DNA of 64,000 bases from NCBI GenBank assembly GCA_943350175.1, contig CALQZX010000002.1, positions 66,061 through 130,060 of the forward strand, in the 5' to 3' direction. Origin of the DNA: Parcubacteria group bacterium. GTDB taxonomy: Bacteria > Patescibacteriota > Microgenomatia > UBA1400 > PJMF01. Below, piece after piece: positions 1 to 64,000 of the stretch. The notes beneath the pieces are model-generated. The model was not told the DNA's origin and did not search any database. It worked only from the letters and a program-made list of their open reading frames with translations. The position numbers and the translations under genes were made by a program. Each line of letters begins with the position of its first letter. Position 1 is the first letter of the stretch.

Positions 1-808
1 TTAGATTTTTTTCTAAATAATTGGCTGTTTCGCTAATCATCATTGGCTGGCAGATTCTGCCGCGATGTGGTTCTGGAGCCAGGTAAGGAGCATCGGTTTC
101 TAGGAGAATTTTTTTGGAATCAGCTTTTTGCACCATAGCAAAGATTTCTCTAATGGAATCAGATTTTTTGAAAGTAATATTGCCATCAAAACCAAAATAG
201 CTTTTTTTAAGAGCGAGGGCTTTTTCAATGTAAGCTATTGGTCCAGAAACACAGTGAAAAATTAAAGCATTTTCAAATTGCCAATGTTTTTCAATCAAAT
301 CTAAGGTTTCAAGGTAGGCTCCATCATCATGATCTCGAACGTGGAGAATGAGTGGGAGATTTAGTTTATTTGCTAGCTTGATTTGACCTATGAATAATTC
401 TTTTTGTCTTAATTTGATTATTTCAATTTCATTTCCTTCATCAGCTTTTAGATAAAAGTAATCAAGACCTGTTTCACCGATGGCAACGACTTTTTTATTT
501 GTCGCCATTTTTTCTAGTTCCTGTATTGCCTGATCAATGTCGATGATTTTATTGGCTCTTTCTGGATGAATGCCAACGCTAGCGAAGAGATTTTCGTCTG
601 TGGCAGCAATTTCGATGGCTTTTTGACTACTTTTGAGACCTGGTCCAACGATGATGCTTTTAGCAACGCCATTTTGTTGAGCATTTTGCCAGTGATCTTG
701 CCATTTCATTTGCAAGACTTCGTCGCCCTCCTTAATATTAAAGCAAAAAGGATCGCCACTATATAAAGGCTCTAGATTGTAATGACAGTGAGTATCGATG
801 ATTGGCAT
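1..808 (-). CDS. tatD: TatD-family metal-dependent DNase/hydrolase (3' end runs off the window start)
   Basis: Minus-strand ORF with ATG at 808-806. Translation begins MPIIDTHCHYNLEP, the TatD-type H-x-H metal site at the N-terminus. The frame is still open at position 1. The metG-tatD pairing is widely conserved. Confidence 0.8.
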   Translation of the reverse strand, partial: MPIIDTHCHYNLEPLYSGDPFCFNIKEGDEVLQMKWQDHWQNAQQNGVAKSIIVGPGLKSSQKAIEIAATDENLFASVGIHPERANKIIDIDQAIQELEKMATNKKVVAIGETGLDYFYLKADEGNEIEIIKLRQKELFIGQIKLANKLNLPLILHVRDHDDGAYLETLDLIEKHWQFENALIFHCVSGPIAYIEKALALKKSYFGFDGNITFKKSDSIREIFAMVQKADSKKILLETDAPYLAPEPHRGRICQPMMISETANYLEKNL

Positions 809-814
809 ATTCTT

Positions 815-2233
815 TTAGACTAGACGAGGGAAAAGGCCTGTTTCAAATGATTTTACTTGACCCTCAAAATGCTCTTGAATTTTTAAAGCTGTCTCAGGCA
901 TAAAAGGACTAAACAATTTGGCGATTTGGCTAATTTTTTGACAGGCAATGCTTAAAATTTGTTTTTTCTCTTCGCCTTCTTTTTTCCATGGAGTGTTGGT
1001 GGCGAGATATTTGTCTAAGTTGCTAACTTCACTATCGATATAAGCTAGAGTTTCATTCAGATCAAAATTATCCATTAGCTTTCTATATTCATCTGAAATT
1101 TCCGCTTCACCACTTTCATTTGCCAGGCCAATTTGCTCAGCCATTTTGGCTACTCTGGAGCAGAGATTGCCAATACCATTGGCCAAATTAGCGTTGTAGC
1201 TGATATCTAGTTTTTCAAAAGTAACGTCGCTGTCTTCCCCAAAAGTACCAAGGTTGACGAGTAGATAGCGGGTTGGATCAACGCCGTAGCGAGCCACCAT
1301 TTCTACAGGTGAGATGACATTGCCAAGAGATTTGCTCATTTTCTGACCGTTTACGCCGATGAAGCCGTTAATAAGGATGCGAGCGGAATTTGGCAAATTA
1401 GCTGAAAGCAACATGGCTTGCCACATAGCTGATTGTTGGCGCAAATTGTCTTTGCCGGCCAACTGAATGCCTGGCCAAAAACTGCCAAACTTCTCTGAAT
1501 TTTGTGGCCAGTCTAGCGTGGAAATATAATTAACTAGAGCATCAAACCAAACATACATCACGTGCTTGTCGTCTCCTGGAACATCAATTCCCCAAGGCAT
1601 TTTGGCTTTAAGTCTAGAGATACTGAAATCTTCCAAGCCATTTTTGACAAAAGATTTGATTTCATTTAAGCGACTGGCTGGTTTGACAAAATTTGGATTT
1701 TTCTCATAAAGTTCTAGAAGTTTTGGAGCATATTTGCTGAAGCGAAAGAAATAGTTCTCTTCTTCACGTAGTTCTAAATCTTGTTTTGGATGGAGTGGGC
1801 AACGATTCTCGACTAATTCGCTATCGGTTTTGGCTAATTCACAGCCGACACAATATTTAACGCTGTATTTGGCTTTATAAATATCGCCATTTTTTTCACA
1901 AAGACGCCAAAATTCTTGAGCGGCTGCAATGTGTTTTTCATCAGTGGTGCGAATAAAATGATTGAAGTTGAGGTTGAGTAGTTTTTTTAATTCCTCAAAT
2001 TTGCTGGCCCATTGATCGCAATATTCTTTGGCTGGCATTTTTTGTTCAACAGCTTTTTCCCAGATTTTCTGACCGTGTTCGTCAGTGCCTGTATTAAAGA
2101 TTACTTCGTTGCCGAGGATTTTCTCTTGATAGCGAGCAATCACGTCGGCCTCAATGATTTCCAAGGCAAAGCCAATGTGGGGAGCAGCATTAACGTAAGG
2201 CAGAGTGGTGGTGATATAAAATTTATTTTTCAT
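815..2233 (-). CDS. metG: methionyl-tRNA synthetase (short form)
   Basis: 472 aa. Class I HIGH motif (PHIGFA), KMSKS motif (KMSKSLGN) and a Cys zinc-knuckle (CVGCE...CPLH) typical of MetRS. Confidence 0.85.
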   Translation of the reverse strand: MKNKFYITTTLPYVNAAPHIGFALEIIEADVIARYQEKILGNEVIFNTGTDEHGQKIWEKAVEQKMPAKEYCDQWASKFEELKKLLNLNFNHFIRTTDEKHIAAAQEFWRLCEKNGDIYKAKYSVKYCVGCELAKTDSELVENRCPLHPKQDLELREEENYFFRFSKYAPKLLELYEKNPNFVKPASRLNEIKSFVKNGLEDFSISRLKAKMPWGIDVPGDDKHVMYVWFDALVNYISTLDWPQNSEKFGSFWPGIQLAGKDNLRQQSAMWQAMLLSANLPNSARILINGFIGVNGQKMSKSLGNVISPVEMVARYGVDPTRYLLVNLGTFGEDSDVTFEKLDISYNANLANGIGNLCSRVAKMAEQIGLANESGEAEISDEYRKLMDNFDLNETLAYIDSEVSNLDKYLATNTPWKKEGEEKKQILSIACQKISQIAKLFSPFMPETALKIQEHFEGQVKSFETGLFPRLV

Positions 2234-2652
2234 CGAGGCTTATTATAAGAAAGTCGAGGCGGAAAAGCCAGCAGAGTTAATATTAAGCCAAGGAGAGCGA
2301 TTGCTAAAATAGCTGCAAAGTTAAAATAAATGTGACTAATTTTGAAATAGAGAATTAGATTGATGATAAAGGCAAAAATAAAGCCAATTTTTTTGTTTAA
2401 AAAGAAAAAAGTAAATAGAAAAAAATTAGCGATAAAAAGTAGTGAGAATAAAGGTAAAAAGCTATTTTTAAATATAAAATTTTGAATTTGGTTTGGATAA
2501 ACTTTAGACAGCAACAAATAAAGTAAAAAATAACAAAAAATAGCTATAAATAGGCAAAAAATGTAATGCCAGTATTTTTTTAAGAAACTCAAATCGACAG
2601 TTTTTTTAATCTCTTTTAGTTTGCGCCTAGATCGGGCTTGGTTCTCTACCAT
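2230..2652 (-). CDS. hypothetical polytopic membrane protein
   Basis: 140 aa, very hydrophobic, 4-nt overlap with the metG start (translational coupling), AAAAGG Shine-Dalgarno upstream. Confidence 0.5.
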   Translation of the reverse strand: MVENQARSRRKLKEIKKTVDLSFLKKYWHYIFCLFIAIFCYFLLYLLLSKVYPNQIQNFIFKNSFLPLFSLLFIANFFLFTFFFLNKKIGFIFAFIINLILYFKISHIYFNFAAILAIALLGLILTLLAFPPRLSYNKPR

Positions 2653-2674
2653 CCTTTTAGTATACTAAAATCCT

Positions 2675-3811
2675 ATGACCAGTACGACCTTTATTTTATT
2701 TTTCCTTCTTATTGCCGCTTTGGTGGTTTTTTATCTTTCGATCAAAAAACTTTTGCAAGAAAAAAACTCTGATCAATCTAGCGAGCAGTTAGAAGACATG
2801 GTTCACAAAGTTTTTGGTATGGCTTCCAATGAAATTGCCATTCAAAGCAAAGGCATTTTGCAAGGTGAAAAGGACCTGATTAGAAATGATCTTTCCAACA
2901 AACAAGTGATGATTGAAAAAATGATTAAGGATTTGCGCCAGGAAATGGGTGAGCAACAAAAAGAAATTCGCTCGATTGAAAAGGATCAAATTGACAAAAT
3001 TAGTAAAGTTGGCGCTGCGGTGGAAGAACATCGCTTACTGACTAAAGAATTAAAGACTTCTACTGAGGCTTTGGCCAAAGTTTTGTCCAACAATCAAACT
3101 CGTGGAGCTTGGGGAGAGCGCATTATTGAAGATTTGCTACAAGCCAATGGCCTGCAAGAGGGCATTCATTATCTTCGCCAGGCCAAACTCGGTGAGTCAG
3201 TGATGAAGCCAGATATTACCTTGCTTTTGCCAGATCATCGCAATGTGCCGGTGGATGTGAAATTTCCTTATCAAGAGATCCAAAAAATGTCGATGACCGA
3301 GAATCAGGCTGAGAAGCAAACTCACATTGCTCAGTTTAAGAGGGATTTAAAAATCAAAGTGGATAAAGTTGCAGAATATATTTCTCCAGAAAATGACACT
3401 CTGGATTACGCCATTATGTTTGTGCCAAATGAAGCTTTGTTCTCATTCATCAATCAAAAGTTCCCAGATATTATCGATGAGGCTTTGGCGAAAAAAGTCA
3501 TTATCTGTTCGCCTTTTAGTTTCTTGATTGTGGCTCGCACTGTTATGGAAAGTTACCGTAATTTTATGGTGGGCAAAAAAATCAAAGAAGTCATCAAACA
3601 CATCGACGCTTTTGCCGGTGAATGGCTGAAATTTGACGAAGAATTTTTAAAATTTGGTCGCAGTATTGAAACCTTACAAAAGAACTATGAAACGCTCTCC
3701 ATTACTCGTAAGCGCCAGATGGAAAAGAAGATTGCCAAAATTGAACAATATCGCGGTAGCTCTGTGGAGTTATTGGAAGATGGGGAGAAGCCGAAGTTGT
3801 TAGAAGGGTAG
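2675..3811 (+). CDS. rmuC: DNA recombination protein RmuC
   Basis: 378 aa. N-terminal TM helix, long coiled-coil, C-terminal RmuC-type domain (MFVPNEALFSF...). Confidence 0.7.
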   Translation: MTSTTFILFFLLIAALVVFYLSIKKLLQEKNSDQSSEQLEDMVHKVFGMASNEIAIQSKGILQGEKDLIRNDLSNKQVMIEKMIKDLRQEMGEQQKEIRSIEKDQIDKISKVGAAVEEHRLLTKELKTSTEALAKVLSNNQTRGAWGERIIEDLLQANGLQEGIHYLRQAKLGESVMKPDITLLLPDHRNVPVDVKFPYQEIQKMSMTENQAEKQTHIAQFKRDLKIKVDKVAEYISPENDTLDYAIMFVPNEALFSFINQKFPDIIDEALAKKVIICSPFSFLIVARTVMESYRNFMVGKKIKEVIKHIDAFAGEWLKFDEEFLKFGRSIETLQKNYETLSITRKRQMEKKIAKIEQYRGSSVELLEDGEKPKLLEG

Positions 3812-3877
3812 GTTTTTGCTGAAATAGCTAAAAATAGCACTTCCTGTAATTTAGAGTTGAGATAATATCTGGGTGAT

Positions 3878-3944
3878 GGGCCAGGTGCCGGGCATGACTG
3901 GATCCACGAAATCTGGTTGGGGAGTTCAACTCTCCTCTGGTCCA
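3878..3944 (+). other. tRNA-like element: 7-bp acceptor stem (GGGCCAG/CTGGTCC), anticodon-arm-like hairpin with loop CCACGAA, canonical T-arm (GGGAG-TTCAACT-CTCCT); D-arm too short for a normal tRNA
   Basis: Folded by hand. T-loop TTCAACT fits the TTCRANY consensus. The anticodon-loop analogue resembles tRNA-Arg(ACG) but has C33. Only 14 nt are available for the D-arm region, so this is not a canonical tRNA. It sits in a 390-nt non-coding gap. Confidence 0.2.
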
Positions 3945-4102
3945 CACTCATTCTAATTTTCAAATTGCATTTGAAAAAAGTGAATAAATTTGGTATAAAT
4001 GTACTATTCGTGGATCCGGTTAAAACCGACAGATCAGTCGAAAAATCACTCTTTAAAATGGGTGATTTTTTGTTTTTAAATTACCATAAATGTCATGAAG
4101 TA

Positions 4103-4127
4103 TTAAAAAACACCCAAGCAGGGTGTC
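4103..4127 (-). terminator. intrinsic terminator downstream of the hydrolase gene (minus strand)
   Basis: Perfect 6-bp stem ACACCC/GGGTGT with 5-nt loop, followed on the minus strand by TTTTTTAATA. Confidence 0.55.
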
Positions 4128-4202
4128 CTTTAGTGTACTTGTTTCCGAGACTTAGGAGATTTTACCTTGGTCGGTTCTAGGGCAAGCCCCACAAGCACAT
4201 GA

Positions 4203-5333
4203 TTATTTTAACATATTTTTCGCAAAAAAGCTCAAATCTTTTTGGATCGCTTCGTCCCAATTTGGTTGAAGATTATGATTGGCTCCAGGGTATTTGTAGA
4301 AATCTATTTTGATTTCGTTCTTTTCAGCTGACTGCGTGGCCAATTCGCTACTGGCAGTGGCTCGACTTTCATTTTCTAGATCAACTTTAGCTAGAAATTC
4401 TTCTGTCCAAGAAACCAGGGCTGAGTCATCATTGGTGCCGTGTTGGATTTGGATAGGGCCATTGAGGCGATCCAAATGTTTGGTCAGAGAAAAGTCAAAG
4501 ACGTCGTAGTCTGCTTCAAATTGAGAAAGATATTTGCGAGCTTCTTTGCCTTCATCATCATTTTCATCGGTAAAATACATGATTGAATATGGGAAGGGCG
4601 CCAGAACTGGCGCCCAGAGAGTCGTGGGTAGATTGCTGCCTAAGACTTCTAGAGTGGAGACGGCAATCTGCCCACCATTACTATGTGCCCAAATGCCGAT
4701 TTTTTCTGTATCTAGGATGATTTGTTTGATTGGTAATTCTTCAATATTGCTAAGATCAATTTCTGGAAAAGTTTCAATGATTCTCAGTAGATCAATGACA
4801 TTGGCTACTTTTATAAAGCGGGCTTCCCAAGTATTGCTTGGTTCTATGTCACTATTGCCGTAACCTAAAAAGTCAGGAGCCAAGGTGGCGTAGCCGTTTT
4901 CTGCCAAAACAGCTGCAGCGTTTTTCGTGCCAGCTCCAGAGAAATAGCCCTCTAGTGGAACAAAGCCCCTGATCATCAAAATAACTGGCTTGATCAGACT
5001 TGTTTGATCAAGTTTTAAATTGAGAGCTCCAGAAATATTTTTGCCTTGACTTTCATAACTAAAAAGCAAGATATAGGTCTTTTTTTCTGGATTATTCGAA
5101 ATTATTTTTTCAATTTTAATTGGTTTTTTGGCTTCAAAATTTTTCTGAGCCAAATTTTCAATGGAATATTGCAGCAAAGGCAATTCTTTTACTTTGCTTT
5201 CTTGACTGATTCTTGGACTGAGCAGACCAGATTTAAAGATGCCTTCTTGGTTTAAGTAAAAATATGCAGCTAGAAAAGAAATACTACTGACTAGACTCAA
5301 GAGTAAAACGGCGAGTAAAATTTTTTTGAACAT
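4203..5333 (-). CDS. secreted alpha/beta-hydrolase (esterase/peptidase S9-like)
   Basis: 376 aa. N-terminal signal/anchor, nucleophile elbow GxSxG as WAHSNGG, downstream Asp/His candidates. Confidence 0.65.
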   Translation of the reverse strand: MFKKILLAVLLLSLVSSISFLAAYFYLNQEGIFKSGLLSPRISQESKVKELPLLQYSIENLAQKNFEAKKPIKIEKIISNNPEKKTYILLFSYESQGKNISGALNLKLDQTSLIKPVILMIRGFVPLEGYFSGAGTKNAAAVLAENGYATLAPDFLGYGNSDIEPSNTWEARFIKVANVIDLLRIIETFPEIDLSNIEELPIKQIILDTEKIGIWAHSNGGQIAVSTLEVLGSNLPTTLWAPVLAPFPYSIMYFTDENDDEGKEARKYLSQFEADYDVFDFSLTKHLDRLNGPIQIQHGTNDDSALVSWTEEFLAKVDLENESRATASSELATQSAEKNEIKIDFYKYPGANHNLQPNWDEAIQKDLSFFAKNMLK

Positions 5334-5395
5334 TACTCGCCATTATAGCAAGATCCTTTTAAAGATTTTATTTTTAATTTAAAGGAGTGTCGTCT

Positions 5396-5611
5396 ATGTA
5401 TCTATCTCTGCCACCAAATTCTTCTTGTTCTTCATCATCATTTTCAGCAGCAACTCCGGCTTTAACTAATAAATCCGCAGTCATTGATAATGGAGTTCCA
5501 TCGTCTAGTCGATCTCTTCCTTCAAAAACTAAGAATTTTACTTCTATCATTTTTCCCTTTCAAACTAAAAACCCCGCTCTTTTGAAGCGGGGTTTAGTTT
5601 TTTATAATTAA
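5396..5611 (+). CDS. candidate small Ser/Pro-rich protein (71 aa)
   Basis: ATG at 5396 preceded by AAAGGAG with 8-nt spacing. The ORF ends inside a strong hairpin plus T-tract terminator. Third codon positions are A/T-biased like bona fide genes. Low-complexity sequence and an alternative 51-aa ORF on the opposite strand (5394-5549) make the call uncertain. Confidence 0.25.
   Translation: MYLSLPPNSSCSSSSFSAATPALTNKSAVIDNGVPSSSRSLPSKTKNFTSIIFPFQTKNPALLKRGLVFYN
5572..5603. terminator. bidirectional intrinsic terminator
   Basis: CCCCGCTC-TTTT-GA(A)GCGGGG hairpin flanked by an A-run upstream and TTTAGTTTTTT downstream. Confidence 0.55.
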
Positions 5612-5860
5612 TTTATATTTTATGCCACTAAACAATCCCGCTCATTTTTGCGCAAAATAACCCAAATAAACTTGGAGTGGGTGGAATTAGCTTGTAACAT
5701 TGTCGATGATTTTAAATAATTTTTAGTAATTTTGCAAGCCCTGTTTTTTTTATTTGACTTATGAAGTAAAATACATCTTTCTTAAAGAGAGAGTAAGTGG
5801 TTTTTTGGGTTTTTAGTCAATTTAATTGTTTAATTTCGACAATTAAATTAGAAAAATAAT

Positions 5861-6685
5861 GTGAAAAATGAATTCATAGATACTTTTAAACAAGATTTTA
5901 TTGCTTCACCATCTAATAGTGAAGCAGATAATGCCTTGGTAAGTAGTTTTATAGCAGAGATCGATTTAAAAAATGAAAGTCCATCAATCAGTTCCATGAC
6001 CAAGTGCTTGCTTGGATGGCAAACTAAAAAACTCACTAGACATTTAATAGATAAGAGTGGCGATAAACGTGAGGATGTAATTTCTGCACGCTGGTCGCCC
6101 GGATTTTACAGAATAGCCACAGGTTTAGAATGTATAGAAAAAAAATTGCGAGGAGCAAAAATTCTGGATACTTTTGCAGGGTCTGGATCCATGATGTTCT
6201 CTTTATTAGCTTTAAACATTCCAGAAAGTGTTTTTTTAAATGATTTAAGTTATAAAGGTGGGCAGCCTATTTTTACGGACACAGATTCTTCTAGAGGATA
6301 TTTCTATAATCCACAACAAAATTTAGAAGAATACAGGCTACTCTTTGAGAGATATCAAAAATTTATTCCTAGTCCAAATTTTAATTTAGTCACTGGATAC
6401 GCTTGCGAAGATGCTGGCGGCAGACTGTCTCATGACACTGGTTCATTTGATTTAATATTTACAGATCCACCGTATAATAAAAACTTGAGTCATAGCGGAA
6501 TGGAGGGTTTGATTGCTAGCTTGCCAGAACTATTGAGGATTTCTAGAGAAGGAGCGATTTTAATGATTCCAGAGTCTTGGTTATCAGATCTTGAAAAGCT
6601 AGGATCATATAAAGTTGAAAATTTATCTGGAGGACTAGTTCATAAAAAAACAACTTTCAGAACTATCCTCATTCATGTTCACTAA
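5861..6685 (+). CDS. SAM-dependent amino-methyltransferase (DPPY motif; N6-adenine/N2-guanine MTase superfamily)
   Basis: 274 aa, GTG start. Motif I ILDTFAGSGS and motif IV FTDPPYN. No obvious target-recognition domain after motif IV. Confidence 0.6.
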   Translation: MKNEFIDTFKQDFIASPSNSEADNALVSSFIAEIDLKNESPSISSMTKCLLGWQTKKLTRHLIDKSGDKREDVISARWSPGFYRIATGLECIEKKLRGAKILDTFAGSGSMMFSLLALNIPESVFLNDLSYKGGQPIFTDTDSSRGYFYNPQQNLEEYRLLFERYQKFIPSPNFNLVTGYACEDAGGRLSHDTGSFDLIFTDPPYNKNLSHSGMEGLIASLPELLRISREGAILMIPESWLSDLEKLGSYKVENLSGGLVHKKTTFRTILIHVH

Positions 6686-6793
6686 ATAATTGATGAAATC
6701 TCATCTAACCTCTTAATTTAACTCTTTTTTCTTACCTCGGTTCACCACTATCGTTATCAGAAAAAGACTAAAATATGTTAAAATCTACATGCT

Positions 6794-8191
6794 ATGCAAA
6801 GAACTCTCGTCCTCGAATCCCTTCAAAAAATTGGTCAAACAGTCACCTTATGTGGTTGGGTTGATAGTAAACGCGATCACGGTAAAGTTACCTTCATCGA
6901 TCTTCGTGATAGAACTGGCAAGATCCAGGCTGTTGGCATTGGTGGCAAACTTAGTGAGTTGACCACCGAGTCAGTCATTGAAGTCACAGGTCCTATCAAC
7001 GCTCGAGGAGAAAAATCCATCAATCCCAATTTACCAACCGGTACCATTGAAATTTTCGTTGAAGACTACAAAATTCTCAACAAAGCCGCCGAATTGCCAA
7101 TCTTGGTCGAAGGTGATGGCTTGGACGTCAATGAAGAAATGCGTCTTAAATATCGTTATCTAGATTTGCGTCGTGAGCGTATGCAAAAGATTGTGCGTTT
7201 GCGCTCTAAGTTCTATCAGGCTTTGCGTGAGCAATTAGAGAAAAAAGATTTTACTGAAGTTGAAACTCCAATGTTGACCAAGTCAACCAAGGAAGGCGCT
7301 CGTGATTTCATTGTTCCTTCACGTTTCAATCCTGGTAAATTTTATGCGCTGCCACAAAGTCCACAACAATATAAGCAGCTATTAATGACTGCCGGTGTTG
7401 AAAACTACTATCAATTTGCGCGTTGTATTCGTGATGAAGATTTGCGCGCTGATCGTGGTTTTGAATTTACTCAGCTTGATCTTGAAATGAGTTTTGTCAC
7501 ACAGGAAGAATTAATGGCTCATGTGGAAGAAATTGTCAAAAATGCCGTTAAGAAAGTCGGTGGCAAATTGCAACAAGAAACTTTTCCAGCCATTCCTTAC
7601 AAGGAGGCAGTTGCCAAATATGGCGCTGATAAATTTGACATGCGCTCTGAAGAAGAGAAAAAAGACGGTACTCTGGCTTTTGCTTGGGTAGTCAGCTTTC
7701 CATTCTTCAAAAAAGTGGACAAAAAAGACATCGCTGAAGTGCGTGATGGCAAAAGTGGTTGGACTTTTACTCACAATCCATTTTCTGGCCCAGTGCCAGA
7801 ATCGATGGAAGACCATAAAAATGGCCAAAACATTGAAAATATCGTCACTGCTCAATATGACTTAGTTTGCAACGGCTATGAAGCCGGTGGTGGCAGCATT
7901 AGAGCTCATCAGCCTGAGGTTTTGGAACAAACTTTCAAGATCATGGGTTACTCACACGAAGAAATTCAAGCTAGTGTTGGTCACATGTTAGAAGCTTTCA
8001 AACTAGGCACACCTCCTCATGGTGGTATTGCTCTTGGTTTAGATCGCTTAGTGATGCTTTTGGCTGGCGAAACTTCTATCAAAGAAACTATCGCTTTCCC
8101 AATGTCCTCATCTGGCAAAACTGCCATTATGGATGCGCCAAGTGAAGTGACAGCTGAGCAGCTTAAAGAACTAGGCATCAAAGTCGCCTAG
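6794..8191 (+). CDS. aspS: aspartyl-tRNA synthetase (compact, likely non-discriminating type)
   Basis: 465 aa. N-terminal OB-fold anticodon-binding domain and class II motifs (FRNEG-like region, ...QLDLEMSF, GLDRLVMLL). Confidence 0.85.
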   Translation: MQRTLVLESLQKIGQTVTLCGWVDSKRDHGKVTFIDLRDRTGKIQAVGIGGKLSELTTESVIEVTGPINARGEKSINPNLPTGTIEIFVEDYKILNKAAELPILVEGDGLDVNEEMRLKYRYLDLRRERMQKIVRLRSKFYQALREQLEKKDFTEVETPMLTKSTKEGARDFIVPSRFNPGKFYALPQSPQQYKQLLMTAGVENYYQFARCIRDEDLRADRGFEFTQLDLEMSFVTQEELMAHVEEIVKNAVKKVGGKLQQETFPAIPYKEAVAKYGADKFDMRSEEEKKDGTLAFAWVVSFPFFKKVDKKDIAEVRDGKSGWTFTHNPFSGPVPESMEDHKNGQNIENIVTAQYDLVCNGYEAGGGSIRAHQPEVLEQTFKIMGYSHEEIQASVGHMLEAFKLGTPPHGGIALGLDRLVMLLAGETSIKETIAFPMSSSGKTAIMDAPSEVTAEQLKELGIKVA

Positions 8192-8237
8192 GCAATTTGC
8201 TTAATTCTTGCTGAGCAAAATTTGCTAAAATGAATCG

Positions 8238-9137
8238 GTGAGAAAAACTTCTCTTATTCTATTGTTACTTTTGTTGATTTCATTTTCTGGCTCTGTTTAC
8301 TTGTGGTTTTTTTATCCACAAAAAACGCAGCAAGAATTTGAAGTCAATCTTTTCCCCATGGAAAATATTCCAGTTTTCAAGAATAGCGCTTTGGCGTATG
8401 AAGATCTAAATCTGAGCAGTGTGGCAGCTTATGCCATCGATCTCTCTTCAATGACAGTGCTTTATGAAAAAGATAGCCAAAAATCTCTTTATCCAGCTTC
8501 AACCAGCAAAATGATGACGGCCTTAGTGGCCCTAGATACGTTTAAATTAGATCAAGAATTGCGTGTTGCTAAAGAAGCCACTGTCTCTGGCAATAAATTA
8601 AATTTGAAAGAAGGCCAATTAATCACAGTTAAGGATTTGCTGGCAGCAATGTTAATTTTTTCAGCCAATGATAGCGCTTACGTTTTGGCAAATAATAATC
8701 AGGGTGGTTTTGCTGCATTTATGCAAAAAATGAATGATAAAGCCACAAGTCTTGGTTTGACTCAAACTCATTTCGTCAATCCAGCTGGACTCGATGAAGA
8801 AGGTCAGCAAAGTACGGCCAGAGATTTAACTATTATTGCTTCGGAATTGCTAAAGAATGATCAAGTTAAGCAATTAGTGGCAATGCCTTATAAAAAAATA
8901 GAAGGTCAAGGCTGGGCTTATGATTTATATAACAGCAATCAATTGTTGGGTCAGATTCAGGGAGTGGTTGGAGTCAAAACTGGTACCACAGAGTTAGCAG
9001 GAGAGGTTTTGGTGACCCTAGTTGAACGAGATGGACATCAAATTCTACTGACTTTGATGAACAGTAAAGATCGCTATCTTGATACTAGTAAGCTAATTGC
9101 TTGGATACTTAATAATTACGAGTGGAAAAACCTCTAG
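8238..9137 (+). CDS. D-alanyl-D-alanine carboxypeptidase (peptidase S11, PBP5-like)
   Basis: 299 aa with signal anchor. Active-site motifs SxxK (STSK), SxN (SAND) and KTG (KTGTT). Confidence 0.75.
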   Translation: MRKTSLILLLLLLISFSGSVYLWFFYPQKTQQEFEVNLFPMENIPVFKNSALAYEDLNLSSVAAYAIDLSSMTVLYEKDSQKSLYPASTSKMMTALVALDTFKLDQELRVAKEATVSGNKLNLKEGQLITVKDLLAAMLIFSANDSAYVLANNNQGGFAAFMQKMNDKATSLGLTQTHFVNPAGLDEEGQQSTARDLTIIASELLKNDQVKQLVAMPYKKIEGQGWAYDLYNSNQLLGQIQGVVGVKTGTTELAGEVLVTLVERDGHQILLTLMNSKDRYLDTSKLIAWILNNYEWKNL

Positions 9138-10264
9138 CTAAACAGTTAGAATGTATAAGATTAATACAGAATAAATTTATGCCAACCACATCTTCCAGCA
9201 GCGCTGGTCCAAATTTAACAGGCGCCAATTATGTTGGCCGTTTATTTGTTAGATATGGCTTGGCATTTTTGATTTTCTTGATGGTTGGTCGAGTTTTATT
9301 TAATGCTCTAGTAGCCTATTGGCAAGCCACTCATCCAGCCCCTCCACCAGCTCCAACAGTTGGTTTTGGAATTTTACCAAATTTGAATTTTCCTTCTCAA
9401 GACGAAACTGATAAGCCTGCTTCTTATAGCTTGGAAATGGCTTATGGCATAGAGGAAATAACTGATAGATCAAAAGTTTTTTTGATTACCAAATCTACCG
9501 CCAATTTATTAGCTGATGAAAGGATAAAAGAAATAGCCTCTATTTATGGCTTCATTTTTACTCCAGAGAATATTGCTGATAAAACCTATCGTTTCACCAA
9601 AAACACTCCTCTTGATATGAGTTTAGAGATTAGCTCAGTTGATTTTACTTTTTCCATGAAGAGTAATTTTCTATCTAGGCCAGATTTACTGGCCGACAAA
9701 GCTCTTTTGCCAGAAGAATTTGAGGCAATTGATAGTGTGAAGGAATTTGTTTCCTCATCTAATCTTTTAGGTGCAGACATTGCTTCCGCTTCTGGACAAG
9801 TGACTTTCCTTAGATCTATTGGTGGAGAATTGAGAACAGCTTTTTCCTTATCTGAGGCTGATTTTTTGCAAATTGATTTAAATCGCAGTCCAATTGATCT
9901 GGTATACAAAGTTTACACATCCGAGTGGAACAAAGGCATTATCTCAGCCAAGTTGAGCTCTGCATTTTCATCAAATAATTCCATTGTTGAGATGGATTAC
10001 TATTATCGTCAAGTCGATTATCTGAATTTCGAAACCTATCCACTGCGTACTGCTAAATCGGCTTGGAATCTAGTTCAAGCAGGAGATGCTTATGTGATTA
10101 ATGGTAAAAACTTGAAAGAAGCGGTGATTAGAGAAGTGGAATTGGCTTATTACGATAGTTTTGACGAGCAAAAATATTTGCAGCCGATCTATGTTTTTAA
10201 AGGTGACGCTAATTTTATGGCTATCGTGCCGGCAGTTAGTGCAAATTACTTGAGTAGAAATTAA
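9122..10264 (+). CDS. hypothetical membrane-anchored protein
   Basis: 380 aa. One TM helix near the N-terminus followed by a Pro-rich linker (PAPPPAP). No recognisable catalytic motif. The start is uncertain (9122 GTG overlaps the upstream gene; alternative ATG at 9179). Confidence 0.45.
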   Translation: MEKPLAKQLECIRLIQNKFMPTTSSSSAGPNLTGANYVGRLFVRYGLAFLIFLMVGRVLFNALVAYWQATHPAPPPAPTVGFGILPNLNFPSQDETDKPASYSLEMAYGIEEITDRSKVFLITKSTANLLADERIKEIASIYGFIFTPENIADKTYRFTKNTPLDMSLEISSVDFTFSMKSNFLSRPDLLADKALLPEEFEAIDSVKEFVSSSNLLGADIASASGQVTFLRSIGGELRTAFSLSEADFLQIDLNRSPIDLVYKVYTSEWNKGIISAKLSSAFSSNNSIVEMDYYYRQVDYLNFETYPLRTAKSAWNLVQAGDAYVINGKNLKEAVIREVELAYYDSFDEQKYLQPIYVFKGDANFMAIVPAVSANYLSRN

Positions 10265-10295
10265 AGATTTTAATTGAGGTGATAAAATACCAACT

Positions 10296-11732
10296 ATGAA
10301 TAATATTCGTACCAGAATGGCCCCTAGTCCTACCGGAGAAATGCACGTCGGCAGTCTAGCCACACTTCTCAAAAATTATGCCTTTGCCAAGAAAAATGGT
10401 GGGCAATTTATTTTGCGTATCGAAGATACGGATAAAGAAAGAGAAGTTGAAGGTGGAGTGCAAGCAATTCAAGAAATTGTGCGTCGTTATGGCTTAGATT
10501 GGGATGAAGGTCCAGGCAAAGGTGGCGAATATGGTCCATATATTCAATCAGAGCGTTTAGATATCTATAAAAGAGAAGTGCAGACTTTAATCGATAACGA
10601 CAAGGCATATTATTGTTTTTGTTCCAAAGAACGTTTGGCAGAAGTCAAAGAACAGCAAATGGCTAGTAAACAGCCTCCTCATTATGACCGTCATTGTAGA
10701 AATATCTCTGTAGATGAAGCCAAAAAAAGAGTGGCTGCTGGTGAAGATTATGTGATTCGTCTTAAGGTTCCAGCAGATCAGGAAATTACTTTCACCGATT
10801 TACTTAGAGGTGAAATCACTTTTCATTCCAATTTAATTGATGATCAAGTTTTACTAAAATCTGATGGCTATCCAACCTATCATTTGGCAGTAGTCATTGA
10901 TGATTATTTGATGAAAATTACTCACATTATGCGTGGAGAAGAATGGATTAGTTCCACTCCCAAGCACGTTTTGCTTTATCAGGCTTTTGGTTGGCCAGTG
11001 CCAGTATTTGCCCATATTCCAGTCTTTTTGAACCCTGATGGTAAAGGCAAAATGAGCAAGAGAAAAGGCATGGTTTCGGCCGCTTCTTTCTTGGATAGAG
11101 GTTATTTGCCAGAAGCGATGTTGAACTTTTTTATGATTCTTGGGTGGGCTAAAAAAGATCAGGAAGAAGTCATTAGTTTAGAAGAATATATTAACGAATT
11201 TGATCCAAGTGATTTGAGTAGCAATAGTGTCGCTTTTGATATCAAGAAACTTGATTGGCTCAATGGTGTCTATATTCGCAAACTAAGCCCAGAGCAATTA
11301 AAAGAAAAAATAACTCCATTTATTGCCGCTGATTTTCCAGCTGACAAAATAGAGCAAGTTCTGCCTTTGATTCAAGAAAGATTGGTGACTTTGGCAGATT
11401 TTAATTTATTGACCAAATTTTTCTACGGTGAAATTAATTACGAGACCGATTTGCTGTTGAAGAAAGCTGATTCAAAAGAAATAGTAATTCAAGAATTAAA
11501 CGAAACAATTACTTTACTTGAATCTTTGAGTGATTGGTCTTTAACTTCTTTGGAAGAAGCAATTAGAGGACTTCAAGAGAAAAAAGATTGGCACAGAGGT
11601 CAATTTTTTATGATGCTGCGCATTGCTGTCACCGGAGAAAAAGCTACTCCTCCTCTTTTTGAAACGATTATGGTTTTAGGCAAAGATTTGGTGCTGGCAC
11701 GTTTGAAGACAGCGCTTGATAAATTAGCCTAA
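10296..11732 (+). CDS. gltX: glutamyl-tRNA synthetase
   Basis: 478 aa. RMAPSPTGEMHVG (HIGH region), LRIEDTD and KMSKR motifs. GAGGTG Shine-Dalgarno upstream. Confidence 0.9.
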   Translation: MNNIRTRMAPSPTGEMHVGSLATLLKNYAFAKKNGGQFILRIEDTDKEREVEGGVQAIQEIVRRYGLDWDEGPGKGGEYGPYIQSERLDIYKREVQTLIDNDKAYYCFCSKERLAEVKEQQMASKQPPHYDRHCRNISVDEAKKRVAAGEDYVIRLKVPADQEITFTDLLRGEITFHSNLIDDQVLLKSDGYPTYHLAVVIDDYLMKITHIMRGEEWISSTPKHVLLYQAFGWPVPVFAHIPVFLNPDGKGKMSKRKGMVSAASFLDRGYLPEAMLNFFMILGWAKKDQEEVISLEEYINEFDPSDLSSNSVAFDIKKLDWLNGVYIRKLSPEQLKEKITPFIAADFPADKIEQVLPLIQERLVTLADFNLLTKFFYGEINYETDLLLKKADSKEIVIQELNETITLLESLSDWSLTSLEEAIRGLQEKKDWHRGQFFMMLRIAVTGEKATPPLFETIMVLGKDLVLARLKTALDKLA

Positions 11733-11753
11733 AACAAAGTTGATGGTAAAAAT

Positions 11754-12572
11754 ATGACTGCCCAAAGTAAATCACAACAAATCCTAGCTTCATTGGCGAT
11801 GGCCGGACAAGTGGCTATGACCAGTCCTTTGCTTTCTAGCAATCAAAATCACCAGCAGGTTTTGGATGAAAAAACTCGCCAAGTGGCTCTAGATATTTCA
11901 GAGCAAGAACATCAGGAAATTGTCGCTAAACTTAGTTCTTACGTTAATTCTCCAGCAGGGCACTTGGAAAGAGAGACTGAGCTTTATCTGGAACAGCAGC
12001 TTTCAGAGATTCTTGGTTTTAAAGTCAGAGCAGAGTTGGACGGTCAAAAACTCAATCATAGTGTTGGTATTATGGGAGCTGAGCAACACTTGCTTCGTTT
12101 TCCTGGTGATGAGCTAAAAGATCATGATGCCTACACTGAAGCCGGCATAGCTCCAAATAGAGGCGCTTTTGGTTGGTTTACTCAGAATGGAGAGCTGACT
12201 GAAAAATCAATTCTCAGAGAAAAATATTATTTTGCTGTTCAATTGATGTATTTACCGCAGTGGAGTGAAAATCACCCAGAACTTAAACCTTGGTATAAAT
12301 ATCGCAAAATGATTGTCATTAATCCAGCTGAGCAAATGGCCGTAGTCGGGGTGGTAGCTGATGCTGGTCCAAGCATGTGGGTTAAAAAGCAATTTGGCGG
12401 TTCTCCAGAGGTGATTCGCGAAGGTAGAATTTGGAGCCCTAACAGTAAAGGTAAGGTAATGATTTTATTTATTGATGATGAAGAAGATATTGTGCCACTT
12501 GGTCCAATTTCTCTAGATTTTAAAGCTGTCTTAGCTCACAATGAGAGCAATAATTCTCAAGCAAATATATGA
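11754..12572 (+). CDS. hypothetical protein with possible RlpA-like double-psi beta-barrel domain
   Basis: 272 aa. The C-terminal segment VVGVVADAGPSMW...GRIW resembles the V-x-D-x-GP core of DPBB/RlpA-like domains. Weak, memory-based assignment. Confidence 0.4.
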   Translation: MTAQSKSQQILASLAMAGQVAMTSPLLSSNQNHQQVLDEKTRQVALDISEQEHQEIVAKLSSYVNSPAGHLERETELYLEQQLSEILGFKVRAELDGQKLNHSVGIMGAEQHLLRFPGDELKDHDAYTEAGIAPNRGAFGWFTQNGELTEKSILREKYYFAVQLMYLPQWSENHPELKPWYKYRKMIVINPAEQMAVVGVVADAGPSMWVKKQFGGSPEVIREGRIWSPNSKGKVMILFIDDEEDIVPLGPISLDFKAVLAHNESNNSQANI

Positions 12573-12964
12573 TCAAAACAAATCTCTTTATTGGTTCTCG
12601 TTATCCTGTTGATCGTCACAAAATCAAAGCAACTGTAGAGAGAGTTCTGAGTGAGCATGGCACAGACAATGCTCAGGTAGATGTATCGATCGTTGGCATT
12701 AGAAAAATCACCACGCTTAATGAAAAATATCTCAAACATGAAGGCCCAACCGACGTTCTCTCCTTTCCCCAACACAATAAAGGACAACTGCAGGACATTC
12801 CTCTCCCAGAGGGAGAGCTCATACACTTGGGAGACGTGATCATTAGTTTTCCAGAGGCAGTCAAAATGGCCAAAAGATTTGGCAAGATGGTCGATGCACA
12901 GATTTGCTTTTATCTAGAACACGCTCTACTTCATTTACTTGGTTATCATCACGACGATCATTAG
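12569..12964 (+). CDS. ybeY: rRNA maturation endoribonuclease YbeY
   Basis: 131 aa. C-terminal zinc motif HALLHLLGYHHDDH (H-x3-H-x5-H). Confidence 0.75.
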   Translation: MIKTNLFIGSRYPVDRHKIKATVERVLSEHGTDNAQVDVSIVGIRKITTLNEKYLKHEGPTDVLSFPQHNKGQLQDIPLPEGELIHLGDVIISFPEAVKMAKRFGKMVDAQICFYLEHALLHLLGYHHDDH

Positions 12965-13020
12965 ATTTTTGAGTGTAATTTTCTTCAGCATGGGACTTTT
13001 ATCTGTGTTAAACTTTAGCC

Positions 13021-14586
13021 ATGGCTTGGTATCGTCTTTATCGTCCAAAAAAAGTTCAAGATTTAAATATTAGCTCTGTTAGAGAATCTCTGCAGCGCAT
13101 GATGGCTGATGGCAAAATTCCGCAGTCGCTCCTCTTTGCTGGTCCAAAAGGAACAGGCAAGACCTCAGCCTCCCGTATTTTGGGCGCCATGCTCAATGAT
13201 CCAGCTAATGCTGCTCTGGTTGATTATCTTTTTTTCAAAAAAACTGCTCCCAAGAAAATAGCTTTTGCAGAGCCAGATGAAACTAGCGATTTTGCCAGAA
13301 GAGTTTATGAAGGCCATTCCTTTGTAGTTCAAGAATTAGATGCCGCTTCCAATCGTCGTATTGATGACATTCGTTTGCTCAAAGAGAGGATTAATCTGCC
13401 TCCTTCTGAAGGTAAAATGATGGTTTATATCTTGGATGAGGTTCACATGCTGACCAATGAAGCTTTTAATGCTTTGTTGAAAATTCTTGAAGAACCACCA
13501 GCCCACGTTGTTTTTATCTTGGCCACCACAGAACTGCACAAATTGCCGGCTACTATCGTTTCTCGCTGTAGCGTAATTAATTTTAGAAAAGCTAATACTT
13601 TGGAACTTAAGCAGTCTTTGGAGCGAGTACTCTTGGCAGAAAAAATTAAATTTGCAGATGGCGATCTGGAAAAAATAGCGGCCAGAGCAGATGGTAGTTT
13701 CCGTGATGGAGTGAAGATTTTGGAAATGGCTTGCAAAGACGGCAAACTTGATTTGGAAGTAATTAAAGATCTTTTGGCTAGCGATAGCGAAGTTTACATT
13801 AAAAATTTGCTGGAATTTGTAATTAAAAAAGATGATCAAGCTCTAGTTAAGGTTTTTGAAGAGCTAAGAAACAATAATTACAATCAAAAAGATTTTTATA
13901 AAGATTTCTTCGAATTTTTACACAAAGATTTGTTAATCAATCTCTCAGTGATTGAAGGAGAGGCTGCTTATTCTCTCAAAATTGATCAATTTTTCCTCAA
14001 AGAAATTTTATCTGTAGATCTGAATCAAGAAACCCCAATTCCTTTCCTTGTTTTAGAATTGAAACTTTTGGAAATTATTGAGAGATCAAAAAAGCCTAAA
14101 GACCCTGCTCAGTCAAAAGAAGATGACTCAGATAGCAAAAAAAAAATTCAAAAAACTGAAGTAAAAATTGAATTAAAAACTGAGGAGGTTGGACCAGCAA
14201 AAAAAGTTGAAACTGTAGAGCCAGCTCAAGTAATAAAAAAAATGGAACCTGTTATTTTAGATTCTCAAATAGATACTAAAACTTTGTGGCAAAACTTAAT
14301 TAAGAATTTTGCTGCAGACAACTTTTCTCTTCTTACTCTCCTTAAATCTTGTAAATTAGATAGTTTAAGCGATGGCATTGCCAGAGTTTTTGTTTATTAT
14401 TCCTTTCATAAGGAGCAGCTAGAACAAAATAAAAATAGAGATTTGCTTGGCAAGGCAGCCATGGAGCTTTTAGGAATAAACTTGAGGTTTGATTTTGTTT
14501 TGCAAAGCGAACAAGTTCTTGCTGGAACGAATAACGAGACACAAGACTCAGAGCTAATGCTTGCAGCGAAAGATTCTTTGTTATAA
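13021..14586 (+). CDS. dnaX: DNA polymerase III subunit tau/gamma
   Basis: 521 aa. YRPKKVQD..., Walker A GPKGTGKTS, SRC motif (SRCSV), clamp-loader domains I-III followed by a K/E-rich linker. An A10 tract at 14137-14146 lies just after domain III. Confidence 0.9.
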   Translation: MAWYRLYRPKKVQDLNISSVRESLQRMMADGKIPQSLLFAGPKGTGKTSASRILGAMLNDPANAALVDYLFFKKTAPKKIAFAEPDETSDFARRVYEGHSFVVQELDAASNRRIDDIRLLKERINLPPSEGKMMVYILDEVHMLTNEAFNALLKILEEPPAHVVFILATTELHKLPATIVSRCSVINFRKANTLELKQSLERVLLAEKIKFADGDLEKIAARADGSFRDGVKILEMACKDGKLDLEVIKDLLASDSEVYIKNLLEFVIKKDDQALVKVFEELRNNNYNQKDFYKDFFEFLHKDLLINLSVIEGEAAYSLKIDQFFLKEILSVDLNQETPIPFLVLELKLLEIIERSKKPKDPAQSKEDDSDSKKKIQKTEVKIELKTEEVGPAKKVETVEPAQVIKKMEPVILDSQIDTKTLWQNLIKNFAADNFSLLTLLKSCKLDSLSDGIARVFVYYSFHKEQLEQNKNRDLLGKAAMELLGINLRFDFVLQSEQVLAGTNNETQDSELMLAAKDSLL

Positions 14587-14780
14587 TTGTCTAACCCTTA
14601 TATCTTTAACAGGCCACGTTCGACGGAAATTATTAGCTTTTTTAAGTTAACGATCTTCTTCTCACTCAAAGAAGTCGCTGTTAAGATATGTTATATTATG
14701 GTTCAGATCTCAGTCAGCTTCTTCTATGGGCTGCTAAAGATATAAGAGTTATTATTTATTAATAGAAAATAAAGAAAGGA

Positions 14781-14798
14781 GCGAATACTCGTATTCGC
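14781..14798. promoter_or_regulatory. perfect 18-bp palindrome GCGAATAC-TC-GTATTCGC between an AAGGAG box and the ybaB start
   Basis: Read directly. Dyad symmetry typical of a dimeric regulator site or a small hairpin. Confidence 0.3.
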
Positions 14799-14822
14799 GA
14801 CAAAAGTATGGCAGGAGGTTTC

Positions 14823-15089
14823 ATGAATCAGCTTGGTGATCTAAATAAATTGCGCAAGCAAGCTAAACAGATGCAGCAAGATCTAGCAGCAGAAGAAATT
14901 ATTGTTGAGCGTGGTGATATCGTAGTCAAGATTACTGGAGGTCAAGAAGTCAAAGACATTTCTGTCCAAGGTATTCACAGCGATGAATTAGTCAAAGCTC
15001 TTAACGAAGCAATTAAGAAGTCTCAAGAAGTCGCTGCTAAGAAATTGCAGAGTATGACTGGCGGACTTGGCTCTTTGCTTGGTAAATAA
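14823..15089 (+). CDS. ybaB: nucleoid-associated protein YbaB/EbfC
   Basis: MNQLGDLNKLRKQAKQMQQDL... matches the YbaB family. GGAGG lies 4 nt before the ATG at 14823, so the in-frame ATG at 14808 is less likely. The dnaX-ybaB neighbourhood is conserved. Confidence 0.8.
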   Translation: MNQLGDLNKLRKQAKQMQQDLAAEEIIVERGDIVVKITGGQEVKDISVQGIHSDELVKALNEAIKKSQEVAAKKLQSMTGGLGSLLGK

Positions 15090-15091
15090 AA

Positions 15092-15709
15092 TTGCTGATG
15101 AATGTTTTTATTGCCAGTTCCAATGAAGGTAAGATTAAGGAAATTAAGGCAATTCTTGCCGATACTTCTCTTAATTTATCGAGTGTTTTGGATCGTGGAG
15201 ATTTAAAAGACTTCGATGTTGAAGAAACTGGTAAAACTTTTCAAGATAATGCACTTCTGAAAGCTAAGGCTTACGCGCAGTTGCTAAAAATGCCAACTAT
15301 TGCTGATGATTCTGGCTTGGAAGTGCAGTCTTTAGACGGCTTTCCATCTGTAAATTCCAACCGTTGGTTTAAGGGAACTGCCAGTGAGCGTAATTTGGCC
15401 TTGTTAGATTTATTGAAGAATGAGGGAAATCGTCAGGCAAGATTTTATAGTGTGATTTGTTTTTATGATCCAAATACTAAAGTCGCTAAGTTTTTTGAGG
15501 GTGAAATTAAAGGGAAAATACCTCTGGAGCAAAGGGGGAGCAAAATCGAAGGTTTTGGTTACGATCCAATTTTTATTCCAGAGGGTTTTGAAAAAAGTTT
15601 TGCAGAACTAGGAACTGAATTTAAAAACACCATTTCACATCGAAGAAAAGCTTTACTTAAGCTAAGTCAATATGTTCTTCAAGGTAAACGTCTTGGACAG
15701 CCTGAATAA
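15092..15709 (+). CDS. rdgB: non-canonical purine NTP pyrophosphatase (Ham1/RdgB family)
   Basis: 205 aa. N-terminal ...IASSNEGKIKEIKAIL motif and FGYDPIF motif of the Ham1 family. Confidence 0.8.
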   Translation: MLMNVFIASSNEGKIKEIKAILADTSLNLSSVLDRGDLKDFDVEETGKTFQDNALLKAKAYAQLLKMPTIADDSGLEVQSLDGFPSVNSNRWFKGTASERNLALLDLLKNEGNRQARFYSVICFYDPNTKVAKFFEGEIKGKIPLEQRGSKIEGFGYDPIFIPEGFEKSFAELGTEFKNTISHRRKALLKLSQYVLQGKRLGQPE

Positions 15710-16727
15710 TTTTGACGCCCTCTTCCATTGGCCTCTTAAAAGCTTTGCGGCCCATGATTAAGCCTGCTCCGCCAGCTCTTTTATTAATGACCGCGGTTTT
15801 AACAGCGGCTTGAAGATCTTTCTGATAACTGCCATCTTCACTGCTTTCACCACCAGAATTAATTAGGCTGATTTTGCCAGCGTAACAGTTCATGACTTGT
15901 AGACGGACCATGTCGATTGGGTTTTCTGTGCTCAGGGCTTCATACATTTCTTTACTTTGTTTGCCGAACTTGAATTTAAGGAAAGCGCCGTCATTTTCTG
16001 GCATTTTTTGCTTGATGATGTCGGCTTCGATTGTCACTCCCAGGCGGTTGGCATATGAGGTGATGTCAGCAGCACTTTCATAGTTTTCATCTTTATCTTG
16101 TAGAGCCTGATTTCGTGGATAACACCATAAAATAGTGGCGAGTCCCAATTGGTGGGCTTCATAGAAGGCTTTGGAGATTTCTACTATTTGGCGATTGGAC
16201 TCCTTTGAGCCGAAATATATAGTCGCGCCAATCGCCACAGCTCCCATCTCGTAAGCTTGGCGAACTTGAGCGAATAGAATCTGATCCCATTTATTTGGAT
16301 ATGTCAGAAGTTCATTGTGATTAATTTTAACAATGAAAGGAATTCTGTCGGCATATTTTTTACTAACCAAGCCAAGAGCTCCTAATGTGGAAGCAACTCC
16401 ATTGCAGTCAGCTTCCATAGCTAACTTGACGACATTTTCTGGGTCGAAATAAATGGGGTTTTTATAAAAAGAATAAGAAGCATTGTGCTCGATATCCTGA
16501 TCAACCGGTAGAATGGATAGGTAGCCAGTGTTGCCCAGTCGGCCATGACCGTAGAGTCTTTCTAAGTTTTGAATAACTTTTTCACTACGATCAGAATTGG
16601 CAAAAACATGCTGAACATGATCGCTCTTTGGAAATTCAATTAATTCTTTTGGCAGCAATTGACATTGATGAGCCAAAAGATATTGAGCTTCACTACCGAG
16701 TAATTCAACTATGTCTTGGTAAATCAT
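15657..16727 (-). CDS. fbaB: class I fructose-bisphosphate aldolase (FbaB/DhnA type)
   Basis: 356 aa, collinear with E. coli FbaB from memory: TGYLSILPVDQ, IVKINHNE, AVAIGATIYFGS, TAVINKRAGG, GRKAFKR. Confidence 0.85.
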   Translation of the reverse strand: MIYQDIVELLGSEAQYLLAHQCQLLPKELIEFPKSDHVQHVFANSDRSEKVIQNLERLYGHGRLGNTGYLSILPVDQDIEHNASYSFYKNPIYFDPENVVKLAMEADCNGVASTLGALGLVSKKYADRIPFIVKINHNELLTYPNKWDQILFAQVRQAYEMGAVAIGATIYFGSKESNRQIVEISKAFYEAHQLGLATILWCYPRNQALQDKDENYESAADITSYANRLGVTIEADIIKQKMPENDGAFLKFKFGKQSKEMYEALSTENPIDMVRLQVMNCYAGKISLINSGGESSEDGSYQKDLQAAVKTAVINKRAGGAGLIMGRKAFKRPMEEGVKIIQAVQDVYLEEHIDLA

Positions 16728-16729
16728 TT

Positions 16730-17332
16730 TTATTTGGTTTTACTTTTAATTTTGGTTTCTACTTTCTTGATTTCAGATTTAACTTCTTTAACTTTGGCTT
16801 TAACTTCCTCTACCTTAGCTTTAACTTTTTCAACTTTGGCAATAATGGTGCCAGCTAAGCCATATTCTGGTTTTACTTCATAAAGAATGTAAAGACTCAC
16901 GGCTAAACTAAATAATAAGCCAAAGAGACCATCTTTGAAAAAGAAAACGCTGACTAAGTTCATAATCAATCCCAATAAGCTTAAACAAAGCAAACCAAAC
17001 CAACCTTGAAGCTCACGGTTTTTAAGTGGCTTGTAGATAGAGACTGAAACAATACCTGAGACTATTTGCAAAAGACCAGTTAGATAAAAGTAAACTGGTG
17101 GGATACCTTTCCAGAAATTAAAGATTCTGTAGTAGTCGTTGGCGCCGAAAATACTACGCAAACCTCCAGTGATTAAGAACAAGCCAGAAACAAGAGTTAA
17201 GTAAGGAGCAATTTTAGCCAAAACTTCAGTAGCCTTTTTAGGCAAATGGGGAACATTTTGGAAGACTTTTTCGAGTTCTTTATCGATACTTTTTATTGTT
17301 GGGTGTGAGAACAAAGCGGTAATATTTTGCAT
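16730..17332 (-). CDS. membrane protein with C-terminal Lys/Glu/Val-rich tandem-repeat tail
   Basis: 200 aa. Four TM segments, then KVEKVKAKVEEVKAKVKEVKSEIKKVETKIKSKTK encoded by a ~15-nt periodic DNA repeat at 16733-16860. Confidence 0.5.
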   Translation of the reverse strand: MQNITALFSHPTIKSIDKELEKVFQNVPHLPKKATEVLAKIAPYLTLVSGLFLITGGLRSIFGANDYYRIFNFWKGIPPVYFYLTGLLQIVSGIVSVSIYKPLKNRELQGWFGLLCLSLLGLIMNLVSVFFFKDGLFGLLFSLAVSLYILYEVKPEYGLAGTIIAKVEKVKAKVEEVKAKVKEVKSEIKKVETKIKSKTK

Positions 17333-17382
17333 AAAATTATCTTAGCATAGTTGGACTTGCGGTGAAATGCTAAGATTGAGTC

Positions 17383-17880
17383 ATGCCAAAAGATAACAAA
17401 AAGGAACTATTTTATTTAGTGGATGATAACGACGATGTTATTGGTTCTGTAGAGAGATTTATTGCTCATCGCAGCAAAACACTCAAGCATCGCAGTATTT
17501 TTATTTTACTATTTAATGATCTTGGAGAGTTGCTTCTACAGAAAAGAAGTCAGTTTAAAGATAGCTTCCCAGGGTTTTGGACAGTTTCAGTTAGTGGACA
17601 TGTGACCTTTGGTCAAACTTATGATGAGGCGGCCAAGAGGGAAATGGAGGAAGAAATCGGCCTAAGTTTTAATCTAGCGCCGCTGCAAAAAATCTATATT
17701 GAGGAAGAAAGAGAATTTGCTTTTATTTATCGAGCTAATTGTGAGGGTAAGATCAAAATTAACTTTGATCAAAGTGAAATATCAGAAGTAAAATGGGTGG
17801 CCTTGAAGGAATTACCCGATTTTATCAAGGAAAATGATTTGACGCCTTCGGCACTTAAAGTATTAAAAACTGCGTTATAA
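17383..17880 (+). CDS. NUDIX hydrolase (IPP-isomerase-like subgroup)
   Basis: 165 aa. Nudix box GHVTFGQTYDEAAKREMEEEIGL. Confidence 0.6.
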   Translation: MPKDNKKELFYLVDDNDDVIGSVERFIAHRSKTLKHRSIFILLFNDLGELLLQKRSQFKDSFPGFWTVSVSGHVTFGQTYDEAAKREMEEEIGLSFNLAPLQKIYIEEEREFAFIYRANCEGKIKINFDQSEISEVKWVALKELPDFIKENDLTPSALKVLKTAL

Positions 17881-17888
17881 TTACAGAA

Positions 17889-18803
17889 ATGAATCCTTTT
17901 TATATTTCTTTATTTTCAGTTTTAATCTTCATTCTTATTGGTTACGTTGCCAAACAAGCAAAATTACTAGATGCAGAGATTGCTAAGAAATTAATTAAAT
18001 TTCTTTTTACCATTCCTTTGCCAATCCTTGTCTTTAGCTCTTTTGCTAGCAATCCTATTGAATTAAAACTTCTTTCTTTGCCGCTAATTGCTTCCATTAT
18101 TACTATTACGCTTGTAACGATTAGTTACTTTTTTGGCAAAATTTTTCGCTTTGATCGCAAAACCACTGGAACGTTAATGACAGCTTCCGGCATTAGTAGT
18201 ACTTTGCTGTTTGCTTTGCCTTTTATCACTGTTTTTTATGGTCAAGAGCAAACTAGATATTTATTTCTATATGATTTCGGTAATGGTTTGATGGCTTGGA
18301 CCTTGGTTTATTATTTGGCTGGCAGAATGGGTAATAAAAATGGTCTTAAAGTTAGCGAATCAATAAAAACTTTTCTCAAAAATCCAATGATTTGGGCCTT
18401 GGTACTTGGCATTATGGTTGCTGCAAGTGGTTTGACTTTGCCTTCAATTTTCAAAAACATTGCAGGGCAAATGGCTGGATTTACTAATCCTCTGATCCTT
18501 TGTTGTGTCGGCATTTTTCTTAACTTGGATTTCTTTAAGCAAAGTAAGAATTTAATTAAAATATTGCTGGGAGCTTTTTTGGTGATGGGTGTGTCTCTTG
18601 CTTTAGCTTTTGCGCTAACAAATGCATTTGGAATATCTGGAATAATTCAGAAGATTGTTCTAATTTGTGCTTTGGCTCCAGCAGGAACTTTGACGGTGGC
18701 TTTTTCTGCAGAGCATAATCTAAACACAGAATATGCTAGCGCTCTGGTTGCAGCCACGATGTTTTTTGCAATTTTGCTGATGCCACTATTGATTGGAATG
18801 TAG
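17889..18803 (+). CDS. AEC-family (auxin efflux carrier-like) transporter
   Basis: 304 aa, ~10 TM helices in two 5-TM repeats. Confidence 0.65.
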   Translation: MNPFYISLFSVLIFILIGYVAKQAKLLDAEIAKKLIKFLFTIPLPILVFSSFASNPIELKLLSLPLIASIITITLVTISYFFGKIFRFDRKTTGTLMTASGISSTLLFALPFITVFYGQEQTRYLFLYDFGNGLMAWTLVYYLAGRMGNKNGLKVSESIKTFLKNPMIWALVLGIMVAASGLTLPSIFKNIAGQMAGFTNPLILCCVGIFLNLDFFKQSKNLIKILLGAFLVMGVSLALAFALTNAFGISGIIQKIVLICALAPAGTLTVAFSAEHNLNTEYASALVAATMFFAILLMPLLIGM

Positions 18804-18950
18804 TTTTTTTAGTGATTTTGGGGAATCCACTCTTCGAGTATTAGCCACGCGCTTCGTTTTTTTTGAATGCTCAGTGATACAACCTCGCTTGGCGGCAGGA
18901 CTACTTTTCGTTTCACTCAAAAGATTCATTCCCTTTAGAGATCTATTTAC

Positions 18951-18980
18951 AAAAAAACACGGATAAACCGTGCTTTTTTG
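18951..18980. terminator. bidirectional intrinsic terminator (ends the tRNA-Glu transcript on the minus strand)
   Basis: CACGG-ATAAA-CCGTG hairpin flanked by A7 upstream and T6 downstream. Confidence 0.6.
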
Positions 18981-18985
18981 TAAAG

Positions 18986-19057
18986 TGACCCCATGGGGAA
19001 TCGGACCCCAGTTATCGGGATGAGAACCCGATGTCCTAGCCGCTAGACGATAGGGCC
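18986..19057 (-). tRNA. tRNA-Glu (anticodon CUC)
   Basis: Hand-folded cloverleaf from GGCCCTATCGTCTAGCGGCTAGGACATCGGGTTCTCATCCCGATAACTGGGGTCCGATTCCCCATGGGGTCA. 7-bp acceptor stem, a D-arm near-identical to E. coli tRNA-Glu, anticodon loop TTCTCAT, 5-bp T-stem. No encoded CCA. Confidence 0.75.
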
Positions 19058-19119
19058 TTGTCCAGAGATTATACCAAAAAAGCAGCGTTTTTGTAAACGC
19101 TACACTTAATGTAATTTGA

Positions 19120-19938
19120 GTGATTAATAATAAGTTAATGATTCTTATTATTACTTTACTCAGCTTCATTTTATTCTCTAGGCAAATTCAGGCAAAATCT
19201 TTTGATTATCAATTTATTTTTGAAGGTAATTCCATTAATTTAGATTTTTTTAAAGCAATTAATATCTCGCCAGCAACCCAACCAATTATTGAGGTGATTC
19301 CGCCATCTATCGAGCCGACGCAGCCTCAATTAGCTAAATTTTTAAGTTTTGAATATAAACTCAAGAAAAATAATGATCTGCCCTTAGATTTGCCTCTTTT
19401 CTTAGTAGCTTTTGGTCAAGAGGTTATTTTTTATGCTGACACTAGTTTAGCGGATGATCAATTTCACAAAGTAGAAATAGATCTAAGCTCATTTGACCAA
19501 GATATTCTTAAGAAATCACCGGTTTTTTATCAAAATAATTATCTAAGCGGTTTTGAATTGGAGGTTAGCAATGTGGTTTTTATTAGCGAGCTCTCTTCAA
19601 ATGCTATAGCTGATCCGCAAGTCATAGATTTGAGTGCAATCAGAGAAAAAGATCAGTCTTTGACGGTTGTGTTTGCTCTCCAGGAGGAATTAAAAGCCCC
19701 GCATGAATATGAGCTTGCTTGCTTGAATGAAAAAGAAGAAGTTATTCATTCAGTTGAATTAAGCAAAAACGACGATTTTCTCTGGTCCAACTTCTCTTTT
19801 ATTAGGTTTTTTGCCAACCAAAAAAACGAACTTATTTTTCATCTAAATGAATTTAATTGTGATGGCCTGATTAACTTAACCATGGATCAAAAAATTAAAT
19901 CGACTTCCGTTTCTATAATTAATGTGGAAAATTTATGA
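19120..19938 (+). CDS. hypothetical secreted protein
   Basis: 272 aa, cleavable signal-peptide-like N-terminus (…FSRQIQA), no known motif. Confidence 0.5.
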   Translation: MINNKLMILIITLLSFILFSRQIQAKSFDYQFIFEGNSINLDFFKAINISPATQPIIEVIPPSIEPTQPQLAKFLSFEYKLKKNNDLPLDLPLFLVAFGQEVIFYADTSLADDQFHKVEIDLSSFDQDILKKSPVFYQNNYLSGFELEVSNVVFISELSSNAIADPQVIDLSAIREKDQSLTVVFALQEELKAPHEYELACLNEKEEVIHSVELSKNDDFLWSNFSFIRFFANQKNELIFHLNEFNCDGLINLTMDQKIKSTSVSIINVENL

Positions 19939-20555
19939 AAGAAATATTACTAAATTGCTTTGCGCAAAACGAAAATTGTCAAATAGTATCTGATCTTAAG
20001 AATTTTTCCATATCTTCTCCCATAGAGAACAAATATTTGCTTCAAATTACCAATCAAAGCGAGAATAATTGTGAAATTGATTTGCAGTTAAAAAGAATTG
20101 GGCAAAGCGAAAGTTTGTCTGAAGTTGAATTATTGATTACTAGAGGAAAAGAACTGCTTTTTCAAGACAACCTGGAAATATTTTTCAAGCAAAAAATTTC
20201 TCTAGGTTCAATCAGGGCTAAAGTTTCCGATAAATATTTTTTAACATTTGATTTTATTAATTTGTCTTTAGAAAATAAAAAAATAATTTTAAATTTTGAT
20301 TTTGCGCTCAATTTTCACTGCAGCGATCTAGTCACAGAAAATTTATCAGCCATAAATCAAACTGACAGTCAAGCTGCCGTAAAAGAAAATAAAGCAGAGG
20401 TTCTAGCTGCCGCAGACAATAATAATCAGAAAATAGCTCAAAATAGCAGTTTTCTCTCTTCCCCAATTTTTTATCTTTTGTCGAGCTTGTTTATCGTAGT
20501 CTTTTTTGTCATAATCAAGTTTGTTAATGGCAAAAAAAAGAAAAATAAAGGATAG
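19935..20555 (+). CDS. hypothetical protein with C-terminal TM anchor and poly-Lys tail
   Basis: 206 aa. 4-nt overlap with the upstream gene. An A8 tract lies at 20531-20538 in the overlap with the next ORF. Confidence 0.45.
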   Translation: MKEILLNCFAQNENCQIVSDLKNFSISSPIENKYLLQITNQSENNCEIDLQLKRIGQSESLSEVELLITRGKELLFQDNLEIFFKQKISLGSIRAKVSDKYFLTFDFINLSLENKKIILNFDFALNFHCSDLVTENLSAINQTDSQAAVKENKAEVLAAADNNNQKIAQNSSFLSSPIFYLLSSLFIVVFFVIIKFVNGKKKKNKG

Positions 20556-21441
20556 CTTTTGGTTTAAAGTAAATCATCTTTTTAAACCTCAAGCTTCCAA
20601 CAGATACCGCTCCAAACTTTTACATCCGCAATCTTTGCTTGTGGTGTCGATGGTTTTATTGGCTTTTTTTTCACTTTTCAATGCTCTTAGATTCTTTCCA
20701 AGTCTAGCTGACAAGGTGCTGGGTTTTAGCTCCAATATCACCGCTGATGGTCTGCTAGTTGGCACAAATGAAGAACGCCAAAAACTTAATTTAGAGAAAT
20801 TGGTTTTAAATGATGAACTTAGTCAAGCGGCTCTGGCCAAAGCACAGGACATGTTTAATGATCAATACTGGGCACATGTGGCGCCAGATGGCAAACAAGC
20901 CTGGGATTTTATCAAAGAAGCCAAATATGTTTATAAGTATGCTGGCGAGAATTTGGCTAGAGACTTCAATAACAACGATGAAGTAGTGGAAGCCTGGATG
21001 GCTTCGCCGTCCCATCGCGAAAATATAGTTAATGGAGATTTTACCCAAATGGGTCTAGCAGTAGTTAATGGTAATTTAAAAGGTTTTAACACTACATTAG
21101 TGGTGCAAATTTTTGCCGTGCCTTCTTCAGTGACGATGAAGGGCAATGATGGCGGGGAATTCCATTTACCCAAAGCAGCCGAACCTACTTTTGAGGTAAA
21201 TGACTCTGTGGCTGGAGCAGAAACTATTAATCGTGATTTGGTTTTTTCGCCACTTAATTTAACTAGAGCCTTCTTTTTATTAGTCGTTTTATTAATAGTT
21301 CTAACTCTGCTTTACGATTCATTGATAGCTTCAAGTAGAAAATATGAGCGTTTGGTTGGACAAAATTTTGCTCATGTTGCTCTTTTTGTGACAGTTGCGT
21401 TTTTATTAGTTCTATTTAAGGGAGGGGCTGTTCTACCATGA
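20521..21441 (+). CDS. CAP/SCP (PR-1-like, YkwD-type) domain protein, membrane anchored
   Basis: 306 aa. GENLAR...SPSHRENIVNGDFTQMG matches the CAP-domain signature. N-terminal and C-terminal TM segments. Confidence 0.6.
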   Translation: MLMAKKRKIKDSFWFKVNHLFKPQASNRYRSKLLHPQSLLVVSMVLLAFFSLFNALRFFPSLADKVLGFSSNITADGLLVGTNEERQKLNLEKLVLNDELSQAALAKAQDMFNDQYWAHVAPDGKQAWDFIKEAKYVYKYAGENLARDFNNNDEVVEAWMASPSHRENIVNGDFTQMGLAVVNGNLKGFNTTLVVQIFAVPSSVTMKGNDGGEFHLPKAAEPTFEVNDSVAGAETINRDLVFSPLNLTRAFFLLVVLLIVLTLLYDSLIASSRKYERLVGQNFAHVALFVTVAFLLVLFKGGAVLP

Positions 21442-21695
21442 AAATCTTCCTAAAGAGTCATCAACTTGCTTATCTTTTTTTGTTTGCTTTATTAGCTTTG
21501 TTTGTTTATTTATTTATGAATGCTTGGCCAAATAGACAAATGCAAAGATACATAGCGATTATTTTTGGTGCACTTTATTTTATGTGGGGGGTAGTTAGTC
21601 ACACAAAAAGTAAAAAAATTAATAGTGAAATTGTTTTTGAATATTTATCTATTTCGATGCTAGCTGTACTTATTATCGTTTTGATTACTTTATAA
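21438..21695 (+). CDS. small membrane protein
   Basis: 85 aa, three hydrophobic helices, 4-nt overlap with the upstream gene. Confidence 0.4.
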   Translation: MKIFLKSHQLAYLFLFALLALFVYLFMNAWPNRQMQRYIAIIFGALYFMWGVVSHTKSKKINSEIVFEYLSISMLAVLIIVLITL

Positions 21696-21759
21696 CTAAT
21701 AACTTGCTTTTAAAAAAGCCTCGTGCTACTTTTGATGAGTCTAAATAAAGAAAGGTCAT

Positions 21760-22506
21760 ATGGCAGATAAAGAAATGAAGGGTATTATTTTGGCTGGAGG
21801 AGCAGGAACTCGTTTGTATCCACTAACCAAAGTAACAAGCAAACAATTACTTCCAGTTTACAATAAACCGATGATTCAGTATCCTCTGGAAACCCTGATT
21901 AGAGCAGGGATCAAAGATATTCTGATCATTGTCGCTCCAGATCACGCTGGTGATTTTCTTAAATGTCTAGGCAGCGGTCGCGAATATGGCTGTCATTTCA
22001 CTTACGAGATTCAAGATAAACCAGAAGGAATTGCTCAGGCTTTTATGATTGGTCAAGATTTTATTGATCATGACAATGTCACTTTGATTTTGGGAGATAA
22101 TCTTTACGAAGACGATTTTTCAGAAGCAATCAAGACTTTTGAAACTGGTGGCCGTATTTTTGCCAAGAGAGTTTCAGATCCGCAACGTTTTGGTGTGGTT
22201 GAATTTGACGAAAATAATAGAGCTATTTCGATTGAAGAAAAACCACAAAATCCAAAATCAGAATTTTCTGTCACTGGTCTCTACATCTATGACTCAACTG
22301 TGATCGATAAAGTTAAGGCTTTGGCCTTTTCAGATCGTGGCGAATTAGAGATTACCGATGTCAATAATCTATATCTTGCTGAAAACAAGCTAGATGTAGC
22401 TTTTGTTGAAGGAAGATGGTTTGATACTGGTACTTTTGAATCGATGCATGAGGCTATTTCTTTTGCGAGAGATCGACATCTAGCCAAAGAAGCTCGCTCA
22501 CTGTAG
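21760..22506 (+). CDS. sugar-phosphate nucleotidyltransferase (glucose-1-phosphate thymidylyltransferase-like, short form)
   Basis: 248 aa. MKGIILAGGAGTRLYPLTKVTSKQLLPVYNKPMIQYPLE is near-identical in pattern to the RmlA N-terminus. Confidence 0.75.
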   Translation: MADKEMKGIILAGGAGTRLYPLTKVTSKQLLPVYNKPMIQYPLETLIRAGIKDILIIVAPDHAGDFLKCLGSGREYGCHFTYEIQDKPEGIAQAFMIGQDFIDHDNVTLILGDNLYEDDFSEAIKTFETGGRIFAKRVSDPQRFGVVEFDENNRAISIEEKPQNPKSEFSVTGLYIYDSTVIDKVKALAFSDRGELEITDVNNLYLAENKLDVAFVEGRWFDTGTFESMHEAISFARDRHLAKEARSL

Positions 22507-22516
22507 AATAATTTCT

Positions 22517-23380
22517 ATGAAGAAATTGGTATTTTTTTGTTTAGTGTTTTTTCTTTTTGTGTCTTCAGTTCAAGCTCAGGAAATGCCATCTATCGAAGAT
22601 GCTCAACCAACTTCCACGACAGAAGACTCTGTTTTGAAGACTGATCTTATCTGGCAAAAAGAACGTTTAGATCAAGAAATTGCTGCTGTTAAAGCGATTT
22701 ATCAATCTCAATTGGAGAATTATTTATATCACGATAAATTATATAGAATTGCCTATGATCAATATCAGCAGCTTCAAACCCTGGTTTCCATAGAGGATCT
22801 GAATCAAAAAGGTAAAAATTTAGGTGTTTACAGGGATGATGTTCTAATCAGTTATTTAGATTTACTCAGGTTAAATCTTGTAGCGACTGAGGGCGTCGAA
22901 TTGTCTCTTAAAACCAAATTTTTAACCCAATTGGAGGCAACAATAACTTATATTAAAAGTCATCAAGAAAATCTTAAGAATTTAAACGATCGAGATCAAA
23001 TTTCATTGTCTTTGGCAACATTTACTCAAGATCAAAAAAATGTTGGGCGATTAGCTGAGGGAGTACTAGTTTTATTGTCTGCTGGCAATTTGCAAATGAT
23101 TTATGATAAATCATTGGTGCTTAAAAAAGATATCGACGTCTACCTGACTGAAAAAGGTAATCTCAGTTTACCTGCTATCGATAGGGCTAGCTCTGAAACT
23201 AATCGTAGCCTGGAATCTGCTAAATTGAAACTTGATTCTTTTTGGTCAGAAATTATTGATCGTGCTGAGGGGAACTGGAATTTGGCTAATTTTTATGATG
23301 ATTTGCCACGAACAATGAATCCTATTTATGTTAATTTATCTCAATCAATCTCTTATTTAAGTGAATTACTAAGTATTTAA
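22517..23380 (+). CDS. hypothetical secreted protein
   Basis: 287 aa, signal peptide (…SVQAQE), helical/coiled-coil composition. Confidence 0.5.
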   Translation: MKKLVFFCLVFFLFVSSVQAQEMPSIEDAQPTSTTEDSVLKTDLIWQKERLDQEIAAVKAIYQSQLENYLYHDKLYRIAYDQYQQLQTLVSIEDLNQKGKNLGVYRDDVLISYLDLLRLNLVATEGVELSLKTKFLTQLEATITYIKSHQENLKNLNDRDQISLSLATFTQDQKNVGRLAEGVLVLLSAGNLQMIYDKSLVLKKDIDVYLTEKGNLSLPAIDRASSETNRSLESAKLKLDSFWSEIIDRAEGNWNLANFYDDLPRTMNPIYVNLSQSISYLSELLSI

Positions 23381-23383
23381 AAT

Positions 23384-23743
23384 ATGTCACTTCGCAACGA
23401 AAATAGTCAAGCCAATCAAACTGAATTTGTAGATCAGGCTCCTTTTTTAGATAATAAATCATCTAGAATTTTTTCTTTAGGAGAGATTAAAAAGAATAAA
23501 AACTTGAGGCCATTCTATATTTTGTCTTTTTCATTTGTCCTTTTAGTGGCTATCTTTTTCCTAATAATTACTTCTAGAAAGCAACAAGTTGAGGAGCAAG
23601 TGCTGAATGAAGTCGAAGAAAATTCCGCATTAGATCCACTCAGTCAAAGAGCCTATGAGTTGAGAGAAGATCTTAAAGATCATGATCCAACCAAGCAAAG
23701 CTTACCTTTTCCTCAGGTTGATTTGGAATTTAATATCAATTAG
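23384..23743 (+). CDS. hypothetical single-pass membrane protein
   Basis: 119 aa, one TM helix. Confidence 0.4.
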   Translation: MSLRNENSQANQTEFVDQAPFLDNKSSRIFSLGEIKKNKNLRPFYILSFSFVLLVAIFFLIITSRKQQVEEQVLNEVEENSALDPLSQRAYELREDLKDHDPTKQSLPFPQVDLEFNIN

Positions 23744-23744
23744 A

Positions 23745-24317
23745 ATGCCATCTAATAAAACTATGCCAATACATAAATCTTCTTATCAAGAAAAATTTGA
23801 AAAAACCCTAGCTCATGCTCAAGATGGTTTCGCTACTTTGCGTACTGGTAGAGCTAGTGCTCAGCTTCTAGATGGTGTCTATGTGGAGGCTTACGGCTCC
23901 AGGATGTCTCTACATGAGGTTGCTTCAATTTCTACTCCAGATACTCAGCTTTTGGTAATCAAGCCATGGGACAAAGGTTTGTTATCAGCCATAGAAAAAG
24001 CTGTTCAATTGGCACAATTAAATTTAAATCCAGTGGTAGATGGTGACATTATCAGAATTGCTGTCCCAGCCTTAACTAAAGAAAGAAGATTAGAAATGGT
24101 TAAGATTTTGCATCAAAAAGAAGAAGAGGCCAAGGTTATGCTTAGAGGCACTCGTTCTGATGTGCGCAGAGATATTGAAAAACAAGAAGGCGAGACAGGA
24201 GTCAGTGAGGATGATCTTAAGTCTGAGATTGAGGAATTGGACAATACTGTTAAAGACTACATTAGTAAGTTGGAAGAAATTTCCAAGAAAAAAGAGCAAG
24301 AGCTCATGAGCATCTAA
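23745..24317 (+). CDS. frr: ribosome recycling factor
   Basis: RRF family throughout (…ATLRTGRASAQLLDGV…LNLNP…IRIAVPALTKERR…). Start moved to the internal ATG at 23745; the upstream 21 codons of the tracked ORF overlap the preceding gene. Confidence 0.85.
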   Translation: MPSNKTMPIHKSSYQEKFEKTLAHAQDGFATLRTGRASAQLLDGVYVEAYGSRMSLHEVASISTPDTQLLVIKPWDKGLLSAIEKAVQLAQLNLNPVVDGDIIRIAVPALTKERRLEMVKILHQKEEEAKVMLRGTRSDVRRDIEKQEGETGVSEDDLKSEIEELDNTVKDYISKLEEISKKKEQELMSI

Positions 24318-24320
24318 AAT

Positions 24321-25430
24321 ATGGCAGCTTTGATTTTTATTCTTATCTTATCTGCTCTTGTGATTATTCATGAATCTGGGCATTTTTTGTCTGCCAAAAG
24401 AAACGGCATTAAGGTTAAGGAATTTGGTTTGGGCTATCCTCCAAGAGTTTTAAAACTTTTCAATTGGCAGGGCACTATCTTTTCATTAAATTTAATTCCT
24501 TTTGGTGGCTTTGTGCAGATGGAAGGCGAAAATGGGCCAGAAAATGATTCGCACGATAAAGATTCCTTTTATGAAAAATCAAAGAAGGCTAGACTAGAAG
24601 TGATTTTGGCTGGAGTTTTCTTTAATTTTGTTTTTGGTATTTTGGCTTTTGCCATAGTTTTTTATCAAATGGGCATTCCAAAGCAATTAACTGGTCAGGC
24701 TAGGATTCAAGATGTTGTCGAGAATTCTCCAGCAGCTAAAGCTAACTTGGTTTCCAATACCAATATTTTGGCTTTCAAAGTTGATGAGCAGTGGGTAGAA
24801 ATGATGGATATTTCCAAGGTGCAGTCTTTTGCAGCACAACATCTGGGTGAGACAGTTTCAATTAGAACCTCTTTGCCTTGTGATCAAGAAATTTGCCCGA
24901 AGGAATTTCAAGAAAGTTCTATTTACTTAAGAACTAAAGAAGAAACTCCAGCAGGAGAAGGTTCAATGGGGATTACTTTTAGCGACGTGATTTTTAAAAG
25001 CTATCCTTGGTATTTGATGCCTTTCATGACTATTTTTTATGCTTTTGAGCAGTCTTTTAATCTTGGAATTCTGATCATTCAATCTCTTGGACAATTGGTG
25101 GTGGATTTATTTGCTGGTAGAGGCGTTCAACAAGAAATAGCCGGTCCAATTGGTATTATTGATCAGGCCAGTAGCTTTGGCTTTTTTGATGGAGGCTTTT
25201 TAAGCATTCTAAATTTCGCAGCTATTCTTTCTATCAATTTGGGAATTATGAATTTATTGCCAATTCCTGCTCTGGATGGCGGCAGAGCCGTTCTGGTGAT
25301 TTTAGAAAAATTCTTTAAAAGAAAAAGTATTGACAACGTTGCTAACTACTTGAATTATTTTGGCTACATTTCTCTACTTGCTTTGATGATTGTTGTTTCC
25401 TTTAATGATATAAGAAACATATTCAAATAA
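24321..25430 (+). CDS. rseP: RIP zinc metalloprotease RseP (site-2 protease)
   Basis: 369 aa. HESGHF (HExxH) in TM1, PDZ-like middle region, C-terminal LDGG motif (PALDGGRAV). Confidence 0.8.
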   Translation: MAALIFILILSALVIIHESGHFLSAKRNGIKVKEFGLGYPPRVLKLFNWQGTIFSLNLIPFGGFVQMEGENGPENDSHDKDSFYEKSKKARLEVILAGVFFNFVFGILAFAIVFYQMGIPKQLTGQARIQDVVENSPAAKANLVSNTNILAFKVDEQWVEMMDISKVQSFAAQHLGETVSIRTSLPCDQEICPKEFQESSIYLRTKEETPAGEGSMGITFSDVIFKSYPWYLMPFMTIFYAFEQSFNLGILIIQSLGQLVVDLFAGRGVQQEIAGPIGIIDQASSFGFFDGGFLSILNFAAILSINLGIMNLLPIPALDGGRAVLVILEKFFKRKSIDNVANYLNYFGYISLLALMIVVSFNDIRNIFK

Positions 25431-25434
25431 ACTT

Positions 25435-25683
25435 ATGGCAAAAAAAAGAAGTAAAAAAGATCGAGTTCGCGCTAAATTGCGTCATGCTCCAGTTATTAAG
25501 GCTATGCCTGTTGAGTCTAAAATTCAAAAAAGTGAAACAATAAGGCCAGCCGAAAAAAATGACTATTTAAAAGAAATTTTTGCCTACGATCCGAAATTAA
25601 TCCTCAAGGATCTGCGCAAAACTTTCCTTGTAGTTGTTTTTGTTTTGATTGTTTTGTTAGCAATATTTTTATTATATACTTGA
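25435..25683 (+). CDS. small basic protein with C-terminal TM helix
   Basis: 82 aa. N-terminus KRSKKDRVRAKLRHAP, C-terminal hydrophobic helix. Confidence 0.4.
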   Translation: MAKKRSKKDRVRAKLRHAPVIKAMPVESKIQKSETIRPAEKNDYLKEIFAYDPKLILKDLRKTFLVVVFVLIVLLAIFLLYT

Positions 25684-25714
25684 GACTTACGCTAAAATTT
25701 AAGAAAGGGTTCTG

Positions 25715-26917
25715 ATGCCAAAGAAAAATTTAATAGTTGCCTTGATTTTATATGTTGTAAGTGCTGGATTGTCTTTCGGTGCTTTTTCCTATTTTTCTAA
25801 AGATTCTTTAGCAACTAATTCTTCTATTGATGCAAATAAGGCTGGTGATCCCGATCAAACCTTGCTAAGTAGTCTGTTAACTATTGATCCTAGTGAAGCT
25901 AGAGATCAAGTTTGTCCTTTGAATGGCGCCTATTACACCATGACTGAAAAGAATGCCTGGGAGAAGCGTCGTCCACTTTTTGTGATGATTGAAAATACCC
26001 CAGATTCTCGTCCTCAAGCGGGTTTGAGCCGTGCTGATGTGGTTTTTGAAGCTATTGCTGAAGGTGGTGTAACTCGCTTTGGAGCCATGTTTTATTGTGC
26101 CGCTCAACTACAGGATTTGACTTTAGCTCCAATCCGTAGTGCTAGAACTTATTTTGTTGATTGGGCTTCTGGTTTTAATATGCCAATGTACGTTCATGTT
26201 GGTGGAGCCAATTTAGCAGGTCCAGCTGATGCTCTCGGTCAGATTGGTGATTATGGTTGGGAGGGAAATAATGACATCAATCAATTTTCAGTTGGTTACC
26301 CAACTTTTGTTCGTAATTATAACCGTATTCCTGGTAAAGAAATTGCTACCGAGCACACTATGGAAACAACCACTGAAGGTTTGTGGAAAATAGCTGCCGG
26401 TCGTGATTGGACTAATCTTACTCCTGAGAGAATTGTGGCTAGAAAAACTGTTGAAGCTGCCACTTGGCAAAGCGCCTACAAAGGCTGGGTTTTTGAAGCT
26501 GATAAAGTAGCTGCTGGGTCGACTTCTAGAATCGCCTATGATTTTTGGACTGGCTACAATCAATATTCTGTCGAATGGAATTATGACAGTAATACCGATT
26601 CTTACAAAAGAAACAACGCTGGTGAAGCTCATGTTGATATAAACAATGAAGAGCAAGTTGCTAGTAAAAATGTTGTTATCTTATTTACTACTGAAAAAGG
26701 ACCAATTGATGAGAAGAAACATATGCTTTATACCACCACGGGTAGAGGTAAAGCTCTTATCTTCAAGCACGCTCAGGCTCCAATTGAAGCCAACTGGGTC
26801 AAGAAAGATCGCGAAGCTGAATTAGAATTCGTTGATGTGCGGGGTAAAAATGTTGAATTAGCTAGAGGACAAGTTTGGATTTCTGTTTTAGCAACTGATT
26901 CAGAAGTCACCTACTAG
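25715..26917 (+). CDS. hypothetical secreted/lipo-protein (possibly DUF3048-like)
   Basis: 400 aa, signal anchor, no catalytic motif recognised. Confidence 0.45.
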   Translation: MPKKNLIVALILYVVSAGLSFGAFSYFSKDSLATNSSIDANKAGDPDQTLLSSLLTIDPSEARDQVCPLNGAYYTMTEKNAWEKRRPLFVMIENTPDSRPQAGLSRADVVFEAIAEGGVTRFGAMFYCAAQLQDLTLAPIRSARTYFVDWASGFNMPMYVHVGGANLAGPADALGQIGDYGWEGNNDINQFSVGYPTFVRNYNRIPGKEIATEHTMETTTEGLWKIAAGRDWTNLTPERIVARKTVEAATWQSAYKGWVFEADKVAAGSTSRIAYDFWTGYNQYSVEWNYDSNTDSYKRNNAGEAHVDINNEEQVASKNVVILFTTEKGPIDEKKHMLYTTTGRGKALIFKHAQAPIEANWVKKDREAELEFVDVRGKNVELARGQVWISVLATDSEVTY

Positions 26918-26961
26918 AATTGTTCTGATACCAGAGTTGTTTTAATGGAAAGGTTAAAAAT

Positions 26962-28353
26962 ATGAAAAAAATTCTAATTTTTGTTTTTACCTTAATAATT
27001 TTGACTTTTAGTCAAGGATCGACAAGAGCTTTTTCTGGCAATTTGAAAGCTGATGCTCATTGTGACAGTCCTTGGTTCTATAAATTTAATTTTTCTGGCG
27101 AAGATGTTTCTATCGAGCATTGTGGCAGAAGTGATAGTGGTAGTCTTGATTACACTATTACAAGCGTTGCAGCAGGCGAAGTAGTGGTTTATCACAGAGG
27201 AAGCGCAACTCTTAGATTGAAAATAAATGGCAATAATTACAGCAAGACTGTTAATGGCGAAGGCTCTTGGAAAACCGGAGTGAAAATTGCTGTCGGCGAC
27301 AAGGTCTCTTTACTGGCAGACATGGGTGATTCGCCTTATTCTGGCTGGATCAGTCCAAAAGATAATCTTTGTAATGGTTTCTCTGGAGCAGGATCAGCTA
27401 ATGTTTCTAGTCTATATAATGCAATTTCGAATGATGGGAATAAATTAATTTCAGCTCAGTGTTGGGGCGATGGCTATGCCTATGAAAGTTTCTTAAAAGA
27501 AAGCTACAGCAAGCCAAATGTAAATATTTCCTGTACTGGTTCTGCCAAAGATTGTCACGATGTGATGATTGAAGATATGGATTTCAATGATGGCGCCTTT
27601 TTCTTAGCAGTCGATGATCGTGTGGAGCATAAGAGCTCTTGTGATTATTTGAATATCATCAGTGGCAATAATTCCAAGGTACCAGCAAAAGTGACCTTTG
27701 AAGTTAAGGCTAGCGACAATCTGGGGGCAATTAAACAATATCGTTATATTTTTGGTGATGGCAGTAAAATTGAAACTGAATACGCCAAAATAGATCACAC
27801 CTATGAAAGTTCTGGTAAATTTAGCGTAATTGCTGAAGCCAAAGACAGTAAAGATAATTGGATTAAGAGTGACAAATGCCAGCAAACGGTTAATGTGGCT
27901 GCCGTTAGCATTGAGAGTCATCGTAGTTCTTGTTCTTATCTTTACGTTACAGAAGGACAAAATCGAAAAGCTCCAGCTCTTGTTAAATTTAAAGTAGCGG
28001 GCTACGACAATAAAGGAGACATTAAGTCTTATAAAATTGATTTTGGAGATGGCAATAAAGTTGAAGCTAATTCAACTCAATTCGAGCACAATTATGCACA
28101 ACCAGGAACCTATAAAGTCAGAGCAGAGGTTAAAGACTCAACTGATCAATGGAGAAGTGATGATGACTGTGTAGAAACTGTTTATATTAGTACTGAACCA
28201 ATAGTTAATCAGCCATCAACAGGCACACCAACCTGGGTGTCAGTGGTTGGTTTGGGTGGAGGAGCTTTGGCTTTTGCTTATCCATTTGTACAAGGCACCA
28301 AAAATATGAATAGCTTTGTAATTAAGAGTTCTAGTAAAAAAAGGAAAAAATAG
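26962..28353 (+). CDS. cell-surface protein with two PKD-like repeats and a C-terminal sortase-type sorting signal (QPSTG + TM + KKRKK)
   Basis: 463 aa. Signal peptide, two ~90-aa repeats (…F/FGDG…Y…G.Y.V…KD…W), C-terminus NQPSTGTPTWVSVVGLGGGALAFAYPFV…KSSSKKRKK. Confidence 0.65.
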   Translation: MKKILIFVFTLIILTFSQGSTRAFSGNLKADAHCDSPWFYKFNFSGEDVSIEHCGRSDSGSLDYTITSVAAGEVVVYHRGSATLRLKINGNNYSKTVNGEGSWKTGVKIAVGDKVSLLADMGDSPYSGWISPKDNLCNGFSGAGSANVSSLYNAISNDGNKLISAQCWGDGYAYESFLKESYSKPNVNISCTGSAKDCHDVMIEDMDFNDGAFFLAVDDRVEHKSSCDYLNIISGNNSKVPAKVTFEVKASDNLGAIKQYRYIFGDGSKIETEYAKIDHTYESSGKFSVIAEAKDSKDNWIKSDKCQQTVNVAAVSIESHRSSCSYLYVTEGQNRKAPALVKFKVAGYDNKGDIKSYKIDFGDGNKVEANSTQFEHNYAQPGTYKVRAEVKDSTDQWRSDDDCVETVYISTEPIVNQPSTGTPTWVSVVGLGGGALAFAYPFVQGTKNMNSFVIKSSSKKRKK

Positions 28354-28381
28354 CCTGCAAGTTCGACGTCTTTTTCCCGTT

Positions 28382-28990
28382 TTGGCTTTAACTGGATTGA
28401 TAGCTTTTTTACTTTGGTTGTTTTTAGTTTTATTGCCGGTCGTTTTTGTAGAAATTAAATATCAGTTTAAGTCTTTTTTTCAATCAATCGGTTTTAGTGA
28501 TTTGAAATCAGTCTTTGTTCCCAATTTTTCTGAAATGACTATTGTGGGAAATGCTTCAAAAAATAAAGATTATGGAATAATTATTCCCAAGCTTGGCTTG
28601 GATGAAAAAGTAATCTTCAATGTTGATCCAAATAATGAAGATCAATATCGAGCAGCTTTAAAAATGGGCATAGCCCATGCTTCTAGTACCAGTTATCCAG
28701 ACGAAAATGGCCTTGGCTATTATTTTGCTCACTCATCTAGTCCAGGATTCAAAACTCAATACAACGCTGTTTTTTATCTTTTGGACAAGCTTGAGGAAGG
28801 TGATGCTGTTTATATTTGGAATGAACGAAAAAGATATCATTATCTAGTTAGTGAGAAAATGATTAAAGAACCATCAGACACTGCTTTTCTTTATCAATCT
28901 TATGATAGCGAGACAATTGTTTTGCAAACTTGCTGGCCACCTGGAACAACCCAAAAGAGGCTCCTGATTTTTGCCAAAAGAGTTAATTGA
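28382..28990 (+). CDS. sortase-family transpeptidase
   Basis: 202 aa, TTG start. N-terminal TM anchor, conserved His (YFAHSS), TLxTC-type catalytic motif (IVLQTCWPPG) and a downstream Arg. Confidence 0.7.
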   Translation: MALTGLIAFLLWLFLVLLPVVFVEIKYQFKSFFQSIGFSDLKSVFVPNFSEMTIVGNASKNKDYGIIIPKLGLDEKVIFNVDPNNEDQYRAALKMGIAHASSTSYPDENGLGYYFAHSSSPGFKTQYNAVFYLLDKLEEGDAVYIWNERKRYHYLVSEKMIKEPSDTAFLYQSYDSETIVLQTCWPPGTTQKRLLIFAKRVN

Positions 28991-29085
28991 TGGCCTTCAT
29001 TAATAGTTTGCTTTTTTATTTTTTTTTGTTAATATTGAAATTGAGTACAAATTGATTTCAATACTAGTCTAATAAAGGAGAATTT

Positions 29086-29685
29086 ATGGCAGATTTAAGC
29101 GATCTTTTAGTTTCAAAAGTAAGAGTGAAGATGCTCGAACTTTTTTTTGAAAAACCTGGTGAAATGTTCTATGTCAGAGAAATCACTCGCTTGGTCAAAG
29201 AAGAAATCAATGCCGTGCGTCGAGAACTAGATAGAATGCTTGAGTGTGGATTGCTCAAAAGTGAACAACGCACCAATCGTCTCTATTATTTCCTCAATAA
29301 AAAATATTTATATTTCCAAGAATTGCAAAGAATTGTCATTAAAACGACAGGCATTGGTAAAAAAATTCGCAAGTACAGACGTAAGCTTGGCAATGTTGCT
29401 TATGTAGTTTTTACTGGAGCCTTCATTAATCAACAAAAATTGAATAAGGATGAGCTAGATGTCTTAGTAGTTGGTGACATCGTTTTGCCTGAATTGGAAG
29501 CTTTGATTAAGGGAGAAGAGAAAGCTTTTGGTCGAGAAATTAATTACGCTGTTTTGGAAAGTGAAGAATTTGAATTCCGTAAAGCTCGTCGCGATCCATT
29601 TATTATGGAGGTGATGTATGGAGCTAGAGTAATGGTTATAGGAGACGAATTGGAGTTCTGTCATCGCGAGTTGCCAACAATGTAG
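29086..29685 (+). CDS. winged-helix transcriptional regulator with C-terminal nucleotidyltransferase-like domain
   Basis: 199 aa. N-terminal wHTH (…YVREITRLVKEEINAVRRELDRMLECGLLK…). Inverted and direct AAATTGA repeats in its upstream region. Confidence 0.45.
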   Translation: MADLSDLLVSKVRVKMLELFFEKPGEMFYVREITRLVKEEINAVRRELDRMLECGLLKSEQRTNRLYYFLNKKYLYFQELQRIVIKTTGIGKKIRKYRRKLGNVAYVVFTGAFINQQKLNKDELDVLVVGDIVLPELEALIKGEEKAFGREINYAVLESEEFEFRKARRDPFIMEVMYGARVMVIGDELEFCHRELPTM

Positions 29686-29712
29686 TTTTTTGTTAGAGTA
29701 AGAAGTTATTTT

Positions 29713-31086
29713 ATGAAAAGCAAATCATTAGCTAAGCCTTTATTTTTGATTTTTTTCTTGACCATCATTGCTGGTTTTATAGCTCTGCCAGATAAAATTG
29801 GCAGTTTTAATAAACCGGTTTTAGATTTTTATTTCTTAGGCAATCACGTCTATAAAAATTATCAGCTACGCAAAGGCTTGGATATTCAAGGTGGCATGCA
29901 AGTCACTCTTGAAGCCGAGATGGACAATATTGCTGCTGAAGATAAAATGACTGCTCTAGAATCTGCCAGAGAAGTTATTGCCAAAAGAGTTGATCTTTAT
30001 GGCATTAGTGAAGCTTCCATTCAAACTTCTCAAAAAGAAGATAAATATCGTTTAATCATTGAATTACCAGGTGTTTCCAACCCTAAAGAAGCCTTGGAGT
30101 TGGTTGGCAGCACTGCACAACTAGAATTTAAATTACAAAAGCAATTGACGGAAGAGCAAGCTGCTCAAGCGACTGTGTCTGCTGCTGTTTGGCTCGATTC
30201 ATTTACAGATACAGGACTGACTGGCAAGCAACTTAAGAGATCTTTGGCTCAATTAAATCCTCAAACCGCCAGTCCAGAAATTTCTTTGGAAATGAACGCT
30301 GAGGGTCGAGATTTGTTTGCTGATGTGACTAAGAAAAATGTAAATGAAGTTTTAGCTATTTTCATTGATGGTGTGCCAATTATGACTCCAGTGATTTCTA
30401 CTCCAATTCTTGATGGCAGGGCAGTGATTAGTGGCAGTTTTACCATTGATGAGGCCAAAAAGATTGCCATTCAATTAAACGCTGGAGCTTTGCCAGTTAA
30501 TATTAAAATTTTGGAACAAAAAACCATTGGGGCTAGTTTGGGCGATGAATCCATCCAAAAGAGCGTCGTTGCTGGTTTGGCTGGTCTTGGGTTAGTTTTG
30601 CTTTTCATGATTCTTTATTATGGCTGGCTAGGAGTAATTGCTAGTGTTTCTCTAATAATTTATGCCATCCTCACAATCGCCATTTATAAAGTCTGGGGTG
30701 TAGTTTTAACTCTGCCAGGCATCGCTGGTTTGATTCTGACTATTGGCATGGCTGTTGATTCCAATATTTTAATTTTTGAAAGAATGAAGGAGGAGCTCCG
30801 AGTTGGTCATCCATACGCAAGAGCTATGGAGCTAGGTTTTGGTCGCGCTTGGGATAGTATTAAAGACGCCAATACGGCTTCTATCTTCACTGCTTTGGTT
30901 TTAATCAATCCTTTGAATTTTTCTTTTCTCAACACAAGTGGTTTGGTCAAGGGATTTGGTCTGACTTTTCTACTCGGTACTTTATTAAGTTTATTTACTG
31001 GCATGGTGGTCAGTCGTTTGTTGCTTCGAGTTTTTGTTCCTCTTTTAGGAAGACAGAAAAATCAAAATCAAGGAAATAAATCATGA
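29713..31086 (+). CDS. secD: protein translocase subunit SecD
   Basis: 457 aa. Periplasmic domain plus a 6-TM SecD/SecF core (…GLDIQGGMQV…). Confidence 0.85.
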   Translation: MKSKSLAKPLFLIFFLTIIAGFIALPDKIGSFNKPVLDFYFLGNHVYKNYQLRKGLDIQGGMQVTLEAEMDNIAAEDKMTALESAREVIAKRVDLYGISEASIQTSQKEDKYRLIIELPGVSNPKEALELVGSTAQLEFKLQKQLTEEQAAQATVSAAVWLDSFTDTGLTGKQLKRSLAQLNPQTASPEISLEMNAEGRDLFADVTKKNVNEVLAIFIDGVPIMTPVISTPILDGRAVISGSFTIDEAKKIAIQLNAGALPVNIKILEQKTIGASLGDESIQKSVVAGLAGLGLVLLFMILYYGWLGVIASVSLIIYAILTIAIYKVWGVVLTLPGIAGLILTIGMAVDSNILIFERMKEELRVGHPYARAMELGFGRAWDSIKDANTASIFTALVLINPLNFSFLNTSGLVKGFGLTFLLGTLLSLFTGMVVSRLLLRVFVPLLGRQKNQNQGNKS

Positions 31087-31967
31087 ATTTAATGAAGTTT
31101 AAAAAAATTTATTTTTTCATTTCTTCTTTTGTAATTATCCCAGGCCTAATCTCTTTGCTTTTATTTGGTCTAAAGCCAGCGATTGATTTTACTGGAGGAT
31201 CGGTGGTGGAGCTGCACTTTTTAGATCAAGAAAAATTTGCCAACTATTCAGAACAAAATCTTAAAGATAGCTTATCTGGTCTCTACGAAATCGATACCAT
31301 TCAAAATTCTGGTGAACAAAAAATAACCCTCAAGGGAAAAGAAATTAGCAACCAAGAAAAAGATAATGCTGTGACCAAGCTTGCTGAAAGTTATGGCCAA
31401 ATAGATGTTTTGCGTTTTGAAACAATCGGACCAATTTTGGGTGCAGAACTTTTAAAAAAGACTTTGACAGCTATTCTTTTGGTTGCTAGTATCATTACTT
31501 TCTTTGTGTGGAAGCAATTTGATGAGCTCAAATACGGTCTTTGTGCTGTTCTAGCGATGCTACACGATTCTTTGGTTTTAATCGGCTCATTTAGTCTTCT
31601 GGGCCATTTCTTTAATGTTGAAGTAGATGTTTTGTTTGTTACGGCTTTGTTGACGACTCTGTCTTTTTCTGTGCATGACACGATTGTGGTTTATGATCGC
31701 ATTAGAGAATTGAAGCGCAAGCATGCTCGTTATTCTTTTGATCAAATCGCCAATGCTGCTGTTTGGGAAACCCTTGGTCGTTCTATTAATAACTCCATGA
31801 CTATTATCATTATGCTTTTAGCCTTGGCAATTTTGGGTGGTGCCAGCATTCACTGGTTTGTTATGGCTTTGTTGATCGGATCGATTACCGGAACTTATTC
31901 AAGCACTTTTGTGGCTGTGCCACTTTTGACTGTTTGGGATAAAGTTTTCACCAAGAAAAAAGCCTGA
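31083..31967 (+). CDS. secF: protein translocase subunit SecF
   Basis: 294 aa. 4-nt overlap with secD, SecF-type TM core. Confidence 0.85.
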   Translation: MNLMKFKKIYFFISSFVIIPGLISLLLFGLKPAIDFTGGSVVELHFLDQEKFANYSEQNLKDSLSGLYEIDTIQNSGEQKITLKGKEISNQEKDNAVTKLAESYGQIDVLRFETIGPILGAELLKKTLTAILLVASIITFFVWKQFDELKYGLCAVLAMLHDSLVLIGSFSLLGHFFNVEVDVLFVTALLTTLSFSVHDTIVVYDRIRELKRKHARYSFDQIANAAVWETLGRSINNSMTIIIMLLALAILGGASIHWFVMALLIGSITGTYSSTFVAVPLLTVWDKVFTKKKA

Positions 31968-33554
31968 TTAAGGAATCAATTTCTGAGCTTCTTTTATTAA
32001 TGTTTCTTTGTTGTTTAATTCTGAATCATCTAGAACCATCTCCAGAAGTTTATCAAGAATTTCTCCAAGAATTGGTCCTGGTTTGAGAGATAGCTCACTC
32101 ATTAGATCGTTGCCGTTAATGGCGAGATCATCCAATCCCATGGGTTGATTAAGTTGCTCGATAATTCTTTGCTTCATTTCTTCCAAACGCCAGCTAGTTT
32201 TTTTGGCACCACTGCCTAAGCGATCGCCTTCGCGCAGGTCGAGAATATCGTCAATATTATCAAAGCCAACTCGACGAATAAAACGACGGATGGAAGCATC
32301 GCTATGATGCTCTTGGTAATGGAACATGTGATAGCGGACTAGAATGAAGATTCTTTGGACGTCCTTTTTTGGCAAACGTAGGCGATTGGCAATTTGACTG
32401 GCAATTCTGGAGCCTAAAATGTCATGGCTATAAAAAGTAATTTCTTCATTTTCCTCTTTATATGATGGGGGTTTGCCAATGTCGTGAAGCAGTGTGGCCA
32501 AGCGAACAATTGGATCTTTGGATGGACAAAATCTTAGCGCATCTAAACTATGAGTCCAAACATCAGTGATGTGATGACCTCTCTGTTGCATGCCCATGCC
32601 AGCATATAACTCTGGAACAATGCTTTCCAAGAGCTCTGCCTGATCGAGTAATTCAATGCCTTTGGCTGGCTGATCGCTTGAGATGATTTTAAGGAATTCG
32701 TCTCTAACTCTTTCAGCACTGACAAATTTAAGTAGTTCTTTATGAAATCTGATGGCGAAGTAAGTGTCGGTTTCAATGTCCATGTTCAATTGGACCGCTA
32801 GACGGATGGCTCTGAGCATGCGCAAGGCGTCTTCGTTAAATCTCTGATCAGCTTTACCGACAGTACGAATGATTCTTTTTTCGATATCTTCTTTGCCATT
32901 GTGAAGATCAATAAGTTTAAAATTCTCCTCATCAATTTGATAAGATGTCTCTAGTTTTTTATCTGCAAAGATTTTTTCTAAGTAGTTTTCATTGATTGAA
33001 ATCGCCAAAGCGTTGATAGTAAAGTCTCTTCTCTCCAAGTCCTCTTCAATGCTTTTGCCAAAGTCGACGCTTTCTGGACGGCGATGATCTAAATATTCGC
33101 CATCGCTACGATAAGTGGTCATTTCAAAAGGAGGTAGAGTTTTTTTTACTTCTTTAACCTCCTCATTATCAAGAGAAGCGGCTTTTTCTTTGAGTGAAAT
33201 ATGGATTTTTTTGGCGTTTTTCAGATCAATGATACGATTTTCTTTGACTTCTTCTTTTTCGCCAAAGTCCACGAGGGTTTTTTCTGGTAATTGAGCAATT
33301 CTTGCTATTTCTTCGATTAAATTCTCGTGAGTAACGCTGACAGTACCAAATTTATTTTCATAAAAACTATCAGCAAAGACTTTTTGAATTTCACTTGGGG
33401 AAGCATTGGTGGTGAAATCAAAATCCTTGACTTCATTTGGTTTGAAATTCATAACCAAATCACGCACAGCGCCGCCAACGAGAAAACCTTCAAAGCCATT
33501 TTTATGGAATTGGTTGAGGATATATAAAACTTCAAATGGTAAATTTAAGGTCAT
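31968..33554 (-). CDS. cca: CCA-adding tRNA nucleotidyltransferase with HD domain (contains ~60-aa K/E-rich insertion)
   Basis: 528 aa. GGAVRDLV, DFDFTT, TYRSDGEY.DHRRP head-domain motifs. HD-domain HDIGKP in the C-terminal half. Confidence 0.8.
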   Translation of the reverse strand: MTLNLPFEVLYILNQFHKNGFEGFLVGGAVRDLVMNFKPNEVKDFDFTTNASPSEIQKVFADSFYENKFGTVSVTHENLIEEIARIAQLPEKTLVDFGEKEEVKENRIIDLKNAKKIHISLKEKAASLDNEEVKEVKKTLPPFEMTTYRSDGEYLDHRRPESVDFGKSIEEDLERRDFTINALAISINENYLEKIFADKKLETSYQIDEENFKLIDLHNGKEDIEKRIIRTVGKADQRFNEDALRMLRAIRLAVQLNMDIETDTYFAIRFHKELLKFVSAERVRDEFLKIISSDQPAKGIELLDQAELLESIVPELYAGMGMQQRGHHITDVWTHSLDALRFCPSKDPIVRLATLLHDIGKPPSYKEENEEITFYSHDILGSRIASQIANRLRLPKKDVQRIFILVRYHMFHYQEHHSDASIRRFIRRVGFDNIDDILDLREGDRLGSGAKKTSWRLEEMKQRIIEQLNQPMGLDDLAINGNDLMSELSLKPGPILGEILDKLLEMVLDDSELNNKETLIKEAQKLIP

Positions 33555-33571
33555 AGCCTTATTATAGGGCT

Positions 33572-35230
33572 ATGAAATGGCACATTCAATCGACAAGTAA
33601 CCCAAAAAATCTAGAGGAACTTAAGCAGGTTCTTTTGTCCAATAGAAATATTGATGATGAACAAAGTTTTTTCAAGGGAATTTCTCCCTTTAAAATTACT
33701 TTGGAAGAGTTGGGCTTCGATTCTATTGAATTAGATAAAATTAAAAAACGCCTCAAGATTGCCAAAGAAAAAAAGCAGAAAATTATTATCTTTGGTGATT
33801 ACGATGCTGACGGAATTAGCGCCACAGCAGTTTTGTGGCAAGCCATGAATGCTCTTGGATATAACGTTTTGCCATTTATACCTAATCGTCTCAAACATGG
33901 TTATGGTTTGTCGGTCAAAGCTCTGAATGACTTATTAGCAGAACACAATGATCTTTCATTAGTAATTACCGTCGATAATGGTATTGTTGCTCATCCGGCT
34001 TTTAAATTCCTGAAAGAAAGAGGGATTGACGTCATTGTTACAGATCATCACCAAAAAGATGATCAGGAACCAGACGTTTTGGCACTTTTTTATTCACCCA
34101 AGGTTTGTGGCTGTGCTGTGGCATGGTTTTTGGCGAGAGAATTAAGTGATGCTGCTGCATCCACTGCAGCACAAAAAAAGTTATTAATTGAATTACTGGC
34201 TTTCGTAGCTATCGCTACTGTGACTGACTTAATGCCTTTACTCTCAATTAATCGTTTTTTATTGATGTATGGCTTAGTTGTGCTCCGATCAAATGTCAAT
34301 CTTGGTCTGAAAAACTTATTTGCTTTGGCCAAAATTGATTCAGATAGAATCGATGCTTACACTCTTGGTTTTCAAATTGGACCACGCATTAATGCCATGG
34401 GTCGTTTAGCGGATGGTATGGATGCTTTGCGTTTGCTCTGTACCAAAGATAAAACCAAGGCGGCCACGCTAAGTAATTTGCTTCACGAAACGAATGAAGA
34501 TCGTCAAAATTTGACTTTTGATTTGACCAAACAAGCAGAAGAACTTGTTGCTAAGGAAACTCAAGAAAAAATCATCATTCTAAGCTCACCAAGTTATCAC
34601 GAGGGGATTATTGGCTTGATTGCTGGCAAGATGACAGAGAAATTTTCCAAGCCGAGTATCGTCATTAGTGAAGGTCCTCAAACTTCCAAAGCATCGGCTC
34701 GTTCTTTACCTGGTTTTAATATTACTGAATTCATTCGTTTATTTAAAAAAGATTTATTGGAGGTGGGCGGACATCCTTTGGCAGCTGGTTTTGCTTTGGA
34801 AACAGAAAAAATTGAGTTGGTCAAAAAACTAATGCAGGCTAAAGCCAGAGAAATGCTTGCGAATCAAAACTTAGAGAAAATTCTTGAGATCGACGCTGTT
34901 TTAGAAAATAGTCTATTAACTCTTGAAGCAACTAAACTAATAAACACTTTTGCTCCTTTTGGTCTGGCCAATGCTAAGCCAGTTTTTGTTTTGAAAAACA
35001 TGCTTTTGAAAAACTACAAAACTCTTGGTAGAGAAGAGCAACATTTGAAGCTGATAGTTGCTTTTGAAGGTGAAACTAAGGAATATGAAGTTTTGGCTTG
35101 GGGTCGAGCAGCTCTAGCTTCGCAGTTTAATTTAAACGATAGAATAGATTTAGCAATTTCTCTAGATATAAACACTTACCGTGGAGTTGATAAATTGCAG
35201 CTGATTCTCAAGGACATAAAGAAAGTTTAG
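33572..35230 (+). CDS. recJ: single-stranded-DNA-specific exonuclease RecJ
   Basis: 552 aa. DHH motifs (IIIFGDYDADGISA, VITVDNG, TDHH) and a DHHA1 domain. Confidence 0.85.
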   Translation: MKWHIQSTSNPKNLEELKQVLLSNRNIDDEQSFFKGISPFKITLEELGFDSIELDKIKKRLKIAKEKKQKIIIFGDYDADGISATAVLWQAMNALGYNVLPFIPNRLKHGYGLSVKALNDLLAEHNDLSLVITVDNGIVAHPAFKFLKERGIDVIVTDHHQKDDQEPDVLALFYSPKVCGCAVAWFLARELSDAAASTAAQKKLLIELLAFVAIATVTDLMPLLSINRFLLMYGLVVLRSNVNLGLKNLFALAKIDSDRIDAYTLGFQIGPRINAMGRLADGMDALRLLCTKDKTKAATLSNLLHETNEDRQNLTFDLTKQAEELVAKETQEKIIILSSPSYHEGIIGLIAGKMTEKFSKPSIVISEGPQTSKASARSLPGFNITEFIRLFKKDLLEVGGHPLAAGFALETEKIELVKKLMQAKAREMLANQNLEKILEIDAVLENSLLTLEATKLINTFAPFGLANAKPVFVLKNMLLKNYKTLGREEQHLKLIVAFEGETKEYEVLAWGRAALASQFNLNDRIDLAISLDINTYRGVDKLQLILKDIKKV

Positions 35231-35284
35231 TTTAATTTGTCCTCCGTTTTCACTTCGGACATTCCCTCGTTGAAACTCAGTCGA

Positions 35285-35320
35285 AAAACCGCAGGTTTTT
35301 AGGCCTGCGGTTTTTCTTTT
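35285..35320. terminator. bidirectional intrinsic terminator between recJ and the convergent dsbA-like gene
   Basis: CCGCAGG-(8 nt)-CCTGCGG hairpin flanked by A5 and T5-C-T5. Confidence 0.6.
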
Positions 35321-35336
35321 TAAAACTTATCTGGTT

Positions 35337-36170
35337 TTAGAGATGTTTCTCTAACATGGCTTCAACCTGTTCAAGAGGTAAAGCTCCTGGGATTAATTCA
35401 ATGCCACCTTTTTTACTAATGATGACTGTTCCTGGAGTACCAGTGATGCCAGCTTTAGTGCCACTAGCCTGAGAATCTTTTACTTTAGTTGCCATTTCTT
35501 TGCTATCGATACAAGCTTTGACTTTGTTTCGATCTGCACCAGCAACAGCAGCTAAACTAAGAACCATTTCTTCGCTGACTTTTTTATTGGTTGGGTCAGT
35601 GCCGAAAATGGTGCCATCGTTCATTTTGGTGTAAACACTGTCGCTAAATTTCCAGAAAGCGTCTTGCGAACCATATGTGTTCACACATTCGCTAGCTTGA
35701 GCCAGAGGCTCAGCATTTGGATGAAAAGAGAGTGGGTAATGTCTATAGACCCAAACTAATTTATCACTGTACTTGGCCATCAAATCGACCATAGTTGGAT
35801 GAAATTTATTACAATAAGGACACTCAAAATCTGAGTATTCAATCAGGGTCACTTTGGCGTCTTTGTTGCCACGGAAGTGATCTGTTTTTGGATCAAATAA
35901 GGCAATGGTTTCTAATTTCTTTTGTGCTGCAGCGGCTGCGGCAGCATCGCCACCAGCGGTGTCTGCAACTCCGTTACCAGCACCATTTCTAAGCATTCTG
36001 TTTTCTGTCCAGAGTGATCCACTTAAAAATCCAAGGACAAATGCCATGACCAGCAAGATAATTAATGAAAAATTAGCATTAATGAAACCGCTAAAAGCTT
36101 GGAAGGAAAACCTGTCTACTGCTTTTGAGACTACGACTGTCTTTTCCTTTTGTTGAATTTTTTTAACCAT
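35337..36170 (-). CDS. DsbA-family thiol:disulfide oxidoreductase, membrane anchored
   Basis: 277 aa. TM anchor and thioredoxin-fold active site CPYC (…FECPYCNKFH…). Confidence 0.7.
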   Translation of the reverse strand: MVKKIQQKEKTVVVSKAVDRFSFQAFSGFINANFSLIILLVMAFVLGFLSGSLWTENRMLRNGAGNGVADTAGGDAAAAAAAQKKLETIALFDPKTDHFRGNKDAKVTLIEYSDFECPYCNKFHPTMVDLMAKYSDKLVWVYRHYPLSFHPNAEPLAQASECVNTYGSQDAFWKFSDSVYTKMNDGTIFGTDPTNKKVSEEMVLSLAAVAGADRNKVKACIDSKEMATKVKDSQASGTKAGITGTPGTVIISKKGGIELIPGALPLEQVEAMLEKHL

Positions 36171-36199
36171 GAGTTCTTCCTTTAATTAGTTGTTATTTT

Positions 36200-37030
36200 T
36201 TGACTCCACAGTTTAATTGCGAAGCTTGTACTACAATATGCATTATTATGCAGAAATTTACAAGCAGAATATTGAGTGTTTATGAAAAGAACCAGTTACT
36301 TAAGTATAGTTTGAAGGAAGCCGAACTGCTTACAAAAGGTGAATTGCCTGTTGAGTATTTTACCGGCTTTGTAAATTTTAAAAACTTAGATTTAAAAGTT
36401 AATCAAAATGTTTTAATTCCTAGAGTTGAAACTGAAGAATTGGTTGATCTATTAATCAATTTTGCCATTTCTGTTGATGAGTCATTTTCCTATTTAGAAG
36501 TTGGAACTGGCAGTGGAGCGATCAGTGCTGCTTTTTTTGATTTTTTGCTGAAAACAAAAAAAATACAATTTGAAGAGTTAATGATCACTGATGTTTCCAA
36601 TGAGGCTTTAAATTTAGCTAAAGAAAACTTCACTTCGCTTTTTGGTGCCTCAGCACTTTCTAAAATTAGATTTTTGAAAAATGATTTGTTGGATAATTTT
36701 CCCAAAAAAAGATTTAACATGATTGTGGCTAATCTGCCATATATTCCTTCAAGTAAAATTGAAACTTTGGATCCGAGCGTTAAAGATCATGAGCCATTAT
36801 TGGCGCTAGATGGTGGAGAAACTGGTTTTGAATTAATAAATAAGATGCTTGAACAGATTTTGAATCAAGATTTATTAGTGGAAGATGGGAAAATTTTTCT
36901 AGAAGTTTACGAAACTCACAATCTTCGATTTATTGAAAAAAGATTTAGGAAGATTTATGAAAATTTTTCTATTTTGGAGATTAAAGACCAATTTGAAAGA
37001 CAACGTTTCTTAATTTTGCAAAAGATCTAG
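36200..37030 (+). CDS. prmC: peptide-chain-release-factor glutamine N5-methyltransferase PrmC/HemK
   Basis: LIPRVETEELVD, motif I VGTGSGAIS and NPPY-type motif IV (ANLPYIP). The start could be the internal ATG at 36248. Confidence 0.7.
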   Translation: MTPQFNCEACTTICIIMQKFTSRILSVYEKNQLLKYSLKEAELLTKGELPVEYFTGFVNFKNLDLKVNQNVLIPRVETEELVDLLINFAISVDESFSYLEVGTGSGAISAAFFDFLLKTKKIQFEELMITDVSNEALNLAKENFTSLFGASALSKIRFLKNDLLDNFPKKRFNMIVANLPYIPSSKIETLDPSVKDHEPLLALDGGETGFELINKMLEQILNQDLLVEDGKIFLEVYETHNLRFIEKRFRKIYENFSILEIKDQFERQRFLILQKI

Positions 37031-38133
37031 TTTTGTAGAAGCGCTAAATATTGTTTGGCAATTTTTTCAATTTTATATTTTTCTTCAAATTTTTCTTTAG
37101 CATTTCTGGCTAATTTTTCTTGTAGATTTTTATCTTTTAGTAGCTTGATGATGGAATTTGCCAAATCAAGATAATCGCCATCTTTAGCCAAAAGAGCGCT
37201 CTCACCATTGCTAATTAATTCATTGCCTGGCGCGCGATCAAAAGCAACAATTGGTTTTTGAAGAGCCATTGCCTCGATAATTGTTAGGCCAAAACCCTCC
37301 AATGGCCAAACTGATGGACAAAGAACTATTTCACTTTGTTCTATTAAATCTTGTTTGTTTTTTACATACTTTAGAAATTTAATTTGAGAATCATTGTTGC
37401 TTGATTTTTTTAATTCTTGTTCAAAACTTCCTTGTCCCACAATTAGTAATTCTGCATCCTTGAATTCTTTTTTGACAAAAGCAAAAGCTTTAATGGTCAG
37501 ATCTTGGCCTTTGCCTTTTTCTAACCTAGAAACCACGATGAGGCTGTTTTTTTTGATTTTATTTTGTAGATTGAGGGTCGGCGACTTAGATCCGCAGGGA
37601 ATCAAAACCATTTTATTATCTTCAAAGATATTTTTTAAAGATAGCTTGGTGTTTTCGGAGGGGACGATTACTTTTTTGGCAAAATTTTTGCTAATGTAAT
37701 AGAGAAATTTAGGAATGCCATAAAGTTTATTAAAGATTGGTGAGAGTGGTCCATATTCAATGAAAAAAACTGGCAAATTAAATAATCTAGCCATTGGGGT
37801 AACAATAATTTTTTCTGAAAAACCAGAGCAAATTATGACTTGTTCGTCTGTTCTTTTTTTGATTTTAAATAAAGTTTTTAAATAATAAATTTTGGCCAAA
37901 GGAGTTAATAGAAGACTTTTTAAAAGGCCTTTGCGGTTGCCAGCAAAATCTAAATAAATAGGAATTTTCTCTACATTAATGTTTTGATGCTCGGTTAAGC
38001 TTTTTAGTAAAAAATCATTACTGGTGTATAGAAAAACTTGATTTCCAACTCTAGCGATTTCCAAAAGAAGGTCGTGGGCAAATTTTTCAGCACCACCAAA
38101 ATCCTTGCTTTGCAAAAAGAAATTAATTGTCAT
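37027..38133 (-). CDS. glycosyltransferase family 4
   Basis: 368 aa. GT-B fold with the EGFGLTIIEAMALQKPIVA (E-x7-E) signature. Confidence 0.75.
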   Translation of the reverse strand: MTINFFLQSKDFGGAEKFAHDLLLEIARVGNQVFLYTSNDFLLKSLTEHQNINVEKIPIYLDFAGNRKGLLKSLLLTPLAKIYYLKTLFKIKKRTDEQVIICSGFSEKIIVTPMARLFNLPVFFIEYGPLSPIFNKLYGIPKFLYYISKNFAKKVIVPSENTKLSLKNIFEDNKMVLIPCGSKSPTLNLQNKIKKNSLIVVSRLEKGKGQDLTIKAFAFVKKEFKDAELLIVGQGSFEQELKKSSNNDSQIKFLKYVKNKQDLIEQSEIVLCPSVWPLEGFGLTIIEAMALQKPIVAFDRAPGNELISNGESALLAKDGDYLDLANSIIKLLKDKNLQEKLARNAKEKFEEKYKIEKIAKQYLALLQN

Positions 38134-38378
38134 TTTTTCTCAATTTGAATGATAATTTCGTTTAAATCTTTTGGTAAGCTATCGATCATTTTTTTCATAG
38201 CTGGGCCGAAAAGTGGAATCAAAATGTATGCCGCCAAAGCCAAAAAAATAATATTAAAAAACCAAGAGCCAATACTGCGAGCGATTCCGGCTAGAAAATT
38301 TTTCTTAAAAATTGCCCAATTACTTATGTTGTATAAGTTTTCAGTTTCTTCGCCGCTTATGTTTAGTTTTTTCTTCAT
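38130..38378 (-). CDS. small membrane protein
   Basis: 82 aa, one TM helix, 4-nt overlap with the downstream GT4 gene. Confidence 0.4.
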
Positions 38379-38425
38379 TTGTTCATTCTAGCTTTTTTAA
38401 TTCTTTTTGGCTACAATTCTCTTTT

Positions 38426-40648
38426 ATGAAAAAGCAATTTAAGACCAATAAATGGCAAGAAGAAATTAACACTAGAGACTTTATTTTCAATAATTTTACT
38501 CCGTACGATGGAGACAGTTCTTTCTTAGTCGGTCCAACAAAAGCCACCAAAGAACTTTGGGATAAATCCAGTGAACTATTAAAACAAGAAATAAAAAATG
38601 GCGGAGTTCTTGATGTTGACACCAAAACTATTTCTTCAGTTACTAGTCACAAACCAGGTTACTTGAATAAAACCTTAGAAAAAATTGTTGGTTTTCAAAC
38701 CGATGAGCCACTCAAAAGAGCCATGAAACCTTACGGTGGAGTGAGAGTTGTGGAAGCTGCTTGCGAGGAAAATGGCTACAAAGTTGATCCTCTGGTTTCA
38801 GAAATATTTACCAAATATCGTAAATCTCACAATGATGGCGTTTTTGATGTTTACACCAAAACCATGCGTCAATTGCGTTCAACTGGAATTTTGACTGGTT
38901 TACCAGACAATTACGCTCGTGGCCGTATCATTGGTGATTATCGCCGTGTCGCTCTTTATGGCATCGATCGTTTAATTGCAGCCAAAAAAGCAGACAAAGA
39001 TGCTTTGGATGGCGTAATGACTGACGACATCATTAAGCTTCGCGAAGAAGTCAGTGAACAAATTAAAGCCCTTGGTGAAATGAAAGAAATGGCTGCTTCT
39101 TATGGTTTTGATATTTCCAAACCAGCAGAAACCGCCCAAGAAGCAATTCAATGGACTTGGTTTGGTTTCTTGGCTGCTCTTAAAGAACAAGATGGGGCTG
39201 CTATGAGTTTGGGGAACGTCAGTTCTTTCTTTGATGTTTATATTGAAAGAGATTTGGAAGACGGTAGTCTAACCGAAGTAGAAGCTCAAGAATTAGTCGA
39301 TCACTTCATCATGAAATGTCGTTTGATTCGTCATTTACGCATGAATGCCTATAATGATCTTTTTGCTGGTGATCCAACTTGGATTACTGAAGCTGTAGGC
39401 GGCTTTTTCTCCAATGGTCAGCACAAAGTTACCAAAACAAGTTTTAGATTCTTGCAAAGCTTATACAACATTGGCCCAGCTCCAGAACCAAATTTAACCA
39501 TTCTTTGGTCAGATAAATTGCCGGAGGGCTTTAAGAAATTCTGTGCTCAAGTTTCGATCGATACTTCTTCACTACAGTACGAGAACGATGATTTGATGCG
39601 TGATGTCAGTAGTTGCGATGATTATTGTATTGCTTGCTGCGTTTCGATGATGGAAACCGGTAAAGAAATGCAATTCTTCGGTGCTCGCTGCAATTTGGCT
39701 AAGGCTTTACTGATCGCTCTTAACGAGGGTCGTGATGAAAAAACTGGTGAAACAATCGTGCCTAATATCGAGAAAATGCCAGAAGGCCCAATTTCTTATG
39801 ATGAGTTTAGCAAGCGATTTGAGAAAACCGTCGCTTTTTTGGTAAAAGAATACGTTAACACCATGGATGTTATTCATTACATGCATGACAAATACTATTA
39901 TGAGAAAGCCCAGATGGCTCTCATGGACACCAAAGTCAAAAGAAATATGGCTTTTGGCGTCGCTGGCTTGAGTGTGGTGACTGATTCTATCTCAGCTATC
40001 AAATTTGCTAAAGTCACTCCGGTTCGTGATGAAAATGGTTTGACCAAAGAATTTAAAGTTGAAGGTGAATATCCAATGTATGGCAATGATGACGACAAAG
40101 TTGATTCAATCGCCCAAAAATTGGTCAAAGATTTTAATGCTGAACTTGGCAAACAACATATTTATCGTGGTGCCAATCCAACTCTGTCTGTTTTAACCAT
40201 CACTTCCAATGTGGTTTATGGCAAAAAAACAGGTGCTACTCCAGATGGTCGTAAAGCTGGTGAGCCTTTTGCTCCTGGTGCCAACCCAATGCATGGTCGT
40301 GATCATTCGGGCGCCATTGCTTCGCTGAATTCAGTCTCTAAGATTGACTACAAGAATGCTCGCGATGGAGTTTCTAATACTTTTTCGATTGTGCCAAAAA
40401 CACTGGGCGAAAATAAAGAGGCTCAAATCAAAAATTTATTGGCCATGTTGGATGGCTATTTCAATAAAAACGCTCATCATTTAAACGTTAATGTTCTTAA
40501 TCGTGAAACTTTGGAAGATGCTATGGAGCACCCAGAGAAATACCCACAATTGACCATTCGTGTTTCTGGTTATGCAGTCAACTTTATTAGATTGAGCAGA
40601 GATCATCAAAGAGAAGTCATCGCTAGAACTTTTCACGAGAGCATGTAG
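38426..40648 (+). CDS. pflB: formate C-acetyltransferase (pyruvate formate-lyase)
   Basis: Glycyl-radical signature RVSGYAV near the C-terminus, catalytic Cys-Cys ([11 protein letters not shown]). Start placed at the ATG at 38426 ([13 protein letters not shown]…); the upstream 38 codons of the tracked ORF are Cys/Phe-rich non-protein-like sequence. Confidence 0.9.
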
Positions 40649-40660
40649 ACTGGTATTTGG

Positions 40661-41395
40661 ATGCTAAAAATTCATTCTCTAGATACCTTTGGCACTCATG
40701 ATGGACCAGGCATTCGTCTGGTCATCTTTGCGCAAGGCTGCCAATTTCGTTGTCTTTATTGCCACAATCCAGACACACAAGCTCTGGAAACTGCTGAAAT
40801 GAAAAGAATGGAAACTGCTGAAATAATTGAGTTCCTAGAAAAGGAAAGAACTTATTTTGGTCAAACTGGAGGCCTCACTATTTCTGGTGGTGAGCCAACT
40901 CTACAGGCAGAGGCATTGACTGAGCTTTTCAAAGAATGTCAAAAGCACGGTTTTAATACCTGCCTAGATACTTGCGGAGCTGTTTTTGACCAAAGCGTCA
41001 AAGATCTCTATGATCTGACTGACATTGTAATGTTGGATGTTAAACACATTGATCCTGTTTGGCACCAAAAACTAACTAAAGCCAGTAACGAAAATGTTTT
41101 AAAAAATGCTGCTTACCGTGAGGAAAGTGGTAAGGAAATGTGGCTGCGTTACGTTTTGGTACCTGGCTGGACTGACCAACCTGAGTATCTAGAAACCTGG
41201 GCTAAATATTTCGCAGGCTATAAAACAGTCAAAAGAGTGGAACTTATCCCTTATCATGAATTAGGGGTTTTTAAATATCAGGCTTTAGGTAGAAAATATG
41301 AGTTAGTTGGTGTCAAACCACCAAGCCAAGCAGAAAAAGATGCTGCTGCCTTAATTTTTAGAAAATATTTAGGAGATAAAGTTGTGGTCGTTTAG
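40661..41395 (+). CDS. pflA: pyruvate formate-lyase activating enzyme (radical SAM)
   Basis: 244 aa. CxxxCxxC cluster GCQFRCLYCHNP and the glycine-rich SAM motif (GGLTISGGEP). Confidence 0.9.
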   Translation: MLKIHSLDTFGTHDGPGIRLVIFAQGCQFRCLYCHNPDTQALETAEMKRMETAEIIEFLEKERTYFGQTGGLTISGGEPTLQAEALTELFKECQKHGFNTCLDTCGAVFDQSVKDLYDLTDIVMLDVKHIDPVWHQKLTKASNENVLKNAAYREESGKEMWLRYVLVPGWTDQPEYLETWAKYFAGYKTVKRVELIPYHELGVFKYQALGRKYELVGVKPPSQAEKDAAALIFRKYLGDKVVVV

Positions 41396-41420
41396 TCCAT
41401 GGCAAATAAAGAAAGAAAAT

Positions 41421-43508
41421 ATGAATTTAGATAAATTGTTTTATCCAAAATCAATCGCTATTATTGGTGCTTCCAGTCGAGAGAAAACTGTTGGCAACGA
41501 CGTGGTCAAAAACCTTGTTCAACAAGGCTACCAAGGTCAAATTTATCCAATTAATCCTAAAATTGATGAGCTTTATGGTCGCAAGGTTTATCATGAAATC
41601 ACCGAAATCGATGGAGAAGTTGAATTAATTGTCGTAGCTATTCCAGCTAAATTTGTGGCCGATGAAATCAGAAAAGCCGCTACAAAAGGTGCTAAAGCAG
41701 CGATCGTTATTTCTGCTGGTTTTAAAGAAGCTGGTAATTTGGAACTAGAACAACAATTGGCTGCAACTTGCAATGAACTTGGCGTAACTTTAGTCGGTCC
41801 AAATTGTTTGGGTGCCATTAACGCTGAACATAGCATGAATGCTTCTTTTGCCGCGGTCATGCCTCCTGTTGGCGACATTGCCTTCTTTTCTCAAAGTGGC
41901 GCTCTTTGTACAGCAGTCTTGGATTATGCCAAAGACTTGGGCATTGGTTTTTCTAAGTTTGTTAGTATTGGCAATAAAGCTGCTTTGGAAGAACTTGATT
42001 TGATCAAATATTTGCACGAAGATCCAAAAACCAAAGTCATTTGTTTATATGCAGAATCTCTAGAAAATGCTCCAGAATTAATTACTGCTCTTAGAGAATT
42101 AAATCGTGGTAGCAATCCAAAACCAGTCATTGTTCTTAAATCTGGTAAAACCGCTGCTGGTGCAGGCGCCATTGCCTCCCACACTGGTTCACTTAGCACC
42201 GGCGACAGTGCTTACCAGGCCTTATTTGCTCAAGCTGGCATGATTCGTGCCAATACTATTAGCGAACTTTTTGATTTAGCTCAAGTTTTTTCCATGAATC
42301 AGATTCAGGCAGTTAAAAAAGTCACCATCATCACCAATGCTGGTGGTCCTGGTGTTTTGACCACTGATGCGGTGATTGAGAGTGGTTTGGAATTGGCAGA
42401 TTTAGCTCCAGAAACTGTGGTTAAATTACGCTCTTTCTTACCTCCTTCAGCCAGTACTCATAATCCAGTTGATGTTTTGGGTGATGCTGCTGGTGAAATT
42501 TATGAAAAAACCATCGAAGTGGTGGCAGAAGACCCAAATACCGACGCCATTATCGTGTTACTCACTCCTCAATCGATGACTGAACCAGAAAAAACTGCTC
42601 AAGCTGTAGTTAAAATGCGTCAAACCAGCAGCAAGCCAATTGTGGTTAGTTTGATGGGTCGCGCTTTGGTGGCAGGAGGTGTGGAAATTTTACGTGCCAA
42701 TAAAATCGCTAGCACTGCTTTCCCAGAGCCAGCCGCTGCCGCAATGGCCAAGTTTGCTAAATTTAGTAACTGGAGCCAGGAAAAGAATGAAGCTTTCTTA
42801 AGCTATAACGACGTGGATAAAGAGAAGGTCGCTCAAATTTTCGCCGCCGCCAAAGAAAAAGGTCAAACCTCATTTCCAGAGGCAGAAGCTATGGAAATCA
42901 TGAAAGCCTACCGTTTTCCTTTGCTTAAATCAGCTATCGCCAGAAGTAGTGACGAGGCCTTGAAAATCATGCAAGAATTCAACTGCCAAGTGGCCATGAA
43001 AATAGTTTCGCCAGATATTTTGCATAAGAGCGACGTGGGCGGTGTCAGTCTTGGTGTAAGCGTCGATAATATTGTTAGCGAATATGAAGCCATGATGACT
43101 AGAGTGGCTGCCAATAAGCCAGAAGCCAAGCTCGAAGGTGTGCTTTTGATGGAAATGGCTGGCAAAGGAGTGGAATTGATCCTTGGAATCAACAAAAATG
43201 CTTTGGGCACAATGTTAATGTTTGGTTTGGGCGGCATCTATGTGGAAGTTTTCAAAGATGTAAACCTCGCTTTTGCTCCTTTAACTAGAACTGATGTTTT
43301 GAAAATGATTGGTGGTCTTCGCTCAAGTAAATTACTTGAAGGCGTGAGAGGTGAAGCTGCAGCTGATAAAGAAAGCATTATCGAGTCGATCGGCCGTTTA
43401 TCTCAACTAGTGAGTGATTTCCCTACAATTGTGGAATTGGATATCAATCCATTATTGGCGACCAAAGATGGTGCTAAAGTGCTGGACGTGAGAGTAGTGA
43501 TAGAATAA
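41421..43508 (+). CDS. ADP-forming acetyl-CoA synthetase (fused alpha-beta; acetate--CoA ligase [ADP-forming])
   Basis: ~695 aa. N-terminal CoA-binding Rossmann domain (SIAIIGAS…G…IYPINP) and a succinyl-CoA-synthetase-like domain, then a C-terminal ATP-grasp domain. Start set at the ATG at 41421 (MNLDKLFYPK…). Confidence 0.8.
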   Translation: MNLDKLFYPKSIAIIGASSREKTVGNDVVKNLVQQGYQGQIYPINPKIDELYGRKVYHEITEIDGEVELIVVAIPAKFVADEIRKAATKGAKAAIVISAGFKEAGNLELEQQLAATCNELGVTLVGPNCLGAINAEHSMNASFAAVMPPVGDIAFFSQSGALCTAVLDYAKDLGIGFSKFVSIGNKAALEELDLIKYLHEDPKTKVICLYAESLENAPELITALRELNRGSNPKPVIVLKSGKTAAGAGAIASHTGSLSTGDSAYQALFAQAGMIRANTISELFDLAQVFSMNQIQAVKKVTIITNAGGPGVLTTDAVIESGLELADLAPETVVKLRSFLPPSASTHNPVDVLGDAAGEIYEKTIEVVAEDPNTDAIIVLLTPQSMTEPEKTAQAVVKMRQTSSKPIVVSLMGRALVAGGVEILRANKIASTAFPEPAAAAMAKFAKFSNWSQEKNEAFLSYNDVDKEKVAQIFAAAKEKGQTSFPEAEAMEIMKAYRFPLLKSAIARSSDEALKIMQEFNCQVAMKIVSPDILHKSDVGGVSLGVSVDNIVSEYEAMMTRVAANKPEAKLEGVLLMEMAGKGVELILGINKNALGTMLMFGLGGIYVEVFKDVNLAFAPLTRTDVLKMIGGLRSSKLLEGVRGEAAADKESIIESIGRLSQLVSDFPTIVELDINPLLATKDGAKVLDVRVVIE

Positions 43509-43513
43509 TCACT

Positions 43514-44641
43514 ATGAAATCAGCCATTTATGCCTTTTCTGGCGACCCAATTACTTTTGGTCATTTGGATATTATTAAGCGCGCTGCAGCCGTTTTTGAC
43601 CGTTTAGTGGTGGCGATTGGCGTTAATCCAAGTAAGAAGTATCTTTTTTCTCTGGAAGAGCGTACTGAAATGGCCCGTCGCTCCTTGCTCAATCTCACTA
43701 ATGTCGAAGTTAAGTCATTTTCTGGCATGCTAGTGGATTTTGCTTACGAAAATAATATCAATGTAATTGTTAAAGGTGTGCGTAGTAGCAATGACTTTGA
43801 ATATGAAATGAGCTTACATAATTTGGGTGAAAGTCAGAAACTTGGTATTGATACCTTTATTCTCTTTGCCAAACCAAGCCTGGCTCACATCAGCTCAAGT
43901 GCTGTCAAAGACATTCAGAAGGAACAAGGCTTGATTCAAGATTATGTCCCACCTTACGTCAAACAATGTGTGGAAGCCAAATTGAGTGGCCAATACATCA
44001 TTGGTCTAACTGGTGAAATTGGTGCTGGTAAATCCTATGTTGGAGAAAAGCTGGTAGAGCTGGCCAAAGCAATGAATTTGGAAGCTCATAACATCGAACT
44101 GGATCATTTATCTTGGCAAATCCAGGACGATCTCAAAGAAGAAAAATACGAAGTAGTGCGTAAGCAAATTATTGATACTTTTGGCGCTGAAGTCGGCAAT
44201 GCTGACGGCAGTATTAATCGCAAAGCGCTTGGTGAAATTGTTTTTGCTGATCAAAAAAAGTTAGAGCGTCTCAATGAAATTATGGATACGCCAATTCTAG
44301 TGCGCTTGCGTCGTGAGCTCAAAGATAAAAAAGGTCTAATTTTCCTCAATGCCTCTTTGCTCGCTGAAGCTGGTATGGGTCAGCTTAGTAACTGCAATAT
44401 GATTCTTTTGTCTGTGGATGAAGCGACTCAAGAACAAAGATTGCTCGATAGAGATTTGGATAAAGAGCAGATTAAAAGAAGACTGATGAGTCAATACGAT
44501 TTTGTACACAAGAAAGAACAACTGGAAAAAGAAATTGAAATGAACAGACAGGGAAAATTGTGGGTGATGGAGAGTGAGGATTACGGAATAGTCAATTTAT
44601 TGGAATCTATTATTAGCTATTTTCAATTAAAAAATAAATGA
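43514..44641 (+). CDS. bifunctional phosphopantetheine adenylyltransferase / dephospho-CoA kinase (CoaD-CoaE fusion)
   Basis: 375 aa. N-terminal PPAT motifs (FSGDPITFGHLDII, KGVRSSNDFEYE, ISSSAVKDI). C-terminal DPCK P-loop IGLTGEIGAGKS. Confidence 0.8.
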   Translation: MKSAIYAFSGDPITFGHLDIIKRAAAVFDRLVVAIGVNPSKKYLFSLEERTEMARRSLLNLTNVEVKSFSGMLVDFAYENNINVIVKGVRSSNDFEYEMSLHNLGESQKLGIDTFILFAKPSLAHISSSAVKDIQKEQGLIQDYVPPYVKQCVEAKLSGQYIIGLTGEIGAGKSYVGEKLVELAKAMNLEAHNIELDHLSWQIQDDLKEEKYEVVRKQIIDTFGAEVGNADGSINRKALGEIVFADQKKLERLNEIMDTPILVRLRRELKDKKGLIFLNASLLAEAGMGQLSNCNMILLSVDEATQEQRLLDRDLDKEQIKRRLMSQYDFVHKKEQLEKEIEMNRQGKLWVMESEDYGIVNLLESIISYFQLKNK

Positions 44642-46173
44642 CAGTTTCTACTTTTGAGCAAAACACTAAAAATGAGCAAATGTATTCAGTAGATGAATTA
44701 GTAGCTAAAAAATCTGTTGATTTATTACCACCAAATCTTAATCAAAAAATTAGTATTCAAGTCATATCTTTTAAAGAAATGTCAGAGCAGACTCCCATAA
44801 GTAATGAGATAGGACATTTAATTCTATTTTTAGAATCAGTGATTTCAGCTACAAATAATTTAGACAAAAGTGCCTTAAAAGAAATTGAGATTTTGTTCAA
44901 TGTTAATAATCAAAAAGGAGACGTTCCTATTGGGAACCGTCGTGCTTTGTTGCTTCTATCTAGTTTAACAAAGTTTAAAGACTTGCCAGTGGAAAAGATT
45001 ATAGAGGTTATGGTGAAAGATGGTATGTTAGTTGGTCAAGATATTGAACCAAATTATGATCTAGGTATTAAAGAACTAAAGAAGCAGCTCGCTATTCATG
45101 GAATAACTGATGATTACGAGGTATCAGAAATAATTTCTGATCGAATGGCAGAATGGAAAAATGCATTTAATCAAAGTCTAATTGCAAAAGATAGAACAAC
45201 TAAGTTGATTATCAACTTGCGTCAAAAAATTGAAGATGGACTCTCAATTGGATTAATAGATTGTACAGATGGCTCATACATTTCAAAGTATAAAGAAGGT
45301 GATAATAAAACTTATCCAAATACACAGGCAGCTCGCAGGCTTTTGCTATCAGAAATAGCCAAAAACAGATCAGATCAAATTGGAGGCAATTCATTAATGA
45401 TTCCAATGGATAATGATTGCTTGCTAACCGAATCAGGCTTAAGAACTTGGTTGGAATCTACTTATAAAAAAGAAGCATTTCTTTCTGTTCCAGATTTTGT
45501 TCCAGATGAAAGTTGTCTGGATATTAATGAAAATTCGATTGCAGAAGCTAAAATTTTTCAGCAGTTTTCTGATTTTAAAATGATTAAAGGTTTCATAAAA
45601 TCATTTTTAAATAACCAAAGAATAAGTTTTGCTCCATTTCTTGGATCATGTGGATTTTCTACGAGTACTTATAAGTTGATTAAGGGCTGGGATTTGATGG
45701 ATGAATCGTTGGGAGAAGATGCGAGAATGATGACTAAAGTTATTAAAAAAGCAGATCACCTTTCTTTTTACCCTAGAGCATTAATCAAAGTTTCATCCAG
45801 AATTAGAGAGGGGTCATGGATGGGTAACCAGGACAAATGGAAGGAGAGGTCTAGAGATTCGTATCTAATTAAAGTACCTAAGGATAATCTTTTTTGGAAA
45901 AGATTTGATTTATCCAATTCTTTGATTGATTTCGACCAATTAGTTGATTTGCTTACAAATTTGATTAAAAAAAGATTCAGTCAAGACGATATGAAAAATA
46001 TTCATGGGGAAAGAATTTTGAGTTATTTAGAATCTGATAATAAACAACTAAGTTTGATTAGAGCACTAAACGCTCTACTTTCTAGCGGACTATCTAAAAA
46101 TGAAATTTTTGTCAGAAATGAAGACTCTAAGCAGTTGCAAGACTTATTTGTGGCAGTTTCACAATTGCTTTGA
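44638..46173 (+). CDS. hypothetical protein
   Basis: 511 aa, 4-nt overlap with coaDE, no recognisable motif. Confidence 0.5.
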   Translation: MTVSTFEQNTKNEQMYSVDELVAKKSVDLLPPNLNQKISIQVISFKEMSEQTPISNEIGHLILFLESVISATNNLDKSALKEIEILFNVNNQKGDVPIGNRRALLLLSSLTKFKDLPVEKIIEVMVKDGMLVGQDIEPNYDLGIKELKKQLAIHGITDDYEVSEIISDRMAEWKNAFNQSLIAKDRTTKLIINLRQKIEDGLSIGLIDCTDGSYISKYKEGDNKTYPNTQAARRLLLSEIAKNRSDQIGGNSLMIPMDNDCLLTESGLRTWLESTYKKEAFLSVPDFVPDESCLDINENSIAEAKIFQQFSDFKMIKGFIKSFLNNQRISFAPFLGSCGFSTSTYKLIKGWDLMDESLGEDARMMTKVIKKADHLSFYPRALIKVSSRIREGSWMGNQDKWKERSRDSYLIKVPKDNLFWKRFDLSNSLIDFDQLVDLLTNLIKKRFSQDDMKNIHGERILSYLESDNKQLSLIRALNALLSSGLSKNEIFVRNEDSKQLQDLFVAVSQLL

Positions 46174-46755
46174 TGAATTAATTTTGATTCCTAATCTAAA
46201 TCTCACCAACGAATAAATAATTATACAAATGGTGAAGATATAAACGGGGAAGCCCCATTGCGCAAAACTCCAATCTTTGATGGTCAGTAAAGTTAAACCA
46301 GAATTGATCATGCCAAATAAAAAGATGGTGCTATTTTCAGTCTCTGGTTCTTTGTAGGATTTGATTATGGTTGGCAAGGAAGCAAAAGCATCAGCAATGA
46401 TGGAAAAAAGAATGGCTAAATTACCTTCACCTGTTACTTGCCAAATAATGATGGCGAAGACAGAAATAGAACCATAAACATAGTCCATTTTGTTTAATTT
46501 CCAATAAGCTTTTTTATTGATGAATGAAGCTAAAACAATCATGGTTGGATTAAATCCAGCCATGAAAGTCATGAGCGCTGTTAGGCCAACACCTTTTTCT
46601 AACTGAGCAGCAAAAGCGATCATCGGAGCCAAAGCCCAAAGAAACCAAGTGACGCGATTTGGTTTTGTTTTGCCTTTGACGGTATCAATGAGGTAACTAA
46701 GCCCGCCGTAAAAAGAAAGCAGAGCGCCTAAAATAATGAAGTTTTCGTTTAGCAT
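46159..46755 (-). CDS. hypothetical polytopic membrane protein
   Basis: 198 aa, ~6 TM helices. Confidence 0.5.
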   Translation of the reverse strand: MLNENFIILGALLSFYGGLSYLIDTVKGKTKPNRVTWFLWALAPMIAFAAQLEKGVGLTALMTFMAGFNPTMIVLASFINKKAYWKLNKMDYVYGSISVFAIIIWQVTGEGNLAILFSIIADAFASLPTIIKSYKEPETENSTIFLFGMINSGLTLLTIKDWSFAQWGFPVYIFTICIIIYSLVRFRLGIKINSSKQL

Positions 46756-46770
46756 TTTTATATTCTAGCA

Positions 46771-47535
46771 CTAGGCTAATTCAATAGAAATTGGACAATG
46801 ATCGGAGCCCATCACCTGATCATGAATTTCGGCACTTTTTAATTTTTTCTCTAAATTTTTACTAACGAAGAAATAATCAATTCTCCAGCCAACATTTCTT
46901 GGTCTGGCACCAGAGCGTTGACTCCACCAAGTGTAACGGTCTTTTACTGTTGGATTTAGAGCACGAAAACTATCAATGAAACCAAGCTCCAACAATTGAT
47001 CAATCCAAGCTCTTTCCTCCTTTAGAAAACCAGAAATTAGTTCATTTTCCTTGGGTCTAGCCAGATCAACTTTCTGATGAGCGGTATTAACGTCGCCACA
47101 AATGACGATATTTTTTTCAGTCTTCAAGAGTTCTTTGAGATATTGGAGTAAAAAATCATAATAAGCCATTTTATAAGCCAATCTCTCTGGAGAGGCTTTG
47201 CCATTGGGAAAATAGATATTAAAAAGGGTGAAATCCTGATATTTGCTGACGATAGTGCGACCCTCACGGTCAAATTTATTTTCGCTAAGGCCAATTTGGA
47301 TGGAGAGTGGTTTTACTTTGCTATAAGTCACTACTCCTGAGTAGCCCTTCTTTTCTGCCGAAGCAAAAGAGCTTTCGTAAGGAGCAATTTCCGTTAGATC
47401 AAAGCCCAACTGATCTGGAGAAGCTTTGGTTTCTTGTAGACAGACGATGTCAGCATCAAGATCTTTGATCCAGGTAAAAAACCCTTTTTTGGCGATGGCA
47501 CGGATTCCATTGACGTTCCAAGAATAAATCTTCAT
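46771..47535 (-). CDS. xth: exodeoxyribonuclease III (AP endonuclease, EEP family)
   Basis: 254 aa. MKIYSWNVNGIRA…, CLQETK, C-terminal SDHCPISIEL. Confidence 0.85.
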   Translation of the reverse strand: MKIYSWNVNGIRAIAKKGFFTWIKDLDADIVCLQETKASPDQLGFDLTEIAPYESSFASAEKKGYSGVVTYSKVKPLSIQIGLSENKFDREGRTIVSKYQDFTLFNIYFPNGKASPERLAYKMAYYDFLLQYLKELLKTEKNIVICGDVNTAHQKVDLARPKENELISGFLKEERAWIDQLLELGFIDSFRALNPTVKDRYTWWSQRSGARPRNVGWRIDYFFVSKNLEKKLKSAEIHDQVMGSDHCPISIELA

Positions 47536-47563
47536 ATATTAGAAATTATAGCGTATATTAGCC

Positions 47564-48439
47564 TTGTCGCCCAACATAAATATGAATGAATTTGATTACT
47601 TAGTTTTGCTTACTTTGGCTTACAGCAGTTGTTTTTCCTTTGCTTTGACGGCTGATGAGGTGATTAAACGTTTACCATTGGCACCAAAAAAACTCATTTT
47701 TTCTGAGAAAAAAATCAGAGAATCGCTAAAGAAATTGACTAAGCAAGCTTTAATTCAAAGTGATGGACAATATTTTTTCTTGGAAAAGAAAGATTTGATA
47801 AGTAGAAAAAAACGTGCCAAATTTGTTTCCGCCAAAAAAGAGCGAACAACTGAATTTGTAAAATTGGCTAGCAAAATTCCATTTGTCCAAGCCATTGTCT
47901 TAACTGGCTCCACAGCCGTTGATAATGCCCAAAAAGAGGACGATTTAGACTTCATGATTATTTGTAAGAAGAACACCTTGTGGATCTGCCGTTTCCTCTT
48001 AATCGCCCTCACCAAACTGAAAGACAAAAGACCAAGTCAAGAAAAAGATAACGCCTGGTGTCTCAACCTTTGGTTAGACGAAAGCGACCTAACAATCGAC
48101 GAAAATAGAAGAAGCCTCTACGAAGCCTACGAAATACTACAAATGAAATTCGTCTTTGACCGAAGTAATTATGAAAAAAGATTTTTAAATGCCAATGCTT
48201 GGCTTCGCAATTATTTGTTTATTTACGAATTATATGGCTTTGGCAAATACAAAAAAGAAAAGAGTTACTCTTGGTTCAATCAACTTTTTTTTAGCTTGCA
48301 AAAAAGATATCGTCTTTTGAGTTTTGGCCAAGAGAATTTTAGCTTGAGTCTGACTCAAGCCTTTTTTAACCATTTGAATTTTCGAGCAAAATTATTTACT
48401 AGATTAAGAAAAAAATTGAGTGATTTTGATATGTTATAA
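47564..48439 (+). CDS. wHTH plus Pol-beta-type nucleotidyltransferase domain protein
   Basis: 291 aa. The GS-x9-13-DxD-like segment LTGSTAVDNAQKEDDLDFMI. Start possibly at the ATG at 47582. Confidence 0.45.
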   Translation: MSPNINMNEFDYLVLLTLAYSSCFSFALTADEVIKRLPLAPKKLIFSEKKIRESLKKLTKQALIQSDGQYFFLEKKDLISRKKRAKFVSAKKERTTEFVKLASKIPFVQAIVLTGSTAVDNAQKEDDLDFMIICKKNTLWICRFLLIALTKLKDKRPSQEKDNAWCLNLWLDESDLTIDENRRSLYEAYEILQMKFVFDRSNYEKRFLNANAWLRNYLFIYELYGFGKYKKEKSYSWFNQLFFSLQKRYRLLSFGQENFSLSLTQAFFNHLNFRAKLFTRLRKKLSDFDML

Positions 48440-48481
48440 ATTCATTTTTTATTCATTTTAGAGTGGTTTAATGAAAACATT

Positions 48482-48592
48482 ATGAACAAAATAATCGAAA
48501 AAATTCTCCAAAATCAGAATATCTCCGAACAAGAAATCAAGACAATAATTACTGATCAAACCTACGGGCAACCGTGGAGTGATGAGGAATAA
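48482..48592 (+). CDS. candidate 36-aa peptide (MNKIIEKILQNQNISEQEIKTIITDQTYGQPWSDEE) translationally coupled to the sensor kinase
   Basis: ORF below the 60-aa track cut-off. Its TAA stop overlaps the kinase ATG (TAATG). Weak Shine-Dalgarno. Confidence 0.3.
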   Translation: MNKIIEKILQNQNISEQEIKTIITDQTYGQPWSDEE

Positions 48593-49980
48593 TGAATTTT
48601 AAAAATATATTATTAACTTTTGAAGAAAATTGGTCAGAAGATAAAATAAGAAAAAGCTATCTTTTGAATTTAATTAACGCTGGTTTATTTATTTTTCTTG
48701 TTTCTATCATTGCAATTCGAATCTTAGGAGAAATGTTTTTCAATGCATCTTCAAACAAAGAAAGTTTTGTGGTTTTGTTCTCTATTCTTTTACTTTTGAG
48801 TTTTATGATCTTTTTAGTGAAAAAGGGATTTGTTCGAATTGTAGCTTTCTCAATTTTGATTTTGTTGTTAGCCTCTTCTTTAAAAGGCAGTTTTACGTGG
48901 GGATTAGATCTTTATACAGTTGATATGATGTATCCGCTGATTATCTTGTTGAGTGCTATTTTAATTAGCTCAAAATTTTCTTTTTTCATGCTCTTTATTA
49001 TTTGCTTTAATTTATCTCTGATATTTATTTTGCAAGAAAATGGATATTCATTTGCAAGTTCCGCATGGAAGCTATCCACACCGAGTTTCCTGAATTTATT
49101 AACCATTTTGCTTATTTATACTTTGATGACCTTTCTATCCTGGTTGTCATCCAGGGAAATTGAAAAATCTTTAAATAAATCAAGGATTTTGGCTAGCAAA
49201 CTCAAAATGCAGAATGAAAACCTTGAGCAAATAGTTGAAGAAAGAACAAAAGAATTAAAAGTATTGCAGTTAAATCAGCTGACCAGAATTGCTCCGCTTT
49301 TAGATCTTGGAAAGTTATCTGCCGGTCTAATTCATGACGTCAGAGAACCTTTAGCAGTTTTAAGTTTTATTATGCAAAATGCAAGTCAAAATAAAAACAT
49401 AGTAAAAGATTTGGATGAGGCTTTTTTGGCAATTAATAAAATAGATGAACTTTCAAAAATGAGCGCTTGTCAGCTGTTCAGTGAACCCGAATTAGAAATT
49501 TTTAATTTAAATCAAGAAATAAAAAAAATTATTAGTTTATTTGAATATAAAACTAGACTCAGAAAAGTAAGGATTATTTTTGAAACAAATAAAGAATATG
49601 ACTTGCATGCTGACCGATCAAAGTTGAATCAAGTAATAGCCAATTTGATTTTAAATTCATTAGAAGCTTATGAATTTTCTGAAAGTAAAGAAAAATATAT
49701 TTTTATAAAATTAATTAAAAAGCCGAGGAACTTGTTAATTAAAATTAAAGACTATGGAATTGGAATTAATCAAGAAAATTTAATTCACATTTTTGAACCA
49801 AACTTTTCATCCAAAGATAATAAAGAATTTTTGGGGTTTGGCCTCTATGTTAGTCAAGAAGCAATGAAGAAAGTTTTTGAAAGTAGAATTGGATTTGAAA
49901 GTGAAGCTGAAGCTGGTTCTGAATTTACGCTTTTTATAAAAAATAAATTTATTCTCAATGAATTCGCTAAAAGCCATTAA
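48592..49980 (+). CDS. sensor histidine kinase (polytopic N-terminal sensor domain)
   Basis: 462 aa. ~7 TM helices, H-box region (LIHDVREPL), HATPase N box (LILNSLEA), G1 (IKDYGIGI) and G2 (GFGLYV) boxes. Confidence 0.7.
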   Translation: MNFKNILLTFEENWSEDKIRKSYLLNLINAGLFIFLVSIIAIRILGEMFFNASSNKESFVVLFSILLLLSFMIFLVKKGFVRIVAFSILILLLASSLKGSFTWGLDLYTVDMMYPLIILLSAILISSKFSFFMLFIICFNLSLIFILQENGYSFASSAWKLSTPSFLNLLTILLIYTLMTFLSWLSSREIEKSLNKSRILASKLKMQNENLEQIVEERTKELKVLQLNQLTRIAPLLDLGKLSAGLIHDVREPLAVLSFIMQNASQNKNIVKDLDEAFLAINKIDELSKMSACQLFSEPELEIFNLNQEIKKIISLFEYKTRLRKVRIIFETNKEYDLHADRSKLNQVIANLILNSLEAYEFSESKEKYIFIKLIKKPRNLLIKIKDYGIGINQENLIHIFEPNFSSKDNKEFLGFGLYVSQEAMKKVFESRIGFESEAEAGSEFTLFIKNKFILNEFAKSH

Positions 49981-51769
49981 TTATTTAGAAAATCATTATC
50001 TTGATGATAATCAAGCACTTTTTCCAATTATCTTAATTTTAAATTCTCTAAATAGTTGCCAATTGAAGGGGGCTAATAAAATAAAGAAAGAAATTTTCTC
50101 GTTCCTTATTAAGGAAAAATCATCGAATAACTCATTTAATTATTGGTGCAAAGATTCGGCTAGTTATTTAAAAGAGCCATATCCAAATGATCTGGATGAC
50201 ACTTTTTGTGCTTGGGAGGCTTTGTTTCATTTTGATAAAGAAATTATCAATGAACTCGTTCTATTAGATTTGAGCAAGATTTTGCTTCTCAATCAAAAGA
50301 AAAATTCTGGACCATATTTTACTTGGATTGTGAATAAGAATGATTTTCCAAAATGGAAGAATATTGACCTGTTGGTTAATATAAACATAGCTAGATTTTT
50401 AACATCTCAGAAGATTTTAGTTAAGGGTTTGGACGAGTTTATAGATGAAAAGATATTATCTGAAGACTTGTCATCAGTTTATTACAAAGGAGAATTGGCG
50501 AGTTTATATTTTTTAAGCTATTTTTATAAAGGACAACTTAAAAATAAAATTAAAGAAAAATTAATTTTGTATCTAAATCAAAAGACCTCAGATAGTTCAA
50601 TGATTCTTTTATTTATCGCAACTATTCGTTTTGGTTTTGAAGATTTACTAATCAGTGAGCACTTAAAAATAATTTCATCGTTACAAGAAAAAGATGGTTC
50701 GGTTAATTCTTTTGATTTTTATAATTATAGAAATCAAAAAACTGGTGAGAAATGTTATGGCAGCAAATCGCTGAGCACTGCTTTTTTCTTGGAATTATTA
50801 ATGCTTCTAGAAAAAATGAAACTTAATAAAAAAGAGTCAAAATTAAAAAGTGATTTAATGAGTGTGTTTAAGCAAAAAACTTCGATTCTGAAAGATGAAA
50901 AGATAGAGGAAATACTTGTTAAAAAGGCTAATTCTATTATTAATGGCAAGGAAAGCGATTTAGCCATATTCTTACCAAGGCAGCTGATTATTTCTTTAAA
51001 AAAGAAGGTTAGAATTGGTGACGAAATTATTCTCAGATTATCATTAATTAATCTTTTTGCTTGGCTAGCTTACACAATTTATGATCACATCAATGATCAA
51101 GAAGGAGATTTTGACAAATTACCGATTGCCAATTTAGTTTTTCAGTTGCTTATTAAAGAAGTTTTATTACTACCTAATGGCGCATTCTATCTTTACAAGA
51201 TTATTAATCTTTTCACGATGATGGAAAAGAATTTTTTAGAAGAATTAAATTTTTATCGATTTGATAATCAACCTTGGATGAAAATCTCTGAAATTAATGA
51301 ATCAAAAATTAAAATTTTTTTATATAACAAATCAATTGGTCAGATTTTTTCAGTTTATTTTTTATTGGATTATCTTGAGTTGAAAGACAAGAAAATTATC
51401 TTGGCGATTTTACGTAATCTGATTTTGATAAAACAGATGAATGATGATGCTCACGATTGCTTCAAAGACCTGAGTGCTGGGCAAATCAATAGTGTTAATT
51501 ATATTTTACTCAAACACATTTCCTCTGAGGAAAATAGAAATCAGTTCTTATGTAAAAAAATAGAGGAATTAAAAATTATTTATTATAAAGAAATTATTCC
51601 AGTTTTTTCAAAAAAAATATTCTTATACATTAAAAAAACTAAAAGCTTATTAATTCGACAGACTTTATTAAAAGAAGATGACTTTTTTATGAAAGTTTTA
51701 TCTAAGTATGAAAATATAACTAAGGAAGGTCTAAGGGAAAGAACAAATCTTATCAATTATCTAAACTGA
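49958..51769 (+). CDS. hypothetical alpha/alpha-toroid repeat protein with class-II-terpene-cyclase-like DxDDT motif
   Basis: 603 aa, 23-nt overlap with the kinase gene. Motif YPNDLDDTFCAWEAL, several Q-x3-5-G/S-x-(W/F/Y) repeat-like segments (QKKNSGPYFTW, LQEKDGSVNSFDFY), and a DDxxD (NDDAHD) in the C-terminal half. Confidence 0.5.
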   Translation: MNSLKAINYLENHYLDDNQALFPIILILNSLNSCQLKGANKIKKEIFSFLIKEKSSNNSFNYWCKDSASYLKEPYPNDLDDTFCAWEALFHFDKEIINELVLLDLSKILLLNQKKNSGPYFTWIVNKNDFPKWKNIDLLVNINIARFLTSQKILVKGLDEFIDEKILSEDLSSVYYKGELASLYFLSYFYKGQLKNKIKEKLILYLNQKTSDSSMILLFIATIRFGFEDLLISEHLKIISSLQEKDGSVNSFDFYNYRNQKTGEKCYGSKSLSTAFFLELLMLLEKMKLNKKESKLKSDLMSVFKQKTSILKDEKIEEILVKKANSIINGKESDLAIFLPRQLIISLKKKVRIGDEIILRLSLINLFAWLAYTIYDHINDQEGDFDKLPIANLVFQLLIKEVLLLPNGAFYLYKIINLFTMMEKNFLEELNFYRFDNQPWMKISEINESKIKIFLYNKSIGQIFSVYFLLDYLELKDKKIILAILRNLILIKQMNDDAHDCFKDLSAGQINSVNYILLKHISSEENRNQFLCKKIEELKIIYYKEIIPVFSKKIFLYIKKTKSLLIRQTLLKEDDFFMKVLSKYENITKEGLRERTNLINYLN

Positions 51770-51783
51770 TCTCCCAAAAGCTC

Positions 51784-52416
51784 ATGCGACTGTTAATTTT
51801 TAGTCAAGATAATCAACTATTAAGATTCTTTACTGCAAACTTCCCTAAAAAAGCAATTTCAGACATAGTTTTTTCTAAAGAAGATTTTTTTACCAATTTC
51901 TACTTATATGATTATGATTTAATTTTGTTAGATCTGTTATTTGTGGGAAATAATTATTGCGATTTAATTAAAGAGGTTAGAGAAGAGAATAAAAGAATTT
52001 CAATTATTTGTTTATTTGGAAAAGACAAATTTCCAAATTTGGCTGAAACTTTATCTTTACAAATAAATTATTTATTATTTAAGCCAGATTTGTTTAGTCA
52101 AAATTTGCAAACAAATTCTCTTAATTTATTAAAATTTGATCAAGAAGCAGATCTTTTCTTTACAAGAAATAGAATGCTTAAATTAAGCAAACAAGAACAT
52201 CTCTTATTAAAATTTTTATTTTTAAATCAGCATAAATTTAATTCAAAATTAGAGATAGCCAGAAAGATATTGAAAGAGTCTTATCTCATTGGCTCTAATC
52301 TAGTTGATGTTTACATTTACAGGCTGAGAAAAATTTTAGGAAGCGAATCATCAGGAGTAAAAATAATAAACCGAAAAAATTTTGGTTATAAAATTACTGC
52401 TTGTACAGATTCATAA
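51784..52416 (+). CDS. OmpR-family response-regulator-like protein (atypical receiver + winged-helix DNA-binding domain)
   Basis: 210 aa. Phospho-acceptor-like Asp in DLILLDL, K-P in KPDLF, acidic pocket DN instead of DD. C-terminal winged helix (…VDVYIYRLRKIL). Confidence 0.6.
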   Translation: MRLLIFSQDNQLLRFFTANFPKKAISDIVFSKEDFFTNFYLYDYDLILLDLLFVGNNYCDLIKEVREENKRISIICLFGKDKFPNLAETLSLQINYLLFKPDLFSQNLQTNSLNLLKFDQEADLFFTRNRMLKLSKQEHLLLKFLFLNQHKFNSKLEIARKILKESYLIGSNLVDVYIYRLRKILGSESSGVKIINRKNFGYKITACTDS

Positions 52417-52578
52417 ATTTTGTTATTTTATTTCTTGCTGTGGAATATAGTGAAAATCTATAACTGTGCCGCAACGGTGATTCCTTAGGGATTAGTCCGA
52501 TCTTCAGCAAAAGAGATATTCTTGACGAGCATCGAGTTAGAGTTATTTTGTAGACTTTAATTTTCTACCACAATCGAT

Positions 52579-52600
52579 GCTCCCTGAGGGGAGCTTTTTT
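52579..52600 (+). terminator. intrinsic terminator; its 5' stem arm can alternatively pair with 52527-52534
   Basis: GCTCCC-TGAG-GGGAGC followed by T6. The upstream octamer GAGCATCG (52527-52534) is exactly complementary to CGATGCTC (52575-52582), which overlaps the terminator stem. Confidence 0.55.
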
Positions 52601-52676
52601 GTCTAAAGACCAAGGTAAAGCAATTTATTTATTTTGCTCCAAGGGTTTTCCTTGCGGAGCTAGTGAAAGGTCTGAA

Positions 52677-53390
52677 ATGTCAAAAGAAGAAGGCAGGAAA
52701 GCTTTAGAAATGGCTGGAAGCATTGGAGTTGGTGCGAGCGAAATGGGGGCAAACTGGGCCTCACTCAACACACTTAACTTTTCCTCAATCTTAGAAAATT
52801 TAGGTCAAGAAATCGGGATGAGCAGTTTTGAATGGCAAAAAATTTTATCTCAGGCTGGTTTGTGGATGATAGATGGCTTAGATGCAAGAATTACTAATTT
52901 GCAAAACAAGGCTGTCGAACAGAGCACAGCAATTGAATTAAGACAGATGTTTGGCGTGCCAATTTCTTTACTAGCAATGCCTGTTTTCGTTGAATTGGAA
53001 GGCATGGAATTAGCTGCAAAGATTGATCTGAAACAAGAAGCATTGGCAACTTCTCAACTATGGGAGCAAATTAATAATAGGTTGCTTTATGCTATTCAGT
53101 TGTTTTTGGCAGAACAAATTAATTTGGTAGAAGAAGATAAGCTTGCGCATGAAGCAGCCTTGACTGAGTCAAAAAAGGAAGCAGATGATGTCCCTGCCTT
53201 GGCAGAAACAATTCAAAGAATAGGAGAAAAATTCAAATTAAAGCTGGCAGAGTTGGAAAAAAATAAAGATTCTTTATTAAATGCTTTTTCAAAAGTAAGC
53301 AAAAATACCATTGCTTCCGTTGAAAGAGTTTTCGAGACGACGGTTTTTAGTGCGCGAGGACAGAGTTTGACTACGGTTTCTATAAAATAA
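52677..53390 (+). CDS. hypothetical protein
   Basis: Start placed at the ATG at 52677 (GAAAGG 7 nt upstream). The tracked TTG start at 52599 lies inside the terminator T-tract. ~237 aa, helical, no motif recognised. Confidence 0.45.
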   Translation: MSKEEGRKALEMAGSIGVGASEMGANWASLNTLNFSSILENLGQEIGMSSFEWQKILSQAGLWMIDGLDARITNLQNKAVEQSTAIELRQMFGVPISLLAMPVFVELEGMELAAKIDLKQEALATSQLWEQINNRLLYAIQLFLAEQINLVEEDKLAHEAALTESKKEADDVPALAETIQRIGEKFKLKLAELEKNKDSLLNAFSKVSKNTIASVERVFETTVFSARGQSLTTVSIK

Positions 53391-53438
53391 AAAGCTGGAG
53401 ATATTATTGAGAGATAGAGAATATGCTTTTTTATTGTG

Positions 53439-53509
53439 ATCCCGGGTCAGGATTCGAACCTGAAATAACTGATTCAGAGTCAGTGATGATGCCATTTCAC
53501 TACCCGGGA
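53439..53509 (-). tRNA. tRNA-Gln (anticodon CUG)
   Basis: Hand-folded from TCCCGGGTAGTGAAATGGCATCATCACTGACTCTGAATCAGTTATTTCAGGTTCGAATCCTGACCCGGGAT. U1-A72 pair as in bacterial tRNA-Gln, perfect anticodon stem ACTGA/TCAGT with loop CTCTGAA, perfect T-arm TCAGG-TTCGAAT-CCTGA. Confidence 0.75.
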
Positions 53510-53557
53510 GTGTGATTTTAAGATTATTTTACCTTCTAATTATATAACAAAATAATT

Positions 53558-54229
53558 ATGAAGAGGATCTTAATTCTTGAGAGCGATTGGCTTGTTTTAT
53601 CTACTCTAAATGATTATCTAAAAAAGAAGGGCTGTCTAGTAAATTGTGCTCAAACAATTGAGAGAGCCAAAGTCTTACTTCTTAAACATAAATTCGACCT
53701 ATTTATTTGCGAACGCATCTTGGAAGAGGGTGACGTTTTAGATTTTTTAGATTCTATTAAAGAGAAAAAACTATTCATGAGGGTCTTGGTTGTCAGTCAA
53801 AAAAAATCATTATTAGATAGAATTGATACTTTAAAATTAGCCAACGATTTTCTAGCCAAACCATTTAATTCAACTGAACTTTATTTGAAAATTGACAATC
53901 TGCTGAATTTAGAAAGAATTGGCGGCGATGAATTCATAGAAAATTCACTTTTTTTGCTTAAAGATTCAGCTGGCTTAGAAAATAAAAATCATTTTCGTCC
54001 TCAAGAATTAAAAATTCTTGAATGTCTCCTCAAGCATAAGAATATGGTAATTTCTTATGAGACGATCTCCTCATATGTTTGGGGTTATAGAGATTCGTTC
54101 CCTCTTAAAAAAACCATTAGTGTCTATATTAGAAGAATAAGGACTAAGCTATTCTTACAAAATTTGAAGATCATGACTGTCAAAAATAGAGGTTATAAGC
54201 TTATTGATTTAAAGGAAAAAAGCATTTAA
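53558..54229 (+). CDS. OmpR-family response regulator
   Basis: 223 aa. Receiver domain (MKRILILESD…, DLFICE) and C-terminal winged helix (…ISVYIRRIRTKL). Confidence 0.65.
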   Translation: MKRILILESDWLVLSTLNDYLKKKGCLVNCAQTIERAKVLLLKHKFDLFICERILEEGDVLDFLDSIKEKKLFMRVLVVSQKKSLLDRIDTLKLANDFLAKPFNSTELYLKIDNLLNLERIGGDEFIENSLFLLKDSAGLENKNHFRPQELKILECLLKHKNMVISYETISSYVWGYRDSFPLKKTISVYIRRIRTKLFLQNLKIMTVKNRGYKLIDLKEKSI

Positions 54230-54671
54230 CGGTAGTGCCTCTATTTTTTTTGGAAAATATTTTTAGATATCCGCCAAATTCTTTTTTTATTTCTTTATTA
54301 ATTTTTTGAAGATCTGATTCTTTGGACCCATCTCCTAGAATTAATATACTTTGTTGGAGCAGCTTCTTGGAAAGAAAAGATATGCCGCTTCCACCATCAG
54401 TTATGCTCAACGACAGCTCTTTTTCACTTTCTAATTTGCTGGTTAATAAAATAATTTTATTTGGTATTTTTTTTGGATATGCTTTTTTAGCTTGTTTAAT
54501 TAAACTAAAAATTAGTCCTTGGAAAATAGCTTCGTTCCCAATAATCTCAAGTTCTTTTGGAACGTCTATTTTGCAACTATAAATAAAACCTTTTTTAATT
54601 AAAGAACTGAGAGTTATGACTTCTCTAATTTTTTGATTAACAGGAATTTTTCTCGCTTCAATTCGCTTCAT
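54201..54671 (-). CDS. stand-alone histidine-kinase-type ATPase domain (HATPase_c only; possible kinase remnant)
   Basis: 156 aa. N box (GNEAIFQGLIFSLIKQA), G1 (ITDGGSGIS), G2-like (GDGSKE…GGYL). No HisKA/H-box, no TM region. Convergent with and overlapping the regulator gene by 29 nt. Confidence 0.4.
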   Translation of the reverse strand: MKRIEARKIPVNQKIREVITLSSLIKKGFIYSCKIDVPKELEIIGNEAIFQGLIFSLIKQAKKAYPKKIPNKIILLTSKLESEKELSLSITDGGSGISFLSKKLLQQSILILGDGSKESDLQKINKEIKKEFGGYLKIFSKKNRGTTVKCFFPLNQ

Positions 54672-54715
54672 TAAAATATCTTAAAGCGACAACTTAAAAT
54701 TTACTTAAAATTTTA

Positions 54716-56197
54716 CTATGGATTTGCTATCTCTATCTCCCACACCTCCAAACACGGTGCGCCATTTGGCCTACAGAAGCTCGCTAGACGCTGTTTAGGC
54801 GGTATTTCCATCTTTAAGCGGTGTGAATTAACCACCAATAATTTCAAGTCAAATCCTTCAGCCTTTTCCCAGAAACTTTTCGGAATATTTCGGACAGGTT
54901 GGCCAATGCCTTCCACATAAATATTTTTCACATCTTGATTGTGTAAATTTAGCAGAATTCCATCTGGTAGTGTCCCAAAATAACCCTCCGTTGCTACCGC
55001 CACCTTTTGCGTCTTAGCCAATTCTTGAATCATCTCTGTCACTTCCTTAATTCCGTGTCCAGAAGACCATTCTTGCAAGAATTGCTCGCGATCAACTTTG
55101 CTCAATTGCAGCTGATCGACATTAAAGTAAGCATTTTTGATAAACATTGCATAAGGCAAAATAATCAGCAGCAAAGCCAAATACCTAATAACTTTCTTCT
55201 CACGTAAATTATGGAGAGTAATAGCCGCTGAACTGAGGAAAAAGAAAGCGCTTGGCAGTATGTAGCGAGGATAAATGATTTTGCCAAGCAAAACCAAAGG
55301 CAAAATAAACAATATTCCAGATAAAAATAAAACCGTTTGTTTGCGACGAGTTTTGGCAAAAGCTGGCAAAGCCAAAACCAAGATCACTGGGCCTAAATAA
55401 GTCATCAATTGTTCCATAAAGAAAGTAGTATTGTGAACAATTACTGGCCAGATGGCAGTAGAAAAAATCACTTCTTTGCTTTGCAGGAAATTACCACCGA
55501 CCGCAAATAATTGACTGAATAAAGGTACGACTTTGAAACTGGCAAATGCCAAGCCAGCCAAAAGCAAACCAGCACTAATTTTCAAGCCTTTTTCGACAAT
55601 CAATTTAAGAGTGAGTTTCTCCTCAAAGAAAATTGCCAGATAGAAAACCGGCATGAAAAGCAAGGCTGGAGTTTTGCTCATGATTGCTAGGAAGAAAAAA
55701 CCCGCTAATCCTAGAATTGCCCACAGACTTTTGTTTTTCACAATCAACAAAGTGAAATAATAAGCCACGATTAGATTCGCCAAGAGCAAAGCATCGGTAA
55801 TGGCCAGGCGATTGTGAAAGAAGATAAAAGGATTAATGATTGCCAAAAACATCGCCAGGTAAGCGGCTGATTTTTCTTTAAGCTTGGCCAAGATCAGGAA
55901 AATAAAAGACACACTCACTGCTCCGGCCAAAACCGAGACTAATCTAGCAGCGTAGAGCTGATCGCTAAAGAAGTGTAGAAAAGGCACCATTAACCACATC
56001 AAGAGTGGAGTCTTGCCATCGTTCATAGGATAGAAAAGGTAGCGATTAAAATCATCGATAATCAATTGAGCCCAACGAATATAGATTGATTCATCGGCAA
56101 AGACTGGCAAAGCAGTCAAATGAAAAAGCTGTAGTGCAAAATACAAAACCAAGAGCAATAAAAAGAAAAACCAAGCTTTATTCTTCACGCTTCCCAT
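54716..56197 (-). CDS. GT-C glycosyltransferase, family 39 (PMT/ArnT-like polyprenyl-phosphate-sugar-dependent transferase)
   Basis: 493 aa, ~11 TM helices, N-terminal loop DE motif (VFADESIYIRWAQ) as in PMT/ArnT enzymes. Confidence 0.65.
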   Translation of the reverse strand: MGSVKNKAWFFFLLLLVLYFALQLFHLTALPVFADESIYIRWAQLIIDDFNRYLFYPMNDGKTPLLMWLMVPFLHFFSDQLYAARLVSVLAGAVSVSFIFLILAKLKEKSAAYLAMFLAIINPFIFFHNRLAITDALLLANLIVAYYFTLLIVKNKSLWAILGLAGFFFLAIMSKTPALLFMPVFYLAIFFEEKLTLKLIVEKGLKISAGLLLAGLAFASFKVVPLFSQLFAVGGNFLQSKEVIFSTAIWPVIVHNTTFFMEQLMTYLGPVILVLALPAFAKTRRKQTVLFLSGILFILPLVLLGKIIYPRYILPSAFFFLSSAAITLHNLREKKVIRYLALLLIILPYAMFIKNAYFNVDQLQLSKVDREQFLQEWSSGHGIKEVTEMIQELAKTQKVAVATEGYFGTLPDGILLNLHNQDVKNIYVEGIGQPVRNIPKSFWEKAEGFDLKLLVVNSHRLKMEIPPKQRLASFCRPNGAPCLEVWEIEIANP

Positions 56198-57386
56198 TAA
56201 ATAGGAAAACTACCCCACTAAGCAAGAGGTAGAAAGCTGGAATTAGCCAAGTAACGGCTTTTTGCAGAGGTTCCAAACTACTGGTGTCCAAATGAAAACT
56301 CATCCAAGGAATGTAATAAAACCAAGGCACATTGCGAAGTAGAGAAGATAGTGAAAAAACGATCAATAAATTACGCCAAAATTTAATTTTTACCATTGGT
56401 ACAAAAATCAAAGACCATAATAAATACCAAGGCAAAAATTGCTTGGAACGATCAGTGAGGAGTGGCGCAAACATGGCCAAACTCATCAGCTCGTAGCTAT
56501 ATTTCTCTATTAGCTGAAATAACTTTATCTTGCTGCCAAGTTTTTCTTTAACCAAGAAATAGCCGATGAAAGGCAATAAAACTACCGTGGCAAATTTAAT
56601 CGAAATGGAAAAAACCATCAACAGCACGATCAAAATAATTCTCAGCAACTTGTTTTTCTTAAACTCGCTCGCCAAATAAACAGCCAAAAGCGCTGGTGCC
56701 AGCATCCATAAATCGTTGTGAGCGCTGCTAAGAATTTCGATCAAAACTAGTGGGTTGAGAAAGAAAAGAGCAAGCTTTTGATAATTTTCTTTTTTGAAGA
56801 ATTTTTCGCTAATTAATAAGGTGAGTAATAAAGATAAAAAGGCAAATAATTTAAAGACAAAAAAAGTACTTAGGAATTTGCCAAATCCCGCCACATACGG
56901 CGCTAGAGATAAGGCTGTCCAACCATAGCCATAAGGAGCTGGTGTATGGGTATTATTCATAAAGCGTAGCAATGGATCATTGGCAAAATCCAAAGCAGTT
57001 TTGATGTGCGGATTGGTGCCATATTCGACTACCATTTTGGCGTTAAAAATATAATTAAAGAGATCATGAGAAAGGCCATTATAAGAAAGAATTAAAGGCA
57101 AACTAATAATAATTAAAAATTGCCAAAAGTTTTTTCTAGAATTTAAATTTAATTTTTCAAAGTTTTTGAGAATTAATAAATAATTAGCAAAAATTAAAAC
57201 AACTAAGACAAAAAAGAAAACGGTGCGAAAACTTTGCAGTGGTAAGACATTTTTCCAGAGATAAGTTTGAAAATTTACAAACCAATCATATTTAAGTAAG
57301 ATTAAATTTGGATCAGCAACCACAAAAGAAAACAGCGCGAAAATCACGAAAAGAAAAAAATAAGAAATCAACCAAAATTTTTTCAT
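56178..57386 (-). CDS. polytopic membrane protein (probable GT-C-fold glycosyltransferase or associated protein)
   Basis: 402 aa, >10 TM helices, overlaps its neighbours by 20 and 4 nt (operon). Confidence 0.45.
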   Translation of the reverse strand: MKKFWLISYFFLFVIFALFSFVVADPNLILLKYDWFVNFQTYLWKNVLPLQSFRTVFFFVLVVLIFANYLLILKNFEKLNLNSRKNFWQFLIIISLPLILSYNGLSHDLFNYIFNAKMVVEYGTNPHIKTALDFANDPLLRFMNNTHTPAPYGYGWTALSLAPYVAGFGKFLSTFFVFKLFAFLSLLLTLLISEKFFKKENYQKLALFFLNPLVLIEILSSAHNDLWMLAPALLAVYLASEFKKNKLLRIILIVLLMVFSISIKFATVVLLPFIGYFLVKEKLGSKIKLFQLIEKYSYELMSLAMFAPLLTDRSKQFLPWYLLWSLIFVPMVKIKFWRNLLIVFSLSSLLRNVPWFYYIPWMSFHLDTSSLEPLQKAVTWLIPAFYLLLSGVVFLFNGKREE

Positions 57387-58138
57387 TGCTTTGGATATTT
57401 ATTTGTCCAATCAGCCATTTTGATCTTCAAAATATCAGTGAACATCAAAATAGAATCTCTCACTGGACTGACGCGATCAGTTTGGAAGTGTTTCCAAAGA
57501 ATTGGCACTTCTTGCATGCCAAAGTTATATTTTTTGGCTAAATATAAAAGTTCGACATCAAAAGCACCAGTAAAAGCATCTTGGCGATTATCTTTGCCGG
57601 AGTAAATATAAAGGCTTTCAAAAAGTTTGATAGTGGCTTTTTCTGAAAACAACTTAAAACCACATTGGCTATCTTGAGTACCTGGAACGGCTAATAATTG
57701 CACAACTAAATTGAAACCTCGACCCATGATGTGCCTATAAAAAGGTTCTTTTTCTCTCTTGGCACCAATAATCTCTCTGGAGCCAAAAATAACCTCATGT
57801 TCACTAGTGTATTTCAGTAATTTACGAACTTCACGAAGGGGAGTTGATTGATCAAAGTCAGTAAAAAGTCTCCAACTACCGGTTGCTTGTAACATACCAG
57901 CTTTGACGGTTGGACCCTTGCCCTTATGTTGATTGAGGACAACTTTAATTCTTTCATCTTTTTTACTGAATTTTTGAAGTTCTTCAACTGTGTCATCGGT
58001 GCTACCGTCATCAGATAAAACGAGCTCCCATGATCTTTCATAGTCCTTCAAAAATTGAAGAACTTCCTCAAGTACTCCACGAGCAATGTTTTTACTTTCA
58101 TTGTAGGAAGGTAAGACTACTGATAGATATGGTTTCAT
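57383..58138 (-). CDS. GT2 polyprenyl-phosphate glycosyltransferase (Dpm1/Ppm1-like)
   Basis: 251 aa. VVLPSYNE, LSDDGSTDDT (DxD) motifs of GT2 dolichyl/polyprenyl-phosphate hexose synthases. Confidence 0.75.
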   Translation of the reverse strand: MKPYLSVVLPSYNESKNIARGVLEEVLQFLKDYERSWELVLSDDGSTDDTVEELQKFSKKDERIKVVLNQHKGKGPTVKAGMLQATGSWRLFTDFDQSTPLREVRKLLKYTSEHEVIFGSREIIGAKREKEPFYRHIMGRGFNLVVQLLAVPGTQDSQCGFKLFSEKATIKLFESLYIYSGKDNRQDAFTGAFDVELLYLAKKYNFGMQEVPILWKHFQTDRVSPVRDSILMFTDILKIKMADWTNKYPKQ

Positions 58139-58151
58139 AGGTTTAAATAAT

Positions 58152-59693
58152 TTAATTATTATAGCTAGTTAGAACAGTAATTTCTGGGCCATTTTCTATT
58201 TGAAAAACTTCTTGGATATTTTTATTTGGAAAAACGATGATTTCATAGATCTCAGATTTCAAAACGTTTTTTTCTACTTTTTCTTCATTAATGATGAAAA
58301 GTTTAGTTGCGCTGTGGTGATTCTCCATTTCTACTGGCTCATTTTCATTGGTGCTGAGGAAATATCTATAATTCATGCCATAAAGATCTTTGGAGTTGGC
58401 TAATAAAACGATATTATATTTTTCATCTTTACCAACTCTTTTATAAATTTCATCAGTTGTTCTCTTTATGTCGTCAATTGTCCAGCTATTGCTTCTAATC
58501 GAGTATCTCTGCGCGTTGTTTATGATGAAATAAATTAAAAATGGTACTAGCAAGACAGTCGCTAGCCATTTGTTTTTGAATTTAGTGAAAAATAAGCCAT
58601 AGAACATGTAAACAAAAGGAAATAAATACGCAATGTAATGTTCGTAGACTTGATGCTGATAAAGACTAACTCCGAGAATTCCTGGCACCAAATAAGCAAG
58701 CAAAATGATCTCTCCATCTGAAAGTTTTTTTCTATTTCTAATCAAATAGATCGCTGTCAAAATCAAGGCCACAAACATGAAAGGATGGTTGTTTTTATTG
58801 ACAGCAAAACTTGCTTCAAAGAGTACTTGAGAAGCACGATCTTTCAGATCAATACTGATGAATTTACTAAAAGCTGCAAATCCTTGGCGTCCAGCTTTTC
58901 TTTCTAAATTGAAGCTTTCTTTTTCAGTCAAAATTGAAGCGAAGGATTCTAAATTTACTGATCCATGTTTTAGATCAAAAAGAACGAGTGGCGTGAGAGA
59001 GAGAATGAAAATTAAGACAGCTAGAATGATATTGCCAATAAATTTCTTTTCTTTGCTGAAAAATTTATTTTTTTGTAGTTTAATTTTTTCAATGAGTTGA
59101 ATCAGAAAAATTATGCCAGCTCCAGAGATAGATAATAAAGTGACGTAATGCAATTGAATTAAAAGACTAAAGCAAACAGAAACAAGTAGCCAATATTTCG
59201 CATTCTTTTTCCAAGCCAGATAAGTGAAATAGAACATCAATAAACTAAAGAATGGCGCGATATTAGGATTCCAACTGAATCGAGCTAGATTGACTACTCC
59301 GGCAGATAAAGTAAAGAAAATAGTTGCCAAATAAGCAGTTTTACGATCAAAAATTTTATTGGTGATCTTGAACAATAAAAAAACGGTTAAGACTGACAGG
59401 GCAGCGACAGCGAAAACCGGGCCCATTGGATCTGGATAGCTTAGGAATAAGAACGGCAACATAAAATAATAATAAAAAGGACCCAAATACATATTGCCGA
59501 TGCTGGTGACAGGGCCGATGAAAACTGGATCTAAATTTTTGAAAATGCGAGAGACAACCAAAACGTCCCTGCCCTGATCACCCTGGAACATGACTGAGTT
59601 TCTTAAATTGTAGAAACGAAGGAAAATGGCTGAAATTAGAATTACCAATAAAAAAAAGTGCTGAAATTTTATTCTTTTAATCAAGCCACGCAT
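58152..59693 (-). CDS. GT-C glycosyltransferase, family 39-like (second copy)
   Basis: 513 aa, ~12 TM helices, N-terminal loop with …FQGDQGRD… (ArnT/PMT-like). Confidence 0.6.
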   Translation of the reverse strand: MRGLIKRIKFQHFFLLVILISAIFLRFYNLRNSVMFQGDQGRDVLVVSRIFKNLDPVFIGPVTSIGNMYLGPFYYYFMLPFLFLSYPDPMGPVFAVAALSVLTVFLLFKITNKIFDRKTAYLATIFFTLSAGVVNLARFSWNPNIAPFFSLLMFYFTYLAWKKNAKYWLLVSVCFSLLIQLHYVTLLSISGAGIIFLIQLIEKIKLQKNKFFSKEKKFIGNIILAVLIFILSLTPLVLFDLKHGSVNLESFASILTEKESFNLERKAGRQGFAAFSKFISIDLKDRASQVLFEASFAVNKNNHPFMFVALILTAIYLIRNRKKLSDGEIILLAYLVPGILGVSLYQHQVYEHYIAYLFPFVYMFYGLFFTKFKNKWLATVLLVPFLIYFIINNAQRYSIRSNSWTIDDIKRTTDEIYKRVGKDEKYNIVLLANSKDLYGMNYRYFLSTNENEPVEMENHHSATKLFIINEEKVEKNVLKSEIYEIIVFPNKNIQEVFQIENGPEITVLTSYNN

Positions 59694-59699
59694 GGTTCT

Positions 59700-60899
59700 T
59701 TAGTTCTTTTTCTTTTTCCAAATAAAAGTATTGTAAGCAAAGAAATTCCAAAACATGCCAATGAAAATACCGACGACTGCAGAAATTGTTCCAGTATCAA
59801 CTACGAAATTAATAAGTGGCACGGTGAAAATTGGGATAAGACCAATTACATTTGATGTAAAAGCAGCAATAGCAGTTTGAACAAGAATGGAGCCGCCACT
59901 AGATAAATTGAAGGTCAGAAAACTAAGTGGAATTTGTTTGGCTTCGAGCTTGCGATCCTTAAATGTCCATAGGTTGCTCCAGATAAAATTAGAAATGATG
60001 GCCGTTTCGATAGATAAAAAGTTGGCTAGTACAAAAATTTGTTCACCAGAGAAGACTAACCTCCATAATTGCAGAGCAATTAGCTGCACCATCGCGCCAA
60101 AAGCCCCAACCATAGCAAATCTCACCACTCTCATCTTTAATATTTCTTTAATTCTAACTCTCATAAGATATAACAGGGTATTTTTTATGTACTCTGGCCC
60201 AATTTTACTATTACCTACTACGCGATCTTTAAATTCAAATGGTACTTCTGCAATTTTAAAACCTTTTCTAAGGGTTTTGTGCAAAAAGCCAATTTGAAAA
60301 GTATAGCCTGAAAAAAGTTCACTGTGCATTTCTTTCTCTACAACAAGGTAAACTTCTTTTTTGATTGCTCTAAATCCAGTCGTCCAGTCTCTGATGGAAA
60401 AATCTAACATTAAAAAATTAATGAATAGATTGCCGACGATACTCAAAAATTTACGGTGGAATCCCCAGTTTTCTGGAATAGAGCCACCTTCGATGTATCT
60501 AGAACCAAGAACCATATCGTTGCCTTGATCTATTTTTGCTAAAAAAGCAGGGATTTTCTTCGGATCGTGAGAGAGATCCGCGTCAAATTCGAAAACCAGA
60601 TCAGCACTCAATTTATTAAAAGCATGATTCATGCCGCTTAAATAAGCGCCTCCTAAGCCTGATTTCTTTTTGTTGATTAGTAATTCTAAGAATTTGAATT
60701 TCTTTTGCAATTCTGTGACAAATTCTGAAGTTCCATCTGGAGAGCTATCATCAACCACTAAAATTTTCATTTCCCAGTTTTTGATTTCTTTAAAAACATT
60801 GCCAAGGGATCCCACTGTTTGGGCGATATTGCCTTTTTCATTGTAAGTAGGAATGATAATAATTGCTTTTTTCATTTTAGTTGGCGTTTTTGCTTTCAA
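59700..60899 (-). CDS. GT2 polyprenyl-phosphate glycosyltransferase fused to a GtrA-like membrane domain
   Basis: 399 aa. IIIPTYNE, VVDDSSPDGT motifs. C-terminal ~130 aa has 4 TM helices of GtrA type. Confidence 0.75.
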   Translation of the reverse strand: MKAKTPTKMKKAIIIIPTYNEKGNIAQTVGSLGNVFKEIKNWEMKILVVDDSSPDGTSEFVTELQKKFKFLELLINKKKSGLGGAYLSGMNHAFNKLSADLVFEFDADLSHDPKKIPAFLAKIDQGNDMVLGSRYIEGGSIPENWGFHRKFLSIVGNLFINFLMLDFSIRDWTTGFRAIKKEVYLVVEKEMHSELFSGYTFQIGFLHKTLRKGFKIAEVPFEFKDRVVGNSKIGPEYIKNTLLYLMRVRIKEILKMRVVRFAMVGAFGAMVQLIALQLWRLVFSGEQIFVLANFLSIETAIISNFIWSNLWTFKDRKLEAKQIPLSFLTFNLSSGGSILVQTAIAAFTSNVIGLIPIFTVPLINFVVDTGTISAVVGIFIGMFWNFFAYNTFIWKKKKN

Positions 60900-61854
60900 A
60901 TTCCAAATCTTGTTGCACCATTAAAGTCACTAATTCTTCAAAATTAATAGTAGGTTTCCAATTGAGAGATTTCATGGCTTTTTCTGGATTACCAATCAAT
61001 AAATCAACTTCTGCTGGACGATCATATTTTTTATTGTGTTTATAGTATTTTTCGTAATCACCAAGACCAGCTGCTTTACAAGCAATTTCCAAGAATTCTC
61101 TGACGCTGTGAGTTTCACCGGTGGAAATAACATAGTCATCAGCTTGCTCTTGTTGAAGCATGGCCCACATAGCTTCGACGTAATCTTTGGCGTAACCCCA
61201 ATCTCTTTTGGAATCCAAGTTTCCGAGCTCAATGAACTCTTGCTTGCCCAATTTAATACGAGCGACAGCATTACTAATTTTACGAGTAACGAATTCCAAA
61301 CCACGGCGTGGCGACTCATGATTGAAAAGAATGCCAGAAACGGCAAACATGTCATAAGATTCACGGTAATTTACCGTAATCCAATGACCATAAACTTTAG
61401 CGACGCCATAAGGTGAGCGAGGATAGAATGGTGTGTTTTCATTTTGAGGAACTTCTCTGACTTTGCCAAACATTTCACTTGAGCTGGCTTGGTAGAATTT
61501 AGCTTTTGGACAAGCCAATCTCATCGCTTCCAAAACTCTAGTCACACCAATGGCAGTAAATTCGCCGGTTAAGACTGGTTGCTCCCAAGAAGCTTTGACG
61601 AAGGATTGAGCGGCTAAGTTATAGATTTCATCTGGTTGGATGTCTTGAAAAGCAAATGTCAAAGAATGTTGATCGATCAAATCACCAGAAATTAATTCCA
61701 AGTTTGGATTGTGAATAATGGTTTTAATACGGTCAAAATTTTGAGTACTGGTGCGACGAGTTAGACCATAAACTTTATAGCCTTTTTCAAGCAATGATTC
61801 AGCTAAATAAGAACCATCTTGTCCGGTAATTCCTGTGATAAAGGCTTTTTTCAT
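60877..61854 (-). CDS. gmd: GDP-mannose 4,6-dehydratase
   Basis: 325 aa. MKKAFITGITGQDGSYLAESLLEKGY…, YxxxK (YGVAKVYGHW), the C-terminal …GNLDSKRDWGYAKDYVEAMW motif typical of Gmd. Confidence 0.9.
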   Translation of the reverse strand: MKKAFITGITGQDGSYLAESLLEKGYKVYGLTRRTSTQNFDRIKTIIHNPNLELISGDLIDQHSLTFAFQDIQPDEIYNLAAQSFVKASWEQPVLTGEFTAIGVTRVLEAMRLACPKAKFYQASSSEMFGKVREVPQNENTPFYPRSPYGVAKVYGHWITVNYRESYDMFAVSGILFNHESPRRGLEFVTRKISNAVARIKLGKQEFIELGNLDSKRDWGYAKDYVEAMWAMLQQEQADDYVISTGETHSVREFLEIACKAAGLGDYEKYYKHNKKYDRPAEVDLLIGNPEKAMKSLNWKPTINFEELVTLMVQQDLEFESKNAN

Positions 61855-62807
61855 ATATTTTCTCTCCAGTAATTTAAAATTCTTTCTAAAGTTTCTTTTA
61901 ATTCATGCTCTGGGGCATAGCCCAAATTTACAATCTTTTCATTGTCGCAAACAAGATAAGGAAGGTCAACTGGGCGAATTTTACTTGGGTCAACGAGAAC
62001 CTTAATTTCTTTGTTTGCCATGCTAATTAGCAGATCAAGAATCTCTTTAATACTGTGGCTCGCACCAGAGCCAACGTTGTAAACTTCGCCGCTTTGGCCC
62101 TTTTTCATAAGTAAGATATAGGCGGAAACAATGTCTTTAACGTCGGAAAAATCGCGCACGCTCTCCAAATTTCCAACGCTGATAAAATCTTGCTGGCCTT
62201 TTTCTACTTTGGCAATGGCTGCTGCCAGATCTGCAACGACAAAACCAAGAGTTTGACGTTCACCAATATGATTAAAAGGTCTAACTCTGACGATATTGAG
62301 TTGCTCGCTTTTGACAAAAGTGTAGACCATCATGTCTTGAATCAATTTTGATAAAGCGTATGGATTGTCTGGGCCTAATTGTGACTTTTCATTAATTGCT
62401 TCACTACTAGCCTCGTACATTAGGGCTGTGCTAACGTGAAGCATCTTGCTTTCTGGCGCATATTCTTTAATTGCTTCGAGCAAATTCAACTGTAAGCTGG
62501 TATTCATTTCTAAAATAAATTTACGTTTCTCAAAACTATCCCCAACGTTGGCCAAAGAAGCCAAGTGATAGATTTCATCTGGTTGAATTTCTCTAATTAA
62601 ATCCTGAGTGGCTTGGTAATCAGTCAAATTAATTTGATGGATATTGTTTGGATCGACAAATTTCTTGACGAATTGGCCGTCATCTCTATATGAGGTGACA
62701 TGCAAATCTCTTTCACCTCTATTGTAGAGTTCTTCAACTAAATGTGAGGCGACGAAGCCAGTTCCACCAGTAATGAGGATTTTTTTCATAAATTTATCTT
62801 TTACCAA
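61851..62807 (-). CDS. NAD(P)-dependent sugar-nucleotide epimerase/reductase (GDP-4-keto-6-deoxymannose reductase- or epimerase-like)
   Basis: 318 aa. ILITGGTGFVASHL Rossmann motif, YALSKL (YxxxK). 4-nt overlap with gmd. Confidence 0.7.
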   Translation of the reverse strand: MVKDKFMKKILITGGTGFVASHLVEELYNRGERDLHVTSYRDDGQFVKKFVDPNNIHQINLTDYQATQDLIREIQPDEIYHLASLANVGDSFEKRKFILEMNTSLQLNLLEAIKEYAPESKMLHVSTALMYEASSEAINEKSQLGPDNPYALSKLIQDMMVYTFVKSEQLNIVRVRPFNHIGERQTLGFVVADLAAAIAKVEKGQQDFISVGNLESVRDFSDVKDIVSAYILLMKKGQSGEVYNVGSGASHSIKEILDLLISMANKEIKVLVDPSKIRPVDLPYLVCDNEKIVNLGYAPEHELKETLERILNYWRENI

Positions 62808-64000
62808 TGCCTAAATATTGAAAGCCCATTTTTTTGATTTTTTCTGGATCGAATTGGTTTCTAGCATCAATGAAAAATTGATTTTCGTTATTTCTGACTT
62901 TGGAGAAATCGAAGCCAATGATTTCTGGCCATTCCACCACACACATGATAACGTCGCTGTCTTCACAGGCTTCTTCAATACTTGAATATTGTTGATGGCG
63001 ATCGCTGTCTAAGGCGCTGTATTTGGCCATTGGATCATAACTTTTGACAGTCGCACCAAGATTACTTAATAAAGGAATAATTTTGGTGGATGGAGCTTCA
63101 CGCATATCGTCAGTATTTGGTTTGAAAGATAAGCCAAGAAGAGCGACGGTTTTGTTTTCAAAACCACTAATTTCCTCTGCAAATTTTTCCAAAAGACGAT
63201 AAATACGGTTTTTGTTTATTTCATTGACGCGATTGAGCAAATTGCCATCTTCACCAATGCTTCTGGAATAAGCTGCTAGCTCTTTGACATCCTTAGGGAA
63301 GCAAGAACCGCCGTAGCCAAGTCCTGGATACCAATAGTGTTGGCCAATTCTTTTATCGTAACCAATGGCTTTAATGACTTCATTGATATCTGCACCATTT
63401 TTTTCGCAAAGATTAGCAATTTCATTAATGAAAGTAATGCGAGTGGCTAGATATGAGTTGGCGGTGTACTTAGCCATTTGCGCTGAAGCGACTTTGCAGC
63501 GAATCACGGGAGCGTTTAGGCTTTCATGTAATTCTTCCAATTTCTCAAAAACAAATTCAGATTCTGCACCAATGACAATTCTGTCTGGATGCAAAGTATC
63601 TTGGACGGCTGAGCCTTCGCGTAAAAATTCTGGCAGAGAAGCGCCGTAAAAATTAACTGACGATGTTTCTTTGATGATGGCAATAGTTTTCTCCAAAGTT
63701 CCTGGAGGAACTGTTGACTTGATAACAACGATGGCTGAGTCACTAAGATAAGGAGCTAAAGATTTGGCACTGGCGAAGATATAACGTAAATCGGCTGTTT
63801 CATCAGCTGCGGAAGGAGTGCCTACAGCAATAATGATGATTTCGGCGCCAGTGATGGCAGTTTCATAGGAAGTGGTGAAAGTGAGTTTGCCTTTGGCTTG
63901 CTGCTCTAATAATAAATCTTGAAGTCCTGGTTCGTAAAAAGGTACTTGGCCTTTTTCCAAAAGTTTGACTTTGTTTTCATCGATATCTAAGCCAACTACT
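62794..64000 (-). CDS. UDP-glucose/GDP-mannose 6-dehydrogenase family protein (5' end runs off the window end)
   Basis: The frame stays open to 64000 upstream of the tracked TTG (…VVGLDIDENKVKLLEKGQVPFYEPGL…, the canonical N-terminal region). Central GGSCFPKD catalytic-Cys motif. Confidence 0.8.
   Translation of the reverse strand, partial: VVGLDIDENKVKLLEKGQVPFYEPGLQDLLLEQQAKGKLTFTTSYETAITGAEIIIIAVGTPSAADETADLRYIFASAKSLAPYLSDSAIVVIKSTVPPGTLEKTIAIIKETSSVNFYGASLPEFLREGSAVQDTLHPDRIVIGAESEFVFEKLEELHESLNAPVIRCKVASAQMAKYTANSYLATRITFINEIANLCEKNGADINEVIKAIGYDKRIGQHYWYPGLGYGGSCFPKDVKELAAYSRSIGEDGNLLNRVNEINKNRIYRLLEKFAEEISGFENKTVALLGLSFKPNTDDMREAPSTKIIPLLSNLGATVKSYDPMAKYSALDSDRHQQYSSIEEACEDSDVIMCVVEWPEIIGFDFSKVRNNENQFFIDARNQFDPEKIKKMGFQYLGIGKR

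Follow-up and report, generated by a model that had tools for sequence, protein, structure and literature searches.

The dnaX gene of an uncultured member of the Patescibacteria carries a run of ten A's shortly after the clamp-loader domains, and this run is probably a site of programmed recoding like that of Thermus thermophilus dnaX, at which transcriptional slippage would give rise to the gamma form of DnaX. The gene lies in a 64-kb stretch of DNA that was analysed as a whole and is called the window here. The gene and the three regions of its product are as follows.

13021..14586, + strand: dnaX, encoding full-length tau-like DnaX in the zero frame, 521 aa, 59.2 kDa (ORF list, TIGR02397, PF13177)
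13021..14091, + strand: clamp-loader domains I-III, aa 1-357, common to both predicted products (AF2 model, alignment)
14092..14274, + strand: disordered, hypervariable linker, aa 358-418, which holds the putative slippery run (pLDDT, 39-orthologue alignment)
14275..14583, + strand: tau-specific folded C-terminal domain, aa 419-521, DnaX_C, missing from the predicted short product (AF2, PF20964, NF004046, profile match)

The product of the ORF matched the dnaX_nterm model TIGR02397 with 271.8 bits (cut-off 250) and PF13177 at 1e-29, the AAA and lid domains were also matched, and the alignment with NF004046 covers residues 2-500. The E. coli gamma/tau structures are matches of this protein at E ~3e-39. 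As is usual for dnaX, ybeY lies upstream and ybaB downstream, both in the window and at the orthologue loci. Among the matches listed, the closest relatives of the gene come from MAGs labelled Pacebacteria, Paceibacterota, Microgenomates or Patescibacteria. A protein of 57 aa (P0121) from the same database cluster as the dnaX homologues was judged unrelated, and an Rfam scan gave no matches in dnaX or nearby.

An AlphaFold2 (AF2) model of DnaX was built on 39 orthologues and has a mean pLDDT of 80. In this model, domains I-III are confidently folded (pLDDT ~80-94) with a last helix at residues 343-357, residues 360-415 are disordered (pLDDT ~30), and residues 419-497 form a compact alpha/beta domain (pLDDT 85-90). 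The protein alignment is conserved until the residues LEIIERSKK at the end of domain III; the linker varies in both length and sequence among the 39 orthologues, with the exception of a KKK motif. Tau is encoded as one uninterrupted frame of 521 aa in which the C-terminal DnaX_C domain is present. When the C-terminal 149 aa alone were scanned against Pfam, no DnaX_C match was obtained; PF20964 (DnaX_C) was found in 13 of the 39 orthologues (best E 9e-6), and a profile built from the C-terminal region of tau matched DnaA domain I (4tps_B, 5e-5). DnaX_C has a DnaA-N-like fold that is related to DnaA domain I. We assigned the C-terminal domain to DnaX_C because of the PF20964 matches in the orthologues, the NF004046 alignment, the fold prediction and the match to DnaA domain I. 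In characterised tau proteins this domain tethers the polymerase. In addition, several other Patescibacteria lineages encode natural DnaX proteins of ~350-370 aa which end exactly at the end of domain III, and thus a gamma-like design is viable in the group.

The run and the two stops that would end the short products are the following.

14137..14146, + strand: A10 homopolymer, the proposed slippage site, consisting of codons 373-375 (AAA AAA AAA) and the A of ATT (Ile376) (sequence, homopolymer count)
14157..14159, + strand: TGA, the stop encountered if one A is added or the ribosome shifts by -1; predicted product of 379 aa, 43.2 kDa, with KKKNSKN at its end (frame readings)
14162..14164, + strand: TAA, the stop encountered if one A is lost or two are added; predicted product of 380 aa, 43.4 kDa, with KKKFKKLK at its end (frame readings)

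The run starts at residue 373, in the disordered linker and 16 residues past domain III, which ends at residue 357. The off-frame stops follow the A10 at a distance of four codons (TGA) and five codons (TAA). With 13 of the 57 ORFs of the window ending in TGA, this codon does act as a stop in the genome. Because both stops fall in the linker, the clamp-loader module would be intact in the predicted short product, which would lack no more than the rest of the linker and the tau domain. The heptamer A_AAA_AAA is present in zero-frame phase, beginning with the third base of codon 373 and ending with codon 375. An initial annotation of this DNA had reported the ten A's at these positions, the two frame readings with their stops, products of ~380 aa (~43 kDa) next to a full-length protein of ~59 kDa, and a run that follows domains I-III so that the short product is without the tau domain. 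The sequence read and the homopolymer count agree on the run, both frames gave the same peptides and stops when read again, the computed sizes (379 or 380 aa; 521 aa for the full-length protein) are in line with the estimates, and the AF2 model places the run just beyond domain III.

We compared the run in dnaX DNA from 21 orthologues (39-93% amino acid identity) and the window, 22 genes in all with a gene GC content of 31-53%. Three further genes were left out as uninformative, one with a masked N stretch across the linker (L009) and two that end before the site (L081 and L082). A run of nine or ten A's is found at the equivalent place after domain III in 20 of the 22 genes (A10 in 15, A9 in five), always within aa 360-391. 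The 20 orthologues together have 23 runs, since A9 occurs three times in L168 and twice in L007. The two remaining genes, L003 and L171, belong to members of the clade and are without any A run at the site. When 120 nt of DNA from 14 orthologues were aligned, the A's were the sole invariant columns; the mean column identity was 43% and the rest of the linker is unalignable. All 60 Lys codons at the site in the 20 orthologues with a run are AAA, also in GC-richer genes such as L170 (GC 53%; AAA 12 versus AAG 15 in the gene) and L169 (24 versus 16). The naive joint probability of all-AAA Lys codons at the site is 10^-7.3, a value that overstates the significance, as such joint probabilities do when the orthologues are phylogenetically related. 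The source of the tenth A varies: it is the first base of ATT or ATC (Ile), of ATG (Met, L002) or of AGC (Ser, L172), or it is provided by a preceding CCA (Pro, L170). That it comes from four different neighbouring codons indicates a constraint on the nucleotides and not on the amino acids.

At the protein level, every homologue of at least 55% identity (P0001-P0038) has KKK, and never KKKK, in the region of aa 341-440, with two such motifs in P0034, and about half of the homologues at 43-50% identity have KKK in the linker. As a control, distant dnaX genes with a GC content of at most 40% were used, and five of the 48 among the matches listed have A9 or a longer run in the equivalent region. 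Taken together, this pattern of conservation points to purifying selection that acts on the run itself, at the nucleotide level. Truncated homologues of gamma length, which might represent contigs with A11 or A9, were absent from the best 120 protein matches, in a database derived almost wholly from DNA assemblies.

The window has a GC content of 36% and contains 31.5% A, and the A10 of dnaX is its longest homopolymer. Among the 57 ORFs, the only coding-sense run of at least nine A's or T's is this A10 (A 1, T 0). Synonymous-codon shuffles of the same ORFs lead to an expectation of 6.6 ± 1.8 such runs for A and 4.7 ± 1.7 for T, and counts as low as those observed were obtained in 0 of 300 shuffles. 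Therefore, the genome appears to purge long A and T runs from its genes, and dnaX is the single exception in the window. The choice of Lys codons follows the same line: AAA accounts for 78% of the Lys codons in the window, AAG interrupts seven of the eight runs of at least three Lys in window ORFs, which leaves that of dnaX as the only one made up of AAA throughout. Avoidance of long runs is expected where the polymerases of a genome slip on such runs (PMC1088944). Baranov et al. noted that some AT-rich bacteria may have polymerases which resist slippage on A9 (PMC1088944); the avoidance of runs in the window ORFs argues against a slippage-resistant polymerase here.

The near out-of-frame stops were part of the initial annotation, and their positions are right, but their nearness is no better than chance in the window gene. 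From a random codon of dnaX, the median distance to a stop is five codons in the -1 frame and nine codons in the +1 frame, and the observed stops are at percentiles 0.47 and 0.35, respectively, of this within-gene null. We therefore rejected the close stops as evidence in the window, given that four to five codons are no nearer than chance in an AT-rich gene. Among the orthologues, which the same annotation had named as the place to look for an A tract with near stops, the run was found as described above and the stops are modestly nearer than expected from the within-gene null, with Wilcoxon p values of 0.011 and 0.027 for sequences that are not independent. In the frame with an added A, a stop occurs 1-8 codons past the run in 19 of 20 orthologues, the exception being L170. 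In the frame with one A removed, a stop occurs 0-7 codons past the run in 16 of 20, the exceptions being L168 (11 codons), L006 (16), L010 (19) and L170 (46). The sequence AAAAAAAAAATTGA, found in three GC-richer genes, results in an immediate stop. In L170 the off-frame stops come 15 and 46 codons after the run. Since L003 and L171 are without a run and the stops of L170 are distant, the feature is dispensable or replaceable in some lineages.

Elements of the kind that stimulate frameshifting in E. coli were searched for around the run. No SD-like motif (GGAG, GAGG or AGGA) is present within 22 nt upstream of the run in the window; the same holds for all but 2 of the 23 runs in the 20 orthologues. 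The 90 nt downstream of the run (14147-14236) fold with an MFE of -12.4 kcal/mol, which is at background level (z = -0.63), and the 60 nt downstream in the orthologues have a mean z of -0.1 with no conserved structure and a strong hairpin in L002 only. These values agree with the earlier statement that there is no obvious downstream stem-loop. A GGAGG had also been proposed as lying ~20 nt downstream. The motif does exist (14184-14188), but it starts 38 nt past the run, shows no conservation and, for a stimulator of -1 frameshifting, is misplaced on the downstream side; it was rejected as an element. An in-phase A_AAA_AAA heptamer is contained in every orthologue run, whatever the phase of the run (0, 1 or 2).

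In the mechanism that we propose, RNA polymerase would realign the nascent RNA on the template while copying ten T's of the template strand into the A10, and the mRNAs would come to differ in the length of the run (A10, A11, A9 and others). Full-length tau of 521 aa with DnaX_C would be translated from mRNAs whose run has the templated length or is three A's longer or shorter. One extra or one missing A would lead to a stop four to five codons on, and the resulting protein of ~43 kDa would consist of domains I-III and ~20 residues of the linker, that is, gamma. A length of 9-10 nt is about that of the RNA-DNA hybrid, and ribosomal frameshifting needs only seven. We prefer transcriptional slippage because the run always has nine or ten A's, the stimulators are missing and both of the other frames tend to close early; the initial annotation had likewise favoured it, a view supported by a run of at least nine and by the missing E. 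coli-type stimulators. Slippage itself, its transcriptional level, its efficiency and the use of the short product by the clamp loader are points that we infer.

The short product could also be made at the ribosome, through a -1 shift on A_AAA_AAA or through sliding on poly(A)/poly-Lys, in both cases without the stimulators of E. coli. The heptamer present in phase within every run is compatible with this route, and so is the stop in the -1 frame, which is the more consistently near of the two; furthermore, E. coli dnaX itself uses A_AAA_AAG (PMC5009743). In E. coli, however, A_AAA_AAG reportedly shifts far more readily than A_AAA_AAA (PMC5009743), and the more shift-prone heptamer is never used at the site. 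Seven A's would suffice for a ribosomal shift, yet the run always has nine or ten, and the SD-like element and the downstream stem-loop are neither present nor conserved. The tendency of the +1 frame toward an early stop also counts against this route, as that frame matters only if the RNA gains or loses A's. For these reasons we consider a ribosomal origin of the short product rather unlikely. The variant in which the ribosome slides on the AAA tract without stimulators, rather than RNA polymerase slipping, would be the more unusual of the two ways to the short product.

Other explanations do without recoding altogether, and we judge it unlikely that no recoding of whatever kind takes place. 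The run might be a by-product of the preference for AAA in a Lys-Lys-Lys peptide motif of the tau linker, serving for example as a contact or a protease site. SKKKI(Q) is indeed kept in the close relatives, the high share of AAA among the window Lys codons fits, and gamma of Caulobacter arises via proteolysis of tau (PMC5009743; bioRxiv 10.1101/2022.11.10.516041). Against a peptide motif, the Lys codons at the site are without exception AAA even where the AAA usage is 44-60%, the tenth A is retained through four different neighbouring amino acids, and the runs of L007 and L168 are out of phase, encoding KK and flanking residues and not KKK. Moreover, AAG breaks every other KKK in the window and long A runs are strongly avoided, which makes a motif without recoding quite improbable. 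The most improbable reading is that the run has no programmed role, being either a homopolymer that arose by chance in a linker rich in AT and Lys or a hypermutable (phase-variable) tract at the DNA level. About 0.4 A10 runs per 64 kb are expected for independent bases with 31.5% A, which makes a single A10 not improbable from composition, and the off-frame stops in the window are at chance distance; a chance origin is nevertheless contradicted by a clade-specific run in 20 of 22 orthologues versus 5 of 48 AT-rich distant genes among the matches listed. As to phase variation, the ~60 closest database homologues include no truncated allele, each of them being of full length and in frame. Moreover, dnaX is an essential replication gene, and on/off switching is thus implausible.

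Why bacteria make both tau and gamma is a long-standing question. That gamma matters is argued mainly from the different ways in which unrelated lineages arrive at it, via ribosomal frameshifting, transcriptional slippage or proteolysis. With transcriptional slippage as the probable function of the dnaX run, the conserved A9/A10 site carries the slippage route into another phylum, in a clade of uncultured, genome-reduced Patescibacteria. A literature search on dnaX recoding in Patescibacteria/CPR returned no earlier report, and the site is thus a predicted case of a known mechanism in a phylum for which we found none described. The conserved site suggests that selection for a tau-less DnaX acts even on minimal replisomes. 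As gene callers give the 521-aa product alone, the predicted second product is invisible in the database entries of the clade. Tentatively, gamma production from a poly(A) run might have been kept, or have arisen independently, in this clade with reduced genomes, whose sister lineages have nothing but a DnaX of gamma length that is devoid of the tau C-terminal domain. If slippage is efficient, the clade would be a natural intermediate between replisomes with tau plus gamma and replisomes with gamma only, and would offer a handle on the purpose of gamma. For researchers in recoding and on the replisome, the site is useful as a phylogenetic extension with a clean nucleotide signature and as a contrast with neighbouring lineages that have a short DnaX.

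Among the known dnaX systems, that of E. coli relies on stimulators, an upstream SD and a downstream stem-loop, which lift frameshifting to ~50%. The site described here is like that of E. coli in that it lies in the same gene, has an A-rich heptamer in phase and would have as its outcome a gamma without the C-terminal domains of tau. Unlike E. coli dnaX, it has no AAG in the A site, no upstream SD-like element, no stable or conserved downstream hairpin, and a longer tract. As in Caulobacter crescentus, two forms of DnaX are predicted to come from one ORF; in that organism the second form is generated post-translationally by ClpXP proteolysis of tau with no slippery motif, whereas here the conservation is at the nucleotide level.

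The closest likeness is to T. thermophilus, whose dnaX has an A9 run with demonstrated transcriptional slippage and near stops in both other frames (PMC1088944, PMC5009743). In both cases a single ORF in the zero frame specifies tau, a sense-strand run of at least nine A's follows the clamp-loader domains, stops are near in both other frames, E. coli-type stimulators are missing, and a mixture of tau and truncated gamma is the outcome, which is a prediction for the present gene. T. thermophilus is a GC-rich thermophile with an A9 run, unlike the AT-rich (36% GC) and uncultured Patescibacteria lineage with its A10. Slippage in T. thermophilus was demonstrated experimentally (Larsen et al. 2000, as described in PMC1088944 and PMC5009743), whereas here we infer it from conservation alone. 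Antonov et al. (2013) described 17 two-ORF dnaX genes from 12 genera, with A10 in nine of them and a predicted transcriptional realignment (PMC3711429). The gene, the A10 motif and the predicted programmed transcriptional realignment are the same as in our case. The arrangement is a mirror image: in the two-ORF genes the zero frame ends just past the run and tau requires slippage, whereas in the Patescibacteria gene the zero frame encodes tau and slippage would give gamma.

Long homopolymers are strongly avoided in the coding sequence of the window, as observed across all 57 of its ORFs. Compared with the counts expected from synonymous-codon shuffles within these ORFs, coding A runs of at least 8 nt were found 13 times (24.6 expected), and coding T runs of at least 8 nt were found 4 times (11.0 expected). 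In the same ORFs, the codon AAG breaks 7 of the 8 runs of at least three lysines, and the exception is the run in dnaX. Besides the A10 of dnaX (14137-14146), the sole homopolymer of at least 9 nt in the window is a T9 at 29019-29027, which lies outside every ORF in an intergenic T-rich stretch (TTTTTTATTTTTTTTTG).

The same dnaX linker holds a second A run, an A8 at 14235-14242 (codons ATA AAA AAA ATG), 89 nt 3' of the A10. A similar A8 is also present in the orthologous locus L161, and it is not general among the orthologues. Two other dnaX loci carry multiple runs in the linker: L007 has two A9 runs, and L168 (protein homologue P0032; 31% GC) has three separate A9 runs at aa 356, 367 and 377, within 22 codons, in place of a single A10. 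In the 43% GC orthologue L002, a perfect hairpin at 3639-3676 starts directly 3' of the A10. Its stem has about 13 bp, and its MFE is -19.7 kcal/mol (z = -2.5); the remaining orthologues have no comparable hairpin.

Several of the related MAGs (L001, L003, L005, L006, L008 and L009) bear the TPA label 'uncultured Pseudomonadales bacterium'. Their dnaX genes have 45-72% identity to the Patescibacteria dnaX of the window, and the label looks like mislabelled taxonomy.

Downstream of dnaX, the spacer before ybaB (14587-14807, 220 nt) is unusually long given the compact genome, which is 92% coding, and no Rfam match was found in it. Elsewhere in the window, Rfam matched a riboswitch element:

52424-52514, + strand: AdoCbl-II (cobalamin) riboswitch aptamer (46 bits, above the gathering threshold)

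Another dnaX locus, L110, may be a two-ORF dnaX: an ORF of 384 aa (2495-3655) is followed in a different frame by a weak match to the tau C-terminal domain (3701-3907; E = 0.078), and the junction between the two does not have a long A run. In some other Patescibacteria, such as Gottesmanbacteria and Wolfebacteria, DnaX is naturally short, with about 350-370 aa, and ends directly after domain III (L021, L053, L054, L075, L095, L121, L125 and L139). At these eight loci, the end of dnaX has no poly-A, and the tau C-terminal domain was not found by tblastn downstream of the gene. The clamp loaders of these lineages look gamma-only, and one may ask how the polymerase is then tethered.

Follow-up and report, generated by a model that had tools for sequence, protein, structure and literature searches.

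A candidate peptide pheromone module with a predicted terpene cyclase-prenyltransferase fusion enzyme in Patescibacteria

In the ComQXPA system of Bacillus, a short precursor is modified at an internal Trp close to its C-terminus by an enzyme with the isoprenoid-synthase fold, and a polytopic histidine kinase and a response regulator are encoded next to it, with no dedicated exporter or protease. The modifying enzyme, ComQ, is a stand-alone protein of ~300 aa without a cyclase domain and with only a pseudo-SARM (second Asp-rich motif), ComP and ComA form a HisKA_3/NarL-type pair, and comQXP alleles are strongly polymorphic. [quoted passage not shown] As described in a review (PMC13290415, citing Hubrich et al. 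2024, Chem 10:3224), ChrPC combines two domains in a single polypeptide: its trans-IDS-like prenyltransferase domain acts on an internal Trp in a ribosomal peptide, and its MstE-like class II terpene cyclase, of the monodomain kind, cyclizes the prenyl group. The same review (PMC13290415) gives a conserved Gln just before the SARM, for recognition of the indole N-H, as a signature of Trp prenyltransferases. Among other class II cyclases, drimenol/drimenyl-diphosphate synthase (9mhs), AstC and MstE (6sbb) act on free prenyl diphosphates or meroterpenoids and occur either as stand-alone enzymes or in fusion with a HAD phosphatase.

To our knowledge, next to nothing has been described of how cells of the candidate phyla radiation (CPR)/Patescibacteria sense each other or their hosts. 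The one genomic survey of quorum sensing in CPR that we found predicted small-molecule signals only, with ComQ, ComX, prenyl and terpene unmentioned (PMC7567580), and in the literature searched we found no description of a peptide signalling system of the type considered here. The locus that we analysed lies in a 64-kb stretch of DNA (hereafter the window, meaning that whole stretch), and its features are collected in Table 1. The ORFs, the tRNA-Gln(CUG) and the hairpin named in a preliminary description of this region are all present at the positions given there. That description had read 48482-54671 as one unit opening with a five-gene operon; we find instead that 48482-52416 is a self-contained core module of four co-directional, coupled genes. 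The 237-aa gene further downstream has a cobalamin riboswitch and terminator of its own, and this gene, the tRNA-Gln, the second regulator (RR2) and the 156-aa protein are kept in syntenic relatives that are without the peptide, the enzyme and the first regulator (RR1). The suggestion that peptide, kinase, cyclase-like enzyme and regulator belong together as a pheromone- or RiPP-type set proved well founded, as they constitute a real and deeply conserved module. We consider it likely, with some reservation, that this module encodes a ComQXPA-like peptide pheromone circuit with a ChrPC-type enzyme and a two-component system, in which the signal carries a prenylated and probably cyclized Trp.

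Table 1. Positions and supporting evidence for the features of the locus (window coordinates)
Feature	Coordinates	Strand	Evidence or remark
Upstream direct repeat	48440..48459	+	9-bp ATTCATTTT-N2-ATTCATTTT, 11-bp period
36-aa precursor peptide MNKIIEKILQNQNISEQEIKTIITDQTYGQPWSDEE	48482..48592	+	Family HMM E 6e-11
Polytopic sensor histidine kinase, 462 aa	48592..49980	+	HATPase_c 1e-15
603-aa enzyme, whole ORF	49958-51769	+	ORF confirmed
603-aa enzyme, predicted class II terpene cyclase N-domain	49958..50857	+	~residues 1-300
603-aa enzyme, predicted trans-IDS-like prenyltransferase C-domain	50909..51769	+	~residues 318-603
RR1, OmpR-family regulator	51784..52416	+	Trans_reg_C 1e-12; receiver 6e-4
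AdoCbl-II riboswitch aptamer	52424..52514	+	Rfam RF01689, 46 bits
Intrinsic terminator	52579..52604	+	GCTCCC-TGAG-GGGAGC then TTTTTTGTCT; hairpin plus T-tract at 52579-52594
237-aa protein	52677..53390	+	No match in Pfam, NCBIfam or PHROG
tRNA-Gln (CUG)	53438..53509	-	Conserved neighbour outside module
RR2, OmpR-family regulator	53558..54229	+	Trans_reg_C 2.5e-15
156-aa protein, convergent	54201..54671	-	HATPase_c E 1.2e-3, below Pfam cut-off

Chance does not account for the 36-aa ORF, because at least 73 distinct peptides occupy the same genomic position. Members of this family are 34-45 aa long and share a conserved leader that constitutes a family of its own; Pfam and NCBIfam contain no curated precursor-peptide model for it. 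Across 80 sources, a search of 27,504 six-frame segments with a peptide HMM gave a single match at each locus and no others. The peptide sits directly 5' of a gene for a 5-6-TM histidine kinase in 71 of the 73 assessable genome loci, and in the window its stop codon overlaps the kinase start (TAATG), with GAGGA just 5'. Trp32 (codon at 48575-48577) corresponds to a residue that is invariant across the 73 distinct peptides, where it stands 1-6 residues before the C-terminus and, unlike the Trp of PalX, is never C-terminal.

Structure prediction for the 603-aa protein (AF2 pLDDT 91.6) gave a two-domain fusion. The preliminary description had called it an alpha-toroid, cyclase-like protein and had held that, short motifs aside, the non-signalling components belong to no described family; the first label stands for the N-terminal half, whilst the C-terminal half is trans-IDS-like, and the second statement has to be given up for an enzyme in which a class II terpene cyclase and a trans-IDS-like prenyltransferase appear to be joined. 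The N-domain is modelled as a single alpha/alpha-toroid of the beta type, the architecture seen in monodomain class II terpene cyclases. Its DxDD motif (D78-L-D80-D81-T, 50189-50203) is invariant at all three Asp positions in 52 family sequences, 37 of which read PDDLDDTF, and aligns with DDLDTT of drimenol synthase. Against the PDB, the family profile found its closest sequence relative in the cyclase domain of drimenol/drimenyl-diphosphate synthase (9mhs, E 6.8e-14) and also matched AstC (E 3.4e-5). The 603-aa protein alone matched no Pfam model, and weak SQHop_cyclase_C matches were obtained for 22 of the 52 members. A LanC-like lanthipeptide cyclase was considered as well and rejected, with a weak LANC_like match in just one of 52 members and Cys in only four of the 73 peptides.

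The C-domain is predicted to adopt the all-helical isoprenoid-synthase (trans-IDS) fold. Its first Asp-rich motif (D376..D380, 51083-51097; both residues invariant) reads YDHIND in the window protein against a family consensus of YDDFLD, and is of the DxxxD rather than the DDxxD form. The second motif, D496-D497-x-x-D500...D504, is preceded by Gln493, the two together spanning 51434-51469; this Gln, typical of the Trp prenyltransferases ComQ, PalQ and ChrPC, is invariant and is followed by x-N-D496-D497-x-H-D500. The domain matched no Pfam or NCBIfam model, and its profile returned only chance matches (p14 and Mdm4) when run against all PDB sequences, Ord1 included; because sequence similarity to solved prenyltransferases is lacking, the prediction of a trans-IDS-like prenyltransferase rests on fold and motifs. 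A true chain-elongating IDS is disfavoured, as no conserved basic residues occur before the first Asp motif. The predicted cyclase and prenyltransferase are found in one polypeptide in the window, and among the best 150 of 3,285 profile matches almost all are proteins of 573-700 aa with a single full-length match. Fold and motifs together lead us to predict protonation-initiated cyclization by the N-domain and prenyl transfer to Trp by the C-domain. To judge from the description of ChrPC, fold and motif composition are the same in the two enzymes. The cyclase of the 603-aa family is N-terminal. Compared with ChrPC as described, the family is set apart by 34-45-aa precursors whose leaders form a distinct family, by a sensor kinase and an OmpR regulator as near-constant neighbours of the enzyme, and by its restriction to Patescibacteria as far as sampled. 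It differs from ComQ and PalQ in possessing a cyclase domain, and from 9mhs, AstC and MstE in that its cyclase is prenyltransferase-fused and peptide-linked.

In the circuit that we infer, the 603-aa enzyme would bind the 36-aa precursor via the conserved N-terminal leader. The C-domain, its Asp-rich motifs coordinating Mg2+, would ionize a C10-C20 prenyl diphosphate and would alkylate the indole of Trp32, the N-H of which would be positioned by Gln493 and Asp496. The DxDD acid, Asp80, of the class II N-domain would then start cyclization by protonating the prenyl chain, now attached, at its terminal alkene; in an alternative order, free FPP or GGPP would be cyclized first and the cyclic terpenyl group transferred afterwards. 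The leader would be cut off by a protease, and a short lipophilic C-terminal fragment (...PW*SDEE) would exit the cell. The 48482-52416 locus encodes functions for neither export nor cleavage of the leader, which counts against this circuit; ComQXPA likewise has no dedicated exporter or protease. The 6-TM kinase would sense the fragment within the membrane and, through the OmpR-type regulator, feed back on the operon via the 11-bp-periodic direct repeats.

The 603-aa protein might alternatively be a bifunctional terpene synthase that acts on free isoprenoids, its product, a small-molecule signal or a membrane lipid, being sensed by the kinase. The IDS domain would then make GGPP or FPP for the class II domain to cyclize, as in the fungal PvCPS, or free tryptophan or indole would be prenylated, as by Ord1, and the small ORF would encode no substrate but an MgrB-like mini-protein associated with the kinase, or else a peptide that is secreted or anchored. 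The mid-region is indeed hydrophobic in many Parcubacteria-type peptides and could be a signal peptide or membrane anchor instead; window-type and Saccharibacteria-type peptides, however, are hydrophilic and cannot be TM proteins. Moreover, the Trp is invariant in 73 peptides against a variable remainder of the core, and the leader shows the conservation seen in RiPP precursors; the positions at which canonical IDSs bind IPP hold no conserved basic residues in the enzyme family, and the Gln-SARM signature is one found specifically in Trp prenyltransferases. As such, we regard an enzyme of free isoprenoids as improbable.

Consistent with the pheromone circuit, the kinase is a polytopic protein with six predicted TM helices (residues 24-185) joined by very short loops, an H-box His248 (49333-49335) and a C-terminal HATPase_c domain; kinases of the family mostly have 5-6 TM helices. 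A homologous kinase gene lies directly 5' of the enzyme gene in 74 of the 76 assessable genome loci, the gene set co-occurs across Patescibacteria, and the family is arranged either as RR-pep-HK-enzyme or as pep-HK-enzyme-RR. The window kinase is closest to AtoS, ZraS and PhoR-type models. With this AtoS/HisKA-like kinase and OmpR-type (Trans_reg_C) regulators, as opposed to the ComP/ComA pair, the module is analogous to ComQXPA and not a member of it; the peptide families are unrelated and the gene order is different.

Both regulators have a winged-helix Trans_reg_C domain and neither has a canonical receiver pocket, whereas module regulators at distant loci have canonical receivers. The degenerate acid pocket reported earlier for the operon regulator is real: in RR1, S7/Q8 take the place of the acidic pair (PhoB E9/D10) and Phe that of Thr (PhoB T83), with the acceptor Asp50 and the Lys kept, and the acceptor position is Asn in L004 and L010. 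The RR2 receiver reads E, S, E (acceptor), S, K; the replacement of the acceptor Asp by Glu52 is conserved across the sub-clade (L002-L004, L010, L090, L091). With RR1 lacking the Mg2+-binding acidic pair and RR2 having a Glu acceptor, classical phosphotransfer is therefore doubtful in the sub-clade, and the output branch of the window's sub-clade may be phosphorylation-independent or decaying.

Between the stop codon of the upstream gene and the peptide start lies a perfect repeat that we propose as a candidate OmpR-type regulator site. The ATTCATTTT repeat is the sole zero-mismatch match in the 64-kb window, relaxed matches occur at chance level, and a direct-repeat search for further regulon sites within the window gave nothing above chance. 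The 9-bp direct repeat is conserved in L002, L003 and L010, and at distant loci 11-bp-periodic repeats stand ahead of a -10-like box. Repeats of this periodicity were counted 97 times 5' of peptide genes, against 24.5 +/- 6.2 in shuffled sequences under what is a weak mononucleotide null. TTGATGT and TGGGATA, also considered as promoter elements, were rejected, because they belong to the conserved 3' part of the coding region of the regulator gene upstream.

The module recurs in hundreds of CPR bacteria, with a count of at least 327 genomes at species level and ~1,500 protein clusters; the enzyme family alone comprises 1,483 clusters at 50% identity (E<=1e-30). Within the clade of the window, divergence of the module far outpaces that of its flanks, and the module can be lost. 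Compared with L003, identities are 89-98% for the flanks, 74% for the peptide, 65-68% for the kinase, 58% for the enzyme and 50% for RR1, and the peptide, enzyme and RR1 have been lost from the syntenic relatives L090 and L091. Such hyper-divergence and presence/absence variation agree with the accessory status proposed in the preliminary description, which was also correct in noting no integrase or transposase; none was found in the locus or its syntenic relatives, and a mobile-element explanation was rejected. Strong allelic polymorphism is a further likeness to ComQXPA, although in the CPR module the catalytic half of the kinase and the regulator are divergent too.

These losses, a GC content that drops to 0.26-0.30 over 48-52 kb (~0.37 elsewhere), the degenerate receivers of both regulators and the deviant first Asp-rich motif (DHIND) would all fit a decaying relic without current signalling function in this genome. 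Against this, the four ORFs are intact and translationally coupled, and the remaining catalytic residues and the kinase H-box are all retained. Furthermore, DHIND and the S/Q receiver recur in L002 and L003, and S/Q also in L005; the recurrence of DHIND, S/Q and Glu52 in the sub-clade points to selection rather than random decay, and we deem a relic very improbable. Fast diversification would also fit an arms race, in which the same prenylated/cyclized-Trp RiPP functions chiefly as a membrane-active weapon or a factor in host interaction, directed for instance at competitors or at the surface of the episymbiont's host, the kinase and regulator serving autoinduction or self-protection only. Prenylated peptides are membrane-active according to the review cited above (PMC13290415), and Patescibacteria have been described as largely episymbiotic. 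Nevertheless, such a primary role appears unlikely to us, given that in none of ~90 loci is the module accompanied by conserved genes for immunity, ABC transporters or proteases, that its invariant partner, like that of ComQXPA and PalPXQ, is a sensor kinase, and that the mature peptides are predicted to be very short, extending roughly 3-8 residues past the leader.

Building on the pheromone circuit, we tentatively propose that Patescibacteria may own a widespread, ancient and dedicated peptide quorum-sensing system, in which a single fusion enzyme would make a short peptide pheromone with a prenylated, terpene-cyclized Trp, a cognate intramembrane-sensing kinase would read it, and alleles would diversify into pherotypes. 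If true, no earlier peptide pheromone system would be known in the ultra-small, largely episymbiotic CPR bacteria, and a ribosomal peptide modified with a cyclic terpene would have its first signalling role there. The module offers a concrete and testable candidate for cell-cell signalling and, as a compact cassette of three genes (peptide, kinase and enzyme), could be reconstituted heterologously despite the organisms being uncultured. It also represents a rich natural collection of prenyltransferase/cyclase fusions, with substrates that are short and simple, which might be used in peptide lipidation biocatalysis, and a possible handle on the strain-level social structure (pherotypes) of episymbiont populations.

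The riboswitch and the 237-aa gene are a unit separate from the pheromone module. The AdoCbl-II aptamer, which the preliminary description had missed, is a full-length RF01689 match (gathering score 36.5), and in L002, L003, L004, L010, L090 and L091 each homolog of the 237-aa gene is preceded by a cobalamin riboswitch above the gathering score. A terminator follows 65 nt 3' of the aptamer, between it and the start codon of the gene, which we predict to be under cobalamin control. The strong terminator of the preliminary description thus exists as a hairpin with T-tract, but is better read as, probably, the expression platform of the riboswitch; it may also end the operon and stop read-through. 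The longest ORF, of 263 aa, begins at a TTG (52599) that overlaps the terminator; the version from the ATG at 52677 is favoured because homologs measure 233-244 aa. An elongated all-helical bundle is predicted for the protein (AF2 pLDDT 76), with no significant match in a fold search. It has 42 homologs at >=47% identity and is hypervariable, with 30-56% identity in near relatives whose flanks reach 90-98%. Full aptamer, intrinsic terminator and regulated ORF follow in the order of AdoCbl/AdoCbl-II riboswitches (RF01482/RF01689), the difference being that the regulated helical protein has no recognizable link to cobalamin transport or metabolism. The organisms that carry the gene cannot make the cobalamin cofactor themselves, and the riboswitch marks this uncharacterized protein as the product of a candidate new B12-related gene.

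Finally, RR2 is retained in relatives without the module, and the 156-aa protein, kept in L090 and L091, travels with RR2 and not with the module. Of its earlier description as the ATPase domain of a kinase, a weak HATPase_c similarity remains, at a value short of the Pfam cut-off; the protein is without an H-box domain, and its 214-aa counterpart in L005 has a HATPase_c match.

An ORF check recovered from the window every ORF of the preliminary description, although the operon that it had counted as five genes comprises four, closely packed and encoding a precursor peptide, a sensor histidine kinase, a 603-aa enzyme and the OmpR-type regulator RR1 (see the table). The peptide stop and kinase ATG overlap (TAATG) with GAGGA immediately 5', the kinase and enzyme genes share 23 nt, and RR1 follows the enzyme gene after a gap of 14 nt; across 48-52 kb of the window the GC content drops to 0.26-0.30. 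We consider it probable that this module works as a pheromone circuit resembling ComQXPA, with a ChrPC-like bifunctional maturase at its core; for this model we observe the genomics, the folds and the motifs and infer all the chemistry and signalling.

Features of the module and its surroundings (window coordinates)
Feature	Position	Strand	Evidence
511-aa ORF	44638-46173	+	
Nucleotidyltransferase-like protein, 285-291 aa	47564-48439	+	weak Polbeta/NTP_transf_2 similarity
Terminator-like hairpin	48342-48360		
Perfect direct repeat	48440-48459		
36-aa ORF (precursor peptide)	48482-48592	+	ORF call
Histidine kinase, 462 aa	48592-49980	+	HATPase_c 1e-15
603-aa protein	49958-51769	+	ORF call
OmpR-type regulator RR1, 210 aa	51784-52416	+	Trans_reg_C 1e-12; receiver only 6e-4
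AdoCbl-II riboswitch aptamer, full-length	52424-52514	+	Rfam, 46 bits vs 36.5
GC-rich hairpin + T-tract	52579-52594		
237-aa ORF (ATG 52677)	52677-53390		
tRNA-Gln(CUG)	53438-53509	-	
OmpR regulator RR2	53558-54229	+	
156-aa ORF, convergent	54201-54671	-	weak kinase-ATPase similarity, E 1.2e-3

When one genome per GTDB species was scanned, 327 genomes contained a relative; the best 80 of them belong to Saccharibacteria, Microgenomates-group, Parcubacteria-group, Doudnabacteria, CPR2 and similar lineages. Regulator, peptide, kinase and enzyme follow one another in this order on one strand in 55 of these 80 best loci and the regulator is elsewhere in the flank in six, the remainder being mostly cut off by contig ends. 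Of 76 assessable loci, 74 have the kinase (real exceptions L071 and L078; encoded as two ORFs in L028 and L061), and 71 of 73 have the peptide (real exceptions L078 and L058, the latter with an extra 238-aa ORF between the kinase and enzyme genes). All loci inspected at 81, 57, 49, 40, 32, 30, 29 and 25 % enzyme identity had the kinase followed by the enzyme with an OmpR regulator nearby, in otherwise unrelated flanks. Among the loci examined, no transporter, protease or immunity gene co-travels with the module; that the product of the modelled circuit serves instead as a weapon or host effector seems to us rather unlikely. Several public metagenome-assembled genomes with this CPR-specific module (L010, L012, L019, L022, L023, L030 and others) carry the titles 'uncultured Gammaproteobacteria', 'Pseudomonadales', 'Bdellovibrionales', 'Vitreimonas' or 'Sulfotelmatobacter', and these record titles are probably wrong, as gene content and closest relatives point to Patescibacteria.

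The small ORFs upstream of the kinase in the relatives, including uncalled ones recovered in L006 and L008, are homologous, giving 73 distinct peptides from 76 sources (the window and 75 related loci), typically of 34-45 aa. They share a leader, M-K-x-L-I-K-K-I-L-T-D-K-x-A-R-N, followed by a middle part that varies and an invariant Trp, which is always trailed by one to six residues, never zero, and preceded by Pro in 59 of the 73; Cys occurs in only four. Peptides of the window's sub-clade have a divergent leader (ILQNQNISEQE) with unchanged spacing and the tail YGQPWSDEE. Run against 80 sources, a peptide-family HMM picked out exactly one segment at each locus (window E-value 6e-11) and no other below E ~5 among 27,504 six-frame segments, a scan that is circular for the training sequences and still demonstrates positional specificity. 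Many copies are preceded by a strong Shine-Dalgarno sequence, GAAAGGAGGTG, and the peptides are not covered by any Pfam or NCBIfam model.

The 603-aa window protein likewise had no match in Pfam or NCBIfam. Full-length relatives of 586-667 aa numbered at least 132 in a database search, almost all of them unnamed and derived from metagenome bins of CPR/Patescibacteria, and an exhaustive profile search matched 3,285 cluster representatives (1,483 at E ≤ 1e-30), the best 150 of which are nearly all of 573-700 aa with a single full-length match. Three acidic motifs are invariant in an alignment of 52 members with identity down to 23 %: P-D-D-L-D-D-T-F (D78, D80, D81), A-Y-T-I-Y-D-D-F-L-D (D376, D380) and R-Q-L-N-D-D-A-H-D-W-E-x-D (Q493, D496, D497, D500, D504). 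The family profile matches bacterial drimenol synthase in its class II cyclase domain (9mhs; E 6.8e-14) and also fungal AstC, the enzyme's DDLDDT aligning with the DDLDTT motif of both; another deposited chain of drimenol synthase, presumably an active-site mutant, has Asn opposite D80. For the C-half, which is predicted to be trans-IDS-like, canonical IDSs provide a point of comparison, as they carry an IPP-binding Lys/Arg cluster N-terminal to the first Asp-rich motif. No conserved basic residue precedes that motif in the 52-member alignment, where the only invariant basic positions of the C-half are K/R458 and K/R492, and this lack of conservation where IDSs bind IPP favours a transferase over a chain-elongating synthase.

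A 2026 review (PMC13290415) groups ComQ, PalQ and the P domain of ChrPC as trans-IDS-like peptide prenyltransferases, with Trp as the target in all characterised cases and a conserved Gln directly upstream of the second Asp-rich motif; this Gln and the first Asp of that motif are proposed to recognize the indole N-H. The invariant Q493-x-x-D496 of the enzyme fits this signature. As the review summarizes Hubrich et al. (2024), ChrPC unites two domains in one fusion: P adds a prenyl group (C10-C20) to an internal Trp, and the MstE-like C domain afterwards cyclises that group (PMC13290415); it is from this described domain make-up and these motifs that we call the module enzyme ChrPC-like. A free-terpenoid synthase accompanied by a peptide that acts as a kinase accessory is the other way to read such an enzyme, and we judge it decidedly unlikely.

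The window kinase has six predicted transmembrane helices with minimal loops (residues 24-185), an H-box His248 and a C-terminal ATPase domain, and most family kinases have five or six such helices, which is the architecture of intramembrane-sensing pheromone receptors. Under the pheromone model, the leader-bound precursor would be prenylated on Trp32 by the enzyme's C-domain and the prenyl chain cyclised by the N-domain, or in the reverse order; the modified peptide would then be processed and released, the product would be sensed by the six-helix kinase, and an OmpR regulator would feed back on the operon. The likeness to ComQXPA is one of circuit only, and the module falls outside that family because its kinase and regulator classes differ. 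Tryptophan prenylation with terpene cyclisation by a fusion enzyme is already known, as is a prenyl-peptide and kinase circuit; their union appears to be undescribed in the searchable literature, as do the family of precursors and a distribution that is broad within Patescibacteria and almost limited to them.

Receivers of the regulators in distant loci are canonical. In RR1 of the sub-clade, the acidic pair is replaced by S/Q and the Thr by Phe, with Asn as the acceptor in L004 and L010, and the RR2 acceptor is Glu in the window, L002-L004, L010, L090 and L091, L005 being the sub-clade exception; hence, output in this lineage may not depend on phosphorylation. RR2, with its Glu acceptor, overlaps convergently with the weakly kinase-like 156-aa ORF, and both are kept where the module is lost, which points to an OmpR regulator that acts without phosphorylation beside a remnant partner.

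Between the window and L003, the genes flanking the module (xth, a 198-aa membrane protein, PMT_2 and MptA) are 89-98 % identical, whereas identity within the module is 74 % for the peptide, 65-68 % for the kinase, 58 % for the enzyme and 50 % for RR1. The syntenic relatives L090 and L091 are without peptide, enzyme and RR1, the kinase remaining only in diverged or truncated form. Thus, the module is accessory, evolves fast and can be lost, a combination that recalls polymorphic pheromone loci; that it is a decaying relic in the window's own genome strikes us as very improbable. The single locus proposed previously for 48482-54671 does not hold together, as the riboswitch and 237-aa gene, RR2 and the 156-aa protein persist without the module. 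Next to the tRNA lies a variable point of insertion: the closest relative, L002, has a 387-aa Fic/Fic_N protein (11438-12601, minus strand) between the 242-aa gene and tRNA-Gln, with no counterpart in the window. Upstream of the locus, too, gene content varies: one spot holds the 511-aa ORF in the window and L003 (no match in Pfam, NCBIfam or PHROG) and an inositol-phosphatase-family gene in L002.

The hairpin and T-tract earlier read as the operon terminator do exist and, with the aptamer, make up the interval 52424-52604 on the plus strand; given the order aptamer, terminator, 237-aa ORF and the conserved pairing in module-less genomes, they are most simply a riboswitch expression platform. 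A cobalamin riboswitch precedes the 237-aa ortholog in six relatives (L002, L003, L004, L010 and the module-less L090 and L091), and L005 has neither riboswitch nor gene. The 237-aa protein, which has only 42 close homologs, is predicted to be a long helical bundle (pLDDT 76), with no family assignment or significant fold match; its gene, from a CPR bacterium, is a candidate for a new B12-related gene. Between the window and L002, L003, L004 and L010 it is only 30-56 % identical within 90-98 % identical flanks, and its similarity ranking (L004 > L010 > L002 > L003) departs from flank order, pointing to shuffled alleles or strong diversifying selection.

Peptide genes with their own promoter region have 11-bp-periodic direct repeats immediately before a -10-like box, such as CTTTAC (three copies in L007, L031 and L063; two in L069). 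The window carries a perfect repeat, ATTCATTTT-N2-ATTCATTTT, unique in the window and kept in L002, L003 and L010. Such repeats are compatible with OmpR-type autoregulation, for which they are only suggestive. Separately, a conserved GGUCGA(R) motif occurs in 24 of 77 loci (including L007, L008, L013, L020, L024, L031, L046, L051, L062, L063, L069, L075, L083 and L087), or 31 % vs 7 % of background 130-nt windows, mostly 33-49 nt 5' of the peptide ATG and usually in the loop of a hairpin whose stems vary between loci yet still pair. It is absent from the window's clade and may be an RNA element in the 5'-UTR of the transcript for peptide, kinase and enzyme. Across the sub-clade, module-less relatives included, the position 5' of the peptide gene is occupied by the nucleotidyltransferase-like protein, the 3' end of whose gene contains the terminator-like hairpin.

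Follow-up and report, generated by a model that had tools for sequence, protein, structure and literature searches.

A terpene cyclase fused to a prenyltransferase-like domain is encoded in a conserved peptide and kinase cassette of CPR bacteria

CPR bacteria (Patescibacteria) account for a large part of bacterial diversity and have tiny genomes. To our knowledge, specialised metabolism is almost absent from them, and we know of no signalling chemistry in them. Why, then, would one of them encode a terpene cyclase beside a histidine kinase? The question arises from a 64,000-nucleotide stretch of DNA from a Parcubacteria group bacterium (GCA_943350175.1, CALQZX010000002.1:66061-130060), which we call the window. 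An initial annotation, made from the sequence alone, had described a 603-amino-acid protein similar to squalene-hopene cyclase within a two-component operon, and considered this unusual for such a lineage. The open reading frame is present exactly as claimed, and the two-component genes are there as well (see the E values in Table 1), but a small peptide gene just upstream of the kinase had been overlooked. Our preferred reading, to which we give a probability of roughly 0.6, is that the 603-amino-acid protein acts as the maturase in a conserved, ComQXPA-like peptide cassette of the CPR.

Table 1. Features of the locus (positions counted from the first nucleotide of the window)
Feature	Position	Strand	Basis or remarks
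Precursor-peptide gene, 36 codons, product MNKIIEKILQNQNISEQEIKTIITDQTYGQPWSDEE	48482..48592	+	homologous ORFs at the equivalent position in related loci
Polytopic histidine kinase	48592..49980	+	HATPase_c E=1e-15 (Pfam), C-terminal; H-box GLIHDVREPL
Two-domain enzyme gene, 603 aa, ATG start	49958..51769	+	cyclase domain N-terminal, prenyltransferase-like domain C-terminal
N-domain, residues ~1-290, single alpha/alpha-barrel class II terpene cyclase beta domain	49958..50827	+	profile, Foldseek, AF2
DxDD general-acid motif D78-L79-D80-D81	50189..50200	+	invariant 119/119; aligned with AsDMS
C-domain, residues ~300-603, all-helical trans-isoprenyl-diphosphate-synthase fold	50855..51766	+	Foldseek, hhalign, homologue Pfam matches
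FARM-like first Asp-rich motif D376-H-I-N-D380	51083..51097	+	D376/D380 invariant; aligned with FARM of neighbouring IDS (hhalign)
SARM-like DDxxD, Q493-M-N-D496-D497-A-H-D500-C-F-K-D504	51434..51469	+	invariant Gln/Asp; aligned with IDS FQIxDD (hhalign)
OmpR-type response regulator, degenerate receiver	51784..52416	+	Trans_reg_C E=1e-12; Response_reg E=6e-4, below curated cut-off
Second OmpR-type regulator, related to 51784..52416	53558..54229	+	Response_reg 8e-12, Trans_reg_C 2.5e-15 (Pfam)

A class II cyclase domain fused to a prenyltransferase-like domain

The 603-amino-acid protein is an acid-type terpene cyclase fused to a prenyltransferase-like domain. It has no match in Pfam or NCBIfam, so routine annotation could not have yielded the terpene-cyclase call. 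The YP-x-D-x-DDT motif that the initial annotation had recognized is real, but it occupies residues 75-89 (YPNDLDDTFCAWEAL) rather than ~74-88. Similarly, the DDxxD of the C-terminal half is a functional-looking, SARM-like motif (NDDAHD) that lies at residues 495-500 instead of ~490. The two repeat-like segments were also located (QKKNSGPYFTW at residues 113-123 and LQEKDGSVNSFDFY at residues 242-255). In an alignment of 119 homologues, the three aspartates of the DLDDT segment (D78, D80, and D81) are conserved in every sequence, as are P76, N61, Y62, G118, Y120, D137, N141, and Y176 and, in the C-terminal half, D376, D380, Q493, D496, D497, D500, and D504. This invariance of the presumed catalytic residues spans more than 100 sequences at 25-30% identity. 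Judged from the alignment, these motifs are far beyond chance. The subclade that includes the window protein departs from the family at several near-invariant residues (W58N, E113Q, D135N, D377H, N426F, W428E, H462Q, and W501C).

The claim of a class II terpene-cyclase motif was borne out by structure prediction: the AF2 model (pLDDT 93.9, pTM 0.89) contains an alpha/alpha barrel, joined to the C-domain by a long helix (residues 270-311), and Foldseek matched this N-domain to the drimenol synthase AsDMS (9mhs_A) at E=1e-7 over 320 columns. When the family profile was compared to the PDB, it matched the cyclase domain of AsDMS (9mhs/9m7d) at E=5.9e-16 and AstC at E=4.6e-6. D78, D80, and Y176 align with AsDMS D321, D323, and Y417. 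D323 is the general acid of AsDMS (PMC12232559, PMC12365925), which places D80 at the general-acid position, and Y417 is the catalytic tyrosine that hydrogen-bonds with the general-acid motif (PMC12365925). As in AsDMS, AstC, and MstE, the N-domain is a single beta domain with its active site within the barrel, and besides the D-x-D motif and its tyrosine partner, it shares aromatic pocket residues with AsDMS (F22, W63, and Y75 align with F271, F308, and F318). However, AsDMS and AstC are fused to a HAD phosphatase, not to a domain like isoprenyl diphosphate synthases (IDS), and they have DxDT instead of DxDD.

Another difference concerns the substrate. AsDMS binds the diphosphate with R368, R370, R415, and R503 (PMC12232559). 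In the profile alignment, equivalents of these four arginines are absent: their positions are occupied by W133, D135 (Asn in the window protein), Pro, and Ala. The substrate of the N-domain is therefore probably not FPP, and we rejected drimenyl-PP or drimenol synthase as the identity of this protein because the basic diphosphate-binding cluster is missing. MstE, which cyclises a prenyl chain borne by an aromatic head group, is closer than AsDMS in this respect.

The proposed resemblance to squalene-hopene cyclase holds in part. Both have a DxDD(T) general-acid motif within an alpha/alpha toroid as well as QW-like repeat segments, but squalene-hopene cyclases have a beta-gamma pair of barrels, whereas this protein has one barrel fused to an IDS-like domain, a squalene-sized cavity between domains is not expected, and the genomic setting is a peptide/kinase cassette. 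With one barrel of ~290 amino acids and no Pfam match for the window protein, we rejected a squalene-hopene or oxidosqualene cyclase of the beta-gamma type. Among 68 homologues, 31 do match SQHop_cyclase_C; overall, about half of the homologues have weak or partial matches to SQHop_cyclase_C or _N, most of them below threshold.

The C-domain matches FPPS, OPPS, and GGPPS structures (Foldseek E=4e-5 to 1e-3, target-normalised TM 0.57-0.72). A comparison of its family with a family of bona fide IDS encoded nearby gave P=9e-4 (hhalign), with FARM, KT, and FQxxDD in register. Across the family, the FARM-like motif has the consensus YDDFLD and the SARM-like motif RQLNDDAHD, with the glutamine three residues before DDxxD. 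Relative to the neighbouring IDS, the chain-elongation regions (GKxxR of region I, RRG after FARM, and the GK loop after SARM) are absent or unaligned, and the C-domain lacks the basic residues of the IPP site in canonical synthases. None of the 68 family members tested matches PF00348 (polyprenyl_synt) at E<=0.1. Two homologues pass the Pfam thresholds for Terpene_synth_C (26.6 bits, cut-off 26.3) or Terpene_syn_C_2, which is marginal, and residues 464-520 have a weak phmmer match to ent-kaurene synthase (4w4r). With the methods used here, no sequence-level match of the C-domain to ComQ, Ord1, or StheQ was detected, and its profile yielded nothing but spurious matches in the PDB.

A glutamine one helical turn before the SARM or pseudo-SARM is common to the Trp-prenylating IDS-like enzymes that are described in PMC13290415 (section 2.4) and 10.64898/2026.08.29.745113; in StheQ, the equivalent is Q212-x-x-N215-D216 (10.64898/2026.08.29.745113). 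The invariant Q493-x-x-D496-D497-x-x-D500 fits this pattern as described there for ComQ, PalQ, StheQ, Ord1, and the P-domain of ChrPC. ComQ and StheQ have the FARM motif as well, but they have a pseudo-SARM (NDxxx) where this family has a full DDxxD, and they lack the additional class II cyclase domain. By analogy to these enzymes, we propose that the C-domain is a Trp prenyltransferase.

A conserved cassette with a small Trp-containing peptide

Rather than being unusual in CPR, the enzyme has relatives in 1,534 clusters (at 50% identity and E<=1e-30) and in at least 301 species-representative genomes. We surveyed the context of the best 80 related loci, which are from Saccharibacteria, Microgenomates, Parcubacteria, Doudnabacteria, and CPR2; among these 80, the enzyme is restricted to CPR. 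The regulator is present in 67 loci and the kinase in 64 (in the same ortholog clusters as the kinase and the 51784..52416 regulator of the window). The usual order is regulator, peptide, kinase with 5-6 transmembrane helices, and enzyme, while in the window it is peptide, kinase, enzyme, and regulator. The two-component context is a conserved cassette and is not incidental.

The genes are tightly packed. In the window, the stop codon of the peptide gene overlaps the start codon of the kinase gene by 1 nt (TAATG), the kinase and enzyme genes overlap by 23 nt, and 14 nt separate the enzyme from the regulator; across the 80 loci, the kinase and enzyme genes are typically spaced by -3 to +5 nt. 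The enzyme gene is translationally coupled to the kinase gene. We found no terminator-like site between 48482 and 52416. Sixteen loci have a gene for a bona fide polyprenyl synthase (polyprenyl_synt, Pfam E=4e-51) immediately 3' of the enzyme gene. No exporter, leader peptidase, or immunity gene is conserved in the cassette across the 80 loci. In the window, genes for polyprenyl-phosphate-dependent glycosylation lie near the cassette.

From hydropathy, the kinase has six predicted transmembrane helices within residues 24-185, with short loops; its 64 orthologues most often have 5-6, and the median of their longest loops is 29 amino acids. Its only Pfam matches are to HATPase_c, and HisKA_3 was not matched. 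The regulator at 51784..52416 retains the acceptor Asp, and its acidic pair is weakened to Q-D.

Equivalent peptides of 34-40 amino acids are encoded at the same position in 71 of the 80 loci, and seven of the other nine loci are on contigs that end too near the upstream side of the enzyme gene to hold a peptide gene. An xLTDKxxR leader is common to the peptides, as is one Trp, usually in a Pro-Trp pair, 1-6 residues before the stop, while the middle and core are highly variable. We tabulated 69 peptides (from 68 loci and the window): 66 have a single Trp and 59 have Pro-Trp. The leader Leu is kept in 67 of 68 and the leader Arg in 64 of 68. The pattern was found on the plus strand of 60 loci versus the minus strand of four, and the gene callers of independent pipelines also annotated the small gene in three loci (L082, L083, and L084). 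The window peptide is 72-86% identical to those of L001 and L082, and its leader deviates from the family, with QNQNIS in place of TDKSAR. Given a conserved cassette with a small Trp-containing precursor, the enzyme likely acts on a ribosomal peptide together with a prenyl diphosphate, and not on free FPP, GGPP, or squalene by itself.

Proposed role in peptide maturation and signalling

Small peptides with a prenylated Trp have precedents in comQXPA (PMC4008528, PMC5331326), in PalP-PalX-PalQ (PMC10853753), and in StheQ/StheX, where the Trp of StheX is second from the C-terminus (10.64898/2026.08.29.745113). In all of these, as here, the precursor has a Trp a few residues from its C-terminus and a highly variable middle or core. 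Like comQXPA, the CPR cassette has four co-oriented, overlapping genes that encode an IDS-like maturase, a precursor, a polytopic kinase, and a regulator, and it looks like an undescribed peptide-signalling system. However, its genes run in the order RR-X-P-Q (X-P-Q-RR in the window), and the peptides are 34-40 amino acids instead of the 52-73 of comQXPA-type precursors. The regulator is OmpR-type rather than NarL/ComA-type, and the kinase has 5-6 transmembrane helices and matches HATPase_c only, whereas ComP has 8-10 and HisKA_3. We therefore rejected orthology of the kinase and regulator to ComP and ComA; the likeness is of architecture only.

The closest parallel for the enzyme may be NctPC and, above all, ChrPC, fused maturases of RiPPs that first attach a prenyl group to a Trp and subsequently cyclise that group (PMC13290415 section 2.4, citing Hubrich et al. 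2024, Chem 10:3224). In that section's account, the prenyltransferase part of ChrPC is trans-IDS-like, its cyclase part is MstE-like, and prenylation is with C10-C20 groups. Compared by that description, both systems combine a prenyltransferase or prenyltransferase-like domain and a mono-domain class II cyclase in one polypeptide, along with a Trp-containing ribosomal precursor; in the CPR family, the cyclase comes first and is followed by the IDS-like domain. By the same description, the CPR system differs in that its precursors are merely 34-40 amino acids with their own leader motif (xLTDKxxR) and in that the enzyme sits in a kinase/regulator cassette that, in the best 80 loci, is restricted to CPR.

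From the domain architecture and the genomic context, we infer the following chemistry and signalling role. The C-domain would bind an allylic prenyl diphosphate, most plausibly C15-C20, ionise it, and, like ComQ, PalQ, and StheQ, pass the prenyl group to the Trp indole of the peptide. The N-domain would then accept the peptide-bound chain, which carries no diphosphate; this would explain why the diphosphate-binding arginines of AsDMS are absent. D80 would protonate the terminal double bond, and the chain would be cyclised to a polycyclic terpenoid, with the same logic as in MstE, NctPC, and ChrPC. The processed lipopeptide would be exported and sensed by the polytopic kinase, which would signal via the regulator in a pheromone or autoinducer circuit. 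The product of the cassette is probably sensed by the kinase. More tentatively, at somewhat less than even odds, the CPR would have an ancient and near-ubiquitous form of cell-cell signalling whose pheromone is a short ribosomal peptide with a polycyclic terpenoid on its C-terminal Trp, made by the fusion enzyme and read by a dedicated polytopic kinase.

If so, it would rank as the first dedicated means of communication to be described for CPR and as the first terpenoid-cyclised peptide pheromone. If the proposed chemistry is correct, the range of Trp-prenyl peptide pheromones would come to include CPR in addition to Firmicutes and Chloroflexi, and the recently discovered cyclised-isoprenoid modification of RiPPs would be linked to signalling. 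The cassette would then be a four-gene module, of a size that can be reconstituted in E. coli, for studies of kin or density sensing in episymbiotic ultra-small bacteria, and biocatalysis would be able to draw on thousands of naturally occurring variants of this compact peptide-terpenoid maturase.

Other explanations for the cassette

The protein might instead be a bifunctional class II/class I terpene synthase that makes a free polycyclic terpenoid, such as a hopanoid-like lipid, from FPP, GGPP, or a longer substrate, with the two-component system acting in membrane homeostasis and the peptide being an unrelated kinase-associated micro-protein. We think that this is unlikely. DxDD and two Asp-rich motifs are invariant, as such an enzyme would have them; the marginal matches of two homologues to Terpene_synth_C or Terpene_syn_C_2 are the only sequence-level Pfam matches of the C-domain; and the weak match to 4w4r and the adjoining polyprenyl synthase in 16 loci point the same way. 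A kinase that lacks a large extracellular loop could respond directly to the membrane, and as squalene-hopene cyclase is reported to be absent from CPR (PMC7306690), a surrogate cyclase is conceivable. However, this explanation does not account for a near-universal peptide with a conserved Pro-Trp at its C-terminus, the missing arginines argue against a prenyl-diphosphate substrate in the class II step, and it is IDS enzymes, not class I cyclases, that the C-domain matches best in structure.

Alternatively, the Trp might be prenylated and the chain cyclised as we propose, with a product that is an antimicrobial or host-directed RiPP, so that the two-component system would serve only in autoinduction or immunity, like NisRK for nisin. 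CPR cells are attached to hosts, many of the peptide cores are hydrophobic or amphipathic, and the part of PMC13290415 that covers NctPC and ChrPC describes them among RiPP natural products, not in signalling. We doubt this explanation: transporter, immunity, and protease genes are not conserved in the 80 loci, the minimal layout of four overlapping genes mirrors comQXPA and agr-type signalling cassettes (PMC4008528), and the cassette is near-core in CPR genomes, which would be atypical for a toxin.

That the protein is a non-catalytic accessory or sensor, which binds an isoprenoid diphosphate such as undecaprenyl-PP and reports envelope status to the kinase, would fit with the translational coupling and with the nearby glycosylation genes in the window, but it is very improbable, as it leaves the Trp peptide unexplained and pseudo-enzymes normally lose their catalytic residues, while DxDD, its Tyr partner, and both Asp-rich motifs are invariant across the divergent homologues.

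We also note that under our preferred reading, that of a peptide-maturation cassette, the second OmpR-type regulator downstream may belong to the same circuit. In an alignment, it has Glu at the phospho-acceptor position (FICERIL, versus LILD in its relatives). The TC-RR-RR synteny of the window is also found in L001 and L084.

A conserved two-domain enzyme of CPR bacteria

The initial annotation described a 603-amino-acid protein with a motif like that of squalene-hopene cyclases (SHC). The open reading frame and its sequence features are as described: the DDT-type motif segment is at residues 75-89 (YPNDLDDTFCAWEAL), the repeat-like segments are at residues 113-123 (QKKNSGPYFTW) and 242-255 (LQEKDGSVNSFDFY), and NDDAHD, which had been placed near residue 490, is at residues 495-500. 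The protein had no usable match in Pfam or NCBIfam. A protein search found 132 relatives, nearly all full length (600-660 amino acids), from metagenome-assembled genomes of the candidate phyla radiation (CPR, or Patescibacteria). An exhaustive profile search of 50% identity clusters found 3,485 clusters at E ≤ 1e-3 and 1,534 at E ≤ 1e-30, and nearly all of these matched end to end.

In an alignment of 119 sequences, the aspartates of the DLDDT motif (D78, D80, and D81) are invariant, as are P76, N61, Y62, G118, Y120, D137, N141, and Y176 in the N-terminal part and W369, D376, D380, E429, Q493, D496, D497, D500, and D504 in the C-terminal part, so strong selection acts on the DxDD motif and on the Asp-rich motif of the C-terminal half. 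The AlphaFold2 model of the window protein is confident (mean pLDDT 93.9, pTM 0.89).

The family profile matches the cyclase beta domain of the drimenol synthase AsDMS (9mhs and 9m7d; E = 5.9e-16) and fungal AstC (E = 4.6e-6), and the first ~290 residues of the model superpose on AsDMS (Foldseek E = 1e-7). In the family profile alignment, D78 and D80 correspond to D321 and D323 of AsDMS (which PMC12365925 numbers D331 and D333), of which D323 serves as general acid (PMC12232559). Y176 falls opposite the Tyr that forms a hydrogen bond with this acid, and the cation-pi residues F271, F308, and F318 have F22, W63, and Y75 as their counterparts. In place of the four arginines of AsDMS that hold the diphosphate of FPP (R368, R370, R415, and R503), our family has W133, D135, Pro, and Ala. 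This mapping indicates that the N-terminal domain is equipped for catalysis like a mono-domain class II cyclase, but without the diphosphate-binding mouth.

The SHC-like reading in the initial annotation holds for the class II acid motif and fold, but not for the SHC-type double barrel. As the protein has just one barrel, we rejected membership in the SHC family. Pfam's SQHop_cyclase and TED_complement gave only partial matches, each to 31 of the 68 homologues that were scanned (all members of the 119-member alignment), and SHC is reported to be missing from CPR (PMC7306690). We also rejected drimenyl-diphosphate synthase because the diphosphate-binding arginines are absent.

For the C-terminal domain (residues ~300-603), the closest structural matches are trans-isoprenyl diphosphate synthases (IDS), including FPPS and octaprenyl-, hexaprenyl-, and geranylgeranyl-PP synthases (Foldseek E = 4e-5 to 1e-3; target-normalised TM 0.57-0.72). 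Profile-profile alignment to the genuine polyprenyl synthase family that is encoded nearby in some loci gave P = 9e-4 across 220 columns, with the functional motifs in register. Specifically, YDDFLD of our family aligns with the first Asp-rich motif (FARM) of the polyprenyl synthase, K/R458-S459 with the KT motif, R-Q493-L-N-D-D-A-H-D with FQIxDD, and D504-L-x-x-G-x-I-N with DIxEGKxT. In this alignment, the RRG after the FARM, the GK loop after the second Asp-rich motif (SARM), and the N-terminal GKxxR are absent from the C-terminal domain. None of the 68 scanned homologues matched Pfam's polyprenyl_synt, and a profile of this domain alone had only spurious short matches in PDB sequences (to p14 and Mdm4). 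The enzyme had one weak phmmer match to a bacterial ent-kaurene synthase entry. We place the domain in the type I isoprenoid synthase superfamily, and we predict that it binds and ionises an allylic diphosphate and does not elongate it. We rejected a chain-elongating IDS because the residues of the IPP site are missing and the neighbouring gene often encodes a true IDS.

A four-gene cassette with a Trp peptide

Scanning a single genome for each species, we found relatives in 301 genomes, and we compared the 80 best loci. These are from Saccharibacteria, Microgenomates, Parcubacteria, Doudnabacteria, CPR2, and unclassified Patescibacteria, and a few have other automatic labels. Loci L001, L004, L011, L014, L015, L017, L066, L079, and L080 have the cassette in a CPR-like context, with record titles that name Gammaproteobacteria, Pseudomonadales, Bdellovibrionales, Sulfotelmatobacter, Methylomirabilota, or Vitreimonas; these names are probably automatic mislabels.

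We clustered every ORF in the 80 loci to count the neighbours. An OmpR-type response regulator adjoins the enzyme gene in 67 loci and a histidine kinase (~468 amino acids) does so in 64. Most often the genes run regulator, kinase, enzyme, and the last two overlap or almost touch. The kinases have 5-6 predicted transmembrane helices in the first ~190 residues, with short loops only. In 16 of the 80 loci, the gene directly 3' of the enzyme gene encodes a genuine polyprenyl synthase (Pfam E = 4e-51), mostly with a 4-nt overlap (L006, L007, L010, L018, L019, L042, L045, L052, L060, L068, L072, L078, and others). This synthase has 345 amino acids and an intact FARM and SARM. Small residues (Leu, Ala/Gly) at -4 and -5 before its FARM are a weak hint that its product is C20 or longer. 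Apart from the regulator, kinase, and polyprenyl synthase, the clustering revealed no recurring neighbour.

The ~200-nt "intergenic" gap between the regulator and the kinase contains a strong Shine-Dalgarno sequence (GAAAGGAGGTGA) and a small ORF. A systematic search found a gene of 34-40 codons in 71 of the 80 loci, and in 7 of the other 9, the contig ends too near the 5' side of the enzyme gene to hold it. The search pattern occurred on the coding strand of 60 loci versus the opposite strand of 4. We tabulated 69 peptides (from 68 loci and the window). Exactly one Trp is present in 66 of them; the Trp is 1-6 residues ahead of the stop and is directly preceded by Pro in 59. The N-terminus is conserved as (I/V/L)-L-T-D-K-x-x-R (Leu in 67/68 and Arg in 64/68), and the central part varies greatly from peptide to peptide. 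Equivalents of 34-36 amino acids beside the homologues P0002, P0005, and P0009 were annotated by other pipelines' gene callers, and they end in ...TYGQPWSDEE, ...TFGDPWSGEE, and ...AASPWAG. In the window, the peptide is MNKIIEKILQNQNISEQEIKTIITDQTYGQPWSDEE and its stop overlaps the kinase start codon, so the operon is peptide, kinase, enzyme, and regulator. No terminator-like site was found within this operon, and a promoter scan of this AT-rich region did no better than with shuffles.

In the subclade of the window protein (P0001-P0008, and locus L001), near-invariant enzyme residues are changed (W58N, E113Q, D135N, D377H, N426F, W428E, H462Q, and W501C), and the peptide leader is without the charged TDKxxR motif (QNQNIS in the window). 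The leader and the enzyme may co-vary, but this is only a hint because it is a single lineage event.

Features of the window
Feature	Position	Strand	Length
Phosphopantetheine adenylyltransferase/dephospho-CoA kinase fusion-like protein (presumed)	43514-44641	+	375 aa
Trp peptide	48482-48592
Histidine kinase	48592-49980
Two-domain enzyme	49958-51769	+	603 aa
OmpR-type regulator	51784-52416
AdoCbl-II riboswitch	52424-52514	+
Terminator-like hairpin	52579-52594
ORF	52599-53390		263 aa
Second OmpR-type regulator	53558-54229	+
HATPase_c-only kinase fragment	54201-54671	-	156 aa
Glycosyltransferase block	54716-58138	-

Proposed role in making a prenylated peptide signal

In the comQXPA system of Bacillus, the small precursor ComX carries a Trp close to its C-terminus; the IDS-like ComQ prenylates this residue, and a polytopic kinase and a regulator sense the product (PMC4008528, PMC5331326). 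PalP-PalX-PalQ (PMC10853753) and StheQ/StheX (10.64898/2026.08.29.745113) are related systems. The layout of our cassette is alike. A Gln one turn of helix ahead of the second Asp motif is common to IDS-like enzymes that prenylate Trp (PMC13290415), and the invariant Q493 matches it. In NctPC and ChrPC, as described in section 2.4 of PMC13290415 (citing Hubrich et al. 2024), a Trp prenyltransferase is fused to an MstE-like class II cyclase; the Trp is prenylated first and the prenyl group is then cyclised. If the substrate of the N-terminal domain is a peptide-bound prenyl chain, then it is expected to lack a diphosphate site.

Given the comQXPA-like layout, Q493, the precedent of NctPC and ChrPC, and the missing diphosphate site, we propose that the C-terminal domain would prenylate the Trp of the peptide; the N-terminal domain would cyclise the prenyl chain, with D80 initiating; the peptide would be processed and exported; and the kinase would sense it. 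The data show how the domains are arranged, which motifs are conserved, and that the genes are linked; the chemistry, prenyl chain length, and signalling role are what we infer. The enzyme would act like a ChrPC-type maturase set in a comQXPA-like circuit. The likeness to ChrPC is drawn from its description in PMC13290415, and we could not connect the enzyme to ComQ at the sequence level. The cassette's kinase and regulator are of another type than ComP and ComA.

A class II/class I synthase of free terpenoids would fit the marginal Pfam matches to terpene synthases (two members narrowly pass the thresholds of the class I C-terminal families), but it would leave both the Trp peptide and the loss of the AsDMS-type arginines unexplained, and we consider it unlikely. 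It is also doubtful that the same Trp prenylation and cyclisation yields an antimicrobial RiPP: we looked for transporter, protease, and immunity genes among the downstream genes of the 80 loci, and only the polyprenyl synthase recurs. That the enzyme is a non-catalytic sensor is contradicted by its invariant catalytic residues and seems very improbable.

Our literature searches on CPR/Patescibacteria gave no account of the proposed peptide-maturing cassette or of the enzyme family; the fused-maturase study of Hubrich et al. (2024) may mention CPR homologues. The cassette is a very large, uncharacterised, lineage-wide system, and the proposed four-gene mechanism is directly testable.

Other features of the window

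Directly 3' of the cassette's regulator gene is an AdoCbl-II cobalamin riboswitch (Rfam RF01689; 46 bits versus a gathering score of 36.5), followed by a terminator-like hairpin and then an ORF whose product has no match in Pfam. In a reduced genome, a B12 riboswitch that controls an unknown protein may point to a new B12-related transporter or binding protein.

In the second OmpR-type regulator, Glu replaces the phospho-acceptor Asp (FICERIL), which could be a phospho-mimic. The 3' end of its gene is overlapped by the convergent kinase fragment, and locus L084 has the same arrangement. The convergent block beyond encodes a PMT_2-family glycosyltransferase, a 402-amino-acid polytopic membrane protein, and a family-2 glycosyltransferase, and looks like a polyprenyl-phosphate-dependent glycosylation module. 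Upstream of the cassette is a protein that, by eye, looks like phosphopantetheine adenylyltransferase (N-terminal GDPITFGHLD) fused to dephospho-CoA kinase (GLTGEIGAGKS).
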